Origin: a virus
Direction: 5' to 3' (one strand)
IMG/VR virus record: IMGVR_UViG_3300017739_000004
Location: 38,949 to 102,948 of that record
Length of the DNA: 64,000 nucleotides
Shown here: positions 1 through 64,000 of the stretch, piece after piece
How positions within the stretch are numbered: position 1 is the first letter of the stretch
Layout of the letters: each line of letters begins with the position of its first letter
The notes under the pieces: generated by a model
Told to the model about the DNA's origin: nothing
Seen by the model: only the letters and a program-made list of their open reading frames with translations
Database searches by the model: none
Program-made: the position numbers and the translations under genes

Positions 1-18
1 AACCAATGAGTGATTTTT

Positions 19-26
19 TATAAATA
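19..26 (+). promoter_or_regulatory. T4-type late promoter
   Basis: TATAAATA upstream of the GGAGGA SD and the ATG at 48. Confidence 0.7.
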
Positions 27-47
27 TAATATATACATGGAGGAATT

Positions 48-245
48 ATGTTTACGTGGTTAAAAAATTTATTAGGTGTAGGAGAAGCATCTGGCAAAAG
101 AGCTAGAAATGCGAAAGGCAGATTTGTTGCTGATAATCCAGATACACCTGATGTGAACGAAGCGTATGTTGATGGTAAAACACCAACTCGTAAGAAAAAA
201 CCTGCCGCTAAAAAAAGAGGCAGACCAAGAAAGAATAGGAAATAA
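48..245 (+). CDS. Small basic hypothetical protein with an AT-hook-like C-terminus
   Basis: GGAGGA SD; RARNAKGRFVADNPDTP motif; ends KKRGRPRKNRK. Confidence 0.75.
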   Translation: MFTWLKNLLGVGEASGKRARNAKGRFVADNPDTPDVNEAYVDGKTPTRKKKPAAKKRGRPRKNRK

Positions 246-247
246 AA

Positions 248-514
248 ATGGCAAGCACATTAAAATTATTAGGGTCGGAAGCGGCTTTAAGTACAACTGC
301 TAGTAATGTCGGAAGAGCTAAACTTGTAAGAGTATTAAATACAGATACAACTGCTAGATTAGTGACTGTAAAAAGTGGTTCTAATACTATAGGTACTATA
401 ACACTTGCACCATCTGAAGTACAAAATATTATGAAATTACCAGCTGAAACTTTAGAAGTAGCAACGGCAGCAAGTACAAAGGTAAAAGCAGTAAGTATAG
501 CATATACTAATTAA
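248..514 (+). CDS. Hypothetical beta-rich protein
   Basis: 88 aa ORF packed between neighbours; TAATG overlap with iscU. Confidence 0.75.
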   Translation: MASTLKLLGSEAALSTTASNVGRAKLVRVLNTDTTARLVTVKSGSNTIGTITLAPSEVQNIMKLPAETLEVATAASTKVKAVSIAYTN

Positions 515-1008
515 TGGCATATTCAAAAGAGGTCACCGAGAGATTTTATGGGGTCTTAAATAATCCTCAGAGTTTTTCTGTGGGAAGATTCGACCCCAAA
601 GCGCCTAATGTCGCTACAGGAATGACCGGTGCTCCAGCTTGTGGAGATGTCATGAAGCTACAATTAAAGCTGAACGAAAAAGAAGAAATAATCGATGTTA
701 AATTTAAAACATATGGTTGTGGTTCAGCTATAGCATCATCTACAATGTTTGTAGAAATGCTGAAAGGTAAAACTGTAGAAGAAGCTAAAAAGATTAAAGA
801 TCGTGATATAGCAGAAGCTTTAGATTTACCACCAATCAAATTGCATTGTTCTGTTTTAGCAGAAGATTCTATTAAGAAAGCAATAGAAGATTGGGAAAGC
901 AAAAAACATAGGCAGCATAATTATCAAACTTATCCAACAACAGAGCATGACGAATCAGATGATTTAGAAGCTGCCAAGAGAGTTGATAATGTCGGAAACA
1001 CTGATTGA
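514..1008 (+). CDS. iscU: Fe-S cluster scaffold IscU
   Basis: GAPACGDVMKLQ, FKTYGCGSAIASS, LPPIKLHCSVLAED: three Cys ligands and an LPPVK-like chaperone motif. Confidence 0.95.
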   Translation: MAYSKEVTERFYGVLNNPQSFSVGRFDPKAPNVATGMTGAPACGDVMKLQLKLNEKEEIIDVKFKTYGCGSAIASSTMFVEMLKGKTVEEAKKIKDRDIAEALDLPPIKLHCSVLAEDSIKKAIEDWESKKHRQHNYQTYPTTEHDESDDLEAAKRVDNVGNTD

Positions 1009-1369
1009 ATTAACTGATGAAGCAATTAAAAAACTTCTTCAAAAAAAAGACCAAGAACGATTTAATTATATACGGCTTGGGATCACAGGTGGAGGTTGCG
1101 CTGGTTTTGAGTATATCTTTGATTCTGTTGTTAATAAGTCTGTTGACGACATAGTATTAGACTTTGGTAAATTACAATTCGTAGTCGATAAAGTTTCCAT
1201 ACCATATCTATCTGGTATGACTTTAGACTTTGAAAAACAAGGACTAAATGAAGTCTTTGTATTCAGAAATCCAAAAGAAACATCAGCCTGTGGTTGTGGT
1301 GTTTCTATCAATTTTGATCTACAAAAAGTAGAAGAAGATAATTCCAAGATATTTGCGATCGAAGTATAA
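989..1369 (+). CDS. iscA: A-type Fe-S carrier, IscA/HesB family
   Basis: IELTDEA, GGGCAGFEY, NP..ACGCGVS; ATG at 989 preferred over TTG at 983. Confidence 0.9.
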   Translation: MSETLIELTDEAIKKLLQKKDQERFNYIRLGITGGGCAGFEYIFDSVVNKSVDDIVLDFGKLQFVVDKVSIPYLSGMTLDFEKQGLNEVFVFRNPKETSACGCGVSINFDLQKVEEDNSKIFAIEV

Positions 1370-1374
1370 TTTAT

Positions 1375-1382
1375 TATAAATA
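1375..1382 (+). promoter_or_regulatory. T4-type late promoter in front of the curli cluster
   Basis: Intergenic TATAAATA. Confidence 0.75.
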
Positions 1383-1406
1383 GATTATATAATAATTAAT
1401 AATATT

Positions 1407-1703
1407 ATGGAAGACATATTTACTTTAATATCAGACGTGGGATTGCCAATCGCAGGAGCTTTGGTCATGGGTGTCTTTATATTCATAATTATAAAACAAA
1501 TAATGATGGGTATAGTAGATAATATCAGAACTCTTACTATGTTTTGCGAATCTTTAGAGAATCGTGCTAGAACTATGAGTAATGAAATGATTAAAATAGA
1601 TATGTTAGTTAGCAGTGCATTAGAGTTAAGACCAGATATCGATAGAGTAGCAAGAGCTGAAAATTTTATTGAAGATGGTAAACTTGATGTGAGGAGAGAT
1701 TAA
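1407..1703 (+). CDS. Single-TM plus coiled-coil membrane protein
   Basis: LISDVGLPIAGALVMGVFIFIII hydrophobic segment followed by a helical tail. Confidence 0.75.
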   Translation: MEDIFTLISDVGLPIAGALVMGVFIFIIIKQIMMGIVDNIRTLTMFCESLENRARTMSNEMIKIDMLVSSALELRPDIDRVARAENFIEDGKLDVRRD

Positions 1704-1999
1704 TGGATGTACAAATCACAGAAGCTGATTTTACTATTGTTTCTCTAATCACTGACTATGGCTTTCCAACTGTAATGGTAGTTGGGTTAGGATATTTTGT
1801 CTATTTCGTATGGCAATTTATTAATAATAATATCGAGCCAGAAATAGAAAAGATGCATTTCCAATTAATAAAAGTGATTGACCAAATGAGAATGTTGGAC
1901 CAAGATTTAATTAGGCTTCAACAAAAAGTAGATGTAGTTTTAGAATATAAAGAGAATGAAAAAAAGAAACGAGGAGAATTGGGAAAAGATGAAAAGTAA
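1703..1999 (+). CDS. Single-TM plus coiled-coil membrane protein, probable paralog of the upstream gene
   Basis: LITDYGFPTVMVVGLGYFVYFVW; same length (98 aa) and layout; TAATG overlap. Confidence 0.75.
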   Translation: MDVQITEADFTIVSLITDYGFPTVMVVGLGYFVYFVWQFINNNIEPEIEKMHFQLIKVIDQMRMLDQDLIRLQQKVDVVLEYKENEKKKRGELGKDEK

Positions 2000-2495
2000 T
2001 TTAGAAGTTGCTGGATTAATTGCTATATTTGGTTTATCTTTGTATGGCGTATCACCTGCAATGTCTGCAGATGAAATTGTACATAAGTTCAAAAATCCAT
2101 CATTTAGTGGAGTTGGTACAGGCGCACATTATCTTACAATAGAAAACCAGGAACATTCCAGAAAAAAAGCGATCGAAGATGCACTTGAAGCTGCAAAGAA
2201 TGCTGCTGAAAGAGAGGCAGAGAATTCAACTCTTGCAAAATTTATTAGAAACCTAGAGAGTAGAATATATGCTCAATTTGCTAAACAATTAGTTGAGTCA
2301 ATGTTCTCTAATGATAACCCTGCGGGGTTTGGTTCTTTTATTTTAGAAGGTAATATAATCACATGGGAAGTTGTCACAGATGAATCAGGTGCAGAGTTTA
2401 TTAGATTGACAGTTGTAAGTGAAGATGGAACAGAAACAGTAATTGAAATACCTGTAGGTACAGGAAACTTTGGACAAGACCCAGATAATGGTTAG
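1989..2495 (+). CDS. csgF: Curli assembly protein CsgF-like
   Basis: Signal peptide then EIVHKFKNPSFSG (CsgF NPxFxG motif); F..NLESRIYAQ; directly upstream of csgG; ATG 1989 preferred. Confidence 0.85.
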   Translation: MKSNLEVAGLIAIFGLSLYGVSPAMSADEIVHKFKNPSFSGVGTGAHYLTIENQEHSRKKAIEDALEAAKNAAEREAENSTLAKFIRNLESRIYAQFAKQLVESMFSNDNPAGFGSFILEGNIITWEVVTDESGAEFIRLTVVSEDGTETVIEIPVGTGNFGQDPDNG

Positions 2496-3420
2496 AGTAC
2501 TTTTAGCATCATTAATAATTTTAAGTGGTTGTGCTTCGATACCGAAGTGGTCGGACGATCCACAAGATTGTAAGATACCAAAGATTGTTGATGTAGTCAC
2601 GGCTGTACAAAAAGTTTTTGAAAGAAAATACATTTGTGTAGATATGCCAGAGGTTGTTAACTTACCTGCTTATATACAATTATTAGAATTACCACCACCA
2701 ACAATTGAAAAACCAGTTGTTGCAGTATATAGTTTTTTAGATAAAACGGGTCAAAGAAAAGCAAGAGAAGGTATAGCAGATTTCTCAACAGCTACGACTC
2801 AAGGTGGAGTAGAATTATTAGTAGACGCTCTAAAGACAGCCGGAGGTGGCACATGGTTTAGAGTTGTTGAAAGACAAGGCGTAGATCATCTAGTTAGAGA
2901 AAGACAGATTATCAGAAGCGCTAGACAAGAGTTTGCAGGTGATAATGGCCCGCAACCTTTAAACCCTTTATTATTCGCAGGAATGATTATAGAGGGTGGA
3001 ATAATTGGTTATGATACTAACATAATGACGGGAGGTCGGGGCGCACGAACTCTCGGTATTGGTTATGCGAAACAATATCGTAAAGATGTTGTGACTGTTT
3101 CGGTTAGAGCTGTTTCAGTTCTGACTGGTGAAGTATTATTAAACGTCCAAGCTCGTAAGACTATTTTATCTTATGGGTCAGGTGGTGATATCTTTCGTTT
3201 TATAGAGGAAGGTACTCAACTAGTAGAATATGAGGACGGTGTGGGAAATAATGAGTCGGTGACATATGCAACACGAGCAGCAATTGAAGCTGCGGTGTTG
3301 GAATTAATTTACCAAGGCCACGATCGTGGTTATTGGAATATAAGTGATGGGCATCGCCATCCACATCTTAATGATGGGGTAAACGATAAACATCAATTAG
3401 AGGAGTACGAAAATGAATAA
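2488..3420 (+). CDS. csgG: Curli secretion channel lipoprotein CsgG
   Basis: Lipobox LSGC from ATG 2488; VAVYSFLDKTGQRK, WFRVVERQG..LVRERQIIRS, EGGIIGYDTN, VLTGEVL. Confidence 0.92.
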   Translation: MVRVLLASLIILSGCASIPKWSDDPQDCKIPKIVDVVTAVQKVFERKYICVDMPEVVNLPAYIQLLELPPPTIEKPVVAVYSFLDKTGQRKAREGIADFSTATTQGGVELLVDALKTAGGGTWFRVVERQGVDHLVRERQIIRSARQEFAGDNGPQPLNPLLFAGMIIEGGIIGYDTNIMTGGRGARTLGIGYAKQYRKDVVTVSVRAVSVLTGEVLLNVQARKTILSYGSGGDIFRFIEEGTQLVEYEDGVGNNESVTYATRAAIEAAVLELIYQGHDRGYWNISDGHRHPHLNDGVNDKHQLEEYENE

Positions 3421-4150
3421 ACTTTTAAGTATAGCATTGCTATTGTCGACTACTTTTGTTTTCGCACAAGCCACTGATGATAACGAAATTAAGATCACAC
3501 AATCTGGTGATACCTTAAAATTATATGTAGACCAAATCGGTTTTGGAAACAAAATCGGCGGTGATGACGCTTCAGGCGGTTCACTATCTGCTATGACTAT
3601 TACAGGTAGTTCACTAGAGTTTGATTTAGATTTTACTGGTAATCAAAACGTTTTATTTGGACCAGTCGAAGCTGATAGTTCTTACTATAAGCTCGATTTT
3701 ACTGGTGATTCAAACAAAATAGATTGGAATATTGGTTATATCGGAAGTGCTGATGATTCAAACATTAACTTTGATGTGACAGGTGATTCTAACGAATTTG
3801 ACCTAGATCAAGGTTATGTTGCTAGTGCAGAAAGATTAGATGCTGATTTAATTTTAATTGGTAGTTCAAATATATTTGACATAGACTGGGAAAGTGATGA
3901 TAACGTTTGGGACTTTGATATTACAGGAGATTCAAACAATATTAACACATTACAAAATGACGGCGAACACAATCTTGAGTTCACTTTAGTAGGTGATTCA
4001 GCTGACGTCGACATTAATCAAATATCTGGTACATGTGCAAGTGGAGCAGGAACAAGTTGTGTTTCACCAAATGCAAATATTGTATTAGATGTGACTTCAG
4101 ACAATGCAATCATTCAACTTAATCAACAAGATTCGTCTAACGATTCTTAA
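3413..4150 (+). CDS. Secreted curlin-like beta-repeat protein
   Basis: GAGGAG SD; signal peptide; repeated xTGDSNx / QxG units; acidic; next to csgG. Confidence 0.7.
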   Translation: MNKLLSIALLLSTTFVFAQATDDNEIKITQSGDTLKLYVDQIGFGNKIGGDDASGGSLSAMTITGSSLEFDLDFTGNQNVLFGPVEADSSYYKLDFTGDSNKIDWNIGYIGSADDSNINFDVTGDSNEFDLDQGYVASAERLDADLILIGSSNIFDIDWESDDNVWDFDITGDSNNINTLQNDGEHNLEFTLVGDSADVDINQISGTCASGAGTSCVSPNANIVLDVTSDNAIIQLNQQDSSNDS

Positions 4151-5213
4151 TTTATTACTCATTAGTGGGTTTGCTTTTTCTAGCGAACCCATTGGTGGTA
4201 TTAAAGAATCTATTGGCTATGGTGGAATTACAAGAGATGATGAAACTTATAACCATGATGTCGGATTAGAAATTCAACTTAACGATCAAGCTGAAACAGC
4301 AAATGGTCGTATGCTTATAGAGTTCTTAGACGATGCAGAACTCCAACTCAAAGAACATTCAAGGGTTTTAATAGATACGGTTTATTACGATCCAAACCCA
4401 AACCTATCAAAAATGACTATGCGTATGGTCAGTGGAACAGCAAGATTTGCATCAGGTTCTAAGGGTTTAATTAATAAAGCAAACATAGAAATATCAACAC
4501 CAACCGCTACAATTGCTGTAAGGGGCACGGACTTCACCACAACAATAGATGAAATTGGACGAAGCCTTGTTATCTTATTACCTGACGATAAGGGAGAACC
4601 TTCAGGTGTTATTGAAGTCACCAGTTTAGGTGGAACAGTTGTATTAGATGAAGCTTATGCAGCCACAATGGTGTCATCTTATGATTTACCACCAACAACA
4701 GAAACCGTAATTCAAGGTATAACACCTGCACTGATTGATAATATGTTTATTGTGAATCCACCAGAGGAGGTGAAAGAGGCAGTAGAAGAACAATTAGCCG
4801 ATGAACAAAACGAAGATCAAGGAATATTAGATATAGATTTATTAGACTTTACTGAATTAGAAGAAGATGAACTAGAAGAAGATGACTTAGGTGAGTTTAA
4901 TGAATTAGATATTGATGAATTAGATGTAGAGTTTTTAATAGATGTTTTAGACATTGTAGATTCTGGTGATCTATTTGATACATTAGGTGAGTTTGATATT
5001 CAAGGCGCAACAAGAGGATTTAATGATGAATCACAATATAATGTCTTTTTAAGAAATGGTGATTTAGTATTTTATAGAAATGTAAATGGTGTAATAGAAT
5101 TACAATTCGAAGCTGGAGGTAGCTTTACCTTAGACACAGATACTCCAACATGGTCAGGTATAATTACTGGTAATGATGGAGAAGATATAATAGTAAGGAT
5201 TAGACAGTTATAA
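4104..5213 (+). CDS. Exported FecR-domain protein with an acidic C-terminal region
   Basis: Signal-like N-terminus; ETANGRMLIEFLD, ISTPTATIAVRGTDF (FecR-family pattern). Confidence 0.8.
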   Translation: MQSFNLINKIRLTILNLLLISGFAFSSEPIGGIKESIGYGGITRDDETYNHDVGLEIQLNDQAETANGRMLIEFLDDAELQLKEHSRVLIDTVYYDPNPNLSKMTMRMVSGTARFASGSKGLINKANIEISTPTATIAVRGTDFTTTIDEIGRSLVILLPDDKGEPSGVIEVTSLGGTVVLDEAYAATMVSSYDLPPTTETVIQGITPALIDNMFIVNPPEEVKEAVEEQLADEQNEDQGILDIDLLDFTELEEDELEEDDLGEFNELDIDELDVEFLIDVLDIVDSGDLFDTLGEFDIQGATRGFNDESQYNVFLRNGDLVFYRNVNGVIELQFEAGGSFTLDTDTPTWSGIITGNDGEDIIVRIRQL

Positions 5214-5216
5214 ATA
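5209..5216 (+). promoter_or_regulatory. T4-type late promoter
   Basis: TATAAATA 5 nt before ATG 5222. Confidence 0.65.
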
Positions 5217-5221
5217 AAACT

Positions 5222-5899
5222 ATGAATAAGAACTTCCATTACAATTTCGTACCACTATTAACAACTATGTTTATGTTTCTTGCATTTGATTTAGTTGCTG
5301 GTCCTACAGACGATAATCATATTCACGTCGAACAAGTAGCTGATGGTGATAATATAGAATTAAATATATCTCAAATAGGTTTTGCAAATAGCATAGAATT
5401 TTCATTTGCGCATTCAGGTAATGTATTTAATCTTCAACAAAATGGTAATGGTAATAGCATATCATGGGTGTCATATTGGGGCTCAGGTAAATCATGGGGT
5501 GGAGATGTTGATGGTTCTAATAACACAGAAAATATAATTCAGTATGATGGTGCAACTTATGGTAGACATATATGGGGTGATGAAAATATTGTAGATGTTT
5601 ATCAACATGGAAATCATACACACAATTTAGACATTCACGTTGATGATGTCGAACATGACTCATGGCAAGATGGTGCTGGGTCGCATTATAGTCATGTATA
5701 TTATTATGGTAATTCAGATGGTTCAATAACTAATCTTAAACAAGAAGGTACAGGAAATCATAATGCACAAGTAGTTTTATATGGAAATTATTTAACAACA
5801 CTTAATGTTTTACAACAAGGGTCAAATAATCAGTCATATAATTTAACACAAAATTGTCAAACAGTAGGTGGATGCACAGTTAACGTCACACAAGATTAA
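5222..5899 (+). CDS. Second curlin-like repeat protein (His/Asn/Gln-rich)
   Basis: Signal peptide; repeats QNGNGN, QHGNH, QEGTGNHNA, QQGSNNQ; N-terminus and C-terminal Cys pair resemble the 3413 protein. Confidence 0.72.
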   Translation: MNKNFHYNFVPLLTTMFMFLAFDLVAGPTDDNHIHVEQVADGDNIELNISQIGFANSIEFSFAHSGNVFNLQQNGNGNSISWVSYWGSGKSWGGDVDGSNNTENIIQYDGATYGRHIWGDENIVDVYQHGNHTHNLDIHVDDVEHDSWQDGAGSHYSHVYYYGNSDGSITNLKQEGTGNHNAQVVLYGNYLTTLNVLQQGSNNQSYNLTQNCQTVGGCTVNVTQD

Positions 5900-7737
5900 T
5901 GAAATATATTACTTCGGTATGGTCTACATTATTACTCGTATCAGCTCTGATATTAATAAGAGTTTATGATCCAGCAATAGTCGAGCAAGTCAGGCTCAAT
6001 ACATTCGATCAATACATCAAAACACTTCCAAAAGAAAAATCAAATGATATAGTACTTGTTAATATCGGTGAGAAATCACTTGGTAAGATTGGTCAATTTC
6101 CATGGCCTAGACAAGAATACGCACAAATGATTTCTGACCTAAGAAATATTAATGCTGGCTATATTGGATTTACTATAATGTTTCCAGAACCAGATAGATT
6201 TGGTGGTGACGATATATTTGCTCAATACATACAAGACAATGGGATTATCTTATCACAAGACGCAGATAACAATGGAAGGGCCGACAGTGCACCGTATGTA
6301 GGGCATGCACTATTTGGTACATCAGACCCTTTAGATTTTATATACAAATATAATGGTATAGTTGCTAATATTAAGAATTTAGAACAAGAGGCATGGGGTA
6401 TAGGATTAATAAATGCATCACCTGAAGTAGATAATATCACTAGAAGAATACCACTTATGACAAATGTAAAAGATGAAATCTATCCATCTTTTGCTTTAGA
6501 ATTAACTAGATTAAATATGGATCAGTTATCTTATACTATAAAATCAAATGAAGCAGGTATAGAAAGTGTAGTAGTTAGACCTTTTGAAATACCTACAGAT
6601 AGTGATGGTTCAATATGGTTAAAATGGAATACAGAATTTGAAGAAATAGAATACGAAAGGCTAATGCCAGGGTATGATAATTTAGAAGGTAAGACTGTTA
6701 TAGTCGGTGTATCAGCCAGTGGATTAGGTGCTCAGATTCCTACTCCTGGTGGTTTGATGAATCCAAACCAGCTTCAAGCCGCAGCTCTTCAAACAATTCT
6801 GTCAGACAATCCGATTTCTCGTCCTCTATGGGCTGATTCAATAGAAATTCTTGTAAGTGGAATTCTGGCTCTGTTGTTAATTCTGTTGATATATCGCGCA
6901 CCGATTTGGGCTTCAGGACTCGGCTTCGTTGTTCTTTGTGTTGGACAAGCCGGATTGACTTTTTATATCTGGAATAAATTTTATATACTCCTCGATCTTA
7001 GTTATTCACTAATATTATATATAATATCTTTTGCTTCAACGAGTTTTAATAACTTCTATAAACAATTTGCTCTTAGACAACAGATAAAGAAACAATTTGA
7101 AACATATTTGGATCCAAGACAAGTGGCTCTATTACAAAAAGACCCAAGCAGATTAAAGCTTGGTGGTGAAAGAAAAGAAATGACTTTCTTGTTTATGGAT
7201 ATAGTAGGATTTACTCCTATATCAGAACATTATAAAAATAATAATGACCCAGAAGGGTTAGTAGAAATTATAAATAATTATTTAAACCGTATGACCAATA
7301 TTATCTTAGACAATGGTGGTACTATTGACAAATATATGGGTGATTGTATAATGGCCTTTTGGAATGCTCCATTAGACTGTGAAGATCATGCATACCTAGC
7401 TACTAAAACAGCTATGGAAATTGAGAGAGCAGCAGATGAACTTATTAAAGAACTTGAAGATAAAGGCTTACCACGTATTGATGTTGGTATTGGTATTAAT
7501 TCCGGGACTTGCATCGTCGGAAACATGGGATCCGAAACTAGATTTGACTATTCCGTCATTGGAGATGCCGTCAACTTGGCAGCTAGACTCGAAGGCCAAA
7601 CACGCAATTACGATGGGGTTCGAGTGTTGTTGGGCGAACAAACATATAAAAGCTGTTCATCTGGAGAATTCACTGAAGTCGATAGAATCAAAGTTAAAGG
7701 TAAATCCGAACAGGTTAGAATATATACCCCAATTTGA
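5899..7737 (+). CDS. CHASE2-domain class III adenylate cyclase
   Basis: IVLVNIGEKSL..GQFPWPR (CHASE2); three TM helices; FMDIVGFT, IDKYMGD, FDYSVIGDAVNLAARLE catalytic motifs. Confidence 0.93.
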   Translation: MKYITSVWSTLLLVSALILIRVYDPAIVEQVRLNTFDQYIKTLPKEKSNDIVLVNIGEKSLGKIGQFPWPRQEYAQMISDLRNINAGYIGFTIMFPEPDRFGGDDIFAQYIQDNGIILSQDADNNGRADSAPYVGHALFGTSDPLDFIYKYNGIVANIKNLEQEAWGIGLINASPEVDNITRRIPLMTNVKDEIYPSFALELTRLNMDQLSYTIKSNEAGIESVVVRPFEIPTDSDGSIWLKWNTEFEEIEYERLMPGYDNLEGKTVIVGVSASGLGAQIPTPGGLMNPNQLQAAALQTILSDNPISRPLWADSIEILVSGILALLLILLIYRAPIWASGLGFVVLCVGQAGLTFYIWNKFYILLDLSYSLILYIISFASTSFNNFYKQFALRQQIKKQFETYLDPRQVALLQKDPSRLKLGGERKEMTFLFMDIVGFTPISEHYKNNNDPEGLVEIINNYLNRMTNIILDNGGTIDKYMGDCIMAFWNAPLDCEDHAYLATKTAMEIERAADELIKELEDKGLPRIDVGIGINSGTCIVGNMGSETRFDYSVIGDAVNLAARLEGQTRNYDGVRVLLGEQTYKSCSSGEFTEVDRIKVKGKSEQVRIYTPI

Positions 7738-8068
7738 TTTCATAGAACCAGCACATTGGACATCATACGCAGTATCTTTTGCATTACAATATGCCGATAT
7801 TCATTATACTAATAAAGCTTTACAATATCAATGTGTACGTGAGCTTAATCCTTTAGTTGGTAAAAGACCATCATGGAATCATTTAGTAGCTCACAAGGTA
7901 ATTACATTGTGGCCTGTGTATCACCCAGACTTTAATAAGTATCCAATCACTGATAAAGACTTAAATCAAGTTAATGTGTTTATGGCCATTGTTGTATTAC
8001 ATAATAAAAGAGTGCTTGAAAAAGTGCAAAGACACCCAGATATCTGTCCTAAGATTTCTACTATTTAA
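7421..8068 (+). CDS. Hypothetical exported/membrane protein overlapping the cyclase 3' end (start uncertain)
   Basis: Open frame fills 7738-8068; plausible Met starts lie inside the cyclase gene; signal-like MLVLVLIPGLASS. Confidence 0.55.
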   Translation: MREQQMNLLKNLKIKAYHVLMLVLVLIPGLASSETWDPKLDLTIPSLEMPSTWQLDSKAKHAITMGFECCWANKHIKAVHLENSLKSIESKLKVNPNRLEYIPQFDFIEPAHWTSYAVSFALQYADIHYTNKALQYQCVRELNPLVGKRPSWNHLVAHKVITLWPVYHPDFNKYPITDKDLNQVNVFMAIVVLHNKRVLEKVQRHPDICPKISTI

Positions 8069-8080
8069 GTTATATTACAC

Positions 8081-8124
8081 TGTGTGACAGTTGTGTGACA
8101 ACTGTGTAACAATTGTGTGAATTC
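8081..8124 (-). repeat. Four 11-bp-period direct repeats, Pho-box/OmpR-family-operator-like
   Basis: tgtgtgacagt tgtgtgacaac tgtgtaacaat tgtgtgaattc. Confidence 0.8.
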
Positions 8125-8136
8125 TTTAAAAAACCG

Positions 8137-8165
8137 TTTACAAACCTATCAAACTATAGTATAAT
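8137..8165 (+). promoter_or_regulatory. Sigma70-type early promoter
   Basis: TTTACA-N17-TATAAT. Confidence 0.8.
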
Positions 8166-8193
8166 GGTACTATAATTTAGATAAGGAGAAAAA

Positions 8194-8490
8194 ATGAGTT
8201 ATAACATAATATTAAAATCCGTCGACGGATTTCAAAGCGTAGATAAAGAAGCAGTAGTTGCTTTTGTAAAAGATAAATTAAGCTATAGTGTAGACCCAGT
8301 AGCTAGATCAGAAAACAAGTTCTGGTTAAATGGAAAATGGGAAGGCGGTAAATTTTACGCATTCCTAGAAGGTCAAAGATACTATCAGTTAGTTATCAAT
8401 AGATTTGATTTTGGAATCAAAGCTGGTGGAGATTTTAATTCTTGGAATGTAGCAGGCATTCTTAGAGAAGAAATTAAGGAGGCGTTATAA
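8194..8490 (+). CDS. Early hypothetical protein
   Basis: TAAGGAG SD; first gene after the promoter. Confidence 0.8.
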   Translation: MSYNIILKSVDGFQSVDKEAVVAFVKDKLSYSVDPVARSENKFWLNGKWEGGKFYAFLEGQRYYQLVINRFDFGIKAGGDFNSWNVAGILREEIKEAL

Positions 8491-8726
8491 TGCAAGTAGT
8501 TATAAAAGGAAACCCAATATATAATGGCGTGGTACGTGATGGCGCCATTATAGAAATACCGGTACCAGCAGAATTGCATGTTCTGGCTTTAGCAAAAGGT
8601 CCAGATTCAGGCGATGCATGGGACCTATTGTGTAGAAAGTTACCATCCTATGGTTTTATGAACCCTATTGGTAAAATGCACATAAGCCATCTAGTGATAG
8701 ATGGAGTGGAAAAAAGGTTCCACTAA
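8490..8726 (+). CDS. Early hypothetical protein
   Basis: AAGGAGG SD; TAATG overlap. Confidence 0.8.
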   Translation: MQVVIKGNPIYNGVVRDGAIIEIPVPAELHVLALAKGPDSGDAWDLLCRKLPSYGFMNPIGKMHISHLVIDGVEKRFH

Positions 8727-8734
8727 AAATAAAC

Positions 8735-9020
8735 AGGAATCGAGGAAGAGCTGTAGATGGTTGGTTGTTGTGAAGCTCTACGAGATAACCTTAGTAATGA
8801 TTGGTTTAAAATCAATTAAGACGTGAAATATGGTGTTGAGATCATTACAAAAAAAGGTTAACAAAGAAGTGACAGAAATTTTGGATAAGCAATTGGGATG
8901 TCATGGTAAACGAGATTCTTTATGGTCGTTAGCTATCGACCTAGATAAAATTCAGGTAAGGCCTGACTTAGAAGGACACGCTGTCGAACTTGGGGTAACA
9001 CCCAAGCCATTGAAACACCG
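8735..9020 (+). ncRNA. Candidate multi-stem structured non-coding RNA
   Basis: About eight stems found by eye in a gene-free interval (see findings). Confidence 0.5.
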
Positions 9021-9030
9021 CAAAAACTTA

Positions 9031-9071
9031 TGTGACCAGCCAGTCACAAATTGTCACACAATTGTCACACA
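9031..9071 (+). repeat. GTCACA repeats at 10-11 bp spacing, inverted relative to the 8081 array
   Basis: tgtgac..ca gtcacaaatt gtcacacaatt gtcacaca. Confidence 0.8.
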
Positions 9072-9077
9072 AAACAG

Positions 9078-9106
9078 TTGACATTTACAGAAAAGCGTGA
9101 TACTAT
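9078..9106 (+). promoter_or_regulatory. Sigma70-type early promoter
   Basis: TTGACA-N17-TACTAT. Confidence 0.8.
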
Positions 9107-9139
9107 AGACATATAAATTAATAATGATAAGGAGTAAAT

Positions 9140-9286
9140 ATGAGTGATTATTATAATAACGACGATATTGTTAGCAGCGTCGATCAATCAAAAGCTGACA
9201 TCATAAGTAGACTAGACGAAATTGAATCAAGAATTGAAAAGATTTTTGAAATCGTTGAAAATATGGAGGCTAATTTAAATGGATAG
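9140..9286 (+). CDS. 48-aa coiled-coil early protein (absent from ORF track)
   Basis: TAAGGAG SD; MSDYYNNDDIVSSVDQSKADIISRLDEIESRIEKIFEIVENMEANLNG. Confidence 0.75.
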   Translation: MSDYYNNDDIVSSVDQSKADIISRLDEIESRIEKIFEIVENMEANLNG

Positions 9287-9725
9287 AATAAAATTTGAAA
9301 ATGTCTCCGAGGACATCTCTTACGCAATAGGCTCTTCTCTTAGAGGCTATATTAATGAAGTAACTACAAACCAATTGATTGCAATGTTTGGTGAGCCAAG
9401 CAGAGTACCTTCTGGTGATGGTAAAGTCCAACTTGAATGGATTATTAAAACTAAAGTTATTGAAGAAGATGGCAACGAAATAGATAGTTGCTTTACACTT
9501 TACGATTGGAAAGGTTCAGCACCTTCCGATGATAATGCCGAATGGAAAATCAATGTTGGTGGTAGATCACAACAAGATTATTGGAATGTATTTGATGCAT
9601 TTGATATTGCTAACGAAACAGATTTCTTATATGCTTACGATGGTGATGGCAAACTATGTCAATCCAAAGAAGGTTTTAGTCTACATCTATTACAGATGTG
9701 TAAAGAGGAGGCAGCAAATGGATAG
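9279..9725 (+). CDS. Early hypothetical protein
   Basis: GGAGG SD; 148 aa; FGEP..GDGKV..EW..TLYDWK..W.INVGG pattern. Confidence 0.8.
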   Translation: MDRIKFENVSEDISYAIGSSLRGYINEVTTNQLIAMFGEPSRVPSGDGKVQLEWIIKTKVIEEDGNEIDSCFTLYDWKGSAPSDDNAEWKINVGGRSQQDYWNVFDAFDIANETDFLYAYDGDGKLCQSKEGFSLHLLQMCKEEAANG

Positions 9726-10017
9726 AACAGATTCTTATGTCATGACTGCTTATACTGACTCTGCTGGTGATATGTTAGAAATTGAGACAGTCAGAAATAC
9801 AATAAAGTCAATAAACAAACAAAATGCAAGAGCTGAAAGGTATCATAATAACCATCCGATGAGTGATGATATTGTATCTATGCCTAGATATCGTGTTTCA
9901 TTAAAAGGTAGGTATGGAAGAAATAATCCAAACTATTGTTCATGGAGAGGTAATAATGGTAGTGTTCCCTTAGAACATGCAGAAAGAGTGGATGTATATA
10001 TCCATAGGAGTAATTAA
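9718..10017 (+). CDS. Early hypothetical protein
   Basis: GAGGAGG SD before ATG 9718 (track start 9529 is an over-extension). Confidence 0.8.
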   Translation: MDRTDSYVMTAYTDSAGDMLEIETVRNTIKSINKQNARAERYHNNHPMSDDIVSMPRYRVSLKGRYGRNNPNYCSWRGNNGSVPLEHAERVDVYIHRSN

Positions 10018-10019
10018 AA

Positions 10020-10193
10020 ATGGTAATGAACTTTGAACACATTGCAACTCGAATACCTTTAAATGTAAGAGTTGACATGATAAGCTTTATATGTTATAAT
10101 ATAGGTTTAAAAAACAAAGCAATTAATAGAGTAATGAAATTTTATGATATTGATGAAAATGAATATTTTTACGAAGGAGTGATTTATGGGTAA
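10020..10193 (+). CDS. 57-aa hypothetical protein (absent from ORF track)
   Basis: AGGAG SD; MVMNFEHIATRIPLNVRVDM...YEGVIYG fills the gap. Confidence 0.55.
   Translation: MVMNFEHIATRIPLNVRVDMISFICYNIGLKNKAINRVMKFYDIDENEYFYEGVIYG
10072..10100 (+). promoter_or_regulatory. Sigma70-type promoter
   Basis: Consensus TTGACA-N17-TATAAT. Confidence 0.85.
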
Positions 10194-10473
10194 AGCATTT
10201 GATGAAATTAGAGCTCAGTTATTAGCTGAGAAAGAAAAATACGAAGCAGAAAAAGAATTTAAAGAAACTGTGAGAAGAGTTTATAGTAGACCAAAAGACT
10301 ATAATAAATTATCTGGTTCTGTGAAAAAAGCAAAACATCTAGCACCTGGTGGTTTAGATTTACATAAAGACGAGAACAGACATTATTCAAAAGAGAATAC
10401 AGAAAAATGGTTAGGTTCAACATCTTATATGGAAACATATCAGTCAATGAAGGAGCAAGACTCATGGGATTAG
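10186..10473 (+). CDS. Early hypothetical protein
   Basis: AAGGAG SD; 95 aa. Confidence 0.8.
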   Translation: MGKAFDEIRAQLLAEKEKYEAEKEFKETVRRVYSRPKDYNKLSGSVKKAKHLAPGGLDLHKDENRHYSKENTEKWLGSTSYMETYQSMKEQDSWD

Positions 10474-10571
10474 GTGCAAGTTTATATGAGGTGTTTCTAG
10501 TAATTATAGGAACAGGTTTTTGTACAGCAACTTATGTGGTTGTTGACTATTTTGTAAATGGTGGTAAATGA
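10464..10571 (+). CDS. 35-aa single-TM peptide (absent from ORF track)
   Basis: AAGGAG SD; MGLGASLYEVFLVIIGTGFCTATYVVVDYFVNGGK; ATGA overlap with the next gene. Confidence 0.6.
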   Translation: MGLGASLYEVFLVIIGTGFCTATYVVVDYFVNGGK

Positions 10572-10774
10572 GATTATTAGTAGAAAATTATGGTAATGTA
10601 AGAGTATTTAAAGATCGCTCTTTAGTAGGATTACCTCGTTATATTATAGAATCTATGGATCCCGATTTTGGTTTTAGACATACTAAAGTTTTATCTGGTG
10701 TATGGTATAAAAAAGAAAAAGTGTTAGAGATAGCATTGGATATGGCTCAAGAATTAGATGGCAGAGAAAAGTAA
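10568..10774 (+). CDS. Hypothetical protein
   Basis: 68 aa, coupled to neighbours. Confidence 0.7.
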   Translation: MRLLVENYGNVRVFKDRSLVGLPRYIIESMDPDFGFRHTKVLSGVWYKKEKVLEIALDMAQELDGREK

Positions 10775-10907
10775 AGATATAGTTGGTAGTTTACAAAAAC
10801 AAGCTTGGAGAAGAGCAACACAATTGCCTAAGCCAAATTCAGGTACACCACATGATTGGGAAGATTACGAAAAAATGAAAGAGGATAAAAATAATGAGCG
10901 AACATAA
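10758..10907 (+). CDS. 49-aa hypothetical protein (absent from ORF track)
   Basis: MAEKSKDIVGSLQKQAWRRATQLPKPNSGTPHDWEDYEKMKEDKNNERT fills the gap. Confidence 0.55.
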   Translation: MAEKSKDIVGSLQKQAWRRATQLPKPNSGTPHDWEDYEKMKEDKNNERT

Positions 10908-11187
10908 AGACGCTGTAATAAAACAAGCTAAACTATTATTAGCTGAACAATGGGCAAATGGAATTACGAATGTCCATGTGTTTGATACTACTAAAGTTCA
11001 GATGTGGTACGAGAATATTAATACAGAAAAAGACGGTCGTGTCACAGATATAACTTACAACGATGGACGTATTGAAAGATCACAAAATGGAAAAGTGATT
11101 AGAACTTTTGGTGAGAAACAATTATGTGGCAATGACTTAATTAATCAATGGGAGAGATTTGGACCAACAGTTGACATCTCAATTTAA
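10894..11187 (+). CDS. Hypothetical protein
   Basis: GAGGA SD; 97 aa. Confidence 0.75.
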   Translation: MSEHKDAVIKQAKLLLAEQWANGITNVHVFDTTKVQMWYENINTEKDGRVTDITYNDGRIERSQNGKVIRTFGEKQLCGNDLINQWERFGPTVDISI

Positions 11188-11199
11188 CTGTGTTATAAT
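11171..11199 (+). promoter_or_regulatory. Sigma70-type promoter
   Basis: Consensus TTGACA-N17-TATAAT. Confidence 0.85.
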
Positions 11200-11207
11200 A
11201 TAATATT

Positions 11208-11564
11208 ATGGGAATGACTAATTTTTATCAAGGTTCACTGAGGTATTCACCTTGTGGCCGAAAAAGAAAAAATCACATGGCTAATCCAGTCAAGAAAAAA
11301 CCAATTCATTTTAAAAAGATGAAAGTTGAAAAGTCAACATTAGATATAATGCGTAAAGAACAAGCAAAGCAATATAAATCATTAATGGAAGAAGCTATCA
11401 AAGATGGTACATGGTTAGATCAGGCAGGTAATACAGCTAAAAAAGAGAATCCAGTTTATACTGGCACATTAGTAAAAGGTATTGCCACAATGCATAAATC
11501 AAATGCTGTTCCAGTTATTAATCAGCAAGAAGCAGAAGATATTGCTAAAATGAGGAGAGGTTAA
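11208..11564 (+). CDS. Basic hypothetical protein of a T4-like phage family
   Basis: C-terminal YTG..VKGIATMHKSNAVPV..EAEDIAKMRR. Confidence 0.8.
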   Translation: MGMTNFYQGSLRYSPCGRKRKNHMANPVKKKPIHFKKMKVEKSTLDIMRKEQAKQYKSLMEEAIKDGTWLDQAGNTAKKENPVYTGTLVKGIATMHKSNAVPVINQQEAEDIAKMRRG

Positions 11565-11689
11565 TGAAAGAGTTTTGGAAACAGTTTTTTGGTTTTTGGA
11601 ACAATATTTTCAATTGGTCGTTTAGAGTTTTAATATTATTAATTATTTGTTATTTTATATTACATTTAATTAATGGTGGTAATATATGA
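11564..11689 (+). CDS. 41-aa membrane peptide (absent from ORF track)
   Basis: GAGGAG SD; MKEFWKQFFGFWNNIFNWSFRVLILLIICYFILHLINGGNI. Confidence 0.6.
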   Translation: MKEFWKQFFGFWNNIFNWSFRVLILLIICYFILHLINGGNI

Positions 11690-11733
11690 AAGAGTATCGT
11701 CGTGACGACGGTTAAATATCAAATAGGAGTATT

Positions 11734-11940
11734 ATGATAACAGAACAAGGAAGTAAAAAAGAAATCTCTACGTTTATGAGAGGACCATTGAAGTCAGATT
11801 TATTTGAATCAAATGGAGTTTATGGATGTGATTATTACCGAGACGGAGTTTTGGTTTTAACAGAAATGTATGAAGGTAAAAGCAGACACTATGCACAAGC
11901 AGCTGCAGAGAATTACGTAGATGGAATTAAACAAGTTTAG
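11734..11940 (+). CDS. Hypothetical protein
   Basis: AGGAG SD; C-terminal SRHYAQAAAENYVDGI. Confidence 0.8.
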   Translation: MITEQGSKKEISTFMRGPLKSDLFESNGVYGCDYYRDGVLVLTEMYEGKSRHYAQAAAENYVDGIKQV

Positions 11941-11942
11941 AA

Positions 11943-11994
11943 GGTTGACCGGAGTTTCCAACTCCTTATCATTAGCTTCGGTTAACCAATTTTT
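11943..11994 (+). ncRNA. Hairpin with an anti-Shine-Dalgarno loop (candidate antisense regulator or terminator)
   Basis: 12-bp stem 11943-11954/11976-11987; loop contains ACTCCTTATCATTA; short T-run follows. Confidence 0.55.
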
Positions 11995-12000
11995 ATATAT

Positions 12001-13143
12001 ATGAGTATGGCAAGAAAAAAGAAAAGAGGACCAACCTTAGAAGATAAGTATTTAGGACCAGAACCTAATTATGGACCACACAATAACGTTGGTGAAGGCG
12101 AAGAAAGACTTAAAGAATATCACAGAGGTGCATCTTGGTTTTATTATTACGAGAATAGAAAGAAAGCACACAATGCAATATTACACTATGCAAAGCACGA
12201 TTTAAAATTAACGAATAAAGAACTAGTTAATTTAAATAAAAATCCTGTATGGAAAATTAATCAAAAAAATTATAAACCAATTGCAATGTATCAAGCAGGC
12301 TGGGTTGGAGCTCCTTTAGATTTAGAAGCAGTTAATCAAAGATTACGTGATCTAGTGAAAAAAGGTGAGAAGATCAAACTACAAAAATTAAAAGAGAGTC
12401 CACCAAAGCCTGTCATTACACCACAAGAAAGAACAAGAAAAAAAGTTATAGAAACAATTTATATGGACTGGGACTCTACAATAGTAGAAGGTTGGTTTGA
12501 TGAAGATTATACACAAAAGTTTTCTGCCTATAATAGATTTAGAGGTTATGGATTAAAAAGTAATTCAATTAATATATTTAAAGCTTTATTAGAACAAGAG
12601 TATAATAATATACAAGAGGCTTATAATAGAACTTGCGAGCAATGTGTAGAAGCCTATTCACATATTACAAAAGGTAATAAAAGAAAAATATTAAAACAAT
12701 TTGAAGATGTATTTGCTGATTTAGAAAAATTAAGAACATCATTTAAATCAGCTCGTAAACCAAGAGCACATAAACCAAAAACATCAGACAAACAAGTTGA
12801 AAGATTACAATACATGGAAGAAAGTATTGATGATAAACTTGTTTCAATTAATCCTGTACTCATACCAAGAAGTCATAAGCTTTTTGTTTATAATACAAAA
12901 CAAAGAAGATTATTTGAATACAAGACTGAATCAGCTCATGGATTTGAAGTGAGTGGTACAACAATTAAAAATTTTGATGACGAAAGTAGAGTTGCACTTT
13001 TACGCAAACCAGAAGAGATATTACCACAAATTTTAAATAAAACAGAAAAACAAATTGAAAAGGTTTGGAGTAATATCACAACAAAAATAAATAAACCTAC
13101 AGGCAGAATCAACTCAGACTGTATTTTATTAAGGGTAATATGA
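12001..13143 (+). CDS. Hypothetical protein upstream of gp33
   Basis: 380 aa; C-terminal LFVYNTKQR..GTTIKNFD..LRKPEE..TGRIN. Confidence 0.85.
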   Translation: MSMARKKKRGPTLEDKYLGPEPNYGPHNNVGEGEERLKEYHRGASWFYYYENRKKAHNAILHYAKHDLKLTNKELVNLNKNPVWKINQKNYKPIAMYQAGWVGAPLDLEAVNQRLRDLVKKGEKIKLQKLKESPPKPVITPQERTRKKVIETIYMDWDSTIVEGWFDEDYTQKFSAYNRFRGYGLKSNSINIFKALLEQEYNNIQEAYNRTCEQCVEAYSHITKGNKRKILKQFEDVFADLEKLRTSFKSARKPRAHKPKTSDKQVERLQYMEESIDDKLVSINPVLIPRSHKLFVYNTKQRRLFEYKTESAHGFEVSGTTIKNFDDESRVALLRKPEEILPQILNKTEKQIEKVWSNITTKINKPTGRINSDCILLRVI

Positions 13144-13382
13144 CAGAAATAATTGAAGAAAAAATAATGACTAAAAAAAGATTTTCACTTGCAGTTGAGA
13201 GTTTAGTATCTAGTCATAAAATGAATTATATAGATGCAGCTGCGCATGTAGTTCAAGAAAGAGGATTAGATTACAGGTCTATGAAAAGACTTATGACAGA
13301 TTCTCTAAAAGCAAAAATAGAAGCAGAAGCTAAAAGCTTAAATTTATTAAGAGTAAAAAAAACTAATAAATTACCAGTATGA
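13140..13382 (+). CDS. 33: Late transcription coactivator gp33
   Basis: F..AVE...MNYIDA...LKAKIEAEA..LNLL; 33-59-32 synteny. Confidence 0.85.
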   Translation: MTEIIEEKIMTKKRFSLAVESLVSSHKMNYIDAAAHVVQERGLDYRSMKRLMTDSLKAKIEAEAKSLNLLRVKKTNKLPV

Positions 13383-13552
13383 CAATCTGGAACAATACTA
13401 AAGATTGGGAAAAGACTTCCAATGAATGGGTTGCAACCATGCACAAATCAAGACTTAAAAAAGAAAAAAAAGCTATGTGTAATCACGATGATTTTGGCTG
13501 GTGTGAGAATTGTTTAACAACTGAAGATGGTGAGAAATTAGAACCAGTATGA
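13379..13552 (+). CDS. 57-aa protein with a C-x-H-x5-C-x2-C motif (absent from ORF track)
   Basis: ATGA overlaps at both ends; MTIWNNTKDWEK...CNHDDFGWCENC...EPV. Confidence 0.65.
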   Translation: MTIWNNTKDWEKTSNEWVATMHKSRLKKEKKAMCNHDDFGWCENCLTTEDGEKLEPV

Positions 13553-14142
13553 AAGACCCTTTTGATTCTTACAAATTATATAATTCGTTAAAATTACATT
13601 TTGAAACTGATAATTATGATGCGATTAAATATAATTTTAAAACTTCAGTTAAACCTACTTCTTTCTTTAAAAGAAAAGATAAATATTTTTTTGCAAAGTT
13701 AGCAAATACATACGATGATCTCTTAGATTTCTATGTTGCTAATTTCAAAAATGATGTTAAGTATGTCGGTGATATGCTTAACGAACATGGCGAACGATAT
13801 TATCGTGAGCATAAAAAGGTATGTGAAAGTTTAACATATACTTTTGAAAATGATATAAATAAATTATACGAAAGTAATTCTGATTTTAATGCTTTATTAG
13901 AAGCAAAAGATAATGAACATCCTTTCGTAATAACTTATTGGCTTCAAGATGAAATACACTTAGAAACTGTAGTAATCTTGGATGCAATAACCGGGTTTAT
14001 AAATCGTGAGAATAAAAAGATTTCTGAAACAATTATTTGGCCAGATATCTTTAGAAAGATTACGAAATATAAACCTTTCGTAAAGTTCGATAAAACTAAA
14101 TGTGTAAATATTTTGAAAAAGACCTTTACAAAGACACAGTAA
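13549..14142 (+). CDS. 59: Helicase loader gp59
   Basis: YKLYNSLKLHF..YDAIKY..F.KRKDKYFFAKLA; I.LET.VILD; synteny. Confidence 0.88.
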   Translation: MKDPFDSYKLYNSLKLHFETDNYDAIKYNFKTSVKPTSFFKRKDKYFFAKLANTYDDLLDFYVANFKNDVKYVGDMLNEHGERYYREHKKVCESLTYTFENDINKLYESNSDFNALLEAKDNEHPFVITYWLQDEIHLETVVILDAITGFINRENKKISETIIWPDIFRKITKYKPFVKFDKTKCVNILKKTFTKTQ

Positions 14143-14153
14143 TGTGTTATAAT
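14125..14153 (+). promoter_or_regulatory. Sigma70-type promoter for gene 32
   Basis: TTTACA-N17-TATAAT. Confidence 0.75.
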
Positions 14154-14210
14154 ATAAGTATATTTTGTTATGTATAAAGTGGATAATTCAGTAATATATG
14201 GAGAAATAAA

Positions 14211-15116
14211 ATGTCGTTAGATAATTTAAAGAGTATGCGAGGCTCATCAATAGATAAACTCGTTAAGGCAGCAGAAGCTGTATCCACAAGTAAACCAGAA
14301 ACTACTTCTTATGAAGATACTAGATTCTGGAAACCTACTAGAGATAAAGCAGGAAACGGATATGCCGTGATTAGATTCTTACCTGCCAAAGAAGGCGAAG
14401 ACCTTCCTTGGGTGAGATATTGGGACCATGGCTTTAAGGGACCTACTGGACTATGGTATATAGAAAACTCATTAACCTCTATTGGTCAACAAGACCCAGT
14501 ATCAGAAGCTAATTCTGTTTTATGGAATACAGGTAGAGACGAGGATAAAGCTTTAGCTAGAGAAAGAAAGAGAAGATTACATTACGTAAGTAATATTCTT
14601 GTTATTTCTGATCCAGATAATCCACAAAATGAAGGGAAAGTTTTCCTTTATAAGTTTGGTAAGAAAATATTTGATAAGATCATGGATGTTATGCAACCAC
14701 AATTTGCAGATGAAACACCTATTAACCCTTATGATTTTTGGGAAGGTGCCGATTTTAAAATTAAGATCAGAAAGGTCGAAGGTTGGGTAAACTATGATAA
14801 ATCAGAATTCAGTAAAGCATCTGCTTTATTTGAAAGTGATGAAGCAAGATTGCAAGAGACATACGATCAATTGCATGCCTTATCAGAATTTACTGATGCC
14901 GCAAACTATAAATCTTATGATGAACTTAAGGCTAAGTTTAATAGAGTACTAGGAATTGATGCGGGTGTAGCAATGGATGCACCAGTTATGGAATCTGCAG
15001 AACCAGCTTCTCAACCAGCAGTTGATAATTCACCTGTAATTGATACACCAACAGACGATGGTGGATCGGAAGAAGAAGATACACTTAGTTATTTTGCTAA
15101 ATTAGCGAATGAATAG
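14211..15116 (+). CDS. 32: Single-stranded DNA-binding protein gp32
   Basis: DTRFWKPT.DKAGNGYAVIRFLPA, WYIENSLT, GKKIFDKI, acidic tail ending DTLSYFAKLA. Confidence 0.96.
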   Translation: MSLDNLKSMRGSSIDKLVKAAEAVSTSKPETTSYEDTRFWKPTRDKAGNGYAVIRFLPAKEGEDLPWVRYWDHGFKGPTGLWYIENSLTSIGQQDPVSEANSVLWNTGRDEDKALARERKRRLHYVSNILVISDPDNPQNEGKVFLYKFGKKIFDKIMDVMQPQFADETPINPYDFWEGADFKIKIRKVEGWVNYDKSEFSKASALFESDEARLQETYDQLHALSEFTDAANYKSYDELKAKFNRVLGIDAGVAMDAPVMESAEPASQPAVDNSPVIDTPTDDGGSEEEDTLSYFAKLANE

Positions 15117-15167
15117 TAGTCTCGTAAGAGGCCAGGCTTCGTAGCTATAGATACGGGAGTCGAAAGC

Positions 15168-15191
15168 AGGGACCTTCGGGTCCCTTTTTTT
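15168..15191 (+). terminator. Rho-independent terminator with a UUCG loop
   Basis: AGGGACC-TTCG-GGTCCCT followed by a T-run, between convergent genes. Confidence 0.92.
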
Positions 15192-17271
15192 AATCTGATG
15201 AAACAGCTGAATTAGATGTTTGTTGACCTTCTGGATTAATACCGACTGATGCAATTGTTGGACCGACACTTGTATTAGCATTAGAAATATTATTAATTAC
15301 AACATTTCCTGTTGCACCACCATTACCTAATGCAAATAACTCTGGTCCACTATTAATTGTAGGTAAAATTAAATTATTAGATTCATCATTGACTCTTTCC
15401 ATAGAATCGGCAAGTTCATTAAACACTATAGCAAGATTTTGTAAAGGTGCTATTCTATCTACACCATCACCTAATACATTATCAAAAAGTAATCCTTCAT
15501 TAACAATTGTTTCACCACTTAATAATCTTACACCATCTGAAAATTTGGCTAGACTTTCTACTGCATCATCTGATATTTTAAAATCTTTATCAAGATCAAG
15601 TCTACTAAAAACTGCAAAGGCTCTTCCAAGTTCTTCCATACCTTCTGCACCAGCTTTAAGTTCAGGTCCTTTATCAGCAACTTCCATTGCTATATCTAAT
15701 GGTGATTTTTTAGAACCTGTAAAAAATTCTAAAACACTTGAACCAAAATTAGATAGTGCACTACTAAAAGCTTCAGAACCAAAATATGAAATTCCATTAC
15801 CGACTTTGCGTAGAGCATAGTTAAGATCGTCTGAATCTTGTTTAATATCTCTTCCCTCACCAATTGATAATAAGGTAGTCACTTTACTTTTAATATCTTC
15901 AGCAAAATTACCTTCTTTAGACATAAAGTTTGCTAAACCAGAACCAACTCCTGCAACAGCTGTACCTATTCCAAATACAGCCAAACCAGCTCCAATACCT
16001 GACATTGCTAAAAAGAATTTTCCACTTTCACCAATAAAAGTATCGCCATCGGCTTCGACCGCATCTTTTATAGATAACAATATTAAAACATTATCTTTAA
16101 TTTGTTGTGCAAATAATTCTCCAGTTCCTGTAAATCTTGCAACACCTTCGGCAACTCCTGAGCCAGCACCTGCAACTGCAGCACCTGCACCAAATATAGC
16201 TAAGCCAGTTCCAATACCACTCATGGCTAAGAAAAACGCTCCACTATCAAATAACATATCAATATTACCACCTAATGAATCTTTAATTGATAATAATATT
16301 AGTACATTATCTTTTATACTTTGGGCAAACTGAGTATCTGAACTAAATTTATTAATACCTTCTGCAGCTCCTACTCCTGCTGAACCAACAGTTGCTCCAG
16401 CTCCAAAGACTGCAAGACCTGCAGCTAATCCTGTCATAGCTGCGGGGAAGAAGGCACTATCTATTAAGAACTCAAGATTACCACCTGCATCATCTGCAAT
16501 AGATAATAATGTCAATACATTTTGTTTTATACTCTCACTATCTAAACCTATAAATTTATCAGCTGCGCCCGCGGCCGCGGAACCAACTCCAAATACACCA
16601 AGACCGATTCCTAAACCAGCTAATACTGCTGTCAGAACTCCACCTTCTGCATAGAATGAAAGTAATGAACCTTCGCCATCAGCTGATGGTACTATAGCCA
16701 TAATCTCTTGTATATTATTTGCAACTTTAGCTCCATCTACGCCTTGAAATTCTTTCATTGCTTTTGCAGATGCAAATAATGCTATACCTAAACCTGCTGC
16801 AGCTATACCTGCTCCAGCTAAAGCTCCACCAAGTTTACCAATCATTGACCCACGGCTTTTAGCTTCTGTAGCTTGTACTTTACTTGCTTTACTTGTTTCT
16901 TCAGCTACCTTAGAATCTTTTTCTAGTAATTTTAATTTTTCTTGATCGTCTTGTTCTTTTTGAAATTGATTTTCAGCTTGATCTTGTTTTTGTGATTTAA
17001 ATATATTAGCTATAGAATTTAATATATCTGTTTGAGGTGCAGATTGTTCTGCAAAACCTTTTAAGGCTACTTGTTGTTCTAATATTGCGGTTTGAGTATT
17101 TTCTTTTGCAGGCTTTTCTTTACCAAATATATTTTTACTAGAAAAAACATCTGTTAAATCTTTTAAAGCTTTTTTACGATTTTTATTTGGATCATCGTCA
17201 CCGCCACCGCCGCCACTACCTCCGGCACCAGCACCAGTTTGTCCAAACAATTGGTTAAAATCTTCTGCCAT
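15190..17271 (-). CDS. Tape-measure / baseplate hub protein (gp29-like)
   Basis: 693 aa Ala/Gly-rich helical repeats; downstream of 26/51. Confidence 0.65.
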   Translation of the reverse strand: MAEDFNQLFGQTGAGAGGSGGGGGDDDPNKNRKKALKDLTDVFSSKNIFGKEKPAKENTQTAILEQQVALKGFAEQSAPQTDILNSIANIFKSQKQDQAENQFQKEQDDQEKLKLLEKDSKVAEETSKASKVQATEAKSRGSMIGKLGGALAGAGIAAAGLGIALFASAKAMKEFQGVDGAKVANNIQEIMAIVPSADGEGSLLSFYAEGGVLTAVLAGLGIGLGVFGVGSAAAGAADKFIGLDSESIKQNVLTLLSIADDAGGNLEFLIDSAFFPAAMTGLAAGLAVFGAGATVGSAGVGAAEGINKFSSDTQFAQSIKDNVLILLSIKDSLGGNIDMLFDSGAFFLAMSGIGTGLAIFGAGAAVAGAGSGVAEGVARFTGTGELFAQQIKDNVLILLSIKDAVEADGDTFIGESGKFFLAMSGIGAGLAVFGIGTAVAGVGSGLANFMSKEGNFAEDIKSKVTTLLSIGEGRDIKQDSDDLNYALRKVGNGISYFGSEAFSSALSNFGSSVLEFFTGSKKSPLDIAMEVADKGPELKAGAEGMEELGRAFAVFSRLDLDKDFKISDDAVESLAKFSDGVRLLSGETIVNEGLLFDNVLGDGVDRIAPLQNLAIVFNELADSMERVNDESNNLILPTINSGPELFALGNGGATGNVVINNISNANTSVGPTIASVGINPEGQQTSNSAVSSD

Positions 17272-17280
17272 TTATTTTAC

Positions 17281-17655
17281 CTATTTGCCACCAAATGCTT
17301 TTCCAGCCTCGCTTATACCAAATGCACCTAATGTCACTACGACAAATGATGTATAAATTGTATCACTAATTACTAAATCAACTCCTTGGAAAGCTGTGAT
17401 TAAATCACATATTCCAAATACTGTCATTAAAGTAAAAGAGATAAAACCAATAATTGATTTTTCATTGACATCATTATCATCTAAAAATAAATCCATAAAT
17501 TTACGTTTAGGTGGTGCTAATTGTTTACGAGCTGCTTCAGCTTCAGCTTTCATTTCTTTAATAGTATCTTCGGACTGATCGAGTTTATCGATCAAAGCCA
17601 TATACTTATCTAAGTCTATTTCTACTTCATTTCTGCTATTATCTTGTTCAGTCAT
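17281..17655 (-). CDS. Two-TM membrane protein with an N-terminal coiled coil
   Basis: SIIGFISFTLMTVFGICDLI and SFVVVTLGAFGI hydrophobic segments. Confidence 0.75.
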   Translation of the reverse strand: MTEQDNSRNEVEIDLDKYMALIDKLDQSEDTIKEMKAEAEAARKQLAPPKRKFMDLFLDDNDVNEKSIIGFISFTLMTVFGICDLITAFQGVDLVISDTIYTSFVVVTLGAFGISEAGKAFGGK

Positions 17656-17656
17656 T

Positions 17657-17788
17657 CTATCTTCCTTGTTGTCTTATTCTTTCATTTTCCTGTTCTATAT
17701 GAGCCCTGAGCATCGCAGTATATACCTCCCTCTCCCATGGCATCATATCATTTAGTTCTTCCAAACTATAGTTATGATGTTGCATCAT
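17657..17788 (-). CDS. 51: Short gp51-like baseplate hub assembly protein (absent from ORF track; probably reached by frameshift)
   Basis: MMQHHNYSLEELNDMMPWEREVYTAMLRAHIEQENERIRQQGR; frame is open back to 17842. Confidence 0.8.
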   Translation of the reverse strand: MMQHHNYSLEELNDMMPWEREVYTAMLRAHIEQENERIRQQGR

Positions 17789-17835
17789 CGCAAAGTTTGA
17801 CTGATAATGGTTTACCAGCGTATCATGCGAGAGGC

Positions 17836-18543
17836 CTACGTAAAAAAACTTTGAAGCCCTTTTAACCCTATTGTATTTTCATGCTGACAATTAGTGCAAC
17901 AAAATGTGTCTTCGTAAGACATTGCTGGTACGTTTGTAAAAAAATCTTGAATCATTTTAAATTGTTCTGATCCAAATGATTCTACAAAGTCTACCAAATC
18001 TTCTTTTGTTTCTTCGTCTGCATTATATACGTTGTCGTCATCAAATATAGTATCGACACTTGCAACTACTAAATCCATTAAACCTTGAACGGTATCTAGT
18101 TTGTTTAAATCAATATTTTCTAAACTATCCATTGTTGGATATCTTAAAGTCATTCCAATCTTTTTTTGTTGATCTAACATAAAAGTTTTTTCTACATCAA
18201 GATTGCTAACTTTAATATCATCAATATTAATTTCAATGTCATTCATAGTTTCACATTCTTCACATTTCATTCCGATTTTTATTTTCTCACCTACAGATTT
18301 AGCTCGTAGATTTAAAAATAAAAACTCTATATCAAAAGATGTTAATTTACCAACATCTTTAATATCGCAACAACTCATAATTAAATTTCTTACTGCTTGT
18401 TGGATTTGCATAGCATCCTTAGATTCTAATGCTACTAACAAGACTTTTTCTTCCCTTACTAAGTAAGGTCTCATACTAATTTTTTCTCCAGTTGATGGTA
18501 ATTCAACCATATACTGAGGAACACTCAATTTTGGTAAAGCCAT
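17836..18543 (-). CDS. 26: Baseplate hub assembly chaperone gp26
   Basis: MALPK...LPSTG..I.MRPYLVREEK, FDIEFLFLNLRAKSVGE, CxxC pairs, ends GLQSFF. Confidence 0.9.
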   Translation of the reverse strand: MALPKLSVPQYMVELPSTGEKISMRPYLVREEKVLLVALESKDAMQIQQAVRNLIMSCCDIKDVGKLTSFDIEFLFLNLRAKSVGEKIKIGMKCEECETMNDIEINIDDIKVSNLDVEKTFMLDQQKKIGMTLRYPTMDSLENIDLNKLDTVQGLMDLVVASVDTIFDDDNVYNADEETKEDLVDFVESFGSEQFKMIQDFFTNVPAMSYEDTFCCTNCQHENTIGLKGLQSFFT

Positions 18544-18568
18544 TATTTTCTTCTCCTATATAATAATA

Positions 18569-19216
18569 TTATCCAATTAGAGATTTAGGAAAACCCGCTC
18601 CGATAGCTGATACACTACTAGCAATGGTATCTTCCGGTACATATCTATCATAAGACATTGTCACCTCTATTTTGCTTTCTCCATTTGGTGCTTGCGTTAA
18701 TTGCATAGCGCCAATTCCAACTGGGAAAGCATCAATTAATTTCACGCCATAAACCACATCATTTTCTTGGTTCAGTTGTTGTATCACAACATCACAAGTA
18801 TAATCATTTTTATAACCTAAGGCATAACCTTCAGAACTTACAATCATTTGCGCCCAGTCATCAAACATTCTTTTTATATAAAAATCGTTTGTGACTAAAA
18901 AGCTAAATGATACATCAGCATCTGTATAACCTTGCACTCTCTTTTCAGGATATCGTGCAGTGTAATCAAATTGTTTTGTTTGAATTGCTTTAGATGGCAA
19001 TGATGTAGACTCACATAATAATGATAGTGTTCTTGGATCACTTAATAATTGATTTTTATTAAAAGTGCCTCTTACTAAACTACCAAGTATTGCATCAATG
19101 TCTATATTAATTAAAGCTTGAGATGGTGGTGTAAAGAGTACATTAAATCTATTAGTACGACCTATGCCACCTCTATTATTAATTTCTGCTTTTAAATCGT
19201 CTATTGAGCCTGCCAT
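18569..19216 (-). CDS. Tail-tube family protein (gp19/gp54-like)
   Basis: RTNRFNV, LCESTSLP, FDDW, VKLIDAFPV..V.MSY. Confidence 0.75.
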   Translation of the reverse strand: MAGSIDDLKAEINNRGGIGRTNRFNVLFTPPSQALINIDIDAILGSLVRGTFNKNQLLSDPRTLSLLCESTSLPSKAIQTKQFDYTARYPEKRVQGYTDADVSFSFLVTNDFYIKRMFDDWAQMIVSSEGYALGYKNDYTCDVVIQQLNQENDVVYGVKLIDAFPVGIGAMQLTQAPNGESKIEVTMSYDRYVPEDTIASSVSAIGAGFPKSLIG

Positions 19217-19217
19217 T

Positions 19218-19817
19218 TTATGTTGCCTGTTTCTTACTTAACATTTGACTATCTCTAAAGACTTTTGATAGAGATGCCTTTTCAAATTGTTCGGTTGGCA
19301 AGAATATTGCAATTTCCCAATCTGTCATTGGTACTCTTCTAATTGTTGATTTGATATGTGAAGTTAAATATCTTTTATAACATGGTGCAAATTCACGAAA
19401 CTTTACTACACCTTTTAAAAGATCATATTTAAGACCATTTAACCTAGCATTTTCATTTGGTTCTTCTGGTCCAAATTCCATTAACTTGTCTAAAAAGGCT
19501 GCCCTTACATCTGGTCTAAGATAATGCAAATTAAGTGCATCAAATCCATCTTTATTAACTCCCATTAAAATGCCTAATGGAAATCTATCATAATATGGTA
19601 ATACATTTTTTAATTTTGGATCGTATGCATACATTACCATATCACCAATTCTTGGTTTAGTACTAGTAAAAAGCGCAGGGTCTTTTAAGACTTTATTTCT
19701 CGTCACATTTAGATTACGAACATTTTTCATAAACCACTTTTGAGCTTCTTTAGACCTAGGATTTACTCTAGCTCTATAAGCTGACGACGAAATCTTATCA
19801 AATAAACTATCTGCCAT
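19218..19817 (-). CDS. 2: DNA end protector gp2
   Basis: YDPKLK..LPYYDRFPL, LNLHYL, KRYL..H, W..AIFLPTEQF. Confidence 0.9.
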   Translation of the reverse strand: MADSLFDKISSSAYRARVNPRSKEAQKWFMKNVRNLNVTRNKVLKDPALFTSTKPRIGDMVMYAYDPKLKNVLPYYDRFPLGILMGVNKDGFDALNLHYLRPDVRAAFLDKLMEFGPEEPNENARLNGLKYDLLKGVVKFREFAPCYKRYLTSHIKSTIRRVPMTDWEIAIFLPTEQFEKASLSKVFRDSQMLSKKQAT

Positions 19818-19822
19818 ATCTT

Positions 19823-19830
19823 TATTTATA
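19823..19830 (-). promoter_or_regulatory. T4-type late promoter for gene 2
   Basis: TATAAATA on the minus strand, 5 nt before the ATG. Confidence 0.7.
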
Positions 19831-19835
19831 ACAGT

Positions 19836-20276
19836 TTACAGTACTTTTATACCTAGATTCTTTAAAGTTTCTTCTGTCCAGACTTGAAATTGCCAACCAT
19901 TATGTTTTGCAAACTTATCTGCAGCATTCCATTTATCTTGATTTCTTGAAAAGGTAAGTGCTTCATTGATATATCTTTTAGTTTTTCTTGATTTCTTTTT
20001 AGGTGGCATAGTTTGATTCTTTGGTTTGATTTCCACCAAAAAGATTTTTTTGTTTTCCATTTCTATTAATAAGTCTACAAAATACCTATGTATTTTATTA
20101 TCAATAGAACATTTATAAGGAACAACAACTCCTTCACTATTCCATAACTTAACTTTGGGGTTATTCTCGCACCATCTAAAGGCATTTCTTTCCCATAATG
20201 ATCTGAATACCACATCGCGTGTATTGCCAGCATACTTTTCTGGCTTTTTAATTGTGTATTTACCCTTGTAACTCAT
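19836..20276 (-). CDS. 4: Head completion nuclease gp4
   Basis: YKGKY..KKPEKY.G, RSLWER, HRYFVD, LVEIKP, NQDKW.AA, TEE.L. Confidence 0.92.
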   Translation of the reverse strand: MSYKGKYTIKKPEKYAGNTRDVVFRSLWERNAFRWCENNPKVKLWNSEGVVVPYKCSIDNKIHRYFVDLLIEMENKKIFLVEIKPKNQTMPPKKKSRKTKRYINEALTFSRNQDKWNAADKFAKHNGWQFQVWTEETLKNLGIKVL

Positions 20277-20315
20277 ATAAATAACTCTATATACTTTTAT
20301 TTATTTATATTTATA
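20276..20315. promoter_or_regulatory. Late promoters between divergent genes
   Basis: TATAAATA on + at 20276-20283; on - at 20302-20309 and 20308-20315. Confidence 0.75.
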
Positions 20316-20325
20316 AGGAATACAT

Positions 20326-21291
20326 ATGTCAGAAAATACCAATAAAGATGCAGGTTCTCAAGCATTAGAACCAACAGAAGTATTGTATTATCCATCAAGA
20401 TTAGAAAGTGATTTGTCTAAAGGTACGTCAATGTTAAAATTTACAATTGTAGAAAGACGTCATAGAGAAATAATGAAGCATATTTATTTACCATCTCCAA
20501 ATTCATTTAATTTAAATGATGGTGCTAGTTATGATTCATTGGATAAAGGTGATATACAACAAGCTTTTGGTGGAGCCGCTAGTCTGCTTGGCCAAGCAAT
20601 CAGAGGTGACCAAGCTAGAGGTGGAGGTGCAGCTGGTGCTGAAAGTTTTACTGCTGATTTAGCTGTTACGGGTTTATTGTTTGGTGGTGGCATACCTATT
20701 ATTGGTGGATCAATGAATGAAATAGCTTTTCAAGCAGGTGCTGCTGCAAATAAACAAGAAAGAACCAGATTTACAGGTAATGCTATTCGTACATTCAGTT
20801 TCCAAATAGAACTTTCACCAGAAAGTAGTGATGAAAATAAAAAAATAGTTAAAATATTAGATACATTTAGAAGGTATCTTTATGCTGCTAAAGGTACTAA
20901 TGTATTGGCATTAGATTATCCACCAGAATTTTTAGTAGAATTTTATAATGGTAAAAAAATAAACACTAACTTTCCAGTATTTGCTCCAGCATATTTAGAA
21001 TCTATACAAACTACTTATAATCCAAATACTTTTGCATTACACACAGATGGTGGTGCAGAAACTTATACACTAAATTTGACATTTAAAGAAAGTAGAAAAT
21101 TAATTAGAGAAGAAATAGATACATTAAAAGCAAATCAAGAATCAAATACAAGACATCAAGAACTTTATAAAAATCAATATTTAACAGCTGATCAAGTTAG
21201 CCAATTAGAAAGAGGTGTACGTACATTAGAAAATGAGAAAATAGAAGAGTTAAAAGAAGCATACTTAGATGAACAAGGAACAGGATATTAG
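20326..21291 (+). CDS. 48: Baseplate tail-tube cap, gp48-like
   Basis: IYLPSP, F.G..IRTFSF..LSPES..E, YPPEF, L.L.FKE; upstream of 53. Confidence 0.75.
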   Translation: MSENTNKDAGSQALEPTEVLYYPSRLESDLSKGTSMLKFTIVERRHREIMKHIYLPSPNSFNLNDGASYDSLDKGDIQQAFGGAASLLGQAIRGDQARGGGAAGAESFTADLAVTGLLFGGGIPIIGGSMNEIAFQAGAAANKQERTRFTGNAIRTFSFQIELSPESSDENKKIVKILDTFRRYLYAAKGTNVLALDYPPEFLVEFYNGKKINTNFPVFAPAYLESIQTTYNPNTFALHTDGGAETYTLNLTFKESRKLIREEIDTLKANQESNTRHQELYKNQYLTADQVSQLERGVRTLENEKIEELKEAYLDEQGTGY

Positions 21292-21293
21292 AT

Positions 21294-22217
21294 ATGTTTT
21301 TTAATAGATTTCCAAATACTAAATATGACTTTGATGGTCAAGGTAAATTTCAAAATATAAAAAATATTTTTAGAAGTGTAAGAGCTCTTCCAGAATTTTT
21401 AGATACATTTACATCATACAAATTATATGATGTCTTAAATGGTGAAAGACCAGATATTGTATCTTCCAGATTATATGGAACACCACAATTTTATTGGACA
21501 TTTTTTGTAGTAAATGATTTCTTACATGATGGTTATAGAGCATGGCCAATGTCTCAACAAGATTTAGTACAATATTTTGAAACACAATATGAAGGTTTTG
21601 TTATAACAACTGATCCAGAAATTGTTCCTGATGCTGATGGGTTAGATACATTTAAAAATTCTATAGCTGGTCAATTTGATTTAGGAGAAATATTACATGG
21701 AGGTACCTCTGGTGCAAAAGGTACTTTAACTAAAAAAGATGTAGACATGAATCAATTAGTTATTCAAGATGTGACACTAGGTACTGCTGGTAAACATCCA
21801 ATTAGTGGTGCAGATGACTCTTCAATTACTGGTGGTCAATTTATTGCTAACGAAGCTATAATACAAAACTCAAATACTGAACAAGTAGAAAGCCATATTG
21901 TTTACAAATATATTGATGCACCATATCAATATTATGCAACAGCAGATTCAGCAAATCAAAGATCAGTGACTAACAGAACATTTATAAATTCAAGTGAAAA
22001 AGAACAAATAGCAATTGATCCTAACAATTCAGAAGCTAATAGTGATGGACAAGTTTTTAGAACTACAAATAATACAGTAGATGAAAACTTTATTTCATTT
22101 AAAACATATCGTGAATATGAAACAGAGCTGAATGATGCTAGATCACAAATTAGATATGTAGACCCTAATTATATTGGAGAGTTTGTAGAAAGGTTTACAG
22201 AATTATTAAACGAGTAA
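21294..22217 (+). CDS. 53: Baseplate wedge gp53 with an insertion
   Basis: FF..FP..Y, GERPDIVS.RLYG...YW, WPMS, YE.ELND. Confidence 0.88.
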   Translation: MFFNRFPNTKYDFDGQGKFQNIKNIFRSVRALPEFLDTFTSYKLYDVLNGERPDIVSSRLYGTPQFYWTFFVVNDFLHDGYRAWPMSQQDLVQYFETQYEGFVITTDPEIVPDADGLDTFKNSIAGQFDLGEILHGGTSGAKGTLTKKDVDMNQLVIQDVTLGTAGKHPISGADDSSITGGQFIANEAIIQNSNTEQVESHIVYKYIDAPYQYYATADSANQRSVTNRTFINSSEKEQIAIDPNNSEANSDGQVFRTTNNTVDENFISFKTYREYETELNDARSQIRYVDPNYIGEFVERFTELLNE

Positions 22218-22221
22218 TATT

Positions 22222-23631
22222 ATGACAATTGGTTCAGGCAGTGAAAGCAATGAAAACCAAGTTTTTTCACCAAAAAATTATCTATTAAGAACAGTCAAAC
22301 TATTAAGACAAGGATTGGGTGGTCAAGATATTGGCGCTAAAGCTATTGACATCACACAAAAAATATTATCTATTGATATTGTAGAAAGTATTTATAAATC
22401 TGGCATACAAGTAGATTTACAAATTAAAGATGATGTACAACTTTTTAGTAGTATGCGCTTAAATGGTGCTGAAAAGATCGCATTGATTATTTCAAGAGCA
22501 CAAGATACACCTGACGAAACTATCAAGCTTTTATTATCTATTATTAATATTGATACATTTTCAGATGTTAATCCTGGAATGAAATCATATAAATTAAGAT
22601 GTGCATTTGATTATACTATAGTAAATCAATCAAAAATTATATCCGACGAATTCACTGATATTTCAAAAAAGATAAGTGACATAGCAAAAACAGATTTAGG
22701 TATATCTGAAAAGCTTTTAGATATTAGTGAATCATCACAATCTGCAAAAGGCATCATACCTAGAATGAAGCCATTAGCTGCTATTAATTGGTTAACAAGA
22801 AATATTGCTGATGCAGGCACACCATACTATTTTTATCAAACTTCTTCTGGTACAGTACATTTAAAATCATATAAACAAATGTTAAGAGATATACACGAAG
22901 AAGATAATCTTTATACAAATAATGTTAATTTTAATTTATTTGATAAACAAGATAAGATGGCTGATTCAACAGAATTGTCCTTTGCACAAGAAAAATTTAA
23001 TATAATTAGTATTAATTCTAATTTAAATATATCACCATTTAAAGGTGTAGCTGATGGTACATATAGATCAAACAAATTAAGCTATGATATTTATAAAAAA
23101 GAATTTAAATCATCAGTTAAATTCGAAGCTAATGAATTACAAAATCATTTAAATAAATTTGCTGCAATTCCAAAAGATTATTTTGAGAATAAAGGTGAGA
23201 CAGGAAAAAATTATTATATTAATTTAAATAGTGGTGCATTTGATGGTAATGCTACTAATTATCATAATGTAGTAGATGATATTATACAAGAAAAAGAAGC
23301 TTATCATACAAGACTTGAAACAATAACACAAGAATTTGTTATACCTGGAGATTTTAATATAGAGGCTGGAAAAGTTATAAGAATATTATTATTAGATAAC
23401 GCATTTGAAGAAAAGGTGCACGAAGATGATACAGGAGATGCTATTGATAGACAAAACTCCGGTCTGTATTTAATTACTTCTATAGTACATACATTTAGAA
23501 ATCAAGAATTTGTTTCAAGATTAGTATGCAAAAAAGATACACATATAGATGACCAGAATCAGCCAATAGATTATTTTGCATCGACTGACCCTGGCAGAAC
23601 AATTGATTTAATAGGAAATAATAATGGATAG
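22222..23631 (+). CDS. Baseplate hub / tail protein (gp27-like position)
   Basis: I.ESIY, YYFYQT, VIPGD..I.AG, SGLYLITSIVH; between 53 and 5. Confidence 0.65.
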   Translation: MTIGSGSESNENQVFSPKNYLLRTVKLLRQGLGGQDIGAKAIDITQKILSIDIVESIYKSGIQVDLQIKDDVQLFSSMRLNGAEKIALIISRAQDTPDETIKLLLSIINIDTFSDVNPGMKSYKLRCAFDYTIVNQSKIISDEFTDISKKISDIAKTDLGISEKLLDISESSQSAKGIIPRMKPLAAINWLTRNIADAGTPYYFYQTSSGTVHLKSYKQMLRDIHEEDNLYTNNVNFNLFDKQDKMADSTELSFAQEKFNIISINSNLNISPFKGVADGTYRSNKLSYDIYKKEFKSSVKFEANELQNHLNKFAAIPKDYFENKGETGKNYYINLNSGAFDGNATNYHNVVDDIIQEKEAYHTRLETITQEFVIPGDFNIEAGKVIRILLLDNAFEEKVHEDDTGDAIDRQNSGLYLITSIVHTFRNQEFVSRLVCKKDTHIDDQNQPIDYFASTDPGRTIDLIGNNNG

Positions 23632-24064
23632 ACGAGATGATAATTTTAGAAATGGTATGTTCAGTTGGTTTACTGGCGAAGTATTAAAGATACATGCGGA
23701 TGGTACTAATAGAGTAAAAGTATTTCCTCATGGGTATTATGATGAAAAATTTAATAGTGAAGAAGAAGCAGATAAATTACCATGGGCAACAGTCATGATG
23801 CCATGTACCACAGCTGGTACTAATACAAGCCATCAAAATCATAGCCTAGAAGTTGGTTCTCATGTTGTTGGTTTTTTTAGAGATGGCCCAAGTGCACAAG
23901 ACCCAATTATTATGGGAACAATACATGGTAAAGATAAACCAACGTTAGCAAGTCCTGATGTAAAACAGCAAAGATTCCAGGGTGGACAAAATATAATTTT
24001 TGATAATAAATCTGGAACAATCACATTGGCTGGTTCTTCAGTTGGTAAAGTAATAATATTATAA
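23624..24064 (+). CDS. 5: gp5 N-terminal OB-fold-only protein
   Basis: WFTGEV, RVKV..HGYY, LPWA.V, GS.VVGFFRDG..AQ.PIIMGTI. Confidence 0.82.
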   Translation: MDRRDDNFRNGMFSWFTGEVLKIHADGTNRVKVFPHGYYDEKFNSEEEADKLPWATVMMPCTTAGTNTSHQNHSLEVGSHVVGFFRDGPSAQDPIIMGTIHGKDKPTLASPDVKQQRFQGGQNIIFDNKSGTITLAGSSVGKVIIL

Positions 24065-25113
24065 TGACTCAATTAACAGCAACAGTTCCACCAATGGAGT
24101 GTCCCGATACACAGTTGCCAACCCCAGCTAATCTAGCAAATCTTTTTGGTAATCTGATTACACAAGCCGAGAGAGGTGCGTTATCTGAAATTGCAGAAAT
24201 ACAAGAAGAAGCTCAAAAATTAAAAGAAAAAATAGAAAAGATACGAGAAGATATACTAAGTCCTTACGATCCTAAATTCAAAAGATTAGAAATACCTGAA
24301 AAAGAATATGAGATAATGATTACTAGATTAGTCAATGAATATAGTACTTATGTTCAGGCGAAGATGTTAGAGATTATTGCTGATCTTACAACAATAGAAA
24401 TTAATGTCACTATATTAGGAGTAGAAGTAGATGCAATCAAATTTGCAATAGACAGACCATATCGAGCAGAAATACTTGGACAAATAGATGTTGATAGTAT
24501 GTATGATTTATTACCACCTGAATATCAAAGCTTTAAAGATAAATTTGATAGTGCAGATTTAAAAGGTAAAAAAATAAATGACTTTATTGAAACTAAAATA
24601 AAAGAATTTTTACAAGGTAATATTATTCAAGGATTAAAAGATTTAGAATTGAGTTTTACATTACCAACTGATCCAAGAGCTGCTATTCAATTAAAAATTC
24701 AAGAAATTAAAGATGATGCAAAGAAAGATATGAACGAAAAGATAGAAGATTTAAAAACAATTACAATTGGTGGTTATACATTAGAACAAATATTAGGTGG
24801 AGAGTTTGATGATAATGTAGAGATAACTGAATTTACTTTTGATAGACTAATTGATAAACTATTAGTTTTTGCACAAGACTATTGGAGTTATTTAGTAAAA
24901 GAAATGCTATCAAAAATAACAGATGCAATCAAAGATATACCTGGATTAGATAAGATAATAGAATTTTTAACATTTACATTCTGTGATTTCTTAACACTTA
25001 TAGGATTTCCAAAGACAATTGACTTATCTGCATTCAATGGTATTACAGTAGTAGCTAATGAAAATGCTGGATTAGGGTCTGTTTTATCAACTACGCCTGA
25101 AAGTTCAGGATAA
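24064..25113 (+). CDS. Hypothetical helical protein between gp5 and gp25
   Basis: 349 aa; TAATG-coupled to gp5. Confidence 0.8.
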   Translation: MTQLTATVPPMECPDTQLPTPANLANLFGNLITQAERGALSEIAEIQEEAQKLKEKIEKIREDILSPYDPKFKRLEIPEKEYEIMITRLVNEYSTYVQAKMLEIIADLTTIEINVTILGVEVDAIKFAIDRPYRAEILGQIDVDSMYDLLPPEYQSFKDKFDSADLKGKKINDFIETKIKEFLQGNIIQGLKDLELSFTLPTDPRAAIQLKIQEIKDDAKKDMNEKIEDLKTITIGGYTLEQILGGEFDDNVEITEFTFDRLIDKLLVFAQDYWSYLVKEMLSKITDAIKDIPGLDKIIEFLTFTFCDFLTLIGFPKTIDLSAFNGITVVANENAGLGSVLSTTPESSG

Positions 25114-25117
25114 ACAT

Positions 25118-25125
25118 TATAAATA
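25118..25125 (+). promoter_or_regulatory. T4-type late promoter for gene 25
   Basis: TATAAATA 5 nt before ATG 25131. Confidence 0.75.
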
Positions 25126-25130
25126 ACTAT

Positions 25131-25577
25131 ATGGCTACTTATACTTCAGATAGGACAACAACAAATACTAGCAAATCTAGTATAATCTCTGCAAAGAAAA
25201 AAGAATATAGAGATTTAGATTTAAGCTTGACATTACATCCTACCAAAAAAGATATAATGCCTCTAAGAGACGATCAAGCAATTAAAAATGCAATCAAAAA
25301 TCTTATAGTGACTAATGCTTTTGAAAGACCATTTAAACCAGCTTTAGGTGCAAGTCTTGGAAATGCTCTATTTGAACCACCAGGGTTTTTTACAGAAAAT
25401 ACAATAGAGGATAGAGTAAGAAGAGTAATAGTAGATCACGAGCCTAGAGTAAAAGTTTTAGGTGTAGCAGCTGCTTATGCTGAAACAGATGATAGCTATA
25501 GAGTCAATGTAAAATTTTTAATAAAAGAAAATGATGTAGAAACAAATGTAGACATCAGATTAAGAAGGTTAAGATAA
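25131..25577 (+). CDS. 25: Baseplate wedge gp25
   Basis: YRDLDL, AIKNAIKNL..T..FERPF.P..G, HEPRV, ends LRRLR. Confidence 0.92.
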   Translation: MATYTSDRTTTNTSKSSIISAKKKEYRDLDLSLTLHPTKKDIMPLRDDQAIKNAIKNLIVTNAFERPFKPALGASLGNALFEPPGFFTENTIEDRVRRVIVDHEPRVKVLGVAAAYAETDDSYRVNVKFLIKENDVETNVDIRLRRLR

Positions 25578-27769
25578 TGGCAACAATAAATAAACTAAAC
25601 GTCACAGAATTAGATTTTGACCAGATAAAATCTAATCTTAAAAATTTTTTAAAGTCACAATCAGAATTTACTGATTTTAATTTTGAAGGATCAGGGCTCA
25701 ATGTATTACTAGATGTTCTAGCATATAATACACACTATAATGCTTTGAATGCTCACTATTCATTAAATGAAGCATTCTTAGATTCAGCTCAGATTCGTGG
25801 TAATATTGTAGCAAGAGCTAAACAATTAGGATATATACCAAGATCAGTTTTATCACCAAGAGCAACTGTTAGTTTAGTAGTCACTGCAGGTACAGATCAA
25901 AATTCAACAGCTGCTGGTACATTAACATTACCAAGAGGTACTAAATTTCAAACTAGTGTTCAAGGCCAATCATTTAATTATATATTAAAAGATGCTACAA
26001 GTGCTTCATATACACCAGCTTCAGGTTCAACTAATGGAACATATTCTTTTTCTAGTTTAGAATTAGTAGAAGGTGAATTAAGAAATTTAAAATATAGAGT
26101 AGATAATGATATTGAAAGTCAAAAATTTCAATTGTCAGATTTAAATGCAGACACATCCACACTCAGAGTAAGAGTGCAAGAAAATGAAAATAGTGAAGTG
26201 TTTGATTTATATACTCAATTTGAATCACTGAAAGATGTTGATTCTACTACTAAAGTTTATTATCTACAAGAAAACACATCTGGTTTTTATGAAATATATT
26301 TCGGTGATGGCGTAAATGGATTTAAACCTTCAAATAATAATATTGTCACATTAGATTATGTAATTACAAGCGGACCTGATTCTAATAATGCATCATTTAA
26401 TAGTAATGCATTACAAGATACTTTATCAGATGGAACAAATACATATCCAAATACTTCAACTGGTGGTGGAACTGCAGTCACAACTACAACTCAAAGTTCT
26501 GGTGGAACAGCACAAGAAACAAATGAATCTGTGAGGTTCAATGCTCCACTTGCATTTGCAACTCAGAATAGAGCAGTGACATCAGACGATTATGCGACTA
26601 TTATTAAAAATGGTTTTCCAAATATTCAAGCAATATCAACATGGGGTGGAGAAGATAATGACCCTGTAGATTTTGGTAGTGCATATATTTCTATCAAGCC
26701 ACTAACTGGTAATCTATTAACTGATTCAGAAAAGACACAGATAAAATCTTTACTAAAAGGTAAAAATGTTGTTTCAGTTGTACCAGAAATAGTAGACCTT
26801 GAAGAAACATTATTAGAATTAGATGTCTTTATTAAATACAATCCAAACCTTACAGATAGAACATCAGCAGAGGTACAATCAGTAGTAAATGATACTATAT
26901 CAGATTATGACTTTAACCAATTAAATAGATTTGATGGCGTTTTTAGACATTCAGAAATCTTAGGACAAATAGTTAGTTCAGAACCAAGTATTACAAGTGC
27001 TAATGTTAGACCTAGAATGTTCCAAAATATTACACCTAATATTTCAGCTGTAATTACATTCGACGGTTCTAGTAGTTCAGTTGTAAGTTTAGCAAATAAT
27101 ACAATTACTCTATCAGTATCAGAAGCAGCTAATTTTGCCGACGGTGATAAGATCACATATATTGTACCAACCGGTACAGTAATTGGTAATTTAGTCGATG
27201 GACGAGAATATTTTGTAAGAGATAAAACAACAACCTCACTAAAATTATCAGAAACATTAAATGGTAATCCAGTAAGTTTAGGAGCTTTAGGTTCTGCAAC
27301 TGGTCATCAACTTAAAGCATCTACTGCAGATAATAATTTTACTTTAACATTTGCTGAGCCATTCTTTAATACAGGTAATTCAACAAACTTTATTTTAAGT
27401 AGTTCAAAATTTAGATTAAATACTGATCCAAATACAGATGTACAATTTGGTGATATACCAATTGCTGGATCAGCAAATAGACAAGTTATTGTATACAAAA
27501 TTGTTGATGGTGTCAATATTACAGTAATAGATGACGCGGGTACATTAGATATTACAAATGGTAAAATAACTTTAAAAGGTTTTGTACCAAATACTACAGA
27601 TGTTATCAGACTTACCGTAGTGCCAGATTCTTTAGATATCGCACCAGTAAGAAATCAGTTATTAAATATAGAGCAAGCTAGAATTACAACAGTTGTAGAA
27701 GTAGATACTGTGGCTGTGTCAGGAACATCGGGTACTATTGATTATAATACAAATAGAAGGATTAAGTAA
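25577..27769 (+). CDS. 6: Baseplate wedge gp6
   Basis: TELDFDQIK.NLK, DFNFEGSGL..LLDVLAYNTHY, YEIYFGDG, QNRAVT.DDY, WGGEDN. Confidence 0.95.
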   Translation: MATINKLNVTELDFDQIKSNLKNFLKSQSEFTDFNFEGSGLNVLLDVLAYNTHYNALNAHYSLNEAFLDSAQIRGNIVARAKQLGYIPRSVLSPRATVSLVVTAGTDQNSTAAGTLTLPRGTKFQTSVQGQSFNYILKDATSASYTPASGSTNGTYSFSSLELVEGELRNLKYRVDNDIESQKFQLSDLNADTSTLRVRVQENENSEVFDLYTQFESLKDVDSTTKVYYLQENTSGFYEIYFGDGVNGFKPSNNNIVTLDYVITSGPDSNNASFNSNALQDTLSDGTNTYPNTSTGGGTAVTTTTQSSGGTAQETNESVRFNAPLAFATQNRAVTSDDYATIIKNGFPNIQAISTWGGEDNDPVDFGSAYISIKPLTGNLLTDSEKTQIKSLLKGKNVVSVVPEIVDLEETLLELDVFIKYNPNLTDRTSAEVQSVVNDTISDYDFNQLNRFDGVFRHSEILGQIVSSEPSITSANVRPRMFQNITPNISAVITFDGSSSSVVSLANNTITLSVSEAANFADGDKITYIVPTGTVIGNLVDGREYFVRDKTTTSLKLSETLNGNPVSLGALGSATGHQLKASTADNNFTLTFAEPFFNTGNSTNFILSSSKFRLNTDPNTDVQFGDIPIAGSANRQVIVYKIVDGVNITVIDDAGTLDITNGKITLKGFVPNTTDVIRLTVVPDSLDIAPVRNQLLNIEQARITTVVEVDTVAVSGTSGTIDYNTNRRIK

Positions 27770-29763
27770 TGCCTAAAAGTTATAGTTCAGGTAATACAAG
27801 TTTATCTAAGAATACACTCAAAGATACAAAAGAGGATATTCGCTTAGATCAATTATTACCTGGTGAAATATTTAGAGATAAAACTACATTAGATGCTTTA
27901 CTTAAAGCATACTATGAGTTTTTAAATATAGATGAATTTAACTATACAACTAGTGAAACATTTACTGATACAATTTTAGATAGTAAAGCTGTTTTTAGAA
28001 TAGCTGATCCAGAATTAAAAAATAATAAATTCTTTCAACAAAACTCTGTTTCAACAATGGTCATTGATAATGGTGATGGTACTACCACATCATTTCCAAT
28101 AAACTTTTCTGGTACAAACCTCAATGTAGAAATTACAAATGGTAATAATTTACCAGAATCATTATCTGCAAGTACCTTACAAAGAGGTAAAACATTTACA
28201 GTCAAAGATACTACAGCAAATGATTTAACCATACACAATGGTAAGGTTGCAACTCTGACGACAATTGTTCAGAATCATACAGGTGCAGGACCATCATATG
28301 CTTTAAATGAAATAGAAAGAAATATTGACATTGATAGAAATGACCCTCAGTATTTAGAAAAATTAGCAAAAGAGATTGCACCTATATTACCTCGTAATCC
28401 AACTGTAGAAAAAAGAACATTATATAAACAGATTATAGATTTTTATAAACTTAGAGGTTCGGAAGATTCACTTATAACCTTTTTCAGATTAATATTTAAT
28501 GATACAGCTGAGATAGAGTTTCCAATAGATAAAACATTAATACCTTCTTCTGGAAAATGGGAAAAGAATAGTAATCTAATTTTAGGTGGACAATATCTTG
28601 ACAATAAAGGTTTTTTATCTAATAATATTAAATTACATGATAGTGATAGATTTCAAAAATTTTCTTATGTCATCAAGTCTGGTCAAAGTTTAGATAGTTG
28701 GAAAGATTCATTTAAAAAATTAGTACACCCTGCAGGATTTAAATTCTTTGCAGAAATATTAATTTTATTAGCTTTAGTAAATGCTGGTAATCCAACAACT
28801 CAAAGATTAAGTTCACCATTCAGAAAGACATTACCAAATATTGGAGATACACAAAGAGAACTATTTAGTGCAATGCCATTTAGATCACCGGGTGTTATTG
28901 GTATTGAAGATGTTCCAGTTTTAGTACAGGCTTTTGCAGCTTCTTATGGACCTGGTATTCAAGTTATAAGAGGTGTCAATGCTAATATTCAATTAAACTT
29001 TACAGGTGGTCAATTAAATACAATGGCGCAAACACCACCAGGTGTAGAAATTATAAATCCTGGTTCTGGTTATATTGCATTACCATCTATAAGTTTTACA
29101 TCTAATTCTGGTGCAACAAATCCAGTAATTTCTTTTGGTGGTGGTGCTAGTGATCTTACAGCTGATGGTGGAATTGATCCAGATAAAATTACAATTGGTA
29201 CTGATGATAGAGGTTCATCAATAACTAGTATTGTTGCTTCTATTGATGTACCAAGGAATGCAAGTAATGTAGATATGACTGGAAAGATAGTAAATCTTAG
29301 ATTATTTGGTCAAGCAAATAAAATATATAATTCAGCTCCAACCATTCAATTTAGTACACCGACAGCAAAAGATGCTGATGGTAATTTAACTGGCACAACA
29401 GCAACAGCAGTATTAACACTAGATGCTGAAGGTGAAGTCAGTGGATTCAATATTACTAATCCTGGTTCTGGTTATATATTAGACCCAGATGTAAACTTAA
29501 CAACTGGTTCTCAAAATGAGGATAGAGTAAAAGAAGATTTAGTTAAACAAATTGTTTCATTAAATCATCAAGGAAAATTACATGATGGCACTCACAGAAC
29601 CATTATAAATAATAGCATGAGGAAACGACAAGGTTCCAATGCAACAACCCGTTTGTATAATAGAAATGTAGCAATAGAGGCTTTTGGTGCCGAAGAAATC
29701 CAAAACTTCGATGCAAATGATATAAATAATATAGATATACAAACTTATATTAATATAGAGTAG
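27769..29763 (+). CDS. 7: Baseplate wedge initiator, gp7-like
   Basis: LKAYYEFL, FYKLRGSEDS..FFRLIF, LHDS..FQKFSYVIKS, LVHPAGFKFF; between 6 and 8. Confidence 0.75.
   Translation: MPKSYSSGNTSLSKNTLKDTKEDIRLDQLLPGEIFRDKTTLDALLKAYYEFLNIDEFNYTTSETFTDTILDSKAVFRIADPELKNNKFFQQNSVSTMVIDNGDGTTTSFPINFSGTNLNVEITNGNNLPESLSASTLQRGKTFTVKDTTANDLTIHNGKVATLTTIVQNHTGAGPSYALNEIERNIDIDRNDPQYLEKLAKEIAPILPRNPTVEKRTLYKQIIDFYKLRGSEDSLITFFRLIFNDTAEIEFPIDKTLIPSSGKWEKNSNLILGGQYLDNKGFLSNNIKLHDSDRFQKFSYVIKSGQSLDSWKDSFKKLVHPAGFKFFAEILILLALVNAGNPTTQRLSSPFRKTLPNIGDTQRELFSAMPFRSPGVIGIEDVPVLVQAFAASYGPGIQVIRGVNANIQLNFTGGQLNTMAQTPPGVEIINPGSGYIALPSISFTSNSGATNPVISFGGGASDLTADGGIDPDKITIGTDDRGSSITSIVASIDVPRNASNVDMTGKIVNLRLFGQANKIYNSAPTIQFSTPTAKDADGNLTGTTATAVLTLDAEGEVSGFNITNPGSGYILDPDVNLTTGSQNEDRVKEDLVKQIVSLNHQGKLHDGTHRTIINNSMRKRQGSNATTRLYNRNVAIEAFGAEEIQNFDANDINNIDIQTYINIE
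29721..29728 (+). promoter_or_regulatory. T4-type late promoter for gene 8
   Basis: TATAAATA 44 nt before the ATG. Confidence 0.6.
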
Positions 29764-29772
29764 GAAAGAAAA

Positions 29773-31428
29773 ATGACAGCAATAGTAAGTTCTAATTTTA
29801 GAGTTGTTAACGCAGATAATTTTAAAGAAGATGTTAAAAACTCGAATGTATATGTAGCTATCGGAAGAGCTGATGCATGGTCCTTGACCACATCAGATAC
29901 GACAGATACAACTCCATTCACACCAAACGATCATTTAGACGATCAAAACAACGCAAGGCGCCAATTTATTGGTATGCAAAAACTAACATCTGCAGATGTT
30001 TCTCATGTAGTCAAAAGACATAATTGGACTACAGGTACAGTGTATGTACCATGGGATTCAGATGATGCAGATATATACGATAAAAATCCATGTTTCTATG
30101 TACTAACAAACGAATTTAAAGTTTATAAATGTCTAAGAAATGGTAATGGAGCTCAGTCAACAGTGCAACCTACTCACACTACTCCGACTCCTACAGGTTC
30201 AGCAACAGATGGTTATATCTGGAAATATATGTATAGTATTACAACAGCTGATTCCGAAAAGTTTTTAACAAATGCATATATGCCAGTTAAAACTATACCA
30301 ATCACTATAGAAGCATTTGCTGCAGCCGCGGCCGCGGATAATCAGACAAAAATATTATTAACAGAAGCTAACTTAGATATTAAAGTTGGCCATCAAGTTG
30401 TGAATGCTAGTGCACAAGTTGTTGGAGAAATCAGTGCAATTGTTGGAGCAGAATTAACTCTAGCAGCAAACTTAGCACATGCGGTATCATCAGGTGATAT
30501 ACTAACTATTAATTTTGCAAATGATACAAAAGCAAGTACAGCATTATCAACGGACTTTACACAATATAAAGCACAAAAAGATTCATTAGAATTAGCAGAG
30601 GCTGGTGGTATTGAAAGAATAGAAATACCATCTGGTCAAGGTGGAGCTGGTTATACAGGTAATCCAACCAGTATCGTAATTAGTAGTGATGGTGAAACAA
30701 ATGCAGTTGCAGAACCGGCTGATGTCACAATTGTTGGTAATTCTATTACAGCAATCGATATTGGAACAGCTACTGGTAGTTCTGCTCATGGTAAAAATAT
30801 TACAGTGGCTACTATTACAGTTGCTGGTGGAGGTGCTACTACAGATGCAACTCCAAGAGCTGTTATAGCTCCAAATAGAGGTCATGGTACTGATCCAGTT
30901 GCTGAGCTAGGTGGATTCTTAGTTGCATTAAATACACAATTAACTGGTACAGGTGGTGGTGACTTGACAATCGGAAATGATTTTAGACAAATTACAATTA
31001 TTAAAAATCCAAGAGTTCATAATAGTACACCTTTTGCAGGTGGATTAGCAACAGCAACAACATTAAATCCATTAAAAGCATTAAATATAGCTAACACTGG
31101 AGATGTAGCCAACTTAGCAGCTGATGACGTAATTACTGGTGGAAGTTCTGGAGCAAAAGCTTTTATCGCATATGTCGATGCATCTGGCTCAAATAATAAA
31201 ATTTATTATTATCAGAACGAAAAAACTGGATTTAAAAGCTTTACAACTGGAGGTTCAGAAACAATTACTGCACAAGATGGTGGTGGTGGAAGTGGATTTA
31301 CTGTAAGCTCTATTTCAAATGCTGAAGTAGATAGTAGAAGTGGTGAAATGTTATTCTTAGAAAATAGAACACCAATTAACAGATCAGCAACACAAATTGA
31401 AGATATAAAACTAATACTAGAATTTTAA
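29773..31428 (+). CDS. 8: Baseplate wedge gp8
   Basis: MTAIV...FRV.NA, VYKCL, DGYIWKYMY, NDFRQI, SGE.LFLENR.PI.R..QIEDIKLILEF. Confidence 0.92.
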   Translation: MTAIVSSNFRVVNADNFKEDVKNSNVYVAIGRADAWSLTTSDTTDTTPFTPNDHLDDQNNARRQFIGMQKLTSADVSHVVKRHNWTTGTVYVPWDSDDADIYDKNPCFYVLTNEFKVYKCLRNGNGAQSTVQPTHTTPTPTGSATDGYIWKYMYSITTADSEKFLTNAYMPVKTIPITIEAFAAAAAADNQTKILLTEANLDIKVGHQVVNASAQVVGEISAIVGAELTLAANLAHAVSSGDILTINFANDTKASTALSTDFTQYKAQKDSLELAEAGGIERIEIPSGQGGAGYTGNPTSIVISSDGETNAVAEPADVTIVGNSITAIDIGTATGSSAHGKNITVATITVAGGGATTDATPRAVIAPNRGHGTDPVAELGGFLVALNTQLTGTGGGDLTIGNDFRQITIIKNPRVHNSTPFAGGLATATTLNPLKALNIANTGDVANLAADDVITGGSSGAKAFIAYVDASGSNNKIYYYQNEKTGFKSFTTGGSETITAQDGGGGSGFTVSSISNAEVDSRSGEMLFLENRTPINRSATQIEDIKLILEF

Positions 31429-31451
31429 TTTAGTATTGATAGGAAAGATTT

Positions 31452-34400
31452 ATGGCAATAAAAATATATGGCGACCCGTACTTTGACGATTATGCAGAGT
31501 CAAAAAATTTTCATAGGATATTATTTAAACCTGGATTTTCTGTTCAGGCAAGAGAACTAACTCAATTACAAAGTTTATTACAAGCACAAATAGATAGACA
31601 TGGACAATATTCTTTTAAATCAGGTTCAAGGGTTGTAGGTGGTAAAGTATCTGTTGATACTAATTTAGATTTTGTTAAGGTTGAAGATGCATGGAATGAT
31701 GGTTCTAGTGCTTTTACAACTAGTTCTTATCTTAGTCAATTTGTTGGAAGAACAATTACAGGTGGAACATCTGGAGTCACCGCAACTGTCGTAGATCATG
31801 TGGTTGCAGGTGGAACTGCACCAAATGGTGATACAATTTCTAATACTCTTTATATTCAATATACAAATACTGGTTCTGATAATATAACAAAAGTATTCTC
31901 AGTTGGAGAAATACTAACTGGTACAAATTCTAGTGGTCAAACAATTAAAGCAATGGTTGGTGGTGGTCCCGATACGGATTTATCTACTGCAGGTAATCAA
32001 GCATCAACAATATCAAGTCAAACTGGAAAAGGTTCACGAGCTAATATAGAAGAAGGTGTATACTTTATATCAGGTAATTTTGTATTTGTAGCTGCACAAA
32101 GTTTAGTATTAGAAAACTATGGAATAACACCTAGTTTTATTTTAAGCTTACAAGTCAATGAAGAAATAATCAATTCAACTACAGATGCTAGTCTTTTAGA
32201 TAATGCAGCTGGAACTCCAAATGCTACAGCACCTGGTGCTGACAGATATAAGATTGGAACTGTTTTAGTTAAACACAAGATTACAGCTGCAGACCCTACT
32301 GGTTATGCACAAAGAACGACAGATGGTTTAAATAATTTAATCACATTAATTAAAATTGTAGATGGTAAAACATCTGTCGATAAAACAGATAAAACAGATG
32401 ATACACCACTTACACGAAGATTAGCAAAAAGAACATTTGAAGAAAGTGGTAATTATAGTGTAGAGCCATTTCAAATAAGCGTAAAAGAATATTTAAATGA
32501 TGGTTCTAATAATGGTTTTAAAACAGTGGCACAGATCAGAGCTGATGGTGATGCTAATACTGATGCTGCTGCTACTCAATTTGGTCAAGATAGATTAAGT
32601 ATATCAGTAGAACCAAATGTTGCATATGTCAAAGGATTTAGAATTGAAAAAACAATAGCCGATAGAGTTATTGTAGAAAAGCCAAGGGCAGCATTTACAG
32701 GTGATGGTAATGATAGAGAAGATGTTGATGTTGCAGTTAATTCAGCTACTGATGTACAGAGAACTATTAGAAATGGTAATTTTGCAGAAGTAATTTTAAG
32801 TACAGTCGAAGGTGTTCCAGATGTCAATGGTTATACAACTATTAATTTACATACATCAACCACACCTGGTAGTGGATCAGTTGTTGGTACAGCAAGAGTT
32901 CGTGGTATAACTGCAGACGATGAAGCAGCAAATGCAAGAATATTCTTGTTTGATATTAATATGACAACAGGTGCATTTTCATCTGTAAATAGTTTCCAAG
33001 AAACAGCAAGTTCTACTTTAAGATTCCAGGGTCAATTTAAATCATACGCTAGTACAGGTGCACAATTATTTGATACAAATAATTTAGGTATGATTATACC
33101 ATTACCTCATGCAGCTACAAAAGAAGTAAGTTCTGTTAAATATACAACTAAGAAAAGGTTTAGTTATTCTAGTTCAGCAACTGCAAGTCATACATTTACT
33201 TTAGGTACTGGAGAAACTGCAGTGAATGTTGCAGCATCAGGTTATGTTTTTGCAAATGTTAGTGGTTCACCAAAGATTAAAAAAATACCATCTATTGGTG
33301 GAGGAACATCTACACAAGTTGGTACAAATGATGTCACTGTAAATGTTGCACATGCTAATTTATATGGTTCAGGTACAGCTTCAAATATTGATCTTATTGT
33401 AGATGTTGAAAAAACAGCCGTACAAAGAACAGCAGCCAGAGCAACAGTCACAACTAGTGCAGCATCTTTAGGAACAGTCGATGGTGTTGTAAATGCATTA
33501 TCACTCGGAAGAGCACATATTATTAAAATTAATTCTGTTAAAGAAACAGGAAATACTAGTGTAGATATTAAAGATCAATTTGAATTAGATAATGGTCAAA
33601 GAGAATCAATGTTTGATCTAGGTAAAATTATTTTAAAACCTGGATTTCAAGCACCAGCAAATACTCTTGTCGTAGAGTTTGACCATTTCAATGTCACAGG
33701 TGAAGGTGATTATTTCAGTGTAGATTCTTATGGATTTGCTGAATATGAAAATATACCTTCTTTTAAAACAGTCAATAAAGAAATACAATTAAGAGATGCA
33801 TTAGACTTTAGACCAATTAGAGATAATGCTGGTACAGGATTTACTGGTACAGGTGGAAATCCACAACCTCTCGTTGATTCAAGTACAATAGAATTTGATA
33901 CTAAATATTATTTACCAAGAATAGATAAACTAATCTTAAAAAGAAATGGTTCATTAGTTGTTAAAAAAGGTGTACCAGATGAAAGACCATCACCACCTAC
34001 AGTAGATGATGATGCATTTTCATTATATGATTTTAGATTAAAGCCATATATATTTAATTTAAATGATTTCAAACCAAAAATAAACAATACTCAAAGATAT
34101 ACAATGAAAGACATTGGTAATCTTGATAAAAGAATTAAGAATCTTGAGTACTATACATCATTATCTTTATTAGAACAAAATGCAGCAGATGCACAAATCT
34201 TTGCTGCTGATGGAACATCAAGAACTAAAAATGGATTTATTGTAGATGGATTCTTTGGCCACAATATCGGTGACCCAAGAAATCCAGACTATAGTGCATC
34301 TATCGATAAAAAGCGTGGTCATCTAAGACCTAAGTTTGATGAAAGAAATGTTAACCTTATTAGAAAATCTGGTGATAGTGGTACAGCTGTAAAAAGTGGT

Positions 34401-36914
34401 TCTTTAGTCACAATGCCTATGGCTACAGATGTGGCTGAAATAGATCAACCTTATTCATCAACATTTTCAAATGTCAACCCTTATAATGTCTTTACATGGG
34501 GTGGTATGGTTAACCTTACACCAGAAAGCGATGAATGGAAAGAAGTAGATATTAGACCAGCAGTTATTATAGATGATACAGCTCAATATGATCAGTTTGT
34601 ACAAATGGCTGAAGAAGAAGGTATCTTAGGAACAGTTTGGAATGAATGGGAAACAAACTGGACCGGTGTAGAATTAGACATACAAAGAGAAACATTTTTT
34701 GATGATGAAGGACGAGGTGAAATTATTGAGGCAGATAGAGTTGTAGAAACAAGAACAGTCACAAGTCAAGAAACAAGAGATGGTGTAAAAACAGAAGTCG
34801 GATTTGATACAGTATATCGTAGTGATGGATTTAAAGTAGTAGAAATTAATTTCTTGCCATTTATTAGATCACGAAAAGTATTTTTCGATGCTCAATTATT
34901 AAAACCAAATACTAAGTTCTATGCATTTTTTGATGATGTAATGTTATCAAGTTATCCAAGTGGTACTTTTAATGCAGCAACTACTTTTGTAAAAGAAGAA
35001 AGTTCTATTACAGAATACTCAGATCAAACCTCAGTTGATACATTTGAAGGGCTTACAGTGCATCCTGATGGTGCTGGTGGAGAGTTGGTATCAGATGGTA
35101 CAGGAAGAATATTAGGTTCATTTATTATACCAAGAAATGATGTATTGAAATTTGCTGCTGGTGTCAGAGAATTTAGACTATCAGATGATATTAATAATAA
35201 TAAAGATAACGAAACATCTTTTGCAGAAGCTCAATATCATGCACAAGGTATGTTAGAAGTATTAGAAGAAACTATTGTATCAACAAAGGTACCGAAACTT
35301 GTACATACAGAAGTCAGTGAAGATAGAACTGTAGTAGAGACAGAAGTTAGTGAAACAACAGAATGGGTTGACCCAATAGCACAAACAATTCTTATCGATA
35401 AAGACGGTGGTCTATTTTGTAAATCAGTAGAGATATGGTTTAAAACAAAAGATGATAATATACCGGTAAGATTATCAATTAGAACAACTAAGAATGGTGT
35501 ACCAACACAAAGAATAGTACCAGGTGCAGATAAAATTTTATACCCTGGTTCAGTTAATGTATCAGAAAATGCAGCAGCTAATTCAGGTACAACTTTCTCA
35601 TTCGATCACCCAGTATATTTAAATCAAGATCAAGAATATGCAATAGTTCTTACATCACAATGTGATAATTATAATGTCTTTATTGCTGAGGTTGGTCAAA
35701 AAGATTTAACAAAAGCAAACGAAACAATTACAAAACAACCTTATGGTGGTGTATTCTTTAGTTCAGCAAATGCTTCAACATGGACACCTGAACAATTTAG
35801 AGATATGAAGTTTAAATTAAATAGAGCTGAATTTAATATTGGCTCTACATCAGTATTGACTTTACAAAATGATGCTTTACCAGCACGAAGAGTTGGTGGA
35901 AATCCATTTGTCACAAATACTACCTCTGGTTCGGGAACAACGTTTGCCTCTAATCCAAAAATAGTTTTAGTGAGACACCCAAACCATGGTATGTATAAAG
36001 GAACACAAAGTGTAGTTATTAGTGGAGTAAGTGGTGCACAAAATGGCATACCAGCTGCAGAATTAAATGGTACACATACGATTGGTAATGTCACACATGA
36101 TACATATACAATTACTGTAGGTTCTACTAATGCAACTGCAGATGGAAGATGTGGTGGCTCAAGTGTAAGAATAACTGAGAATAGACACATGGATGTGATG
36201 TACCCAGTCATATCAAATATTACAGTACCTGGAACATCAGTTAGATATTTTGCAAAGACTGTTTCTAATAAGAGTATAAATGGTTCAGAAACTGGTGGTG
36301 TTATGGACACTGCAAGATTTGAAATATTACCAAATAGAACATTTACATTTGCTGATCCAAGAGCAATATATAGTGATGTAAATGGTGCTCTATTAAGTGG
36401 TTCAAATAGATTTGGTACAAATAAAACATTCCAAATAGAAGTAGAATTATCTTCAACACAATCACACTTAAGTCCAGTGATTGATATGAATAGAACTTCT
36501 GTACATACAATTCAAAATAGAATTGGTAATAGTGGTTCAGCATCATCTGGTGAATTATTAGCTAGAGGTGGTTCTGAATTAGCAAGATATATAACAAGAA
36601 AAATACAATTACAAGAAGAGGCAGATGTCTTTAATGTATTTTTAAATGCACATAAACCAACTGGTAGTGATATATTATTATATTACAGAGCTTTAGGACA
36701 AAATAGTAAAACAAGTATATTCGATCAACCATTTATTTTGGCTGCTCCAACAGTAGGTTCAGTGCCATTCAATGATACTGGATTTGATGAAGTAGAATAT
36801 TCAATAGACCCAGCAGGTACATTTGGTGTGATACAATTTAAGATTGTTCTCGTGAGTAATAGCTCATCAAACATACCAAAGGTGAAAGATTTTAGAGCAA
36901 TATGTTCAACATAG
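31452..36914 (+). CDS. Large virion structural protein (VrlC-like)
   Basis: PYFDDY..KNFHRILFKPG.SVQARELTQLQS, APGADR, RIKNLEYYTSLSLLE, P.VKDFRAI. Confidence 0.85.
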   Translation: MAIKIYGDPYFDDYAESKNFHRILFKPGFSVQARELTQLQSLLQAQIDRHGQYSFKSGSRVVGGKVSVDTNLDFVKVEDAWNDGSSAFTTSSYLSQFVGRTITGGTSGVTATVVDHVVAGGTAPNGDTISNTLYIQYTNTGSDNITKVFSVGEILTGTNSSGQTIKAMVGGGPDTDLSTAGNQASTISSQTGKGSRANIEEGVYFISGNFVFVAAQSLVLENYGITPSFILSLQVNEEIINSTTDASLLDNAAGTPNATAPGADRYKIGTVLVKHKITAADPTGYAQRTTDGLNNLITLIKIVDGKTSVDKTDKTDDTPLTRRLAKRTFEESGNYSVEPFQISVKEYLNDGSNNGFKTVAQIRADGDANTDAAATQFGQDRLSISVEPNVAYVKGFRIEKTIADRVIVEKPRAAFTGDGNDREDVDVAVNSATDVQRTIRNGNFAEVILSTVEGVPDVNGYTTINLHTSTTPGSGSVVGTARVRGITADDEAANARIFLFDINMTTGAFSSVNSFQETASSTLRFQGQFKSYASTGAQLFDTNNLGMIIPLPHAATKEVSSVKYTTKKRFSYSSSATASHTFTLGTGETAVNVAASGYVFANVSGSPKIKKIPSIGGGTSTQVGTNDVTVNVAHANLYGSGTASNIDLIVDVEKTAVQRTAARATVTTSAASLGTVDGVVNALSLGRAHIIKINSVKETGNTSVDIKDQFELDNGQRESMFDLGKIILKPGFQAPANTLVVEFDHFNVTGEGDYFSVDSYGFAEYENIPSFKTVNKEIQLRDALDFRPIRDNAGTGFTGTGGNPQPLVDSSTIEFDTKYYLPRIDKLILKRNGSLVVKKGVPDERPSPPTVDDDAFSLYDFRLKPYIFNLNDFKPKINNTQRYTMKDIGNLDKRIKNLEYYTSLSLLEQNAADAQIFAADGTSRTKNGFIVDGFFGHNIGDPRNPDYSASIDKKRGHLRPKFDERNVNLIRKSGDSGTAVKSGSLVTMPMATDVAEIDQPYSSTFSNVNPYNVFTWGGMVNLTPESDEWKEVDIRPAVIIDDTAQYDQFVQMAEEEGILGTVWNEWETNWTGVELDIQRETFFDDEGRGEIIEADRVVETRTVTSQETRDGVKTEVGFDTVYRSDGFKVVEINFLPFIRSRKVFFDAQLLKPNTKFYAFFDDVMLSSYPSGTFNAATTFVKEESSITEYSDQTSVDTFEGLTVHPDGAGGELVSDGTGRILGSFIIPRNDVLKFAAGVREFRLSDDINNNKDNETSFAEAQYHAQGMLEVLEETIVSTKVPKLVHTEVSEDRTVVETEVSETTEWVDPIAQTILIDKDGGLFCKSVEIWFKTKDDNIPVRLSIRTTKNGVPTQRIVPGADKILYPGSVNVSENAAANSGTTFSFDHPVYLNQDQEYAIVLTSQCDNYNVFIAEVGQKDLTKANETITKQPYGGVFFSSANASTWTPEQFRDMKFKLNRAEFNIGSTSVLTLQNDALPARRVGGNPFVTNTTSGSGTTFASNPKIVLVRHPNHGMYKGTQSVVISGVSGAQNGIPAAELNGTHTIGNVTHDTYTITVGSTNATADGRCGGSSVRITENRHMDVMYPVISNITVPGTSVRYFAKTVSNKSINGSETGGVMDTARFEILPNRTFTFADPRAIYSDVNGALLSGSNRFGTNKTFQIEVELSSTQSHLSPVIDMNRTSVHTIQNRIGNSGSASSGELLARGGSELARYITRKIQLQEEADVFNVFLNAHKPTGSDILLYYRALGQNSKTSIFDQPFILAAPTVGSVPFNDTGFDEVEYSIDPAGTFGVIQFKIVLVSNSSSNIPKVKDFRAICST

Positions 36915-36922
36915 GATAAGAG

Positions 36923-37120
36923 ATGGCAAGAAAGAAAATAAAAGATTTACCTGACTTTATTAAAGATGAAAATAGTGGTGCTGTTATAAATACTAATAGT
37001 AATGCTATTAGAGCAAGAAGAGCACAAATGAATTTAGCAAATCAACAAGCTGAAAAGATTTTAGTACTTGAAGAAGAATTAGCTGAGCTTAAAAAAGCTA
37101 TAAAAAAATTGAGTAAATAA
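36923..37120 (+). CDS. Small coiled-coil protein
   Basis: KDENSGAVINTN then coiled coil; AGGA SD. Confidence 0.8.
   Translation: MARKKIKDLPDFIKDENSGAVINTNSNAIRARRAQMNLANQQAEKILVLEEELAELKKAIKKLSK
36985..36992 (+). promoter_or_regulatory. Possible late promoter for the 37123 fibre gene
   Basis: TATAAATA inside the small upstream gene. Confidence 0.5.
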
Positions 37121-37122
37121 AT

Positions 37123-40100
37123 ATGGCAATAGATAAAGAAACAAGAATATTAAAAAGTAATACCATTGAGCAATTTAGACAAAAGGCCAATGAGGTATCT
37201 TTACACTTAGGCGATACAGACCAATTAAATAGTTTAATTGCAGATAATGTATTTGACTATTCAAATGTTTCTGTAGGTACAGATTTAGTACAAGGTAGTG
37301 ATGATAATTCACTCATACAAAAATTTAATATAAAACCAGATGAAAGTTTAGATAATACTGGTGGTTATATTATTCTCAAAGGAAGTCCAACAATACCATC
37401 AAGTTTTGTTGCAGATGCTGTTGTCACACAATCAGGTGGATTCTCAGCAACTATTGTTAGTGTTTCAACATCAAAAATTCTTGTTAAAAATAGTTCAGGT
37501 ACATTTAATGCTGCACAAAATCTAGTAATAGGTTCAGACAATATAGCCAATTCAGCAGTCGTTAGATTAATTACAGAATCATATAATGTTGGTAATATTA
37601 GAGTATTTAAAAATGGTACTGAATTACCACAAGACTTATCAGCTACAGGTTTCCACGTTCCAGCTTTATCTGGTGTCATTACTTTACAAAATAATCCAGC
37701 ACTAGCAGGTTATGAAGAAGGTACAACAATTTCACAATCAGGTGGATTTAGTGCGACAGTTCTAAAGGCCACTTCAACAGCATTATTCTTAAAAGTACAA
37801 TCAGGTACATATTCAGTTAGTCAAAATATTACTGGTGGTGATGCCGCTATTATAGCAGCTAATCATACAGGTATATCAAGTAAAGACATTGCATTCGGAA
37901 ATGCCATCGAACTCAATACAATTACTGCAAATGCAACTGATGATATCCAAATTAAAGCCACAAGTACAGTACAAGCTTTAAACGAATTACAAGATGACAT
38001 CGGTAATATTGCTAACTTAGGTACAACCTCTGCAGGTGATTTAGTAGTTAGTATTAATGAATTAGAAACAGGGCTGAGAGGTACTTTAGGAAATTATACA
38101 GTATCTACAACTCAAGCTGGCCATGGTGTGGTCGGTGCAGTAAATGAATTACATACTGATATCGGAACAGCTAGTTTTACAAATGATCTTCCAAGTCATG
38201 CGACTTATAATACTGGTTCGCAAAACTTAACTGGTCAAATAGAAAATATTGCAACCTTTATTGGTGACACAGCAATTAATAATATTCATGGAAGTACACA
38301 TACTATTACACAAACTATTTCTAAACTACATACAGAAATAGGAAATATGACATTGACTGGATTAAGTGCAACAACTTTATCCGGTGCGGCAAGAGAACTC
38401 AGAACAGAATTAGGTGATGTCACTGCATTAAATACATCAGTCACAAGTAATGTGGTTGGTGCAATCAATGAGATTGAAGGTGTATTCGATGCATCAGCAA
38501 GAACAATTACTACATCCGGTGACTTGACAATTGATTCATCTGGTGATATAATATTGGATGCAGATGGTGGTGATATATTACTTAAAGATGCTGGGAATAG
38601 TTTTGGTAAATTTACTAATAGTTCTGGTAGTTTGCATATAGTATCTCAAGGTTCAGACAACGATATTAACTTCTTTGGTAATGATGGTGGCTCAAGTGTG
38701 ACTGCTCTCACCCTTGATATGTCAGATGCTGGTACAGCAATCTTTAATCACGATATTAAATTACCTGATAGTGGTCAAGCAATTTTTGGTGCAGGCTCTG
38801 ATTTAAAAATTTATCACGATGGTTCTAATAGTTATATAAATGATGCTGGTACTGGATATTTAGTAATTCAATCAAACGGACCGGGTATTCGTTTAAATAG
38901 TTCTGCAGCAGAAATAATGATTGATGCAACTCCTGATGGTGCTGTAACACTTTATCATAATAATATAGCAAAACTAGCCACTAAAGCAGATGGTGTAGAT
39001 ATTACAGGTGAATTACAATCAGATTCATTAGACGTAGATGGTGTTGGAGATATATCTGGTAATCTTACAGTTCACGGTGTCTTAGATATAGGAACACTCA
39101 GTACACAATTTAGTGTATCAAATAGAAATGATGTAAAACTTGCTTTAAATGAATTGCATTCAGAATTAGGTAATGCTGTAATAACAGGAACAAATACCGC
39201 AGCTGCAGGTTTAACTAATCTTACATCAGCCATAAATGCAATCGATGCAGAAATTGGTGTCACAAATACAATATTAAATAGTGTTGGTACTCATGGTGGT
39301 ACAACTGTTGCAGGTGTATTAGGAAATCTAAGTACAGCAATAGTAAATAATGATACAGATATATCTACCCTTCAAGGAAGAGATATAATTGCAGGAACTG
39401 GTTTAACTGGTGGTGGAACATTAGCTGAAGATAGAACATTAAATGTCATTGGTGGTGATGGTATCACTGCTAATGCAAATGACGTTGCAGTAGATGCTAC
39501 AGTTCTAAGAACAACAAGTACAAATGTTGTAAGAACAGATGCAAATAGAAATATTGTCAGTGGAACCACTGTCACATTTGATTCTGGTTCATCATTAATA
39601 ATTAATGGTACATTGACATTAGCTGGTTCTGCATCAGGTGTATCTACATTTGGTGTAAACTTTGTTGAGGTTGATGGTTCTGGAAATCAGCAAGGTCTAC
39701 AGGTACAAAATAGTTTTTCAGGATATAGTGTAGACCCTAGAGTTCAATGGAATCATACAAGAGTCAGTGCAGCCCCAACAAGAGCATGGCAATTAGTTGG
39801 TCTTGCAGCTGATGGAAGTACAGCAGATACTACAGACATAGTCACATATACAAACTTTGGTGATCTTGCAGATGGTACTCATTTAGAAAAGAGTGGTACA
39901 TCTCTTAGAATAAAAGATAGTGGTGTCACAACAGATAAAATTGCAAATTTAAATGTCACAACAGGTAAAGTTGCTGCTAGTGCGATTACATTTGCTAAAA
40001 TGCAAAACATATCACAGAATAGATTATTAGGAAGAACTGCTGCAGGTTCTGGTAATATAACAGAAGTTCAAATACAAACAGGTATGATTGCAGCAGATGC

Positions 40101-42708
40101 AGTCACAAATGCTAAATTAGAACACGATCACTTTACAATTACAGATGGTTCAAACTCAACAGATGTTGCATTGAATGATACATTAACAATTCAAGGTACA
40201 GCAAATGAAATTGAAGTGGTTGAAAATTCAAGAACAGTCACAATAGGTATACCAACTAATCCAACTTTATCTGGAAATGTAGTAGTCACAGGTAATCTAC
40301 AAGTCGATGGTACAACAACAACTGTAAATACAGCTACACTTGATGTTGAGGATCCATTAATTAAATTAGCTAAAAATAATAATTCTGGTGATGCAGTAGA
40401 TATTGGTCTATATGGATTATACGATACATCAGGTTCACAAGATTTATATGCTGGTTTATTTAGAGATGCTAATGATTCAGGTAAGTTTAAACTATTTAAA
40501 GATTTACAAGTAGAACCAACAACCACAGTAAATGTAAGTGGAACTGGTTATGCAGTGGCAACATTAGTAGCCAATGTCGAAGGTTCAGTCACAGGTACTG
40601 TTTCTGGAAATGCTGGATCAGCAACTGTTTTACAAAATGCAAGAAACTTCTCAGTCAGTGGTGATGCTACTGCAAGTGCTGTCTCTTTTGATGGTAGTGG
40701 AAATGTTGATCTCAACGTAAATATAGATGCTAATACAGTTGGCATAACAGAATTAAATGTCACAGATGGTTCAGCAGGTCAAGTATTAGAAACAGATGGT
40801 AGTGGTAATTTATCATTTGGTACAGTATCAACCACAAATAACTTTGTCAATAGTGTAGCATTTAATACAAGTAATGGTATTCTAACATTAGGAAGAAATG
40901 GTCTATCTAATTTAACCGTTGATCTTGATGGCAGATTCTCAACTACAGATACAAATACACAAAATCAATATGCTATATCATGCGTTGATGGTGACAATAC
41001 AGACGAAGAAAAGATAAGACTTTCTGGTTCAGGCCATAATGGTAGTACTACAGATGATGTTGTTTTAGAAGCTTCAACTGGTTTATCTATTGCTAGAAGT
41101 GGAGATAAAATTACATATACAAACACAGCACCAGATCAAACAGTTGCTTTAACAGGTGGTTCAAACGTCACCGTCACTGGAACATATCCAAACTTTACAA
41201 TTGCATCAACTGATACAAATACACAATTATCGACAGCAGATGTTAGAGGTAAGTTCTCTGCAGGAGAAGGTATCGATATATCATCTGGTGTAATATCAGG
41301 TGAAGATGCTACAGCAACAAATAAAGGTATTGCATCTTTTAATTCTGGTGATTTCACAGTAAGTTCAGGTTCTGTAAGTATTAATTCAGGTGGTATATCA
41401 AATGCTCAGTTAGCAGGGTCAATTGCAAATGGTAAATTAGCAAATAGTTCTGTATCATTCGGTGGAATAAGTCTTTCATTAGGTGGTTCAGATGCTACAC
41501 CTGCATTTGATTTACAAGATGCGACTGGTTATAAAACAATCAATTTAGTAGGTACAATTACAAGTGCACAATTAGCAGGTTCTATTACTCAGGATAAATT
41601 AGCAGGTTCGATAGCTAATAACAAATTAGCAAATAGTTCAATTAGTGGTATTTCATTGGGTGGTCAATTATTAGCACTAAGCGTAGATGATAGTACTTTA
41701 CAATTAAATAGTGGTACAACATACAATGGATCAGCAACTAAGACAATATCTATTAAAGATGGTGGAGTTGCAGCTGCTAAATTACATAATAATAATGTCA
41801 CAAATGCTTCAGTATCAGGTACAACATTAACACTTACCCGACAAGGTGTTGCAAATGTTGCATTTACTGCAGATAATTATGGTTCATTTAGTGTCACAGA
41901 TGGGAGTGAATCAGATACAGTTAGTTCAGGTCAATCCATAACATTTGCAGCAGGAACTGGATTATCAGTAGATCAAACAGATAGAACAGTCACTTATACA
42001 CCTAATTTAAATGCGATAAGAGGTGTCAGACTAGAAGATTCTGGTGGTAGCTTAATTTCAAATGTTGATGAAACTGGATTAGAACAAAGAATCACATTAA
42101 AAGAAGGTACTAATATTGATCTTCAAAATTCAGGTGGAGAGATTGTTATTAATGGTCCAGCTGTAAATAATGCAGCCAATTTAGATAGTGGTACATTACC
42201 AAATGCAAGAATTAATAATGATCTAAGAGGAACTGTCAATAAGATTGGTAGTACATCTGGTAATACTTTTTTACATTTTAATTCATCTACTGATATTAAA
42301 TTCTTTGTTAATAATCAAGAAGAAGCACTATTAGAAGAAGATGGTGATTTCCATGTAAGAAATGACATAATAGCTGTTTCAACAACTCTTACATCAGATG
42401 AAAAATTAAAAGAAGATATACATAAAGTTGAAGGTGCATTAGAATTAGTATCTCAACTTGATGGTGTGACCTTTAAATGGAAAAAAGATGGCAGACAATC
42501 TGCTGGTGTTATTGCACAAAATGTAGAAAAAGTATTACCAAGTGCAGTACGTGAAGTAAATAATATTGATAATTCAGATACACATAAGGTTGTTGATTAT
42601 AACCAATTATCTGCTTTATTAATTGAAGCAATCAAAGAATTAAAAGAACAAAATAAAGAACTGAAAGACGAGATTGAAGTTCTTAAAAATATAAATAGTA
42701 ATAGTTAG
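37123..42708 (+). CDS. Fibre protein with a C-terminal intramolecular chaperone (peptidase S74-like)
   Basis: N-terminal TIEQFRQKAN; AINEL coiled-coil repeats; SDEKLKEDI..GVIAQNVE..VDYNQL..LIEAIKEL. Confidence 0.85.
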   Translation: MAIDKETRILKSNTIEQFRQKANEVSLHLGDTDQLNSLIADNVFDYSNVSVGTDLVQGSDDNSLIQKFNIKPDESLDNTGGYIILKGSPTIPSSFVADAVVTQSGGFSATIVSVSTSKILVKNSSGTFNAAQNLVIGSDNIANSAVVRLITESYNVGNIRVFKNGTELPQDLSATGFHVPALSGVITLQNNPALAGYEEGTTISQSGGFSATVLKATSTALFLKVQSGTYSVSQNITGGDAAIIAANHTGISSKDIAFGNAIELNTITANATDDIQIKATSTVQALNELQDDIGNIANLGTTSAGDLVVSINELETGLRGTLGNYTVSTTQAGHGVVGAVNELHTDIGTASFTNDLPSHATYNTGSQNLTGQIENIATFIGDTAINNIHGSTHTITQTISKLHTEIGNMTLTGLSATTLSGAARELRTELGDVTALNTSVTSNVVGAINEIEGVFDASARTITTSGDLTIDSSGDIILDADGGDILLKDAGNSFGKFTNSSGSLHIVSQGSDNDINFFGNDGGSSVTALTLDMSDAGTAIFNHDIKLPDSGQAIFGAGSDLKIYHDGSNSYINDAGTGYLVIQSNGPGIRLNSSAAEIMIDATPDGAVTLYHNNIAKLATKADGVDITGELQSDSLDVDGVGDISGNLTVHGVLDIGTLSTQFSVSNRNDVKLALNELHSELGNAVITGTNTAAAGLTNLTSAINAIDAEIGVTNTILNSVGTHGGTTVAGVLGNLSTAIVNNDTDISTLQGRDIIAGTGLTGGGTLAEDRTLNVIGGDGITANANDVAVDATVLRTTSTNVVRTDANRNIVSGTTVTFDSGSSLIINGTLTLAGSASGVSTFGVNFVEVDGSGNQQGLQVQNSFSGYSVDPRVQWNHTRVSAAPTRAWQLVGLAADGSTADTTDIVTYTNFGDLADGTHLEKSGTSLRIKDSGVTTDKIANLNVTTGKVAASAITFAKMQNISQNRLLGRTAAGSGNITEVQIQTGMIAADAVTNAKLEHDHFTITDGSNSTDVALNDTLTIQGTANEIEVVENSRTVTIGIPTNPTLSGNVVVTGNLQVDGTTTTVNTATLDVEDPLIKLAKNNNSGDAVDIGLYGLYDTSGSQDLYAGLFRDANDSGKFKLFKDLQVEPTTTVNVSGTGYAVATLVANVEGSVTGTVSGNAGSATVLQNARNFSVSGDATASAVSFDGSGNVDLNVNIDANTVGITELNVTDGSAGQVLETDGSGNLSFGTVSTTNNFVNSVAFNTSNGILTLGRNGLSNLTVDLDGRFSTTDTNTQNQYAISCVDGDNTDEEKIRLSGSGHNGSTTDDVVLEASTGLSIARSGDKITYTNTAPDQTVALTGGSNVTVTGTYPNFTIASTDTNTQLSTADVRGKFSAGEGIDISSGVISGEDATATNKGIASFNSGDFTVSSGSVSINSGGISNAQLAGSIANGKLANSSVSFGGISLSLGGSDATPAFDLQDATGYKTINLVGTITSAQLAGSITQDKLAGSIANNKLANSSISGISLGGQLLALSVDDSTLQLNSGTTYNGSATKTISIKDGGVAAAKLHNNNVTNASVSGTTLTLTRQGVANVAFTADNYGSFSVTDGSESDTVSSGQSITFAAGTGLSVDQTDRTVTYTPNLNAIRGVRLEDSGGSLISNVDETGLEQRITLKEGTNIDLQNSGGEIVINGPAVNNAANLDSGTLPNARINNDLRGTVNKIGSTSGNTFLHFNSSTDIKFFVNNQEEALLEEDGDFHVRNDIIAVSTTLTSDEKLKEDIHKVEGALELVSQLDGVTFKWKKDGRQSAGVIAQNVEKVLPSAVREVNNIDNSDTHKVVDYNQLSALLIEAIKELKEQNKELKDEIEVLKNINSNS
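42690..42697 (+). promoter_or_regulatory. T4-type late promoter
   Basis: TATAAATA before ATG 42718. Confidence 0.65.
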
Positions 42709-42717
42709 GGATATATT

Positions 42718-43059
42718 ATGGCAATGATTTCAAACTTAACCATCGACCAAGGGGCGAGTTTTAAGGCTGAAATAGATGTTAAAGATGCTGATGGAGATGC
42801 ATTAGATTTAACTGGATTTACTGGTGCTGGCCAAATGAGAAAAACATACTCATCTAGTACAGCAACAAATTTTACAGTAGAATTTAAGAGTCCGAGAACG
42901 ACAGGTACATTGACTATATCACTTACTGCAGCGCAAACAAATGCGATTAAAGCAGGAAGATATGTATATGATGTAGAGATCACTAAAACAGCAGATTCAG
43001 AAGTGACTAGAGTAGTAGAAGGACAGATAGACGTGACACCAGGGGTGACAAGAGCATAA
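42718..43059 (+). CDS. Small virion structural protein (fibre adaptor-like)
   Basis: NLTIDQGA.F, DLTGF...QMRK, GRYVYDVEI, RVVEG...VTPGVT. Confidence 0.8.
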   Translation: MAMISNLTIDQGASFKAEIDVKDADGDALDLTGFTGAGQMRKTYSSSTATNFTVEFKSPRTTGTLTISLTAAQTNAIKAGRYVYDVEITKTADSEVTRVVEGQIDVTPGVTRA

Positions 43060-43304
43060 TGGCAATAAAAGCAACTTTAAGACAGCAGAGTGGAATCAAG
43101 GCTTCATTAAATAATAAGAAAGAAGTCGTAGCTCAAACAATTAAAGTCTCACAAGGAAATATTGGATTAGGCGACTTAAATAATGTTAACATCTCTGGAG
43201 CAACAGATGGTTCAGTACTTATATTCGATGGCACTACACAAGGATTTAAAGTAGTTAATAACGTAGAGAATGAAAACCTTACTTTAACCGGAGGTTTATA
43301 CTAA
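43059..43304 (+). CDS. Small fibre-associated protein
   Basis: [15 protein letters not shown]; ends GGLY. Confidence 0.75.
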
Positions 43305-43305
43305 T

Positions 43306-44907
43306 ATGGCAGCAAAAACAAGAATTAAGATTTTAACCAGTGGAACTACTGGAGCCCCGTCGAGCATATTAAAGACAGGTGAATTAGCTTACTCATACGC
43401 ATCAGGTAGTGGAGGAGATACTCTCTATGTTGGTGCTGGTACCGAAGTCGGTGGAGTTGCATCATCGGTTCATATTTTAGGTGGTAAAGCATATACAGAT
43501 TTATTCCCTACAGATTTTGATGGCGGTACAAATGAAGCTGGTAAGATATTAATTACAGATGGTAATAAACATGTAAGTGAATTAAATACAGGTGGACTAA
43601 AATTAGCAGCCACTGGTTCTCTTGCTTCAGCACAACAAGTCACAAGTATCCAGACTTCAATGCCTGGTTCACCATCAAATACTCAGCTGATTACAGCTTC
43701 AGCAATTAAAACATACATTGATACACAAGTCACAGCACAAGACTTAGATTTTCAAGGTGATTCAGGTGGTGCATTATCAATAGATATAGATAGTGAAACA
43801 TTAACTATAGCGGGTGGAACTGCATTAAGTTCAGTTGGGTCTGGTAATACAGTCACACTTAATCTTGATAATACTGCAGTATCAGCTGGTTCTTATGGTT
43901 CAACCACAGCAATTCCAACATTTACAGTAGATGCTCAAGGTCGATTGACTGCGGCAGGTCAAGTAAATGTTGCAACAGCTTTAACAGTAGATGGTGATTC
44001 TGGAACAGGTGATGTTGATCTCTTAACAGATGATCTAAGAATCGTCGGTACAGCAAATGAGATTTCTACAAGTGTAGCAAAATCAGGTACAGACGTTGTA
44101 GTCACTCTTGCATTACCAGATGATGTCACAATTGGTGATGATCTAACAGTCACAGGTGATGCAGCCATTGGTGGTAATACCACAATTACTGGAAACTTAA
44201 CAGTTAATGGTACCACAACAACCGTATCTAGTAGCACAATTTCTGTGACAGATACAATGATCGAATTAGCCAAAGATACTTCATCGGCTGATAACCTAGA
44301 TCGTGGTGTAAGATTTAAATATCATAATGGTTCAGCAGTCAAAGATGGATTCTTTGGATTTGATATTCAAACAGAAAGATTTGTATTTACAAAAGACGAA
44401 GATTTATCAGGAGCTGAAAATGTCAGTACACCTTTCCATGATGCTCAATTTGGTGGTGTCTTTGCAGGTAATGTACGATTAGGAGTCACTGCTGATAATG
44501 AAATTGATACTTCATCAGGTAATCTTATATTAGATTCAACTGGTGGTACAGTACAAATAACAGACAATTTAGATTTAGATGGTAATGGAGATGTATCAGG
44601 CACCTTAGCAGTTGGAAGTAATTTAACTGTTGGTGGTAATATAGCAGCAGGTTCAAATAACCTGACAGCTACCGGTACAGTATCTTTAGGTGCGACATCA
44701 GCAGCCTCATTATCATTAACAACAGATTTACCAGTAGCCCATGGTGGTACTGGAATAAGTTCATTTACCGGAGATGCAGTATTAATTTCAAATGCTGGCG
44801 GTACGGCACTAAGTTTTATAACCTCTAGTGACGAAGGTGCAATATTACAATTTAATAGTTCTAATGTACCAGTTGCTTCTACAGTCGTAGACTGTGGAAC
44901 ATACTAA
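43306..44907 (+). CDS. Tail fibre protein
   Basis: N-terminal P..L..GELAYS; [12 protein letters not shown]; [10 protein letters not shown]; ends DCGTY. Confidence 0.8.
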
Positions 44908-44947
44908 TATATAAACTCTATATAGAGATTGATAGGAGAAGCCAAAA

Positions 44948-47900
44948 TTGGCCAGAAAGACAGACATTCGACTGAGGAGATCAGCAACTGCTGGTAATGC
45001 TCCCTCAACATCAGATTTAAATTTAGGAGAATTAGCGCTTAATACGTATGATGGTGCTATATTCCTTAAAACACACGATGGCTCCAGCGATGCAATTGCT
45101 GTTGCAGCCGATGCAAGAACCTTATCAATAGATTATACTAATCAAAGAGTTGGTATAGGAGACACTTCGCCTGATAATAAACTACATATAAATTCAGGTG
45201 CAGACAATATAAATACGAAATTTGAAAGTACAGATACAGAAGTAAGATTACTTCTTAAAGACAGTACCGGTACAGCTTATATTGCTGCAAGAAATGATAT
45301 TAGATTTGGTAATGATACTACAACAGAAAGAATGCGAATTACTAGTGCCGGCAAAGTTGGTATTGGAACTATTACTCCTTCACATGAATTGGCCATTAGA
45401 AAAGATCAAGATTCAAATACTGAACTTAGTATTGTTAATTTAAATAGTGGTGATAGTGCTTCAGCACTTTTAAGATTTAGAAATCATACATCAGCTAGTG
45501 AAACTGGTAATGGTGCATATATACAATTAAATAAGTTTAATGCTTTTAAAATATGGAATCAATTTGGTAATCCAATAGTATTTGGAACTAACAATGCTGA
45601 AAAGATGCGTCTTGATACTAATGGCAATCTTGGTATTGGTACAACTAATCCAACAGAACCTTTATCAATTCATGCATCCGATCCAAAAATAAAATTACAA
45701 GATACAGATGGCACATCCCAGGTTGGAACTATTTTTCAAGCTGGAGCCATGTTAGGAATTCAATCAAGAGATAATACTTCACACGGTTCAATAAAATTTC
45801 AAGGTCATAATGGAACTACTGGTTTAGAATATGCGAGGTTTATTTCATCAGGTAATTTTGGTATAGGAACCGGTGCACCTGGTGGTGGAAAATTAGTAGT
45901 ACAAACAGTCAGTGGTGAATATGGTTTAAGATTACAAGATAATTCAAGCCATTATTTTAGAGTTGCTCATGGTGGTAATACAGAAATAGCGGGTGATCTT
46001 ACATTATCTGCAGGAGCACTTACAATAGCCGGTAATGCAACCTTTAATGGTAGTTTAGAAATCAATCATAATCCACTTATATTAGATACAAATCCAGGTG
46101 CTACTTATGGAGTAAGTGAAGCTTTAAGAATTGATGATAGTGCTGGAACAAACGATAGAGCATTACAAATATATGAGCTTTTACATTCTGGTGGAAGACA
46201 CCATAGATTAACTTTTAATACACAAATAACTACAGACGGTTCTTCAGCATATACTTATACACAAGGTAATTATGGTGGTTCCTCACAAATTCAATTTGGA
46301 AATAATGGTGAAATAGTTTTTTACACAAATCCTCAAGACACAGGCGGATCCGCTACAGCAATTACACCATTAGAAAGATTTAGAGTAAATAGTGATGGTG
46401 ATATTAGATTTGAAGGTGGTAATTTATTCTATGATGCTTCAGCAAATGCATTAAACTTTATAGACAATGTTTACGCACAATTTGGTTCAAGTAATGATCT
46501 TCAAATATTCCACGATGGCTCTAATAGTATAATAAAAGAAGCTGGAACTGGAAATTTAAGACTACAAACTGGAAATTCAATTCAATTTAGAAATGGAAGT
46601 GGAGCTGACTTATACTTTAATGCTGCATTAGCAGGTGCCACAACTCTATACCATAACAAAGTAGCAAAACTAGCTACATCAGCAAGTGGTGTTGAGATAA
46701 CAGGTAATATAACAAATACATCAGGTGATTTAACATTAGATGTTGCAGGAGATATATACTTAGATGCAGGTGGAGATGACATATATTTATCTCAAGGCGG
46801 CACACATTTTGGTGAACTAAAAAGAAATAGTTCTAATTTAGAAATACATTCACTAATATCAAATGGTGATATAGTATTTAAAGGTAGCGATGATGGGTCA
46901 ACAATAACTGCTCTTACTCTGGATATGTCAGAGGCTGGTAGGGCTAATTTCAACAATGACATAGGCTTGAACGACGGCAGAGCGCTAAGACTGGGAAGTA
47001 ATGATGATGGAGCTATATATAACGATGGCTCAAACACATACATAAAAAACTCCACAAATAACCACGACATTATTTTTCAAGGTAATGATGATGGTTCGGC
47101 AATCACAGCGCTTACCATTGACATGTCTAACGCAGGTAAAGCAACATTTAATGCTGATGTTATAGTAGGTGGTAATCTAACAGTTAATGGTACAACCACT
47201 ACTATTAATACTGCAACTCTAGACGTTGAAGATTTAAATATTACAGTTGCAAAAGGAGTGACAACAAGTGCTGGCGCTGATGGTGCTGGACTTACGATTG
47301 AAGGCCCTACAAGCAATGCCTCTTTAATTTGGGACCATGGTAATCAATATTTAGAATTTAATAAAGACGTATTTACATCGGGTTCATTTATAATTGGTAC
47401 AACATCTACTAATGTTGGAAGAATGTATAATAGTTCCGGTGTTATGGCTTTAGAGGCTTATACTGCTAGACAAATATCTTTTGGTAATGCCACAAACGGT
47501 GAACACGTCAGAATTGATGCTGACGGCAACGTTGGTATTGGAACTACTGCACCTCGTCACAAATTATCAGTAAATGGAACACTAGGTTCATCTACATTTT
47601 CAGGATTCGGTTTAGGTGTTGTTGGTGGTATAGCAACAGCAGAGAGTGGAACGCCAAATGCTGCGATAGGTATGCAAGCAGCTAATGCAACTAGTTCAAA
47701 AATATTTGCTTATGATTATGCTGGCTCAGCCGGTATACCTATTTCTATACAACCAGATAATGCAAATGTATTTATTTGTGCAGGAGGAGGCAACGTTGGT
47801 ATTGGAACTACGAGCCCATCAAAATTACTTCATATAAAAAGTGCTGATCCTGTTATTAGATTAGAAGATTCAAGTCCATCTGCTTATGCAGAAATTGATG

Positions 47901-50422
47901 GTGCAGGTGGAGACTTAATTATTAGTTGTGATGCAGGTGATAATGATGCAGATTCAGTTATCCAATTTAAAGTTGATAATTCAGAAAAAATGCGTCTTAA
48001 TTCATCAGGAAATTTTGGAATTGGAACTACATCCCCTTCTTCATTATTACATTTAAATGCAACTTCTTATCCTAAAATTACATTAACAGATACTACAGGT
48101 GTTGCTCGGTCATTTAGTATTGGAACAGATAATGAAACTTTCACAGTAAGAAATGAAACTGCTTCGTCTAATCCAATAACAATTAGTAATGCTAATGTTG
48201 TCACGTTTAATGGTGCATACTCATTTCCAACAGCAGATGGTTCATCAGGTCAAGTATTAAAAACAGATGGTTCAGGTAATTTAAGCTTTCAAAATGATTC
48301 TGGTGGAGGTGGTTCATCTAATTCTATAACAGATGCGGATAACGATACAAAAATTCAAGTAGAAGAAGGCACAGATGATGATACAATCAGATTTGATACT
48401 GCTGGAACTGAAAGAGCTTTATTTAATGCAAATGGATTAGATATAAAAAATTCAGGTGGATTAAGAATATCAGGTACTGAAGTTATTTCATCTGCAAGAA
48501 ACCTAACAAACATAGGAACTATATCATTAGGTGATGGTCATTTAATTGGAGATGACGCATCTGATAATTTAGTAATTAATTCAAGTAGTGGCGAAAGTAT
48601 TTTAGTTGGTTCAAATCAGCATATCTTTTTTAATACTGGAGCAACAAGTCTTACTAGCCAAGGTACTACTAGAATGTTTATTAATAGCTCAGGCAACGTG
48701 GGTATAGGTAATAGTTCACCTTCACAAAAACTTCATGTCACAGGCAACATATACGCAGCATCAGGTTTTGTTAATAGTTCAGGCTATCAGCTAAATGGCA
48801 CTTATATTGTTGATAGTAGTAGAAACTTAGTCAATATCGGAACTCTTACAACTGCATCAACAATTAAAGTTGACCCTGCATCAGGCGATGCAATTGTTCA
48901 AATGGAAGGTGCTGGTGGAGCACAAATATTAAGAATAGATCAAAATAGTATTAGAACAACTACAAGTTCTGATTTAAGTATATTTACAAGTGGTAATACT
49001 AGACAAATATTTTTAGATCAGAGTGCTGCAAATATTGGTTTTAATATGGGTTCAGATACTCCACACGCAGGAACAGCTGTACATATAAAAGGTCATGACA
49101 CTACTCCAGATTTTACTGCGACAGCTATTGATGATTGTACATTGGTATTATCAAATAGCGATGATGATTATGGAACAATCTTTGGACAACTTGGAACTGG
49201 AACAGGTGTAATTCAAGCAAGACGATTAGCTTCAGCTGTATATTATAATCTTGCATTAAATCCACATGGTGGTAAGGTTGGTATAAATCAAGTTGCACCT
49301 TTAAGAACCTTAGAGGTTGGTGGAGCTGGTGCTACCATGCGTGTAGGTCCAGATTACTATACACTAAATGGAAGTACTGATAGAGATTATGTAGAAATAC
49401 AAGCTCATGGTACAGATAGTAAAATTGTATCACCAAATGAAAGATTCCATATTGAAAATACATCAGGAGATATAGTATTAACTGCGAGTGGTAATACAGG
49501 TATCGGTACAACTGCACCGCAATCAAAATTAGAAACTAACCTACATAGTGGTGCTGATAGTTCATTAATGAATGCTAATAGTGTTAATGATGTACATCTT
49601 ATAAGAGCAGGATTTGGACAAAATGCTGCTTCTACTACAAATGCAGGAGCTAAATGGGGTTTAAGATTTGTTGGTAGAAACGATAGCAATTATGATAATC
49701 AAAAATCTGGAGCAATATTCGCTGTATCAGAGGATTCATTAGGTTATAATAGAAAGGTAGGATTGGCATTTCATACCAGTTCACATGATGCATCACATGC
49801 AGAAAGAATGCGTATTGATGCTGACGGTAAGGTTGGTATTGGAACCACTTCACCTGATACAAGTTTAGATGTCACAGCTGCTGGTGTCCAAGGTTTAATT
49901 ATAAATCAAGATACTAGTAATGCAGCAGTATCTGCAAGAATGTTCTTTAAAGATAATGTTAGAACAAATGGATTCGTAAATGTGAATGGTGTACTTGAAG
50001 CTAGAACAGGAATGGCCATAGGAAGTACATCTGGTACTAAAATTGTTGGTATAGGGCCAACACAAGTTCATATAACTACACCTGTATTAATTGAAGAATA
50101 TCAAATAGATACAGTCACTACGACGACATCAGCCACTTCACAAGCTGTAATATCACAATCAGGTTCTACTGTATTTAGGTCTTGTCGTTATACTGTTCAG
50201 ATCACAAATAGTACAGATAGTACTTATCACACAACTGAATTATTATTAGTACATGATGGTACCACAGCAAATATCACAGAATTTGGTACAATATTTACTG
50301 GAGCTGCAATTGAAGCCACATTTGATGCAGACATTTCATCAGGTAATATTAGATTATTAGCCACACCAGCATCTACTGATACTATGGTATTTAAAGTAGT
50401 TAGACATTCTATCACTGTTTAA
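44948..50422 (+). CDS. Large modular tail fibre protein (TTG start)
   Basis: AGGAG SD; IRLRRS..P...L.LGELALNT.DG; many ERMRI..GNVGIGTT repeats. Confidence 0.85.
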   Translation: MARKTDIRLRRSATAGNAPSTSDLNLGELALNTYDGAIFLKTHDGSSDAIAVAADARTLSIDYTNQRVGIGDTSPDNKLHINSGADNINTKFESTDTEVRLLLKDSTGTAYIAARNDIRFGNDTTTERMRITSAGKVGIGTITPSHELAIRKDQDSNTELSIVNLNSGDSASALLRFRNHTSASETGNGAYIQLNKFNAFKIWNQFGNPIVFGTNNAEKMRLDTNGNLGIGTTNPTEPLSIHASDPKIKLQDTDGTSQVGTIFQAGAMLGIQSRDNTSHGSIKFQGHNGTTGLEYARFISSGNFGIGTGAPGGGKLVVQTVSGEYGLRLQDNSSHYFRVAHGGNTEIAGDLTLSAGALTIAGNATFNGSLEINHNPLILDTNPGATYGVSEALRIDDSAGTNDRALQIYELLHSGGRHHRLTFNTQITTDGSSAYTYTQGNYGGSSQIQFGNNGEIVFYTNPQDTGGSATAITPLERFRVNSDGDIRFEGGNLFYDASANALNFIDNVYAQFGSSNDLQIFHDGSNSIIKEAGTGNLRLQTGNSIQFRNGSGADLYFNAALAGATTLYHNKVAKLATSASGVEITGNITNTSGDLTLDVAGDIYLDAGGDDIYLSQGGTHFGELKRNSSNLEIHSLISNGDIVFKGSDDGSTITALTLDMSEAGRANFNNDIGLNDGRALRLGSNDDGAIYNDGSNTYIKNSTNNHDIIFQGNDDGSAITALTIDMSNAGKATFNADVIVGGNLTVNGTTTTINTATLDVEDLNITVAKGVTTSAGADGAGLTIEGPTSNASLIWDHGNQYLEFNKDVFTSGSFIIGTTSTNVGRMYNSSGVMALEAYTARQISFGNATNGEHVRIDADGNVGIGTTAPRHKLSVNGTLGSSTFSGFGLGVVGGIATAESGTPNAAIGMQAANATSSKIFAYDYAGSAGIPISIQPDNANVFICAGGGNVGIGTTSPSKLLHIKSADPVIRLEDSSPSAYAEIDGAGGDLIISCDAGDNDADSVIQFKVDNSEKMRLNSSGNFGIGTTSPSSLLHLNATSYPKITLTDTTGVARSFSIGTDNETFTVRNETASSNPITISNANVVTFNGAYSFPTADGSSGQVLKTDGSGNLSFQNDSGGGGSSNSITDADNDTKIQVEEGTDDDTIRFDTAGTERALFNANGLDIKNSGGLRISGTEVISSARNLTNIGTISLGDGHLIGDDASDNLVINSSSGESILVGSNQHIFFNTGATSLTSQGTTRMFINSSGNVGIGNSSPSQKLHVTGNIYAASGFVNSSGYQLNGTYIVDSSRNLVNIGTLTTASTIKVDPASGDAIVQMEGAGGAQILRIDQNSIRTTTSSDLSIFTSGNTRQIFLDQSAANIGFNMGSDTPHAGTAVHIKGHDTTPDFTATAIDDCTLVLSNSDDDYGTIFGQLGTGTGVIQARRLASAVYYNLALNPHGGKVGINQVAPLRTLEVGGAGATMRVGPDYYTLNGSTDRDYVEIQAHGTDSKIVSPNERFHIENTSGDIVLTASGNTGIGTTAPQSKLETNLHSGADSSLMNANSVNDVHLIRAGFGQNAASTTNAGAKWGLRFVGRNDSNYDNQKSGAIFAVSEDSLGYNRKVGLAFHTSSHDASHAERMRIDADGKVGIGTTSPDTSLDVTAAGVQGLIINQDTSNAAVSARMFFKDNVRTNGFVNVNGVLEARTGMAIGSTSGTKIVGIGPTQVHITTPVLIEEYQIDTVTTTTSATSQAVISQSGSTVFRSCRYTVQITNSTDSTYHTTELLLVHDGTTANITEFGTIFTGAAIEATFDADISSGNIRLLATPASTDTMVFKVVRHSITV

Positions 50423-50434
50423 GACTCTTACTCT

Positions 50435-50442
50435 TATAAATA
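50435..50442 (+). promoter_or_regulatory. T4-type late promoter
   Basis: Intergenic TATAAATA. Confidence 0.75.
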
Positions 50443-50474
50443 ATAGTATTAACCGTGGAGAGTGAAACGGAAAT

Positions 50475-53400
50475 ATGGCAACAGATCACAATTTTAAAGT
50501 CAAAAATGGCCTTCATGTCGAAGGTGCAGATACAAAGTTAGTCGACGCAGGCAGTGGAAACGCTAAGCTTGAGGTCGGTGGTACACTATCTATTCGACCA
50601 GAAGGTACAACTTCTAATAAACACTTTTTTGAATTAAACGATTATACCGCAGCCGGTACTATTACTGGTGCAACTCTTGCATCAACCGGAAATATTACTG
50701 TAGGTGGTAATCTTACATTAAATAGTAATTCAAATTATATTGCTACCAGACAAATTCTTGCAAGAGACACCAATGGTTTATCATTCAAAACAAGTGGTGG
50801 TGGAACTACAATGTTTTATACCAATGCTGGTGATGTCACTGTATCAAACAATCTAACTGTAAGTGGTAATCTTACAGTCAGTGGAGATACTACAACTTTA
50901 AATGTAGCGACATTAGATGTTGAAGATAAAAATATAACTCTCAATAAAGGTTCAGGAGATACTTCAGGTTCAGCCGATGGAGCTGGTATTACCATACAAG
51001 ATGCTGTCAATAGTTCGACAGATGCTACTATTCTTTGGGATGCGACTAATGACGAGTTTGATTTTTCACATTCAATTAAAGTTGCAGGAAGTTTAGGTGT
51101 TACCAATATAGTAACTAACAAAGTTGTTAAATTTAATGGAACAATATTAGATGATTCAAATATTACAGATACAGGTTCAGCAATTACTCTTGGTTCTAAT
51201 ACAACAGTTTCTGGAACTACAGTTTTAACTGGCGATACTAGAATTGGTTCAGCAGCTCCATCTGGGACTCATGCATTAAAGGTTTACCATACAGACAACT
51301 TTGAAGCAGCAAAATTTGAAACTAATCTAGGAGGAGCATTAGCAAGATTTACTGATACAAATGCCAGCATAGAAATAGGAAATCAAAATGGAGAGGCTGT
51401 ATTAAGAACTGGTAATTCAGTAAGACTAGCTGCAAATTCAAGTGGTAATGTAAGAGTTGCAACTGGCGATCTGCAAATGGGCTCAACGACAGTCATAGAT
51501 AGCTCAAGAAACATTTCAAACATTGGTACTATAGCCAATAGTGGTACAATCACTTCAACTGGTTCAGATCACACATTCTATAATGGTGGATCAGAACAAT
51601 CTTTATCTATCGGAAGAAATGCAAACGAAAGATTAAAAATACGTGTCACCGATGGCGATATTACATTAACAGCAGATCAAGATGCAGATGGTAATAGTAC
51701 ACACAACTTTATATTAGATAGAACATTTGATGGCTCGGGTGCAAGTCAATTTCAAATAAAAAATAACGGTTCACTACAATTTAATATGAGTGCAACCGAT
51801 GCTCAATTCTATAATGGTACATTATATGTTGGTACTAATGATAGTACACCGGGTACATTACATCTATTTGGTGGTGCAACTGGAAACGCAGAAGGTGGTG
51901 AATTAAGATTATACACTGGTGCTGATCACGATGGTACAGTCGATTGGTATAGATTCGATGCTTATCAAGATGATTTAAGAATTGGTCGTTCAGGTCAAAC
52001 AGATATTTATTTATTCCAAAATGGTTCTGTTAAAATAGAAAATAGTAATTTAATATTGAACCATGACCTTGATATGGCAAACAATAAAGATATTAATTTC
52101 TTTAATTCATCAGGTGCAGATGATGGTACAAAAATTACAAGAGCAAGTGGTAATGCATTCAGATTTAAGTATACAGGCAACTCTATGATTTTTGATGCTC
52201 TTGCTGATAATCAAATTTCATATAGAAATAGTGATGATGAAGAAGTAATGAGAATAGTACCGAATAGTACACCTACAAGCTCAAGTGTTGATGTTGTCGG
52301 TAATCTTAGAATAAACACAACAACCGTTATAGATTCATCAAGAAATTTATCTAATATAGGAACTATTACCGCAACTGGTGATATGGCAATTGATACAGAT
52401 ACTTTATTTGTTGATGTCTCAGCAAATAGAGTTGGTATAGGTGAAGATAGTGTAGATATGAAATTACACATCTCCGATACTACAACACCAGGTATAAAAT
52501 TTGAAAGACCTGGTGCTGTATCATGGAGAGCTGGTGTATCAGGTACATCATTTCAAATATCAGATAGTAGTGACACATTAGCAAGTCCAGAGTTAGTCTT
52601 AACAAATTCGGGTAGATTACAGGTAAACCATGATGCCGTAGCATTAGCATCTCAGCCAGCAATTGTTGCACAATTTGATTCTACTGCTACTGATGGTTTA
52701 GCATTAATTACAGTTCAAAATTTAACAGCAAATACAGCTGCAGCATTAGGTGCTGGTATAGAATTCAGAGTTGGAGATGGAACATCTGGTTCAGCAACTA
52801 AATCCTCGTATATATTCCAAAGAGGTGCTGGTCAAACTACAATGAATTATATTGCTGACAGAAATCATCAATTCTATGTAGATCACCATGACAACGATAT
52901 AACAGGTACTGGTTATAGTGATTATGGAACTCTTGCTATGGATATACAAGAGAGTGGTACAATTACAATTGGTACTACATCTACTACACCTGGCTTTTCA
53001 AGTACAAATGGCCATGCTTTTCATGTAGGAGATGCATCACACATATCACGAAATTCTGGTACAGCTTTAATTGTCAATAGAGGTACAAATGATGGCGACA
53101 TAATTAATTTTAGAAGAGCCGGTACTAGTGTTGGTGTTATAGGTGTAGCCGCGTCTGATAATTTATATATTGCAGGTGGTAGTGGAGGTACACATGGTAT
53201 TTACTTTAATGATACTGCCATTGTTCCTGCAGCTCAAGGTGGTGCGCCTGATCATGGTACACTTGATTTAGGTACATCTTCTTATAAATTTAAAGATGCT
53301 TATCTGACTGGTTTAAATTTGAATACAGGTTCAGCTGAAGCACTTCCTAAAACTTTTGCGATCGCAAATACAGGTGGTGATAGTGGTCAATATATTAAAT

Positions 53401-56400
53401 TTGGAACAATATCAAGCATAGCACAATCTGGTAGATCAGTAAAAATAACTGTACATTCTAATTCAGGTTATAACGCTTCTAATGCACAAAACCAAGAAAC
53501 AATAATAAGGTTTAAAACTTCTAATGGTTCATCAAATCAAAGTGGTTTTTATGGTGATTGCCAAAAATATGATTTCGGTGACCAAGCTGGTGCACCTAGT
53601 TCAGTATTAGTAAAACAAGTTTCATCTACAGAATATGAATTTTATGGATTGTTTGCTAATTTTACAGGTGATAGTTCTTTTTATACAGTAGAGCATAGAC
53701 ACGGAACATGGACACATAGTGGTTCAAATACAGGTTCTTCTGCACCATCAGGTACAGTCTTAACTGCGACTGAAAGAGTAATATTCACATCAGGAACAAC
53801 TAACCAATCAGCCACATTAAAAGCAGGTGGTTTAACTTATCCAAGCTCTGATGGTTCAAATGGACAAGTATTAACTACAAATGGTTCTGGTACATTATCA
53901 TTTACAACACCAAGTAGTGGTACAATTACTTCTGTTGCAAATATGTCCAATAATAGAGTTCTTACAGCAAGTGGTTCAACTACAATCAATGGAGAAGCAA
54001 ATCTTACCTTTGATGGTAATGCACTAATACTTTTTGATTCAGGAGCTGTGACAGAAGATACTACTGGTCTTACATTTAGACAAACAGGTACATACTCAGA
54101 TGGTAGATACGAACACAGATTTAGAAAACAAGATTTAGGTGGAGGTATACCATTATTCTTAGATAAGACAGCAGGAACTGCAGGTTCTCATACTACAATA
54201 GCTAGGTTTGGTTCTTATACGAGTAATCCTGAAGAATTTGAAGTTTTCGGAGATATGACAGCAACCGGTTATGTTGAAGGTGGTGGACTACAACTAGGTG
54301 CAGGAAATTCTGCTGCTAGTATATTCCGAATAGCTTCCGGTATGTGCGGATTTCATTTTTCAACTAATACAATTTTTCCTACAGACAATGCTGGTCAACT
54401 CACTAATGGTCTTGTAGATTTAGGTAGTGCAGGTGCTAAATATAAAGACCTATTTTTAGGAGGTGACCTTAGTTGTGAGGATATAACTATTACTGGTGAA
54501 TTAAACATACCTAATAAATTAAGACATGTTGGTGATACTAATACTTATTTACAATTCCATGCTGCAGACCAAGTCAGAATAGTTGCCGGCAATACTGAAA
54601 TAACAGAATGGCGTTCAGATAGAATGCAGATGAGTAATGGGCTGCCCATTACTTTTAATAATTGGAGTGCTTTTTCAGATACTGCTTTAACAGATATTAA
54701 TTATGCTACTCTAAATGCTCCAATACATATTCCTGCAGTTAACGTTGGTTCTGCAGATAAGTATTTACCTATTCTACAAGGTTCAGCTCAACACGATCAA
54801 GGATATAGAACAAGTTATGTATTAGGTGGATTTAAAAAAGCAACAACAGGTGCTGGTTGGGGTGACGGACAAACTGGTTTCTTTATGGCTATGGGTAATT
54901 CAGATAATAACCCTACGAAAGAATTTAGATTTACTTGGGATGGTCGTATATGGTATACAGATGCAGGAAGTGATACATACCTAGACTTTGATACAGATAG
55001 TCATATAAAATTTGTCACGAGTGGAGTACAAAGAGCAGAAATAGATGATGCTGGCATCAACGTTGTTTCTGGTGGTTATCAAACTTCTGGTACAACTAGA
55101 ATTGCTCAAGATGGTTCATTTTTCCCAACAAGTATAGATAGTACCGGTAAAATATCATTCTTAAATGGTAGTGCAGCTCAAGGTATTAGAGTAAATACTT
55201 TATATGCTGGAACCACATATGCAAGTGATGGTGCAGCTTCTGGTATGGTTGATACTCTCAATGGATATAGAGTACAAGGTGCACAAAGGATAGACTCTTC
55301 AGGTAATTTCTTTGCAAGTGATTACATTAATATAGGTGATGATGCAACTATAGAAGATTATGATGTTGCTAATGCAATTAGAATTAAAGGTCAACAAGCA
55401 AATACTCAAGGATATATAGCATTTGGTCAACAAACAGCTAAATTAGGTTGTAATAATTCAGCTACTTTAACCTATAGTAATGACTTCCAAGCAACAGGTC
55501 GAATAACCGCTACTAGTTATGTTGTAGCAGGTTCAGGTTCTGGTGGTGTAGCACTTACAGTAAATGATGGTTATGGAAATGCAAACGTCACATTTAACCA
55601 TGTTGCTGGTGTACCAGAACAAAATGGTGCATCAGCTCGTATAGTAGTAAATACAGATTCTGCAGCTGAAGCTGCTATGGAATTTGAAGTTTCTAGTGCA
55701 GCTGTCACATCAGGTTCAGCGGTTAATTTACCTGTTGGTCTGAAAGTAGGACATGACTATGTAGAGATGCCTGATCGACTCAGACATCAAGGTGATACTA
55801 ATACTTATTTTCAATTTAATGCTGCAGATTCAGCAAGAATAGTGACTGGCGGTACAGTTAGGTTTTTAACAGATTCCAATGGAGTGACAATAAAAAATTC
55901 TACACTATTATTAGATAGTAATGATATTTCTGGAGTTGGTAGTTTACAAATAGGTAGTAATACGGTAATAGACGCATCAAGAAACCTTACAAACATAGGC
56001 ACAATTTCTAGTGGAGCTTTAACTGTAACCTCTGGTGATACAAGCACTTTTGCAGGTACAGATTACCTAAATATCAACGCAAATGTTGGTGGTGTTAACA
56101 CAAATGGTTCTCAAGGATTACATATAGGTTGGAATAAATCTAATGGTGGTCGTGAAATTAATATGATCTTTGATGGTGGTACTGCTCAAGCTGATACTGA
56201 AATGATCTTTACCAGTACAGATGGCACTACTTATACAGACATTTTTCAAATTAATGGTGCTGTTGGAACAGGTGTAGATATAAAAAGTGGTGGACTTAGA
56301 ATGGGCACAACTACAGTCATAGATGCATCAAGAAATATTACTGCCGTGACCGGCGCATTTAGTGGTAAAGTTGCTGTTATGAGCGCATCAGTCCATGGCT

Positions 56401-57278
56401 CTTATGATTTTTATAATAATGGTACTTTTTATAATAATGGTGCGGCTATTATAGACGATAATCTAACTATATCAAGTGGAAACTTATACATACCTGAATA
56501 CATATACCATTCAGGAGATACAAATACTTATATTAGATTTACTGGTGATGCTATTACATTAAGAGCTGGTGGTACAGATATGATTAACATCATAGAAGGT
56601 TCAGATGACTATGTAGAGATTGCTGGAAGATTACAGCTTAGAGATAGTGTAGATTTAAAAATGTTTCATTCATCAACTACAACTGATAGTGCCATACATA
56701 TGCCACGAGCTGGTTATATTAGTTTCTATGGTGATACAAATGTGCACCATTGTATAAGATCAGCAAATCAGAGTAATTCTGAATCAGATGATATAATGAT
56801 TAGTTCTTATGGTGCACTTTATATTGATCTTGATTCTAATAACAATAATGTGTCTGGTGCTGACTTTGTAATTGGTCGACATAATTCTACTTCATCTAAT
56901 ATGTTTAGTGTAAGTGGAGAAGATGGAGATACAATTGCAGCGGGTGATGTCACAGCTTTTGGTTCACCATCAGATATTAGACTTAAAGAAAATATAGAAG
57001 TAATTGCTGATCCACTCAATAAAGTACTAAAACTAAAAGGTGTCACATTTAATTATAAAGACACAGGTAAAAAATCAACTGGACTTATTGCACAAGATTT
57101 AGAAGAAGTCTTGCCAGAAGTTGTTTATGAAACACACGATATAAATGATGATAATAATAAATTTAAAGCAGTTAGATATGGTAATACTGTAGGTTTATTG
57201 GTTGAAGCAATAAAAGAACAACAAACTATTATAAATAGATTAGAAGAAAGAATTAAAAAACTCGAGGGAGAAAAATAA
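50475..57278 (+). CDS. Large modular tail fibre with a C-terminal S74-like chaperone
   Basis: N-terminal NFKVKNGL; VIDSSRN repeats; SDIRLKENI..GLIAQDLE..YGNTVGLLVEAIKE. Confidence 0.85.
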   Translation: MATDHNFKVKNGLHVEGADTKLVDAGSGNAKLEVGGTLSIRPEGTTSNKHFFELNDYTAAGTITGATLASTGNITVGGNLTLNSNSNYIATRQILARDTNGLSFKTSGGGTTMFYTNAGDVTVSNNLTVSGNLTVSGDTTTLNVATLDVEDKNITLNKGSGDTSGSADGAGITIQDAVNSSTDATILWDATNDEFDFSHSIKVAGSLGVTNIVTNKVVKFNGTILDDSNITDTGSAITLGSNTTVSGTTVLTGDTRIGSAAPSGTHALKVYHTDNFEAAKFETNLGGALARFTDTNASIEIGNQNGEAVLRTGNSVRLAANSSGNVRVATGDLQMGSTTVIDSSRNISNIGTIANSGTITSTGSDHTFYNGGSEQSLSIGRNANERLKIRVTDGDITLTADQDADGNSTHNFILDRTFDGSGASQFQIKNNGSLQFNMSATDAQFYNGTLYVGTNDSTPGTLHLFGGATGNAEGGELRLYTGADHDGTVDWYRFDAYQDDLRIGRSGQTDIYLFQNGSVKIENSNLILNHDLDMANNKDINFFNSSGADDGTKITRASGNAFRFKYTGNSMIFDALADNQISYRNSDDEEVMRIVPNSTPTSSSVDVVGNLRINTTTVIDSSRNLSNIGTITATGDMAIDTDTLFVDVSANRVGIGEDSVDMKLHISDTTTPGIKFERPGAVSWRAGVSGTSFQISDSSDTLASPELVLTNSGRLQVNHDAVALASQPAIVAQFDSTATDGLALITVQNLTANTAAALGAGIEFRVGDGTSGSATKSSYIFQRGAGQTTMNYIADRNHQFYVDHHDNDITGTGYSDYGTLAMDIQESGTITIGTTSTTPGFSSTNGHAFHVGDASHISRNSGTALIVNRGTNDGDIINFRRAGTSVGVIGVAASDNLYIAGGSGGTHGIYFNDTAIVPAAQGGAPDHGTLDLGTSSYKFKDAYLTGLNLNTGSAEALPKTFAIANTGGDSGQYIKFGTISSIAQSGRSVKITVHSNSGYNASNAQNQETIIRFKTSNGSSNQSGFYGDCQKYDFGDQAGAPSSVLVKQVSSTEYEFYGLFANFTGDSSFYTVEHRHGTWTHSGSNTGSSAPSGTVLTATERVIFTSGTTNQSATLKAGGLTYPSSDGSNGQVLTTNGSGTLSFTTPSSGTITSVANMSNNRVLTASGSTTINGEANLTFDGNALILFDSGAVTEDTTGLTFRQTGTYSDGRYEHRFRKQDLGGGIPLFLDKTAGTAGSHTTIARFGSYTSNPEEFEVFGDMTATGYVEGGGLQLGAGNSAASIFRIASGMCGFHFSTNTIFPTDNAGQLTNGLVDLGSAGAKYKDLFLGGDLSCEDITITGELNIPNKLRHVGDTNTYLQFHAADQVRIVAGNTEITEWRSDRMQMSNGLPITFNNWSAFSDTALTDINYATLNAPIHIPAVNVGSADKYLPILQGSAQHDQGYRTSYVLGGFKKATTGAGWGDGQTGFFMAMGNSDNNPTKEFRFTWDGRIWYTDAGSDTYLDFDTDSHIKFVTSGVQRAEIDDAGINVVSGGYQTSGTTRIAQDGSFFPTSIDSTGKISFLNGSAAQGIRVNTLYAGTTYASDGAASGMVDTLNGYRVQGAQRIDSSGNFFASDYINIGDDATIEDYDVANAIRIKGQQANTQGYIAFGQQTAKLGCNNSATLTYSNDFQATGRITATSYVVAGSGSGGVALTVNDGYGNANVTFNHVAGVPEQNGASARIVVNTDSAAEAAMEFEVSSAAVTSGSAVNLPVGLKVGHDYVEMPDRLRHQGDTNTYFQFNAADSARIVTGGTVRFLTDSNGVTIKNSTLLLDSNDISGVGSLQIGSNTVIDASRNLTNIGTISSGALTVTSGDTSTFAGTDYLNINANVGGVNTNGSQGLHIGWNKSNGGREINMIFDGGTAQADTEMIFTSTDGTTYTDIFQINGAVGTGVDIKSGGLRMGTTTVIDASRNITAVTGAFSGKVAVMSASVHGSYDFYNNGTFYNNGAAIIDDNLTISSGNLYIPEYIYHSGDTNTYIRFTGDAITLRAGGTDMINIIEGSDDYVEIAGRLQLRDSVDLKMFHSSTTTDSAIHMPRAGYISFYGDTNVHHCIRSANQSNSESDDIMISSYGALYIDLDSNNNNVSGADFVIGRHNSTSSNMFSVSGEDGDTIAAGDVTAFGSPSDIRLKENIEVIADPLNKVLKLKGVTFNYKDTGKKSTGLIAQDLEEVLPEVVYETHDINDDNNKFKAVRYGNTVGLLVEAIKEQQTIINRLEERIKKLEGEK
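57230..57237 (+). promoter_or_regulatory. T4-type late promoter for the neck/terminase operon
   Basis: TATAAATA 40 nt before ATG 57278. Confidence 0.6.
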
Positions 57279-57556
57279 TGGCGATTAATAAAAGTGTAGC
57301 AATACAAAGAATTGAAGTACATCCAGCAGAATCAGGGGCGGCAGAAAATACAAATGCTTCTAAACCATGGATGTTAGTAGTAAGTGAAATAACTTTCACT
57401 GGTACAGGTCAAGATACATCTGATGTAGATTTACCGATGACAGATACTATATCAAAAAATCTTTACTATTATTCAGATGAAGCTAACCAAACACAAACAT
57501 CGTTGGCTGGTGAAGATGCATTAGTACAATCAGTTGGCACTGCAATTTGGAGCTAA
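57278..57556 (+). CDS. Small tail-fibre-associated protein
   Basis: GGAG SD; ends EDALVQSVGTAIWS; coupled to the fibre gene. Confidence 0.75.
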   Translation: MAINKSVAIQRIEVHPAESGAAENTNASKPWMLVVSEITFTGTGQDTSDVDLPMTDTISKNLYYYSDEANQTQTSLAGEDALVQSVGTAIWS

Positions 57557-57559
57557 TAC

Positions 57560-58522
57560 ATGGCAAAACCGAATAGTAAAGATACATTCAAAGATTATTG
57601 TTTGAGGCAACTCGGTGCACCGGTTATAGAAATCAATGTTGATGATGACCAATTAGACGATCGAGTAGATGAAGCTTTACAATATTATCAAGAATATCAT
57701 ACTGACGGTACTGAAAGGTTTTTCTTAAAACATAAATCTACTGGTTCTGTCTTAGCGTTTACCGGTTTATCTGGTACATTTGTTGTGAATGAAGAAGTGA
57801 CAGGTAATACATCTGGAGCTAAGATGATTGTCGATTCTATTGTAGGTTCGACTTTAGTATATAAAGTTTTAGGTGACCCTAATGTTGCTTTCCAAGCAAA
57901 TGAAACAATCACTGGTGGTACCTCTAGTGCAACGGCACAAATTAGTAGTATCACAATTGGTGATTTTGAAAATGGATATATTCCTATTAATGATCTTATT
58001 ACTCAGGTAGTACAAGTATTACCAATAAGAGATTCGGTAAGTTCAAACGATATGTTTGATGTTAGGTATCAAATACATTTACATGACATTTATAATATGG
58101 GCTTCATGGGAAGTCTAGCAGAATACGTTATGAGTATGCAATATCTTGATATGTTAGATAATGTAATTGACTCAGATGAAAAACAAATAGGATTTGAAAG
58201 ACACACAAACAGACTAAATATCTTTATGGATTGGGGTGAAGAAATAAGTATTGGTGATTTTATTGTAGTAGAATGCTACAGAATTATTGATCCAGATACT
58301 TTTACCGATGTCTATAATGATTATTATTTAAAGAAATATGCGACAGCTTTAATCAAAAAACAATGGGGACAAAACCTAATTAAATTTGAAGGTATGCAAA
58401 TGCCAGGTGGTGTCACCTTTAATGGCAGACAGATATATGATGATGCGATCGCTGATATTGAAAAGCTTGAAGAAGAAATGCGACTTAATTGGGAGGACCC
58501 AGTCGATTTTTATACAGGATAA
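57560..58522 (+). CDS. 13: Neck protein gp13 with an insertion
   Basis: YCLRQLGAPVIEINVDDDQ..DR..EALQ; YATALIK.QWGQNLIKF.G..PGGVTFNG. Confidence 0.95.
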   Translation: MAKPNSKDTFKDYCLRQLGAPVIEINVDDDQLDDRVDEALQYYQEYHTDGTERFFLKHKSTGSVLAFTGLSGTFVVNEEVTGNTSGAKMIVDSIVGSTLVYKVLGDPNVAFQANETITGGTSSATAQISSITIGDFENGYIPINDLITQVVQVLPIRDSVSSNDMFDVRYQIHLHDIYNMGFMGSLAEYVMSMQYLDMLDNVIDSDEKQIGFERHTNRLNIFMDWGEEISIGDFIVVECYRIIDPDTFTDVYNDYYLKKYATALIKKQWGQNLIKFEGMQMPGGVTFNGRQIYDDAIADIEKLEEEMRLNWEDPVDFYTG

Positions 58523-58525
58523 TAT

Positions 58526-59443
58526 ATGCCAAGAAATGTTTATTTTTCACAGGCCGTAAAATCTGAACAGAATCTGTTCGAGGACCTGGTAATTGAATCA
58601 CTTAAAATATATGGACAAGATGTCTATTATATTCCTCGTACACTTGTAAACAGAGATAATATATTAGGTGAAGATGCAGCGTCTAAGTTTGATGATGCGT
58701 ATATTATTGAAATGTATATTGAAAATGTTGATGGGTTTGAAGGCTCAGGTGATCTATATTCTAAGTTTGGTTTAGAGATGCGAGACGAAGTCACTTTCGT
58801 TGTATCAAGAAGAATGTGGAATCAATCAATTGGTAAATTCAGTTCTAATGGTTTTAATCCTAGACCTCAAGAAGGTGATCTAATATTCTTACCACTATCT
58901 AATACATTTTTTGAAATATCTTATGTAGAGGACGAGGATCCATTTTATCAATTATCAAAATTACCAACATATAAACTTAAGTGTAATCAATTTGAATATA
59001 GTGATGAAGCATTTGATACGGGCATCTCAGTTATTGATGATGAAATATCAGAAACATCATTTAAAGTCACAATGGATGTTTCAACTACAAATACACAATT
59101 CCCAGAAGTCGGAGAGATTGTAAGACAGACTGTTGGTACAGGTATACAAGTATTTGGTGAAGTCGTAGAAAGAACAAAAACATCAGCCACAAATGGTCAA
59201 TTAAAAATACAAAACGTTGGAGTCACTGGCTCTAATGATGCTAAGGATTTCTTAGTAGATGCAACAAAACCATTAGTAGGTGATACATCAACAATCAGTG
59301 TCACTATAACAAAAATATATGGATTATTAGATACAACTGGTGAAGCCTTTATAGATGACCCACAAGCAGAAAATATTACTTATGAGGCATTTGAATCTGG
59401 CTTTATGGATTTCAGTGAAACTAATCCATTTGGAGAACCATAA
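58526..59443 (+). CDS. 14: Neck protein gp14
   Basis: EQNL.EDL.IES.KIYG.DVYYIPR, SKFG, RPQEGDLIF.P, PFYQL, DFSETNPFGE. Confidence 0.95.
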   Translation: MPRNVYFSQAVKSEQNLFEDLVIESLKIYGQDVYYIPRTLVNRDNILGEDAASKFDDAYIIEMYIENVDGFEGSGDLYSKFGLEMRDEVTFVVSRRMWNQSIGKFSSNGFNPRPQEGDLIFLPLSNTFFEISYVEDEDPFYQLSKLPTYKLKCNQFEYSDEAFDTGISVIDDEISETSFKVTMDVSTTNTQFPEVGEIVRQTVGTGIQVFGEVVERTKTSATNGQLKIQNVGVTGSNDAKDFLVDATKPLVGDTSTISVTITKIYGLLDTTGEAFIDDPQAENITYEAFESGFMDFSETNPFGEP

Positions 59444-60198
59444 TGTTTGGAGATCATTTTTATCATGCAACAATGCGAAAATCCGTAGCGGTTTTTGGTA
59501 CACTATTTAATAATTTAAAAGTAATAAGACAAGCTTCAGGCGGCGGTGTCTTAAATCAGGTTAGAGTGCCTCTAGCATATGGTCCTAAGCAAAAATTCTT
59601 AGCTAGACTAGATGCAGAAGTTGGCCGAGATAATCCAATTGCTATTAAATTACCAAGGATGGCTTTTGAAATTACAAGTTTAAGCTTAGATGCTTCTGCT
59701 AAATTAAATAGAAGAAATCAAATAGCAGAAGATAATGTTAGTGATGTCACTAAAAAGAAAGTAATTAAACATTTTACTGCATACGATATTGGTATGGGAT
59801 TATCTATCATGGTTAAAAATCAAGATGATGGATTACAAATACTAGAACAAATTTTACCTTTCTTTCAACCAGAATATTCAGTCACAATAAAACCTGTTGA
59901 TGACTTTAATCATAAACAAGATGTTCAGGTTATATTACAAGACGTCAGTATAGAAGATAATTATGAAGGTGACTTTTCTGAAAGAAGAGTTTTAATATAT
60001 AACCTTAACTTTATAATGAAGATGAAGTTCTATGGACCTACAGGTGATTCAAAACTTATTAGAGAAGTTAAACTTGATTTCAAAGAGAAAGATAATATTA
60101 CAAGAAAGTTTGAGGATATGGATTTTACAATTAATCCAACAAGTGCAGGTGAAAACGATTCACATACGGTGGTCGTGACTATTACAGAAGGTAGCTAA
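59443..60198 (+). CDS. 15: Tail sheath stabiliser / terminator gp15
   Basis: FYH...RK.V..FGTLFN, VPLAYGPKQKFLARL, LPRMAFE, QILEQILPFFQP. Confidence 0.95.
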   Translation: MFGDHFYHATMRKSVAVFGTLFNNLKVIRQASGGGVLNQVRVPLAYGPKQKFLARLDAEVGRDNPIAIKLPRMAFEITSLSLDASAKLNRRNQIAEDNVSDVTKKKVIKHFTAYDIGMGLSIMVKNQDDGLQILEQILPFFQPEYSVTIKPVDDFNHKQDVQVILQDVSIEDNYEGDFSERRVLIYNLNFIMKMKFYGPTGDSKLIREVKLDFKEKDNITRKFEDMDFTINPTSAGENDSHTVVVTITEGS

Positions 60199-60602
60199 TG
60201 AGTAAAGAAAAGATTATGAAAAATTTAGAAAAGAATGCGCCTGCTATAAAACAAGACAGACCCATCTCTGTAAATAAAGATGTAAAAGATGATTATGATT
60301 TTTCTAGGAGAACGTATAAAGATTTAATTACGGTCGGTACTAGGTCCTTGGATGTTTTGGCTGAACTCGCACGCGAGAGCGAGCACCCGCGAGCCTTCGA
60401 AGTTTTATCAAAAAGTATCAAAGATATAGGAGATACTACTGAAAAACTAATGAAACTTCAGAAAGATAAAGAAGATTTAAAGAGAGTTCAAGATACAGCT
60501 AAAAAGATTACTAATAATAATGTATTCGTTGGTAGCACAACCGACTTACAAAGAATGTTATTAGACAAGGATAATGTGATAGATGCAAAGAGTAAAGAAT
60601 AA
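60198..60602 (+). CDS. 16: Terminase small subunit gp16
   Basis: DYDFSR, A.ESEHPRAFEV, NNNVFVGSTTDLQ. Confidence 0.93.
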   Translation: MSKEKIMKNLEKNAPAIKQDRPISVNKDVKDDYDFSRRTYKDLITVGTRSLDVLAELARESEHPRAFEVLSKSIKDIGDTTEKLMKLQKDKEDLKRVQDTAKKITNNNVFVGSTTDLQRMLLDKDNVIDAKSKE

Positions 60603-62199
60603 CGAATTTGGATATTTAGGAAATCCCTCCGTAAAACGTGATGGGGTTGAGGCTTCTTTTACAAAAGAAGAAGTTAAAGAATATGCTAAGTGCATGAAAG
60701 ACCCTGTCTATTTTGCAAAAAAGTATATTAAGATTATATCACTAGATGAAGGTTTAGTACCTTTTGAAATGTACCCATATCAAAAAAAGATGTTTAAACA
60801 TTTCAATGATAATAGATTTAGTATTGTTTTAGCATGTAGACAATCGGGTAAATCTATATCATCAGTTGTTTATCTCTTATGGTATGCAGTCTTTCACCCA
60901 GAAAAGACAATTGCTATTTTAGCAAATAAAGGTGCAGTAGCAAGAGAAATGTTAGCTCGTATTACTCTTGCCTTAGAGAATCTTCCATTCTTTTTACAAC
61001 CAGGGTGTAAAGCCTTAAATAAAGGTAGTGTTGAATTTAGTAATAATAGTAAGATCATAGCATCAGCAACTTCTGGTAATTCTATAAGAGGTTTGTCTAT
61101 TAATTTATTATTCTTAGATGAGTTTGCCTTTGTAGAAAATGATGCGCAGTTCTATACATCAACATATCCAGTTGTTACGGCTGGTAAAGATACACAGATT
61201 ATAATTTGTTCTACAGCGAATGGTATAGGTAATATCTATCATAAACTATGGGAAGGAGCCGTACAAGATACTAACGAATTCAAACCATTTAGAGTTGATT
61301 GGTGGGATGTACCAGGAAGAAATAAAACTTGGAAAAAGCAAACAGTAGCGAATACTTCGGAATTACAGTTTGAACAAGAGTTTGGTAATACATTTCATGG
61401 AAGAGGTAATACACTGATCAGTGCAAATCATTTATTAGCACAAAAGAGTAAAGACCCTATGTGGTATAAAGAAAACGTATTTGTTTATGAAGAGCCAAAA
61501 GAGGGTCATGAGTATGTCATGACTGTAGATGTCTCAAAAGGTAAAGCACAAGACTATAGTACATTTAATATTATAGATGTGTCTGAAAAACCTTTTGAAC
61601 AAGTATGTGTATTTCGCGATAATAATATATCGCCTATGTTATTGCCAGATGTGATATATAAATATGCAAAAACATATAATGAGGCTTATGTCATTATAGA
61701 AAGTAACGATCAAGGGAGTGTAGTCTGTAATGGATTATATTATGAATTAGAATATGAAAACATGTTTGTTGAGTCTACAGTGAAGGCCAATGCTTTAGGG
61801 GCGACAATGACCAAAAGAGTAAAGCGAATAGGTTGTTCTACTGTAAAAGATTTAATTGAACAAAATAAAATCAAGATACATGATGCACAAACAATAGTTG
61901 AGATGAGTACCTTTGTATCAAGAGGTTCTAGTTGGATGGCACTCCCACCTAATCATGACGACCTGATGATGAATTTAGTATTATTCTCATGGTTTGTCAC
62001 AACTGATATATTTGAATCTTTAACTAATATTGATATGAAGAATATGTTGTATAAAGAAAGATTAAAAGCAATACAAGATGATATGTTACCATTTGGATTT
62101 ATAGAGGATGGCAATTCTAATAATGATAAATATATAAAAGACGAAGAAGGAAATATCTGGTTCGAGGAAAAACAATGGAAAGGTTCAACGACTTTTTAA
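60583..62199 (+). CDS. 17: Terminase large subunit gp17
   Basis: YLGNP, Walker A RQSGKS, Walker B LFLDEFAF, STANG, TVDVSKG..DYS, HDDLMM. Confidence 0.97.
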   Translation: MQRVKNNEFGYLGNPSVKRDGVEASFTKEEVKEYAKCMKDPVYFAKKYIKIISLDEGLVPFEMYPYQKKMFKHFNDNRFSIVLACRQSGKSISSVVYLLWYAVFHPEKTIAILANKGAVAREMLARITLALENLPFFLQPGCKALNKGSVEFSNNSKIIASATSGNSIRGLSINLLFLDEFAFVENDAQFYTSTYPVVTAGKDTQIIICSTANGIGNIYHKLWEGAVQDTNEFKPFRVDWWDVPGRNKTWKKQTVANTSELQFEQEFGNTFHGRGNTLISANHLLAQKSKDPMWYKENVFVYEEPKEGHEYVMTVDVSKGKAQDYSTFNIIDVSEKPFEQVCVFRDNNISPMLLPDVIYKYAKTYNEAYVIIESNDQGSVVCNGLYYELEYENMFVESTVKANALGATMTKRVKRIGCSTVKDLIEQNKIKIHDAQTIVEMSTFVSRGSSWMALPPNHDDLMMNLVLFSWFVTTDIFESLTNIDMKNMLYKERLKAIQDDMLPFGFIEDGNSNNDKYIKDEEGNIWFEEKQWKGSTTF

Positions 62200-63611
62200 C
62201 AGAAAAAGTAGATAAAAAACAAATGCAAAAATTGCATGTGGTTATTCTCGGCCTTGGTGATGAAGAAGGCACGTTTGCAGATATTGTACAAAAATTATCT
62301 AAGAAATATAATATAACACATACTATGGTAGATGTCAAGGAAGCTTACATTGCTTCTAGTGATATTGAGATTGGAGAAGTATTAATTAAAAATATAGATG
62401 GTGAAGATAAAGATGTCACAATTAATATGCATGACTCTTTAGTATTTGTAAGAGCTGGTGCAATTAAAAATCTTACATCTCAAGCATTAGTATCTACATT
62501 ACAAACAATCGGATTCTTTCTTATAAATGATTTAGAAGCTATGTTATTATGTGATAATAAAATGGCATCCACCGTTGCACTAGAAAGAAACAATATACCT
62601 GTACCAAGAACATCAATTATTAATAATATTAAGAGTGTAGAAGATGCACATAAAAAGGTTGGTGGTAAATTTCCAGTCATAATAAAAACACTAAAAGGTA
62701 CTCAAGGTATCGGTGTTTCTAAGGTAAACGATATGAGTTCATTGACATCAGTAGTTCAATCACTGTGGAAGTTTGATGCTGATCTTCTTATACAAGAATA
62801 TTTTGATTTAAAATCAGATATTAGAACTTTATTAGTTGGTAATAAAATCATAGCAAGTGCAGAAAGAAAGAAAGTAGACAAAAAAGAATTTAGAAATAAT
62901 GTACATTTAGGTGCAGAAACACTACCATATAAACTATCAGATGAAGAAAAAGAATTAGTAATCAACGCTGCAAGAACCAGTGGGGCACATTATTGTGGTG
63001 TAGATCATTGTAAAATAGGTGGCAAATATTATATCTTAGAGGTTAATGGTTCACCGGGTATTAGATCACATTTTATGGGGTATAATCCAGAAAACAATAT
63101 GGCCACAGGAAAAAAAGTTACTGATGTAGATGTATTAGAAACAGTATTATTATGGTTCAGTGATGAAGCAAATAGACGACCATTTATGAGACAAGAAGTT
63201 GGTTATATTGAAAGTATTTTATTAGATGGCTTTGATAAAAATTTAATTAGAGCAAAGTTTGATACTGGTAATTCAGCATCAGCAACTATGTTACATGTAG
63301 ATAAACTTAAAATTGAAGGTGATAAAGCTATTTGGAAAAAAAATGGTTTAACGTTTGAAAGTGAAATAGTTGATTTATCATTACCAAGAAGAGGTGGAAA
63401 AGCTTTTGACACAAGACCAGTAATAGAACATGGTATTACCTTCAATAATAAAAAATATAATATAGAAATAGGACTCACAGAAAAAGACACAGCTAGTGAA
63501 ATGTTAGTAAATAGAAAAACAATGACTAAATTAAGAGTTGCGGTCAATCCAAATAGACGATATATCGTAAGTAATTATGCAGGTCAAGATGACGATTATA
63601 GTAGAGATTAA
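62175..63611 (+). CDS. RimK-family ATP-grasp ligase fused to a RimB-like retropepsin-type protease
   Basis: FPVIIKTLKGTQGIGV, LLIQEY, DIR, FRNNVHLG, GVD, LEVNGSPG; C-terminal AKFDTGN...RPVI...MLVNR. Confidence 0.85.
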   Translation: MERFNDFLTEKVDKKQMQKLHVVILGLGDEEGTFADIVQKLSKKYNITHTMVDVKEAYIASSDIEIGEVLIKNIDGEDKDVTINMHDSLVFVRAGAIKNLTSQALVSTLQTIGFFLINDLEAMLLCDNKMASTVALERNNIPVPRTSIINNIKSVEDAHKKVGGKFPVIIKTLKGTQGIGVSKVNDMSSLTSVVQSLWKFDADLLIQEYFDLKSDIRTLLVGNKIIASAERKKVDKKEFRNNVHLGAETLPYKLSDEEKELVINAARTSGAHYCGVDHCKIGGKYYILEVNGSPGIRSHFMGYNPENNMATGKKVTDVDVLETVLLWFSDEANRRPFMRQEVGYIESILLDGFDKNLIRAKFDTGNSASATMLHVDKLKIEGDKAIWKKNGLTFESEIVDLSLPRRGGKAFDTRPVIEHGITFNNKKYNIEIGLTEKDTASEMLVNRKTMTKLRVAVNPNRRYIVSNYAGQDDDYSRD

Positions 63612-63630
63612 GTGTTAAGAACTGCTTAAT

Positions 63631-63638
63631 TATAAATA
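63631..63638 (+). promoter_or_regulatory. T4-type late promoter for gene 18
   Basis: Intergenic TATAAATA. Confidence 0.8.
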
Positions 63639-63700
63639 CTATTATTGAATATTCGTATTATGAAACATATTAACTAACTCAAAAAATAGAGGATAAAGCG

Positions 63701-64000
63701 ATGGCATTTCAAGTATCACCTGGCGTCAGGATAAAAGAAGTTGACGCTACCAATGTTGTTCCAGCATCATCACTATCAATCGGTGGTTTTGTAGGAGCAT
63801 TTAATTGGGGTCCGGTCGAGAAAGTCCGCCTGATAAGTTCGGAGAACAAATTAGCAGAGACTTTTTATCAACCAGACGACAATACTGCAAAATATTTTTT
63901 ACCAGCAGCTGGATTTCTAAAGTATGGAAATTCACTGAAGGTCGTTCGTGTTGTTGATTCAACAGCTAAGAACGCACACTCAGAAGGTTCTGGTTCAAAT
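63701..64000 (+). CDS. 18: Tail sheath gp18, 5' part (runs off the window)
   Basis: GAGGA SD; MAFQVSPGVRIKEVD...GAFNWGPV...FLKYGNSLKVVRV. Confidence 0.93.
   Translation, partial: MAFQVSPGVRIKEVDATNVVPASSLSIGGFVGAFNWGPVEKVRLISSENKLAETFYQPDDNTAKYFLPAAGFLKYGNSLKVVRVVDSTAKNAHSEGSGSN

Follow-up and report, generated by a model that had tools for sequence, protein, structure and literature searches.

The viral curli region of an uncultured marine T4-like phage joins a minimal type VIII secretion set to a FecR-CHASE2 adenylate cyclase pair

The window, that is, the whole stretch of 64,000 nucleotides that was analysed, belongs to an uncultured marine T4-like phage and carries an intact, closely packed operon of eight genes on the plus strand, at positions 1375-7737. 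The block is not new; it is a further instance of the "viral curli" region already published from pelagiphages. Its anatomy is that of a phage-specific chimera, in which two alphaproteobacterial cassettes are joined. One cassette provides a minimal type VIII secretion set, in which CsgF and the lipoprotein channel CsgG are accompanied by two secreted beta-solenoid proteins with curlin repeats. The other is a sensor pair of the NsrA/CyaK type, made up of a class IIIb adenylate cyclase with a CHASE2 domain and an exported protein with a FecR domain. The two small membrane proteins encoded ahead of both cassettes are phage-only among the loci searched. Judged by analogy with the bacterial pair, the chances are about even that the region works as an envelope-spanning FecR-CHASE2 cAMP sensor.

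Gene content and expression of the block

The genes follow in the order tm1, tm2, CsgF, CsgG, curlin-like protein 1, FecR, curlin-like protein 2 and CHASE2 class III adenylate cyclase. The Pfam and PHROG domain matches, coordinates and strand bear out the list of eight components given in the initial annotation, all genes lying where they had first been placed, and the membrane tiers assigned there to the components hold up. The tight, mostly overlapping packing was also seen again, as neighbouring genes overlap by 1-47 nt or, in one case, are 8 nt apart. The module had been offered as new, but its gene content was already in print. The identical gene order was reported from pelagiphages by Wittmers et al. 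2022 (PMC9599517), FecR and the cyclase included, and the pelagiphage viral type VIII secretion system (T8SS, curli) region was also treated by Zaragoza-Solas et al. 2020 (PMC7029224) and Buchholz et al. 2022 (PMC9004378). The eight genes are found in unchanged order in phages HTVC008M (gp011-gp019) and Melnitz (genes 97-104), and the gene order places the block in the viral T8SS-FecR-AC region of Wittmers et al. The cyclase, CsgG and FecR protein of HTVC008M are 44%, 46% and 33% identical to the proteins of the window, and those of Melnitz are 36%, 42% and 33% identical. There is no difference in kind from the pelagiphage region, of which the window contains another member. Genes of Fe-S assembly proteins (NifU-like and IscA-like) are located directly upstream of the block, at 514-1369.

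A T4-type late-promoter-like motif, TATAAATA, was detected on the plus strand at 1375-1382, 32 nt ahead of the first gene, and again at 5209-5216, 5 nt ahead of the ATG of curlin-like protein 2. Both copies had been pointed out initially, and both are present, but conservation among relatives is limited to the first. Of 76 distinct related loci, 40 have this motif no more than 100 nt ahead of their first small membrane gene, with stereotyped spacing, and the late expression proposed from this position stands as a prediction. Ahead of curlin-like protein 2 the motif is kept in only 3 of 69 related loci, at other distances, and judging by this comparison the copy at 5209 is unlikely to be a conserved promoter. 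In the AT-rich window the 8-mer shows no significant excess (21 copies versus 14.2 expected; 5 of 100 shuffles reach 21).

The products of tm1 (1407-1703; phrog_18771, E 2.6e-25) and its paralogue tm2 (1703-1999; phrog_18771, E 1.6e-24) comprise 98 aa each, and the start of tm2 overlaps the stop of tm1 by 1 nt. The tm1 protein is bitopic, with a hydrophobic helix at residues 11-29 and a coiled-coil tail after it. The gene was present in all informative phage loci and absent from the bacterial loci searched. Wittmers et al. (PMC9599517) labelled the two small upstream proteins as sensor histidine kinase. This assignment (HisKA/DHp, HATPase) was rejected for tm1 and tm2, which at 98 aa each have no Pfam match at E up to 0.1; no kinase domain was found in NCBIfam, and PDB gave weak coiled-coil matches only, the best being PspA/Vipp1 (E 0.0066).

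The secretion cassette

The CsgF homologue (1956-2495, likely start ATG 1989) was recognised by PF10614 with an E of 1.2e-11, above the cut-off, and by phrog_35372. Translated from ATG 1989, it has a signal peptide followed by the motif K-N-P-S-F-S-G. The pairwise BLASTP comparison with E. coli CsgF gave no significant match; it is the family match that identifies the protein as the CsgF component of type VIII secretion, and the entry of its N-terminal segment into the CsgG barrel is predicted. The adjoining gene (2470-3420, likely start ATG 2488) encodes the outer-membrane lipoprotein channel CsgG (PF03783, E 3.7e-49). Over 284 aa it shares 38% identity with E. coli CsgG (E 3e-54), its L-S-G-C lipobox falls in register in this alignment, and a CsgG-family channel of type VIII secretion is thus present. 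The CsgE gate and CsgC/CsgH chaperone of such systems were not found. As the initial annotation had stated for CsgE and CsgC, neither is recognisable: searches with PF10627 and PF10610 matched in E. coli, the positive control, but found nothing in this record, HTVC008M or Melnitz. Wittmers et al. (PMC9599517) noted that the layout resembles alphaproteobacterial loci and that CsgC, CsgD and CsgE are missing.

Curlin-repeat protein 1 (245 aa, 3413-4150; Curlin_rpt, E 0.0032) carries a signal peptide, is highly acidic and was modelled as a beta-solenoid. Curlin-repeat protein 2 (225 aa, 5222-5899), which also has a signal peptide and is rich in Gln, Asn and His, is a paralogue of the first (hhalign against the curlin 1 profile, 99.5% probability, E 4e-23). 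In the window's own two copies the Curlin_rpt match is below the cut-off or absent; it was found in 30 of 43 orthologues of protein 1 (best E 1.5e-5) and in 21 of 39 orthologues of protein 2 (best E 3.4e-9), and the profile of protein 2 matched E. coli CsgA with an E of 4.6e-5. The AF2 models have mean pLDDT values of 82 and 76, respectively. The best fold match of both is Pontibacter CsgA 8c50 (protein 1: Z 17.6, rmsd 9.0, 199 residues aligned, 22% identity; protein 2: Z 14.4, rmsd 9.2, 181 residues aligned), and the model of protein 2 matched the E. coli CsgA fibril with a Z of 11.1; the rmsd of these CsgA matches is high, about 9 Å, and generic beta-helices follow just 2-3 Z units behind. 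Orthologue matches, signal peptides and beta-solenoid models together identify both as secreted curlin-repeat subunits of the CsgA/CsgB type. Both fibre genes are therefore present in the block, whereas Buchholz et al. (PMC9004378) took csgA/B as missing. Curlin 2 is the most variable gene of the block, with orthologue lengths of 113-497 aa among the complete loci (72 in all, 65 non-identical).

The phage block and the E. coli curli system CsgBAC/CsgDEFG have in common CsgG, the CsgF family and secreted curlin-repeat proteins with a curli-subunit fold match. The phage repeat proteins, however, are longer (225-245 aa) and divergent, with the first one highly acidic. CsgE, CsgC and CsgD were not found in the phage, and FecR, the cyclase and the two small membrane proteins are additional to it. 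The closest cellular CsgG proteins are encoded in alphaproteobacterial csgF-csgG-curlin loci, seven from 401 genomes. The phage CsgG profile matched all seven with E values of 1e-64 to 1e-81, and csgF precedes csgG there. The phage curlin profiles detected up to three curlin-repeat genes in six of these seven loci, with E values down to 2e-21.

The FecR-domain protein and the CHASE2 cyclase

The exported FecR-domain protein (369 aa, 4104-5213; PF04773, E 1.2e-9; phrog_37870) consists of a signal peptide, a FecR region at about 30-215, an acidic segment at 220-296 (34 Asp/Glu per 77 residues) and a variable C-terminal domain. Its gene is located between the two curlin genes and is one gene away from the cyclase, with curlin 2 intervening. 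A FecR-type anti-sigma factor, as in FecIRA, was considered and rejected: the sole hydrophobic stretch is the N-terminal, cleavable-type signal peptide, with no internal hydrophobic segment. No genes for FecI or FecA partners were found within the block.

In Sinorhizobium meliloti, the outer-membrane FecR-domain protein NsrA is required for the response of the CHASE2 cyclase CyaK to an external protein, and the NsrA barrel occupies aa 600-1200 (PMC7529298). On pSymB, a 1190-aa protein with FecR, TPR and barrel parts abuts cyaK immediately upstream; judging from its size and architecture rather than from a locus tag, this is presumably NsrA. Its FecR region is homologous to that of the phage FecR, hhalign having aligned the two over 172 columns (90% probability, E 1.6e-6). 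The S. meliloti FecR gene adjoins the cyclase gene and its product has its own TPR and beta-barrel, whereas the phage FecR showed no TPR or barrel match in the domain search and is encoded amid the CsgG, CsgF and curlin genes. In the phage, CsgG/CsgF would need to provide the outer-membrane element. Another FecR-domain gene of S. meliloti, smc02177, whose locus tag comes after that of cyaD1 (smc02176), is dispensable for signal perception (PMC5498481). FecR proteins and CHASE2 sensors are also combined elsewhere: in Burkholderia, one operon contains a FecR protein (BiofilmReg LysM-FecR) and a CHASE2 histidine kinase (PMC5192318), and in the CHASE2 cyclase cluster of Campylobacterota a FecR-domain protein is encoded beside the CHASE2 sensor (PMC9239204). 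These operons differ from the phage block in their output and FecR accessory domains and have no CsgG-type pore. By its sequence relationships, the phage FecR is an NsrA-type CHASE2 partner and not an iron regulator, which departs from the published reading.

The receptor cyclase (5899-7737; PF05226, E 1e-43; PF00211, E 7e-21) contains TM1 at residues 4-22, a periplasmic CHASE2 domain, more membrane helices from residue 314 and a cytoplasmic catalytic domain at 426-605. The assignment of its sensor domain to CHASE2, based on this profile match, departs from the published papers. Residues D434, K478, D482, S552, N559 and R563 are invariant in 35 aligned sequences (the window and 34 phage homologues), so that the class III domain has its metal, substrate and transition-state residues intact. 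The metal-binding Asp pair and the Asn/Arg pair had been recognised correctly from the start, but the reported Lys/Asp specificity pair is wrong. K478 is aligned with a Lys in CyaB 3r5g, where the guanylate cyclase Cya2 2w01 has Glu. The second specificity position is occupied by Ser552, whose counterparts are Thr in Pseudomonas aeruginosa CyaB and Ser in S. meliloti CyaK. By this alignment the cyclase is of class IIIb, Lys/Thr(Ser) type. S. meliloti CyaK is likewise a CHASE2 class III cyclase with the Lys/Ser signature, and is 42% identical to the phage protein over 308 aa of the membrane and catalytic part. In S. meliloti the output passes through the Crp-type regulator Clr, whereas a search for cNMP-binding proteins of the Clr/Crp type (PF00027) gave no match in this record, which is 61% complete, or in HTVC008M and Melnitz.

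Linkage of the cassettes and proposed function

All eight genes occur together in each of the 58 informative phage loci, which are of the myovirus type (24/24 cyclase-anchored and 34/34 CsgG-anchored). Among 50,697 GenBank phage records, full-length matches of tm1, CsgG, FecR and the cyclase were confined to one and the same pair of phage species. Bacteria keep the halves apart. The closest CHASE2 cyclases are alphaproteobacterial, and 28 of 80 loci have a FecR-like gene no more than 10 kb away, which in 11 of them immediately precedes the cyclase gene on the same strand; curli genes are near none of the 80. A gene for a TPR/Slam-like outer-membrane barrel is divergent from the cyclase in eight loci, with FecR in the barrel operon in five, and the FecR partners of bacterial CHASE2 proteins carry adhesin-like, RTX, TPR or barrel extensions. 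Conversely, the seven closest CsgG loci were free of FecR, CHASE2 cyclase and tm genes over about 8-10 kb to each side, and a Slam-like profile built from the bacterial cyclase loci gave no match in them either. The co-occurrence of csg genes with FecR and the cyclase, which the initial annotation had proposed as a check, was seen in phages only; the independent assortment that it had named as evidence against the coupling is what bacteria show. Since the halves never co-occur locally in bacteria, the coupling in phages could be the co-inheritance of two useful cassettes.

The resemblance of the FecR-cyclase half to NsrA-CyaK makes a trans-envelope sensor plausible by analogy; the protein contacts, the signal and the effect of cAMP in the infected cell are inferred. 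The strict linkage in the phage loci also speaks for such a sensor, and the podovirus copies that lack a cyclase, the dispensable smc02177 and the failure to find a cNMP-binding protein in the three phage records speak against it. The whole block would be transcribed as a single late operon, and all components except the catalytic domain of the cyclase would be exported. CsgG and CsgF would form the outer-membrane pore, with the curlin-like proteins as its substrates. The FecR protein, devoid of the TPR/barrel part by which NsrA is anchored to the outer membrane, would be located in the periplasm and relay the condition of pore, fibre or cell surface to the periplasmic CHASE2 domain, and this would switch cAMP synthesis in the cytoplasm. 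It can be suggested, more tentatively, that an NsrA-type receptor has been rebuilt by non-orthologous replacement, the CsgG/CsgF pore and curlin-like fibres having taken the place of the TPR/beta-barrel half.

It is possible, but rather doubtful, that two independent functions travel together, with T8SS surface fibres serving cell aggregation ("sibling capture") or a superinfection block, and the FecR-CHASE2 cyclase reprogramming host physiology via cAMP. The separation of the halves in the 80 and seven bacterial loci is consistent with this, and these fibre hypotheses are those already published. Moreover, podovirus copies have the cyclase and the second curlin "frequently" rather than always (PMC9599517); copies can be without a cyclase, so FecR would have some cyclase-independent role. 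Against independence speak the position of FecR between the curlin genes, the 1 nt overlap of curlin 2 with the cyclase start and the complete linkage in the myovirus-type loci. The phage FecR has also lost its own outer-membrane part, which bacterial FecR partners often carry or adjoin, and no clumping was observed in Melnitz cultures (PMC9004378).

A lysis-timing device, in which CsgG/CsgF is a gated pore or pinholin-like channel that helps trigger lysis under the regulation of FecR and the cyclase, seems unlikely. Buchholz et al. (PMC9004378) argued for it from structure and synteny in Melnitz, and the late-promoter motif and the missing periplasmic gate CsgE would fit. However, triggering of the holin type takes place at the inner membrane and CsgG is a channel of the outer one, two bona fide curlin-repeat substrates, assumed missing in that study, are encoded, and domain searches found no lysis genes in the operon. 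Iron-related import or regulation, in which FecR would sense siderophores or ferric citrate in the manner of the E. coli FecIRA system and cofactors would enter through the pore, is among the ideas of Wittmers et al. (PMC9599517) and is suggested by the Pfam domain name and the NifU-like and IscA-like genes directly upstream (514-1369), but it is highly improbable given the cleavable-type signal peptide without an internal hydrophobic segment, the lack of FecI or FecA partners in the block and the bacterial relatives of FecR that, with their adhesin-like, RTX, TPR and barrel extensions, partner CHASE2 sensors.

If an NsrA-type receptor has indeed been rebuilt by such a replacement, the surface fibre or pore of an infected SAR11-type cell would report an external event, namely contact, a second phage or a basic protein. 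The signal would reach the CHASE2 cyclase by way of the exported FecR protein, and late infection would be tuned by the cAMP produced.

Gene content and expression of the block

The IMG/VR record that includes the window comprises 102,948 bases and is estimated to be 61% complete. Among cultured viruses, it is most closely related to HTVC008M, a T4-like Pelagibacter phage, and to Melnitz, a Methylophilales phage. The eight-gene module proposed in the initial annotation was confirmed to be intact on the + strand at 1375-7737, where neighbouring genes either overlap by 1-47 nt or are 8 nt apart. The first two genes, tm1 and tm2, encode 98-aa paralogues with an N-terminal membrane helix followed by a coiled-coil tail (phrog_18771). 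They precede the genes of CsgF (PF10614, E 1.2e-11), CsgG (PF03783, E 3.7e-49; lipobox L-S-G-C, 38% identity to E. coli CsgG), the secreted repeat protein curlin 1 (245 aa), an exported FecR-domain protein (369 aa; PF04773, E 1.2e-9), a second secreted repeat protein, curlin 2 (225 aa), and a class III cyclase with a CHASE2 domain (612 aa; PF05226, E 1e-43; PF00211, E 7e-21). The module is adjoined upstream, at 514-1369, by Fe-S cluster assembly genes encoding NifU-like (PF01592, E 1.4e-39) and IscA-like (PF01521, E 7.9e-16) proteins.

The gene block is already known, and the window contains another copy of a described module. Zaragoza-Solas et al. 2020 (PMC7029224) and Buchholz et al. 2022 (PMC9004378) discussed CsgF and CsgG alone. 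Wittmers et al. 2022 (PMC9599517) described the complete cluster from pelagiphages of both podovirus and myovirus type, in the order of one or two "histidine kinases", CsgF, CsgG, CsgA/B, FecR, a second CsgA/B and adenylate cyclase, and reported that it is of alphaproteobacterial descent, has been exchanged between virus families and is expressed according to metatranscriptomes. Neither CHASE2 nor NsrA is mentioned in that work, and its histidine-kinase label for tm1 and tm2 was rejected on the basis of sequence-database searches.

Late expression had been proposed from two copies of TATAAATA, at 1375 and 5209. This 8-mer is not significantly enriched across the window (21 copies versus 14.2 expected). 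Ahead of the first gene, however, it was found at stereotyped distances in 40/76 distinct related loci, and this strong positional conservation supports late expression of the whole operon. The copy preceding curlin 2 was found in only 3/69 related loci, and an internal late promoter at 5209 was therefore rejected. A perfect sigma-70 consensus (TTGACA, 16 nt, TATAAT) is located inside the 3'-terminal part of the cyclase gene, at 7325-7352, and is followed by an ORF at 7436-8068, which overlaps the cyclase gene by ~300 nt in another frame, has a signal-like hydrophobic start and gives a weak DUF2670 hit as its sole Pfam match. This ORF was also found by tblastn at the equivalent position in the related loci L004, L006, L008 and L046-L049.

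Repeat proteins, FecR protein and cyclase

The two repeat proteins are paralogues (hhalign 99.5% probability, E 4e-23). The Pfam Curlin_rpt matches of the window's own copies are weak or absent, while 30/43 orthologues of curlin 1 (best E 1.5e-5) and 21/39 of curlin 2 (best E 3.4e-9) are matched. AlphaFold models of both represent strand-turn-strand solenoids, with a mean pLDDT of 82 for curlin 1 and 76 for curlin 2. In an all-against-representatives search, the top fold match of both models was a solved curli subunit, CsgA of Pontibacter korlensis (curlin 1: Z 17.6, rmsd 9.0, 199 residues aligned; curlin 2: Z 14.4, rmsd 9.2, 181 residues aligned), exceeding generic beta-helices by 2-3 Z units; CsgA ranked first solely in this VIA-wide fold search. 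Foldseek gave no match in the PDB at E <= 0.001 for either model, and the curlin 1 profile had no significant similarity to E. coli CsgA (2.6% probability). With moderate confidence, both proteins can be considered curlin-type substrates. Curlin 2 is 113-497 aa long across the complete loci, with three length classes of about 115, 213-314 and 430-497 aa among the related loci L004-L243, as is typical of a repeat protein gaining and losing units.

A signal peptide and a conserved FecR region make up the first part of the FecR protein; a 77-residue segment, strongly acidic with its 34 Asp/Glu, and a variable C-terminal domain follow. The Pfam search revealed neither a TPR nor a barrel domain in it, and the C-terminal part had no usable match in the protein atlas.

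The CHASE2 domain of the cyclase is flanked by hydrophobic segments (residues 4-22 and 314-332). Alignment with solved class III cyclases placed the metal-binding Asp residues at D434 and D482, the adenine-selecting Lys at K478, which is matched by Lys in CyaB and by Glu in the guanylate cyclase Cya2, and the Asn/Arg pair at N559 and R563, in agreement with the catalytic residues noted previously. The "Lys/Asp" specificity pair needs correction, however: the second position, Ser552, is opposite the Thr of P. aeruginosa CyaB and the Ser of S. meliloti CyaK, so the pair is Lys/Ser, of class IIIb. All six of these cyclase residues are invariant in 35 aligned sequences (the window and 34 phage homologues). 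No cNMP-binding domain is encoded by the 61% complete record, HTVC008M or Melnitz.

Linkage in phages and separation in bacteria

Relatives of the cyclase and of CsgG were found on 399 and 353 IMG/VR contigs, respectively. A total of 160 loci was fetched, and those with enough flanking DNA were scored; all eight genes were present in the same order in 24/24 cyclase-anchored and 34/34 CsgG-anchored loci. There were 72 complete loci, 65 of them non-identical. Among 50,697 GenBank phage records, HTVC008M and Melnitz alone matched tm1, CsgG, FecR and the cyclase over the full length. The other matches were limited to the cyclase catalytic domain, in two Acinetobacter phage records, and to CsgG, in the 1.5-kb record OR851715.1 ("Salmonella phage S.Kent 1-2-1", 43% identity), which is probably host csgG DNA and not a phage gene.

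Conservation across the block is uneven. The mean pairwise identity is 0.70 for the cyclase catalytic domain, 0.59 for CsgG, 0.55 for the FecR N-terminal region and 0.45 for CHASE2, and the least conserved parts are curlin 2 (0.37) and the FecR C-terminal domain (0.35). Some related loci contain additional DNA. A 1028-aa protein with no Pfam match lies between curlin 2 and the cyclase in L073 (6714-9800), and likewise in L068 (2-2242, at least 746 aa) and L075; L176 and L242 have 0.7-1.4 kb extra in the same slot, and L166, L182 and L221-L228 have about 0.7-1 kb in the tm2-csgF interval. L068 was rejected as a case of a cyclase without an upstream FecR and is uninformative for linkage, because its large unannotated ORF fills the available upstream DNA, as in L073.

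Most of the 80 closest CHASE2 cyclases of cellular origin are from Alphaproteobacteria, with about 32-40% identity. A FecR-like gene lies within 10 kb in 28/80 of their loci, and directly upstream on the same strand in 11, whereas CsgG, CsgF, a curlin gene or tm1/tm2 occurred within 10 kb in none of the 80. The bacterial FecR partners are 275-2098 aa long, and their extensions are cadherin-like, of the RTX type or of other kinds. In eight loci a gene of a TPR/Slam-like outer-membrane barrel is divergent from the cyclase, with the FecR gene next in the same operon in five of them. Marine single-cell genomes of SAR86 (L126, L133) and an alphaproteobacterium (L131) encode CHASE2 cyclases 34-36% identical to that of the phage; a Slam-like barrel gene adjoins the cyclase in L133, and a 977-aa FecR protein with RTX repeats is encoded 5.7 kb away in L131. 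Conversely, 7/401 sampled alphaproteobacterial genomes encode a CsgG very close to the phage protein (E 1e-64 to 1e-81), with csgF beside it in all seven and curlin-repeat genes detected by phage profiles in six; FecR, the cyclase and tm1/tm2 were absent from all seven loci (about 8-10 kb on each side). Thus, the association of csg genes with FecR and the cyclase holds throughout the scored phage loci but not in the bacterial loci examined, and because the halves are separate there, the phage block is a chimera of two cassettes and two phage-only genes.

A possible trans-envelope relay

On pSymB of S. meliloti, the start of cyaK abuts the end of a gene whose 1190-aa product combines FecR and TPR signatures with a barrel signature at its C-terminus. 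This protein fits the published description of NsrA (barrel portion at aa 600-1200), which is required for the response of CyaK to an extracellular protein signal (PMC7529298). Its N-terminal region matches the phage FecR profile (hhalign 90% probability, E 1.6e-6), and CyaK is 42% identical to the phage cyclase over 308 aa. Comparable neighbourhoods include the consecutive S. meliloti locus tags smc02177 (a FecR-domain gene) and smc02176 (cyaD1), a Campylobacterota CHASE2 cyclase cluster (PMC9239204) and a Burkholderia FecR/CHASE2-kinase operon (PMC5192318). Since several bacterial systems share this arrangement, the pairing of a CHASE2 sensor with a periplasmic FecR-domain partner, often accompanied by an outer-membrane element, is a recurring design.

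The trans-envelope sensor suggested initially is therefore a reasonable idea, now with a named bacterial analogue. In its simplest form, which by analogy has about an even chance of being correct, CsgG/CsgF and the curlin proteins would supply the outer-membrane and surface element, and FecR would join it to CHASE2. In the main rival explanation, each half has a function of its own and the two are simply inherited together. The constant linkage in phages would then reflect inheritance only, while the separate occurrence of the halves in bacteria and the reported podovirus copies without the cyclase (Wittmers et al., PMC9599517) speak in its favour; it is considered less likely than the relay. 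The anatomy is less compatible with a lysis pore or with iron sensing, and the iron-FecR reading was rejected on architecture.

Copies of the block abound in ocean viromes, and the streamlined hosts, themselves devoid of curli genes, would gain from it an entirely new envelope structure during infection. Recognition of the cyclase sensor as CHASE2, and of FecR as the counterpart in an NsrA/CyaK-type relay, replaces a vague "regulator" annotation with a concrete, bench-testable hypothesis, and suggests a route by which CHASE2 sensors receive signals across the outer membrane.

Follow-up and report, generated by a model that had tools for sequence, protein, structure and literature searches.

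The interval 8735-9031 on the plus strand of the window, the 64,000-nt stretch of viral DNA analysed here, is very probably the gene for a non-coding RNA of about 297 nt. The RNA belongs to an uncatalogued family found in uncultured marine T4-like myoviruses related to the pelagimyophages. The element is a single discrete conserved unit (element positions 1-297, with 8735 as position 1). Motif scans of IMG/VR and of JGI/Tara metagenomes expanded the set of viral and metagenome loci to 121, among which 68 sequences are distinct, and the BLAST, nhmmer and covariance model (CM) matches place the element between unrelated flanks. The full-length matches all begin at the base equivalent to 8735 and stop at about 9014-9031. 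For example, three of the seven contigs in the first set of related viral contigs (L007, L008 and L010) show homology to the window limited to 8735-9031, at 81-94% identity, and their flanks are unrelated. The gene is a movable, self-contained unit.

An earlier reading of the DNA, made from the sequence alone, had placed a large structured phage RNA of a class that it could not name at 8735-9020. Its 5' edge is retained here; its 3' edge falls short of the true end at about 9031. The proposal of such an RNA is supported by covariation, sharp boundaries, promoters and terminators in the relatives, the lack of a conserved ORF and the lack of an Rfam match. Promoters, terminators and tRNA junctions are the basis for what is inferred here about the transcript, about where it starts and stops and about how abundant it is.

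Distribution and phage context

The window spans positions 38949-102948 of an IMG/VR virus record, a linear sequence of 103 kb with a G+C content of 33%. Its genes include those for baseplate wedge proteins of the T4 type and for a large terminase. The baseplate wedge, terminase and gp23 genes indicate that the phage is T4-like. The nearest relatives are the cultured isolates Mosig, Melnitz and HTVC008M and the complete genome C48C1. Among cultured or complete phages, the terminase is most similar to that of C48C1 (67% identity), followed by the cyanomyoviruses (about 45%). The carriers of the RNA comprise more than 100 contigs of marine T4-like phages, Tara Oceans assemblies among them. A search with the family covariance model R1 showed that the RNA is absent from C48C1, Mosig, Melnitz and HTVC008M. 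Exact motifs gave no match in 185,579 prokaryote species genomes, which were scanned twice, and blastn with either clade of the family found no match among 50,697 phage records.

Upstream of the RNA, the window contains a cassette (1956-7737) with genes for CsgG (2470-3420), a FecR-domain protein (4104-5213) and a CHASE2 class III cyclase (5899-7737). The curli/FecR/CHASE2-cyclase cassette has already been published for pelagimyophages (PMC7029224). A 215-aa ORF (7421-8068) overlaps the last ~300 nt of the cyclase gene in a different frame.

Secondary structure and pseudoknots

The covariation analysis showed that helix P1 closes a four-way junction holding P2, P3 and P4, and that the hairpins P5, P6 and P8 come after it; all of these lie on the plus strand. 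The eight stems listed in the sequence-only reading were all found, and compensatory changes keep them. P1 (8735-8741/8914-8920, element 1-7/180-186) changes on both sides at four of its seven pairs; a C-G pair became U-A in exactly the same four sequences, and a change from A-U to G-C was also seen. The P2 hairpin (8747-8779) has its stem at 8747-52/8774-79 (element 13-18/40-45) with five covarying pairs, and its G/U-rich loop of 21 nt is conserved. Variants of this stem are AGAGCU/AGCUCU, GGACU/AGUCC and AAGCU/AGCUU; the stem is entirely different in clade 2 (ACGGAA/UUCCGU or ACGCAC/GUGCGU).

The P3 arm (8786-8860) consists of P3a, P3b and the small hairpin P3c', which was newly added in this analysis. 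The central C-G pairs of P3a (8786-92/8854-60, element 52-58/120-126) are general, and its outer pairs are specific to the subgroup of the window. P3b (8794-8802/8840-48, element 60-68/106-114) is 96% paired with four covarying pairs. Its variants are GUAAUGAU, UCCUAAC/GUUAGGA, GUUAUAAC and UCCACAC/GUGUGGA; between the clades the whole stem is replaced, with GUAAUGAU in one and UCCACAC/GUGUGGA in the other. The P3c' hairpin (8811-8827) pairs 8811-14 with 8824-27 (element 77-80/90-93), and the pair 77-93 alternates between A-U and G-C among the members. The 9-nt loop of P3c', AUUAAGACG (8815-8823), is invariant in all 51 aligned sequences.

The P4 hairpin (8869-8904; stem 8869-74/8899-8904, element 135-140/165-170) covaries at five of six pairs, and the flanking pair 8865-8907 (element 131-173) occurs as A-U and as U-A in 20 sequences each. 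The P5 hairpin (8924-8941; stem 8924-28/8937-41, element 190-194/203-207) is paired throughout (100%), and its covarying pair is C-G in 22 of the sequences but G-C in 18. The P6 hairpin (8952-8966; stem 8952-56/8962-66, element 218-222/228-232) has the invariant loop UAAGG and covaries when clade 2 is added. Its pairs change from C-G to G-C, from A-U to G-U or G-C, and from G-C to A-U; between the clades the stem reads UCAGG/CCUGA, UGAGG/CCUCA or UGGAG/CUCCA. In the P8 hairpin (8989-9006; stem 8989-94/9001-06, element 255-260/267-272), the inner four to five pairs are kept and they alone are general, with changes from U-A to A-U or G-C.

Three long-range helices were recognized in addition. 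A pseudoknot between the P3 loop and the 3' tail had already been proposed, and this pairing (PK1, 8832-8837/9014-9019, element 98-103/280-285) turned out to be the best-supported helix of the RNA; it is 100% paired in 40 sequences with five of six pairs covarying, and 99% paired in the clade 2 alignment A5. The variants of PK1 are GGUGUU/AACACC, GGUAUU/AAUACC, GGCGUU/AACGCC, AGCAUU/AAUGCU, AGUUGU/ACAACU, UGUGUU/AACACA, AAUCGU/ACGAUU and GACUGU/ACAGUC. The other two pseudoknots are new. PK2 joins the P5 loop (8930-33, UAGC) to the P6-P8 linker (8980-83, GCUG; element 196-199/246-249), and its 3' strand (8980-8983) sits within the invariant run GAAGGACACG(C/G)UG. Three positions of PK2 covary; one pair is G-C in 20 sequences and C-G in 20, and other members have U-A (L109) or G-C at the neighbouring pair (L091).

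PK3 joins the P4 loop (8885-89, AUAAG) to 9027-31 (CUUAU; element 151-155/293-297), the last conserved bases of the RNA. Its types AUAAG/CUUAU, GGAGU/ACUCC, UUGAC/GUCAA and GUGUC/GACAC all occur at the same place. In a permutation test with restricted positions, the mean helix length was 4.73, compared with 3.94±0.12 for permuted tails, and none of 500 permutations reached it; A/T runs confounded a variant of the test in which the best helix could lie at any position. Of the three pseudoknots PK3 is the least secure, and among all helices PK3 and P3a have the weakest support. The 3' tail folds back onto the P3 loop through PK1 and onto the P4 loop through PK3, and the P5 loop pairs with the P6-P8 linker through PK2.

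More than 100 loop and junction positions are invariant. Two loci (L111 and L129) carry a 94-nt insertion in the P3 internal loop, and the helices stay intact. The insert (L111 506-599, also present in L129) forms small hairpins of its own, and the near-identical L109 lacks it. Three helices were rejected during the analysis. A long-range helix from RNAalifold (element 6-9/280-283) was given up because the four sequences with C7 changed to U compensate at 8914 in P1 and not at element 282. Another RNAalifold helix (78-82/101-105) clashes with PK1, and the covarying P3c' was put in its place. The 3-bp hairpin ACA/UGU (242-244/248-250) was given up for PK2, which covaries.

Covariation, strand and folding energy

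In alignment A2 (clade 1, 40 distinct sequences), 89.8% of the cells are paired, and two-sided changes are seen in 31 of 63 pairs and in 329 cells. Shuffles gave 105±10 such cells, with 0 of 500 reaching 329, and at most 54 were obtained when the partners were slid by 1-3 columns. Alignment A5 (clade 2, 26 distinct sequences) is 94.7% paired and has two-sided changes in 23 pairs and in 81 cells, compared with 18±3 cells for shuffles and at most 14 for slid partners. A5 holds clade 2 in its own register; the joint CM alignment A4 misplaces the 5' strands of clade 2 by one base. RNAalifold by itself reported 17 compensated pairs. The shuffle controls overstate the significance because the sequences are related, and the slid-partner controls and the independent clade lessen this concern. 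Covariation had been suggested earlier as a check on the RNA, and compensatory changes were indeed well above both shuffles and slid partners in both clades. The cells with G-U greatly outnumber those with A-C (159:21 and 111:16), which indicates that the plus-strand RNA is the folded strand under selection.

A second suggested check, the minimum free energy (MFE) against shuffles, came out the other way. The single-sequence MFE was -65 kcal/mol, compared with -61.6±4.5 for shuffles on the plus strand; the z-scores were -0.76 (plus strand) and -1.10 (minus strand), no better than shuffles. The MFE z-scores carry no information for this RNA, and single-sequence energy would have missed it. The case shows that a real pseudoknotted AT-rich RNA can escape a single-sequence MFE z-score (-0.76).

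Promoters, terminators and tRNA linkage

About 45 of the 68 distinct loci have their own sigma-70-type promoter motif, which ends 7-9 nt before the first A of the RNA. It consists of TGTACA or TTGACA, a 17-nt spacer, and (TG)nTATAAT or TATACT. This strong promoter, of the early type, would place the start of the RNA at the first A in most relatives. The copy in the window has no promoter directly upstream of 8735, and the ORFs 8194-8490 and 8490-8726 lead into the RNA. Its probable promoter is at 8137-8165 on the plus strand (TTTACA-17-TATAAT, 11 of 12 consensus matches), and the simplest reading is that the window copy is plausibly read through from this promoter across both ORFs.

The 3' side differs between groups of loci. 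Most clade 2 loci have the promoter and, about 20 nt past PK3, a run of A, then the hairpin GGTCTCGTAAGAGACC and a run of T; this intrinsic terminator would form the 3' end in most of clade 2. The terminator is common to the convergent major head gene gp23, and gp3, uvsY and uvsW are on the opposite side. A few clade 2 loci have an insert of about 60 nt ahead of the terminator. This extra segment, observed in L085, L102, L107, L086, L089 and L118 between the RNA and the terminator, consists of AAGGAAAGGA followed by an ATG and a 9-codon ORF (MIRKDAVPI). Two further loci (L056 and L075) have a TTGACA promoter after the RNA and no terminator; they also have tRNA-Ala(UGC) and tRNA-Ser(UGA) about 0.5-0.7 kb upstream of the RNA.

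A tRNA-Glu(UUC) gene starts 0-10 nt after PK3 in ten distinct clade 1 sequences. Since RNase P is known to cleave at the start of a tRNA, its cleavage would set the 3' end of the RNA in these loci. Most copies of the RNA are not beside any tRNA. The sole tRNA of the 103-kb record, tRNA-Ala(UGC) at G000:C1:549-624, lies outside the window and does not adjoin the RNA.

Downstream of the window copy are a hairpin (9031-9048), operator-like repeats at 11-bp spacing and the next early promoter at 9078. The perfect palindromic hairpin, TGTGACCAGCCAGTCACA, lies directly 3' of the RNA on the plus strand and has no U-run on that strand. It is kept as TGTGACYGGCGRGTCACA in window-type loci. It consists of two putative operator half-sites, and it is terminator-like on the minus strand alone. 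Repeats resembling TTGTGTGACA occur with 11-bp spacing at 8079-8120 and 9049-9072, just upstream of the promoters at 8137 and 9078, and the two arrays run in opposite orientations. A third array of this type, at another place in the genome (G000:C1:10990-11075), is 85% identical, promoter included, and related loci have TGTTACA arrays after tRNA-Glu. The TTGTGTGACA-like and TGTTACA arrays are probably operator sites for some regulator.

Possible functions of the RNA

The RNA moves between contexts without a partner gene and has more than 100 invariant unpaired positions; these features argue for a trans-acting particle, whose conserved surface might meet something equally conserved. It would be a compact folded particle that is produced early in infection and acts in trans, and neither an antisense RNA nor a cis-regulator. 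Comparison of the loci revealed no conserved neighbouring protein gene across the family. The best single guess, offered tentatively and by analogy, is that the RNA might bind and either redirect or sequester one of the conserved components of the infected cell. The tRNA linkage makes the tRNA, translation or RNA-processing machinery the most plausible target of such an RNA. A ligand sponge is an improbable candidate.

To our knowledge, there are few large RNAs that fold intricately and have many invariant unpaired bases, and those with a known function are ribozymes, guide or scaffold RNAs, or self-assembling particles. It is possible, if somewhat doubtful, that the RNA represents a novel class of natural functional RNA that has a chemistry or an architecture of its own, either a ribozyme or a self-assembling particle smaller than ROOL and GOLLD, which would act early in infection of the hosts of abundant ocean phages. 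These two versions were also weighed separately.

An RNA-only self-assembling particle like ROOL or GOLLD, in which at least one of the covarying 'pseudoknots' would be a bridge between copies, seems rather unlikely. ROOL and GOLLD are phage or prophage RNAs that are often near tRNA islands, and their loop-linker pairings, first taken for pseudoknots, turned out to be intermolecular (bioRxiv 10.1101/2024.12.08.627333). The new RNA likewise is linked to tRNA genes and has three long-range loop-tail or loop-linker helices; covariation cannot separate pairing inside one molecule from pairing between copies. However, it is half or a third of the size of ROOL and GOLLD, whose Rfam models do not match the element in either clade. 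Its promoter is of the early sigma-70 type, whereas GOLLD rises at lysis. Moreover, with a linker of 7 nt between the strands of PK1 and PK3, intramolecular folding is feasible, and a conserved self-complementary loop is absent; the UAGCUA of the window is UACCUA elsewhere.

A candidate ribozyme is unlikely as well; it might, for example, cut its own 5' edge and so free the promoterless copies, such as that of the window, from the upstream mRNA. The size, the three pseudoknots and the >100 invariant unpaired positions are within the ribozyme range, P1 starts at the first conserved base, and in about a third of the loci the 3' UTR of an upstream ORF contains the RNA. However, most copies begin at a promoter and would not need 5' cleavage, and the base at -1 is not conserved. 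The known ribozyme families in Rfam (HDV-like, glmS, hatchet and others that cut at the 5' edge) gave no match; P1 at the 5' edge is all that the RNA shares with ribozymes of the latter kind.

A cis-regulatory leader or riboswitch for downstream genes is very improbable. In the window the RNA is upstream of small early ORFs, and its complexity is like that of large aptamers. However, the downstream neighbours across the family are unrelated (another promoter, a tRNA, or a terminator with the convergent capsid gene), which argues against a cis-regulator; moreover, no expression platform is apparent and no class of downstream gene is conserved.

Search for known RNA families

It is highly improbable that the RNA is a very divergent member of a known family such as RNase P RNA, tmRNA, group I introns, tRNA-like elements, ROOL/GOLLD or T4 rnaC/rnaD. 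It resembles RNase P RNA and tmRNA in length, has a link to tRNA genes and has short words in common with T4 rnaC (UCGAGGAA and AUAUGGU..UGAGAU). However, cmscan against Rfam, which had been proposed as a check, gave no match to the whole window and none that is meaningful at E<=10 to the element alone. The search of Rfam 15 at E<=10 was also run on eight further loci spanning both clades; the scores were low and far below gathering (MS2 operator 10.8 bits, DGCR5 12.5 bits), and these matches are taken as chance. The absence of tRNA, tmRNA and RNase P signatures noted in the sequence-only reading was borne out. ARAGORN found nothing in the window, and in the relatives it found the adjacent tRNA-Glu alone and never the element. 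The RNase P covariance models gave no match at E<=10. In addition, P1 pairs the 5' end with an internal strand and not, as in tmRNA and RNase P RNA, with the 3' end. The family CM with filters off missed T4 rnaC/rnaD (L141 1909-2172), and local alignments against these two RNAs scored 19 and 20, values that 59 and 22 of 300 shuffles also attained.

Several more specific resemblances were considered and rejected. The word CGAGGAAG at the 5' end, which resembles CR-I of RNase P, lacks conservation in clade 2. An origin of the 3' domain from tRNA-Glu was rejected because the P6 stem, although identical to the anticodon stem in some loci, does not follow its changes. The data gave no support for a likeness of P6 to CCAGGUAACGCCUGG of M1 RNA, a two-piece tmRNA, a T-box-like GAA specifier, SRP domain IV, the UUAGAAG of the 23S GTPase centre, a CsrA-type GGA sponge, a G-quadruplex in the P2 loop or a K-turn at the base of P4.

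Coding potential

That the ORF 8830-9081 (83 aa) is a real small protein gene conserved at the protein level can practically be dismissed: tblastn gave 'relatives' at 48-92% identity and the ORF is open within the window's own subgroup, but its frame has 39, 37 and 38 variable columns at codon positions 1, 2 and 3 (p = 0.97, no third-position bias), its ATG is ATA or ATT in 13 of 40 sequences, indels of 1 or 2 nt break the frame in most relatives outside that subgroup, and in clade 2 the frame is open for just 37 codons. Neither strand has a frame that stays open throughout the family, Pfam gave no match to the ORF, and the ORF continues through the operator repeats into the next promoter. Protein-level conservation of this ORF had been named earlier as the result that would speak against an RNA; instead, there is no codon periodicity, the ATG is lost and the frame is broken.

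Comparison with known RNAs

The tmRNA and RNase P RNA are like the new RNA in their similar length, their pseudoknots and their tie to tRNA biology. However, the new RNA lacks both a tRNA-like acceptor and a T arm and does not match RNase P, and its ends are not paired with each other. The csRNAs of Fremin, Bhatt and Kyrpides (2023) share with the new RNA their data source (IMG/VR intergenic regions) and their type of evidence (covariation); these candidates are unnamed and 29-151 nt long (PMC10690425).

By position, the nearest analogue is T4 rnaC/rnaD (species 1 and 2), small stable RNAs of a T4-type phage right beside a tRNA gene. The order in T4 is tRNA-Arg, rnaD, rnaC (L141, T4 70908-71247), which is consistent with co-transcription and processing with the tRNA. 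The two T4 RNAs are back to back (119 nt, 6 nt and 139 nt) immediately after tRNA-Arg, and the 3' end of rnaC has the T-arm-like GGGTTCGAATCCC. However, the T4 system consists of two RNAs downstream of a tRNA; whereas the new RNA is a single unit of about 297 nt upstream of tRNA-Glu. There is neither sequence nor CM similarity between them, and the shared short words are not significant.

The ROOL and GOLLD RNAs are the other close comparison. Like them, the new RNA is phage-encoded and often adjoins tRNA genes, with a T4-like context and tRNA-Glu abutting it in 10 distinct loci; it also has many helices, covarying long-range loop pairings and no partner protein gene close by. ROOL and GOLLD are about 580 and 800 nt long, compared with about 297 nt here, and their Rfam models do not match; the new RNA also differs from them in its marine T4-like myovirus carriers and its early sigma-70-type promoter. 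Its tRNA link parallels the unexplained link of ROOL, GOLLD and T4 species 1 and 2, and 297 nt is compact enough for structure work. The RNA is therefore a tractable case for what tRNA-linked phage RNAs do.

Follow-up and report, generated by a model that had tools for sequence, protein, structure and literature searches.

The boundary between the early genes and the core genes of an uncultured, marine, T4-like phage raises the question of what an RNA hairpin might do there if its loop is complementary to ribosome-binding sites at the beginning of the same early block. The hairpin lies in a 64,000-nt stretch of DNA, hereafter the window, which corresponds to positions 38949-102948 of a 102,948-bp IMG/VR virus record (completeness estimate 61%; G+C content 33%). 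An earlier note, prepared from the sequence of the window, had read the hairpin as an anti-Shine-Dalgarno (anti-SD) RNA that shuts off translation of the earliest genes.

A single hairpin at the end of the early gene block

The hairpin is contained in the 60-nt spacer between the stop codon of a 68-aa ORF and the ATG of a 380-aa ORF (Table 1), and closes a block of small early genes of roughly 2.7 kb. Its position is syntenically fixed: it is found at the 3' end of this block of small ORFans, ahead of the core genes encoding gp33 and gp59, and in all clades it starts 2-6 nt past the stop codon of the same small gene, the product of which ends in AENYVDGIK or a close variant of this sequence.

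Table 1. Coordinates of the hairpin, its neighbouring genes and the matched early leaders in the window
Feature	Position	Strand	Remarks
Promoter of the second target, sigma70-type early	8137-8165	+	consensus scan
Second target, GATAAGGAG, in the leader of gene 8194-8490	8180-8188	+	9-nt match
Promoter of the best target, sigma70-type early, TTGACA-17-TACTAT, TG-extended	9078-9106	+	consensus scan
Best target, leader and Shine-Dalgarno region of the first gene (ATG 9140)	9122-9135	+	exact 14-nt complement of the loop
68-aa gene, conserved, C-terminus ...AENYVDGIK..	11734-11940	+	stop 2 nt before the hairpin
Hairpin 5' arm, 14 nt	11943-11956	+	minimum free energy fold; stem co-varies in relatives
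Hairpin loop, 17 nt	11957-11973	+	core CAACUCCUUAUCA at 11959-11971; antisense stretch 11961-11974
Hairpin 3' arm	11974-11987	+	minimum free energy fold; stem co-varies in relatives
U-rich tail AAUUUUUAUAUAU	11988-11999	+	renders the hairpin terminator-like in the window clade
380-aa gene, conserved, phrog_11903	12001-13143	+	downstream of the hairpin; anchor for finding relatives
gp33-type late-transcription coactivator	13140-13382		downstream of the hairpin
gp59 helicase loader	13549-14142		downstream of the hairpin

Relatives of the locus were collected via the 380-aa protein, which yielded 47 IMG/VR loci and 80 metagenome loci, all of them marine, with protein identities to the window of 48-90% and a mean column identity across the clade of 71%. 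A megablast search against phage records returned no close cultured relatives; by tblastn, homologues of the 380-aa protein in cultured T4-like phages are distant only (27-36% identity), and no such hairpin is present upstream of the homologue in Caulobacter phage Cr30 or Synechococcus phage BUCT-ZZ01. The protein matches no Pfam family and is distantly related to hypothetical proteins of the T4-like and jumbo phages Cr30, phiM12, DLP6 and PA5oct. In the window clade, its gene is not preceded by a Shine-Dalgarno (SD) sequence (11988-12009, TATATATATGAGTATG), which reads TAAGGAG in all other clades; TATATATA, located just upstream of the gene, could be a late-type -10 element giving rise to a leaderless start.

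For the plus strand of the window, RNAfold predicts a 14-bp stem and a 17-nt loop with a free energy of -19.9 kcal/mol (z = -3.8 versus shuffles); the minus strand folds poorly (-12.3 kcal/mol). The hairpin and its coordinates are thus as first described, except that the stem had been drawn with 12 bp and the loop with 21 nt; the three G-U pairs assigned to that stem are indeed three in all, two of them in the 12-bp part and the third in the 2-bp extension. A suggested alternative fold, in which 11951-11956 would pair with 11960-11965 and mask part of the antisense stretch, did not hold up: it scores -6.4 kcal/mol versus -18.4 kcal/mol for the main hairpin, a deficit of about 12 kcal/mol, and is not conserved in other clades. 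Switching between the two folds was accordingly rejected, the loop core being predicted as single-stranded with a mean unpaired probability of 0.99 across 58 sequence contexts.

Because MAFFT alone misaligned the stems, a covariance model was built from 22 distinct hairpins. The model finds exactly one sense-strand match in the window and in each of the 40 viral loci with upstream DNA, and matches 64 of the 80 metagenome loci; among the remaining 16, 15 hold a more divergent form of the hairpin and one comes without upstream DNA. Altogether, wherever upstream DNA is available, each of the related marine T4-like contigs (about 120) has the hairpin once, on the sense strand, and no second copy occurs in records of 103, 98 and 49 kb. 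Each distinct sequence folds by itself into an 11-14 bp stem with a 17-29 nt loop. In the model-fitted alignments, 10 of 11 stem pairs have changed on both sides, and the covariation score amounts to 0.545 for 23 sequences and 0.575 for 44 sequences, compared with 0.273 for shuffled ones (reached in 0/500 shuffles); the signal collapses when the partners are slid by 1-3 columns. Across the approximately 120 relatives, the loop core CAACUCCUUAUCA shows little or no change, in contrast to the freely diverged flanking spacers. Of 49 distinct sequences, 34 form the more stable fold on the plus strand, and G-U pairs account for 12% of all pairs, which points to a sense RNA. The hairpin is a conserved, sense-strand structured element and not a local accident.

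Several other readings of the same letters were considered and rejected. A sigma70 promoter, TTGACC-16-TATCAT, at 11945-11972 matches at 10/12 positions in the window only, and nothing resembling a -35 hexamer is found in the 5' arm of the other clades. A minus-strand gene using the inverted motif as its SD sequence finds no start codon at a workable distance in the window, and the corresponding frames in other clades are tiny or non-conserved. Finally, inverted repeats of an invertible 2.7-kb segment are not in keeping with the same orientation of the segment in all relatives, and no invertase was seen.

The location of the hairpin, where the early ORFans give way to gp33 and gp59, would also suit a simple attenuator or terminator, or an mRNA-stabilizing 3' hairpin which closes the block in the manner of the promoter-early stem-loops (PeSL) of T4-type phages and in which the anti-SD-like sequence of the loop plays no part in pairing. 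In the window, L010, L024 and L041 clades, the stem runs into a U-tract, and the strong promoter located directly after the hairpin in the L024 clade reproduces the PeSL arrangement (PMC4122927, PMC2839356); in the window, a weak promoter-like match overlaps the hairpin itself. Compared with Rho-independent terminators, in which a GC-rich stem with a small loop runs directly into a U-tract, the window has the stem and the U-tract, but the loops measure 17-29 nt as opposed to 3-8 nt and the full hairpin is not called by the consensus scan. Terminators do not need a 13-nt invariant core within such a loop, about half of the clades have a weak U-tract or none, and in the L010 clade the next gene is too close for a new promoter to fit in between, so that termination there cannot be complete. 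Given that this explanation also fails to account for the co-variation between the loop and the leaders described below, we consider it unlikely.

An invariant loop on a variable stem is, on the other hand, the classic form of a protein-binding hairpin, and the loop might be an operator for an RNA-binding protein, for example, a translational repressor like T4 RegA, gp32 or gp43, with its complementarity to the leaders being secondary. A near-invariant C two bases 5' of ACUCC, left unexplained by pairing in most clades, is consistent with this possibility. However, no RNA-binding domain was found among the proteins neighbouring the hairpin. The 380-aa protein was rejected as a candidate RNA binder: a hint of L7Ae similarity in its sequence is weak (E = 0.04) and unsupported by a fold search, in which the AlphaFold model (pLDDT 73), whose N-terminal part is helical and whose small C-terminal part is rich in beta structure, retrieved nothing from the PDB at E <= 0.001 using Foldseek. 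Moreover, a protein that binds a single strand would not explain a conserved and co-varying complement at the leaders, which makes this alternative quite unlikely.

Rfam 15 contains no family that matches the hairpin, in line with the earlier note, which did not recognize it as a described element: there is no gathering-score match in the 64-kb window and nothing relevant at E <= 10 in the region 11000-13000. A full-text literature search for the loop and leader strings returned unrelated primers only, and no paper in the literature searched describes the element.

Complementarity and co-variation between the loop and early leaders

The antisense stretch of the loop is the exact reverse complement of the best target, as originally claimed, and both the sequence and the coordinates were verified. 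The target falls between the promoter and the ATG of the first gene, and the duplex with the loop has a predicted energy of -19.9 kcal/mol. The two shorter matches that had been listed are present as well, one of 9 nt between the promoter and the ATG of the second target (Table 1) and one of 7 nt at 10174-10180, before gene 10186. The objection that matches of 14 nt might be common in composition-matched shuffles can be set aside: the exact 14-mer occurs in 0/100 dinucleotide shuffles, and when 300 copies of the 103-kb genome were simulated with a second-order Markov model, two contained a loop complement of at least 14 nt, the longest complement typically reaching 10 nt; a match so rare is unlikely to be due to chance. 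The energy of the duplex is not unique within the genome, two gapped duplexes in coding sequence scoring equally well.

The suggested search of the whole genome for further leaders located the full AAGGAG at only 8 genes in 103 kb. Three of these genes are promoter-proximal, and only these three have the AU/GAU extension that lengthens the pairing with the loop. Five of the eight occurrences cluster in the early block, at 8.1-10.5 kb of the window (8183, 8476, 9129, 10174 and 10450).

The relatives contain a promoter-leader cassette homologous to that of the window, with the plus strand reading (T/G/A)GATAAGGAG(T/A) at 12-18 nt past a TG-extended -10 element and 4-8 nt before the first ATG. 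For each of the 44 distinct loci whose upstream DNA spans at least 2.7 kb, the longest stretch exactly complementary to the loop was determined; in 39 loci it measures 8-14 nt and lies in a promoter-proximal leader just before the ATG, and in the other five it is located outside any leader. These leader complements lie 2.5-3.9 kb upstream of the hairpin, mostly 2.5-3.0 kb, whereas shuffled loops find a complement of at least 9 nt in a leader in 30 of 880 trials. The first genes behind the leaders belong to at least four unrelated families of small proteins which swap between clades, and hence the motif travels with the promoter cassette rather than with a particular gene. Such swapped first ORFs are seen in the window at 8194-8490 and 9140-9286, and also in L008, L010, L024, L029 and L090.

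At least 14 further early promoters of the genome come without a hairpin. A second class of early promoters has the form TGTTATAAT, with an ATG 6-14 nt later and no SD sequence; it is represented in the window at 10072-10100, 11171-11199 and 14125-14153, and outside the window at genome positions 1062, 3210, 25146, 30176, 32012 and 34012. Judging from their sequence, these promoters would give leaderless or near-leaderless early mRNAs, unlike the class with a leader and a strong SD sequence that is matched by the hairpin. Directly upstream of the -35 boxes of leader-type promoters, the repeats ACAATTGTGT / TGTCACACAATTGTCACAC are found (8100-8125, 9040-9072 and L010:1233-1270), which could be an UP-like element or a regulator site of the cassette.

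Co-variation of the loop with its targets in related phages, which had been named as a check on the antisense reading, is observed: clades with altered loops show matching alterations in their leaders. The loop of the window clade, ...AUCAUUA, faces the leader UAAUGAU... (complement of 14 nt), and in L010/L011 the loop ...AUCAUCA faces UGAUGAU... (14-15 nt); in L019/L020, TTTT replaces TTAT in the loop and AAAAA replaces ATAA in the leader, and in L135/L138 an A-to-G change in the loop turns the pair with a leader U into a G-U pair. The clearest case is provided by the L131-L134/L137, L132 and L105/L108 clades, in which the loop is without the 3' TCA, has gained AUUUAC and reads ...CATTTACTCCTTATAT or ...TATAG; TGA has likewise gone from the promoter-proximal leaders, which read ATAAGGAGTAAAT, TATAAGGAGTAAAT or AAGGAGTAAAT (as RNA, the variant leaders of the L131-137, L132 and L105 clades are AUAAGGAGUAAAU), such that 11-14 nt of complementarity is kept and has moved to the other side of the SD sequence. 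In L133, this natural variant pair consists of a loop at L133:4120-4187 and leaders at L133:1639 and 2214. Predicted energies separate into blocks, at -16 to -23 kcal/mol for own-type duplexes, -10 to -15 kcal/mol for canonical loops on leaders of the variant clades and -12.5 to -16.4 kcal/mol for variant loops on canonical leaders.

The paired register differs between clades, and the leaders tolerate insertions or deletions of 1 nt within the motif (L015, L107 and L119); in these three and in L130, only 9 nt of complementarity is kept or a 1-nt bulge is required. The shifting register, the leader indels and the matched changes favour an RNA duplex over a protein site of fixed extent. Since the loop core never varies, the co-variation comes from the flanks and from a few clades, and since the leader cassettes recombine in a PeSL-like manner, the uniformity of the leaders may partly reflect homogenization and not selection for pairing.

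In L024, at 3930-3975, and at the homologous places of L027, L033 and L035, a strong promoter follows the hairpin, and its spacer includes TGATAAGGAA, which repeats the leader motif over 9 nt in the sense orientation at a distance of only about 35 nt from the loop. This copy could serve either for local pairing on read-through RNA or as a DNA operator.

Each of these two options has a general form. The first is that the loop acts in cis, by forming a pseudoknot with the SD sequence of the 380-aa gene 10-40 nt downstream, which would be masked on early read-through transcripts, much as in T4 genes e, soc, 49 and I-TevI. In most clades this gene is preceded by UAAGGAG(U/A), and the L024 promoter, placed between the hairpin and the gene and carrying the 9-nt copy in its spacer, would yield hairpin-free, translatable transcripts. 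Nevertheless, the loop is intact in the window clade, which has no SD sequence before 12001, another ORF intervenes between the hairpin and the 380-aa gene in several clades, and the co-varying complementarity to the distant leaders extends over 12-15 nt versus 7-8 nt with the nearby SD sequence, all of which renders local masking very unlikely. The second is that the motif is a double-stranded DNA site for a phage or host protein and is functional in both orientations, as an operator at the early promoters and once, inverted, between inverted repeats. The location of the motif at +6 to +25 of early promoters would be compatible with this idea, the spacer of the L024 promoter is a typical operator position, and the sites of one protein would also change together. 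A DNA site has no need, however, of a co-varying flanking stem that tolerates G-U pairs and is fixed to one strand; the leaders accommodate 1-nt indels inside the motif, and the complementary register reaches into different flanks depending on the clade, which suits a duplex and not a fixed protein footprint. We regard a DNA site as highly improbable.

Proposed action of the hairpin

The concerted changes in loop and leader make control of early protein synthesis the most likely role of the hairpin. Building on the structure, conservation, complementarity and co-variation documented above, we propose that the anti-SD hairpin at the 3' end base-pairs with early-cassette leaders at the 5' end, thereby restricting how much the first cistrons are translated, a reading which we favour on balance. 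The hairpin would be a sense-strand RNA element transcribed last on the early block, with the 11-14 bp stem holding the 17-29 nt loop open and thereby presenting the anti-SD sequence. The loop would then pair with the first 10-25 nt of the mRNAs issued from one class of early sigma70 cassettes. Because the hairpin is made last on the transcripts that bear the leaders, its action might be intramolecular, with the pairing taking place between the 5' and 3' parts of the same long transcript, or in trans, following accumulation or processing. Translation of the immediate-early first cistrons would be held back or brought to a timed end, perhaps accompanied by cleavage of the duplex, and the outcome would be a delayed negative feedback on the immediate-early proteins. 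From the sequences of the loop and leaders, we infer that the RNA is made and stable, that it pairs in the cell and that the pairing, in cis or in trans, is repressive.

The 3' end of E. coli 16S rRNA reads CACCUCCUUA. The loop resembles this tail at 9 of 10 positions, and by virtue of this resemblance it would compete with the ribosome for the SD sequence. Topology puts strain on a full 14-bp duplex formed within a closed loop of 17 nt, and hence perhaps only about one turn of it forms. The direction of the effect could also be the opposite, namely, stabilization of the 5' end instead of repression.

More tentatively, the hairpin might be a class-wide timer: a single mimic of the 16S anti-SD tail, made last, that would capture the private, exceptionally strong ribosome-binding leaders of all immediate-early cassettes and switch their first cistrons off, with the loop and the leaders evolving as a matched pair. 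Such a timer would be an RNA counterpart of T4 RegA and RegB and the first regulatory RNA of the T4 family; we see this broader scheme as possible rather than probable.

Absent from the RNA catalogue, the hairpin family occurs in every sampled member of an abundant clade of marine T4-like phages and has a clear class of predicted targets. In practical terms, the match between loop and leader flags immediate-early promoter cassettes in the genomes of uncultured phages. The pair is also potentially a compact, orthogonal device for translation control, considering that loop variants with matching leaders exist in nature.

Relation to known regulatory systems

The closest parallel in terms of mode of action is found in Staphylococcus aureus, where an anti-SD motif in the 3'-UTR of the icaR mRNA pairs with the SD sequence in the 5'-UTR of the same mRNA (PMC3868564); the interaction between the 5'- and 3'-UTRs of Bacillus subtilis hbs is a related case (PMC5737220). 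In interactions of the icaR type, the two sites share a transcript, pairing reduces translation and RNase III cuts the duplex. As in icaR, the two ends of one transcription unit are complementary, with a C/U-rich anti-SD sequence at the 3' end and a ribosome-binding site at the 5' end, and the expected outcome would be a block of initiation. The defining arrangement, a 3' anti-SD complement of the unit's own leader, is found here with 8-14 nt in 39 of 44 loci and co-varies, which is a likeness of working and not homology. Unlike in icaR, the phage unit is a polycistronic early block of 2.5-3.9 kb, the motif resides in a dedicated large hairpin loop, and the target is present on several promoter cassettes; there is no sequence relation.

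Among phage RNAs, the c4 antisense repressor RNA of P1 and P7, Rfam family RF01695 (listed in PMC2864571), is comparable in that it is located in the operon of its own target and pairs through an exposed loop with the ribosome-binding region of a gene upstream or downstream, a pairing that is predicted in the case of the hairpin. Membership in the c4 family was rejected, because the hairpin has no match to RF01695 or to any other Rfam family and consists of a single hairpin with one loop, as opposed to the two c4 loops for two target boxes. Furthermore, the context is that of a lytic T4-like phage and not of temperate immunity, and the target would be a class of early leaders.

C-rich anti-SD loops are carried by the S. 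aureus RNAs RNAIII and RsaE. RNAs of the cuckoo family comprise 2-4 adjacent hairpins with the loop motif CCUCCUCCC in each (PMC4615179). The phage hairpin shares with these bacterial small RNAs a variable, co-varying stem topped by an invariant, anti-SD-like loop that is thought to occlude ribosome-binding sites. The differences are that it is phage-encoded and located at the 3' flank of a gene, with no promoter of its own seen. It is not a member of the cuckoo family either, being one hairpin and not an array of 2-4 modules, with CAACUCCUUAUCA and not CCUCCUCCC as its loop core.

The T4-type phages themselves offer two points of comparison. The PeSL are recombining cassettes of a sigma70 promoter and an SD sequence (PMC2839356, PMC4122927). 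The promoter-leader cassettes shared by the phages studied here resemble them, inasmuch as repeated sigma70 promoter and SD cassettes precede unrelated small ORFs in a T4-like genome. The PeSL stem-loops, however, are attenuators between early units, repeated with each cassette, many times over in hyperplastic regions, and described with neither a conserved loop nor complementarity to leaders, whereas the phage hairpin is single-copy and its loop core invariant; its presence once per record and the 14 or more early promoters without it led us to reject its assignment to the PeSL stem-loops.

The second point of comparison is post-transcriptional control in T4. Hairpins on early read-through transcripts mask the ribosome-binding sites of T4 genes e, soc, 49 and I-TevI, and RegB targets the GGAG of early SD sequences (PMC3014915); the shut-off of early genes known in the T4 family works via proteins, RegA and RegB, and a T4 review of 2010 stated that no trans-acting regulatory RNA was known in T4. 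The Pfam profiles of RegA and RegB have no match in the 61%-complete genome, in a search in which the controls gave no match either. The hairpin proposed here would likewise be a post-transcriptional limit on translation initiation, unlike the masking hairpins, which act locally on the adjacent gene, and unlike RegA and RegB, which are proteins. Collectively, these comparisons lead us to class the element provisionally as anti-SD antisense regulation in a new form, in which a 3'-end hairpin would be matched to a class of phage early leaders. If this is true, phages too time their early programme by the anti-SD loop principle used by bacterial small RNAs and icaR.

Follow-up and report, generated by a model that had tools for sequence, protein, structure and literature searches.

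A probable −1 frameshift linking the gp26 and gp51 reading frames in relatives of phage T4

The gp26-type gene and the small 'gp51' reading frame of the uncultured marine T4-like phage considered here are in all likelihood one gene that is decoded in two ways. Based on comparison of sequences, we estimate a probability of about 0.86 that this one gene gives two products, a short and a long form of a chaperone, by a −1 slip on a run of U. Most ribosomes would read gp26 to its TAG codon and release a protein of 235 aa. A fraction would slip back by one base, with two tRNA-Phe re-pairing in a tandem −1 shift on U_UUU_UUU (17848-17842), and would read on in the −1 frame, adding 61 residues to yield a long form of 295 aa. 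In T4, the counterpart of the short form would be gp26 and that of the long form gp51, both of which are hub assembly chaperones (Leiman et al. 2010, PMC3004832). The pair would be built on the same principle as lambda gpG/gpGT—a chaperone body together with a minority form that carries an additional C-terminal module. We infer that the slip is ribosomal; its efficiency, its stimulators and the binding partner of the extension likewise belong to the inferred part of the model.

Organization of the gp26/gp51 locus

The window is a stretch of 64,000 nucleotides (33.5% GC) from an IMG/VR record of 102,948 bases that is estimated to be 61% complete. The genes of interest are located on its minus strand, in the order gp4-type head completion gene (19836-20276, phrog_218), gp2-type DNA end protector, tail-tube-family gene, gp26, gp51 ORF, an ORF of 124 aa, and a gene of 693 aa. 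The tube-family gene (18569..19216, minus strand) is gp54/gp19-like, encodes 215 aa, matches phrog_45 with an E-value of 2e-31 and lies directly upstream of gp26. The protein encoded by the gp4-type gene also matches PF08722, the TnsA-like endonuclease N-terminal domain (E 8e-18). The gp26-type gene itself (17836..18543, minus strand) encodes the zero-frame short product of 235 aa and matches phrog_150 (E 2e-65) as well as PF12322 (T4_baseplate, E 7e-58). The latter match extends over residues 9-234, equivalent to profile positions 2-218/219, and scores 196 bits against a cut-off of 24.5. The protein consists of a TAC-like N-terminal domain (about residues 1-90) and a C-terminal part with four Cys (CxxC...CxxC).

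The 3' end of gp26 on the minus strand reads GGG CTT CAA AGT TTT TTT ACG TAG. It contains the slippery heptamer T_TTT_TTT (17842..17848, minus strand), which has the form X_XXY_YYZ in the phase of the gp26 frame, such that both tRNAs can re-pair after a shift by −1. One sense codon past the heptamer the zero frame ends at TAG (17836..17838, minus strand). Relative to gp26, gp51 is in the −1 frame, which is open over the 8 codons that precede the two Phe codons and onwards to the stop at 17657-17659. This frame has the sequence FF-YVGLSHDTLVNHYQSNFA-MMQHH..., with no ATG, GTG or TTG ahead of the double Met. A sequence-only reading of the same DNA had pointed to the T TTT TTT run at the end of gp26 and to the open −1 frame behind it, and we confirm both on the minus strand. 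The extension in this frame (17657..17842, minus strand) comprises 61 codons (YVGL...QQGR) and a stop, matches phrog_634, phrog_150 and T4 gp51, and represents the gp51 equivalent of the locus. It begins with a linker of 18 codons without a start codon (17789..17842, minus strand), which is conserved at the protein level and included in the profile match, and continues with a 43-codon ORF from ATG ATG (17657..17788, minus strand). Annotation pipelines call this ORF gp51 (baseplate hub assembly catalyst), and it matches only positions 75-115 of phrog_634, the C-terminal third of that profile. The predicted −1 product joins residues 1-234 of gp26 to the 61 residues of the extension (295 aa).

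We note that a T7 run alone is unremarkable, as the window at 33.5% GC contains 25 homopolymer runs of A or T with a length of at least 7. The run is judged to be beyond chance because it is conserved across relatives, not by its presence in the window alone. A second in-phase T_TTT_TTT is found inside gp26 (17938..17944, minus strand, encoding part of QDFFT). In the −1 frame a stop follows after 17 codons. A slip there would truncate the product. This second run is probably incidental; it lies outside the proposed device and serves as an internal control below.

Conservation of the run and of the extension

Related loci were collected from IMG/VR by a search with the aligned −1 peptides of the window and three cyanophages. 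The search returned 596 relatives, the best 80 of which were kept, and the resulting set holds 83 distinct loci, counting the window and the three isolate genomes. The alignment of extensions was needed, since a search for loci with gp26 alone recovered only the window's own contig fragment. The related loci encode gp26 proteins with 29-54% identity to that of the window. In all 83 loci the tblastn match begins at the two Phe codons, and in all 83 the run lies in the X_XXY_YYZ phase of a gp26 frame of 228-247 codons. The base that follows TTTTTT is T in 33 loci, C in 34 and A in 16; it is never G. The three resulting heptamers U_UUU_UUU, U_UUU_UUC and U_UUU_UUA allow −1 re-pairing for both tRNAs, and the absence of G at position 7 is therefore consistent with tRNA re-pairing. 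The same arrangement is found in isolated phages: in phiM12, Pelagibacter phage Mosig and a KVP40-like phage, gp26 has T_TTT_TT(T/C) at its end.

The surroundings of the heptamer are similarly constrained. The number of sense codons between the heptamer and the zero-frame stop is 0 or 1 in 81 of the 83 loci. In 14 loci a stop in the −1 frame abuts the T-run, hence the −1 frame can be entered only at the run itself. In Mosig (L097, about 3170-3203) and in one further locus (L027) no stop directly follows the heptamer and the short form is longer by 9 codons, with heptamer and extension intact. The constancy of the T-run and of the −1 phase among relatives, the lack of stops between the run and MMQ, and the conservation as protein of the amino acids upstream of MMQHH are all as the sequence-only reading had anticipated, as is an internal Met that lacks a Shine-Dalgarno (SD) motif.

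The alternative that survives best, although we regard it as quite unlikely, is that of two independent genes. A separate gp51 of 43 aa would be translated from the ATG at 17788 or 17785 through re-initiation by ribosomes released at the gp26 TAG, 48 nt upstream, and the T-run would reflect only a conserved Phe-Phe pair. Of eight public records examined, five contain a separate small gp51 CDS, three leave the stretch unannotated, and none contains a joined CDS. Moreover, the extension has an ATG as its codon 21 or 22 in 63 of the 83 loci, and in phiM12 the stop and start codons overlap as TGATG. In the latter phage T_TTT_TTT is also present (L092, 1940-1970), and coupled re-initiation could likewise give a peptide of 54 aa that includes most of the linker.

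Several lines of evidence argue against two genes, the first being the codons of the run itself. The first Phe codon is TTT in 83 of 83 loci, compared to 583:210 for TTT:TTC among the remaining Phe codons of these genes. The codon that precedes the run ends in T in all 83 loci, across five different codons (Ser, Asn, Asp, Ala), compared to about 76% for AGY, AAY and GAY elsewhere; this invariant wobble position has no explanation at the protein level. At the control site, the upstream conserved FF of gp26 (17938-17944 in the window), just 4 of 72 relatives retain the heptamer. Likewise, the gp26 proteins of T4 and PspYZU05, two phages with a separately encoded long form, keep the motif GL/GF-KEFF, but the DNA for its last three residues is GAG TTC TTT and GAA TTT TTT, respectively, with a closed −1 frame. 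A conserved Phe-Phe alone therefore does not give the run of six T's, as is evident from both the control site and the codons of T4 and PspYZU05.

The second line of evidence is the linker, which appears to be translated. Across related loci it follows the consensus xxxLSHDSLxNYYKTNFA. The column entropy for the three codon positions of the −1 frame is 0.79/0.53/1.32 bits, the same pattern as in the accepted ORF just downstream (0.57/0.25/1.22). With the linker included, the match to phrog_634 extends over positions 56-115 (E 3e-26), compared to 75-115 (E 2e-17) without it. For phrog_150, gp26 matches positions 5-233 and the −1 peptide, including FF, matches positions 231-277. The 18 codons before the Met are hence conserved as protein and match gp51 profiles as well as T4 gp51 itself. 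Signals for an independent start are also rare: 1 of 75 loci has an SD-like motif ahead of the gp51 Met, compared to 63 of 83 for the gp26 start. The ATG before QHH is absent in five loci, and one locus lacks any ATG, GTG or TTG. The −1 reading frame is thus open and under protein-coding constraint, and has no start of its own. Its product constitutes a C-terminal extension like that of T4 gp51 (phrog_634), whose attachment to the PF12322 body depends on the proposed frameshift.

No other part of the locus is as well conserved as the extension: its mean column identity is 67%, compared to 40% in gp26 and 22% in the tube gene. Such strong conservation would fit a specific binding module. A search for longer homologues of the 63-aa extension found none that share words with it, which is weak evidence.

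A different origin of the same long form, which we consider very unlikely, is transcriptional slippage. RNA polymerase would add one U on the T-run, and the long form would arise with no ribosomal shift. One added U yields exactly the −1 reading, the window has a run of T7, and homopolymer runs are known to cause polymerase stuttering, with cases in bacteria and in IS elements. However, the run stops at six T's in 50 of the 83 loci, where C or A comes next, and six T's are short for efficient slippage of the polymerase. In addition, the phase X_XXY_YYZ is locked in 83 of 83 loci, a property that is relevant to the re-pairing of tRNAs and not to the polymerase, and a seventh base that is never G again fits tRNA re-pairing. 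Finally, a split of one long gene by a sequencing error or a recent frameshift mutation has a negligible probability: homopolymer runs are error-prone and T4 gp51 is a natural long single ORF, but the same arrangement recurs across 83 independent assemblies from metagenomes and isolates, finished phage genomes among them, and an in-frame fused form occurs in none of the 83.

One phage appears to possess the extension in another setting. Serratia phage 2050H1 (L095, Ackermannviridae, 1940-2130) carries an unannotated gp51-like −1 extension after a single PF12322 gene. The gene ends in CAG GTT TTC ATC TGA, with no T6 heptamer, which points to a different slip site or another route to the long form.

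Relation to T4 gp26 and gp51 and to lambda-type tail chaperones

In T4 the two forms correspond to two separate genes. T4 gp26 (208 aa) matches PF12322 over its whole length and, like the short form of the window, has the motif GL-x-x-FF at its end. T4 gp51 (249 aa), which is reported to be absent from the particle (PMC3004832), matches PF12322 with residues 1-201 and has about 48 residues more. The −1 peptide of the window aligns to residues 200-237 of T4 gp51, beginning where the PF12322 match ends. By these profile and alignment matches the predicted fusion is colinear with T4 gp51, and the short form with T4 gp26. The two systems share the PF12322 family; they differ in that T4 has two paralogous genes without a slippery run, as opposed to the one gene proposed to encode both forms in the window. 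Since genes 26 and 51 of T4 are transcribed divergently, a fusion of this kind is impossible in T4. T4 gp26 (L004, 3803-4429, minus strand) also has a weak match to phrog_1140 (gp28, 'baseplate hub distal subunit', E 9e-4); judged by this match, gp28 may also be distantly related to the gp26/gp51 family.

The number of PF12322 genes per genome was compared between seven complete genomes that have a −1 extension, on the one hand, and T4 and Campylobacter phage CP220, on the other hand. The former (ACG-2014e, P-TIM40, S-WAM1, phiM12, the KVP40-like phi-Grn1, Mosig and Serratia phage 2050H1) each have one PF12322 gene. T4 and CP220 each have two, one copy being a long single ORF. In a small PF12322 tree (14 rows, unrooted, with two very long branches) the gp26 and gp51 clades of T4 and PspYZU05 group together (87/86), apart from the single-gene forms. 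The grouping hints at a lineage-specific duplication. The two PF12322 genes of CP220 (L094, L100) are located about 9 kb apart and both lie on very long branches of the tree. The long form of this pair (244 aa) is annotated as hub assembly catalyst and adjoins the terminase gene; the short form has 225 aa.

The other comparison is with the tail assembly chaperones of lambda-type phages. Levin in 1993 and Xu, Hendrix and Duda in 2004 reportedly described the lambda pair gpG/gpGT and the −1 frameshift that is conserved in tail chaperones. The locus considered here shares with lambda the proposed −1 slip on a heptamer near the chaperone gene's 3' end, the resulting nested pair of a short and a long form, the order of tube gene, chaperone, extension and large downstream gene, and a TAC fold predicted for the N-terminal domain. 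With respect to gene order, a tube-family gene lies directly upstream of gp26 in 73 loci, the same place that is occupied by V in lambda. On the 3' side of the extension, relatives have either directly an ORF of 500-830 aa, or an ORF of 100-127 aa followed by a large ORF. The succession of tube gene, gp26, extension and large gene, the last being the presumed tape measure, would match the lambda order V-G-T-H.

With respect to the fold, an AlphaFold2 model of gp26, built from an alignment of 72 sequences, has a pLDDT of 92.5. The model was compared with 48,161 representative chains by VIA-align, and the top three matches were Rbstp2171 (3FGX, 7.3), YqbN of B. subtilis (3KLU, 6.9) and the HK97 gp13 tail assembly chaperone (2OB9, 6.7), respectively. 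These three solved chaperones fill ranks one to three in two programs and with two models, each with a middling score; given the models, such a placing is unlikely to be a coincidence. The identity of the three proteins to gp26 is 4-19%, with an rmsd of about 4 Å and Foldseek E-values of 0.09-0.8. The models accordingly assign a TAC fold to the N-terminal domain of gp26, as a likeness at the level of fold and not as demonstrated homology. At the sequence level, 0 of 71 N-terminal domains match the TAC Pfam families at E-values up to 1, and no solved structure that matches gp26 or T4 gp51 by sequence was found.

Differences to lambda-type chaperones exist beyond this lack of similarity to TAC Pfam families. 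The gp26 protein has an extra part of roughly 140 residues that contains a zinc ribbon. The slippery heptamer of lambda is G_GGA_AAG, as opposed to U_UUU_UUN here, and the extension in the window is short (61 aa) in comparison to that of G/GT. The earlier proposal of a frameshifted chaperone in the style of G/GT is nevertheless supported, by the colinearity of T4 gp51 with the fusion and by the TAC fold predicted for the N-terminal domain of gp26. Two caveats apply to its further claim that the slip site is located upstream of the tape measure gene: the 124-aa ORF lies between gp51 and the large gene, and the role of the 693-aa protein is assigned by position only.

Among viral recoding events, the −1 frameshift of tail chaperones is one of the most broadly conserved, and T4 is the best-studied myovirus. 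A review of this frameshift by Atkins et al. (2016) contains the qualification 'except T4' (PMC5009743), in agreement with the remark in the sequence-only reading that the mechanism is not associated with T4-like phages. In the full-text literature and in database records we found no description of a slip between gp26 and gp51. We lean towards the interpretation that gp26/gp51 is the missing G/GT system of T4-like phages, with a one-gene frameshift as the ancestral state and a duplication in T4 and its close kin. By the same interpretation, and with the same restraint, the one-gene state would have been kept by cyanophages, pelagiphages, KVP40-like phages and rhizobial T4-like phages. If true, all long-tailed phages would have a short and a long chaperone form, and the T4 'exception' would be only apparent.

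The interpretation provides a testable account of that exception: genes 26 and 51 would encode the short and the long form, and most other T4-related lineages would slip on a run of U6-7. It would also offer a natural comparison between a one-gene and a two-gene way to set a protein ratio. For annotation, the consequence would be a correction in at least 8 public T4-like genomes. The gp51 peptide matches 666 phage records, and probably many of these contain a tiny separate gene or lack an annotation.

Candidate stimulators and downstream genes

Sequence elements on both sides of the heptamer are candidates for stimulators of the slip. On the upstream side, the window has an SD-like purine run AAAGGG (17857..17862, minus strand) that ends 8 nt before the heptamer. 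In 73 of the 83 loci an SD-like 4-mer is located at positions −17 to −7 relative to the heptamer, compared to 7.4% of windows of equal size inside gp26. The purine run typically contains GG and extends over positions −14 to −9, GAAGGA and GAGGGT being the commonest forms in other loci. The bases of the run also encode a conserved (K/E/R)-Gly, and the stimulator signal is therefore confounded with coding; the run is a candidate stimulator on the basis of this pattern. A similar element is known from dnaX of E. coli, which slips on A_AAA_AAG with an upstream SD-like stimulator. The purine run lies about 10 nt upstream both there and in the cassette described here, that is, the spacing is alike.

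On the downstream side, an irregular stem-loop is predicted 3' of the heptamer (17779..17839, minus strand) with −20.7 kcal/mol and a z-score of −2.4. In 27 relatives the pairing of this hairpin is possible in 77% of cells, compared to 31-51% in slid controls; the structure that was scored is derived from the window, so that the excess does not decide the matter. RNAalifold found no consensus downstream structure in either 83 or 27 sequences. The stem-loop is thus only partly conserved, and it is no more than a candidate stimulator. HIV-1 gag-pol slips on U_UUU_UUA, which is one of the three heptamer variants in the related loci (16 of 83). The cassette differs from HIV-1 gag-pol and dnaX in that a conserved downstream stem-loop or pseudoknot was not found here.

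The large gene downstream (15190..17271, minus strand) encodes a Gly/Ala-rich repetitive protein of 693 aa that is presumed to be the tape measure by its position. It matches no Pfam family, also at E-values up to 10, and among PHROGs it has no named family and only a marginal match to an unnamed one. An hhalign comparison of 16 syntenic proteins with T4 gp29 gave a probability of 0.8%. Other indications are an Atlas lead to the PF25671 cluster at 0.91 and the label of the syntenic gene in phiM12, which its annotators describe as tape-measure-like. The repeats of the 693-aa protein are Gly/Ala-rich hydrophobic units with the recurring pattern NVL-LLSI...GGN...FFLAMSGIG...AGAG. Its syntenic counterparts are extremely divergent, with a mean column identity of 20%.

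The 124-aa ORF between gp51 and the large gene (17281..17655, minus strand) matches no family. By BLASTP, it is not the N-terminal part of the larger ORFs that relatives have in one piece. The N-terminal half of its product is charged and coiled, the C-terminal half hydrophobic. The ORF is found in about half of the related loci; in loci without it, the large ORF directly follows the extension.
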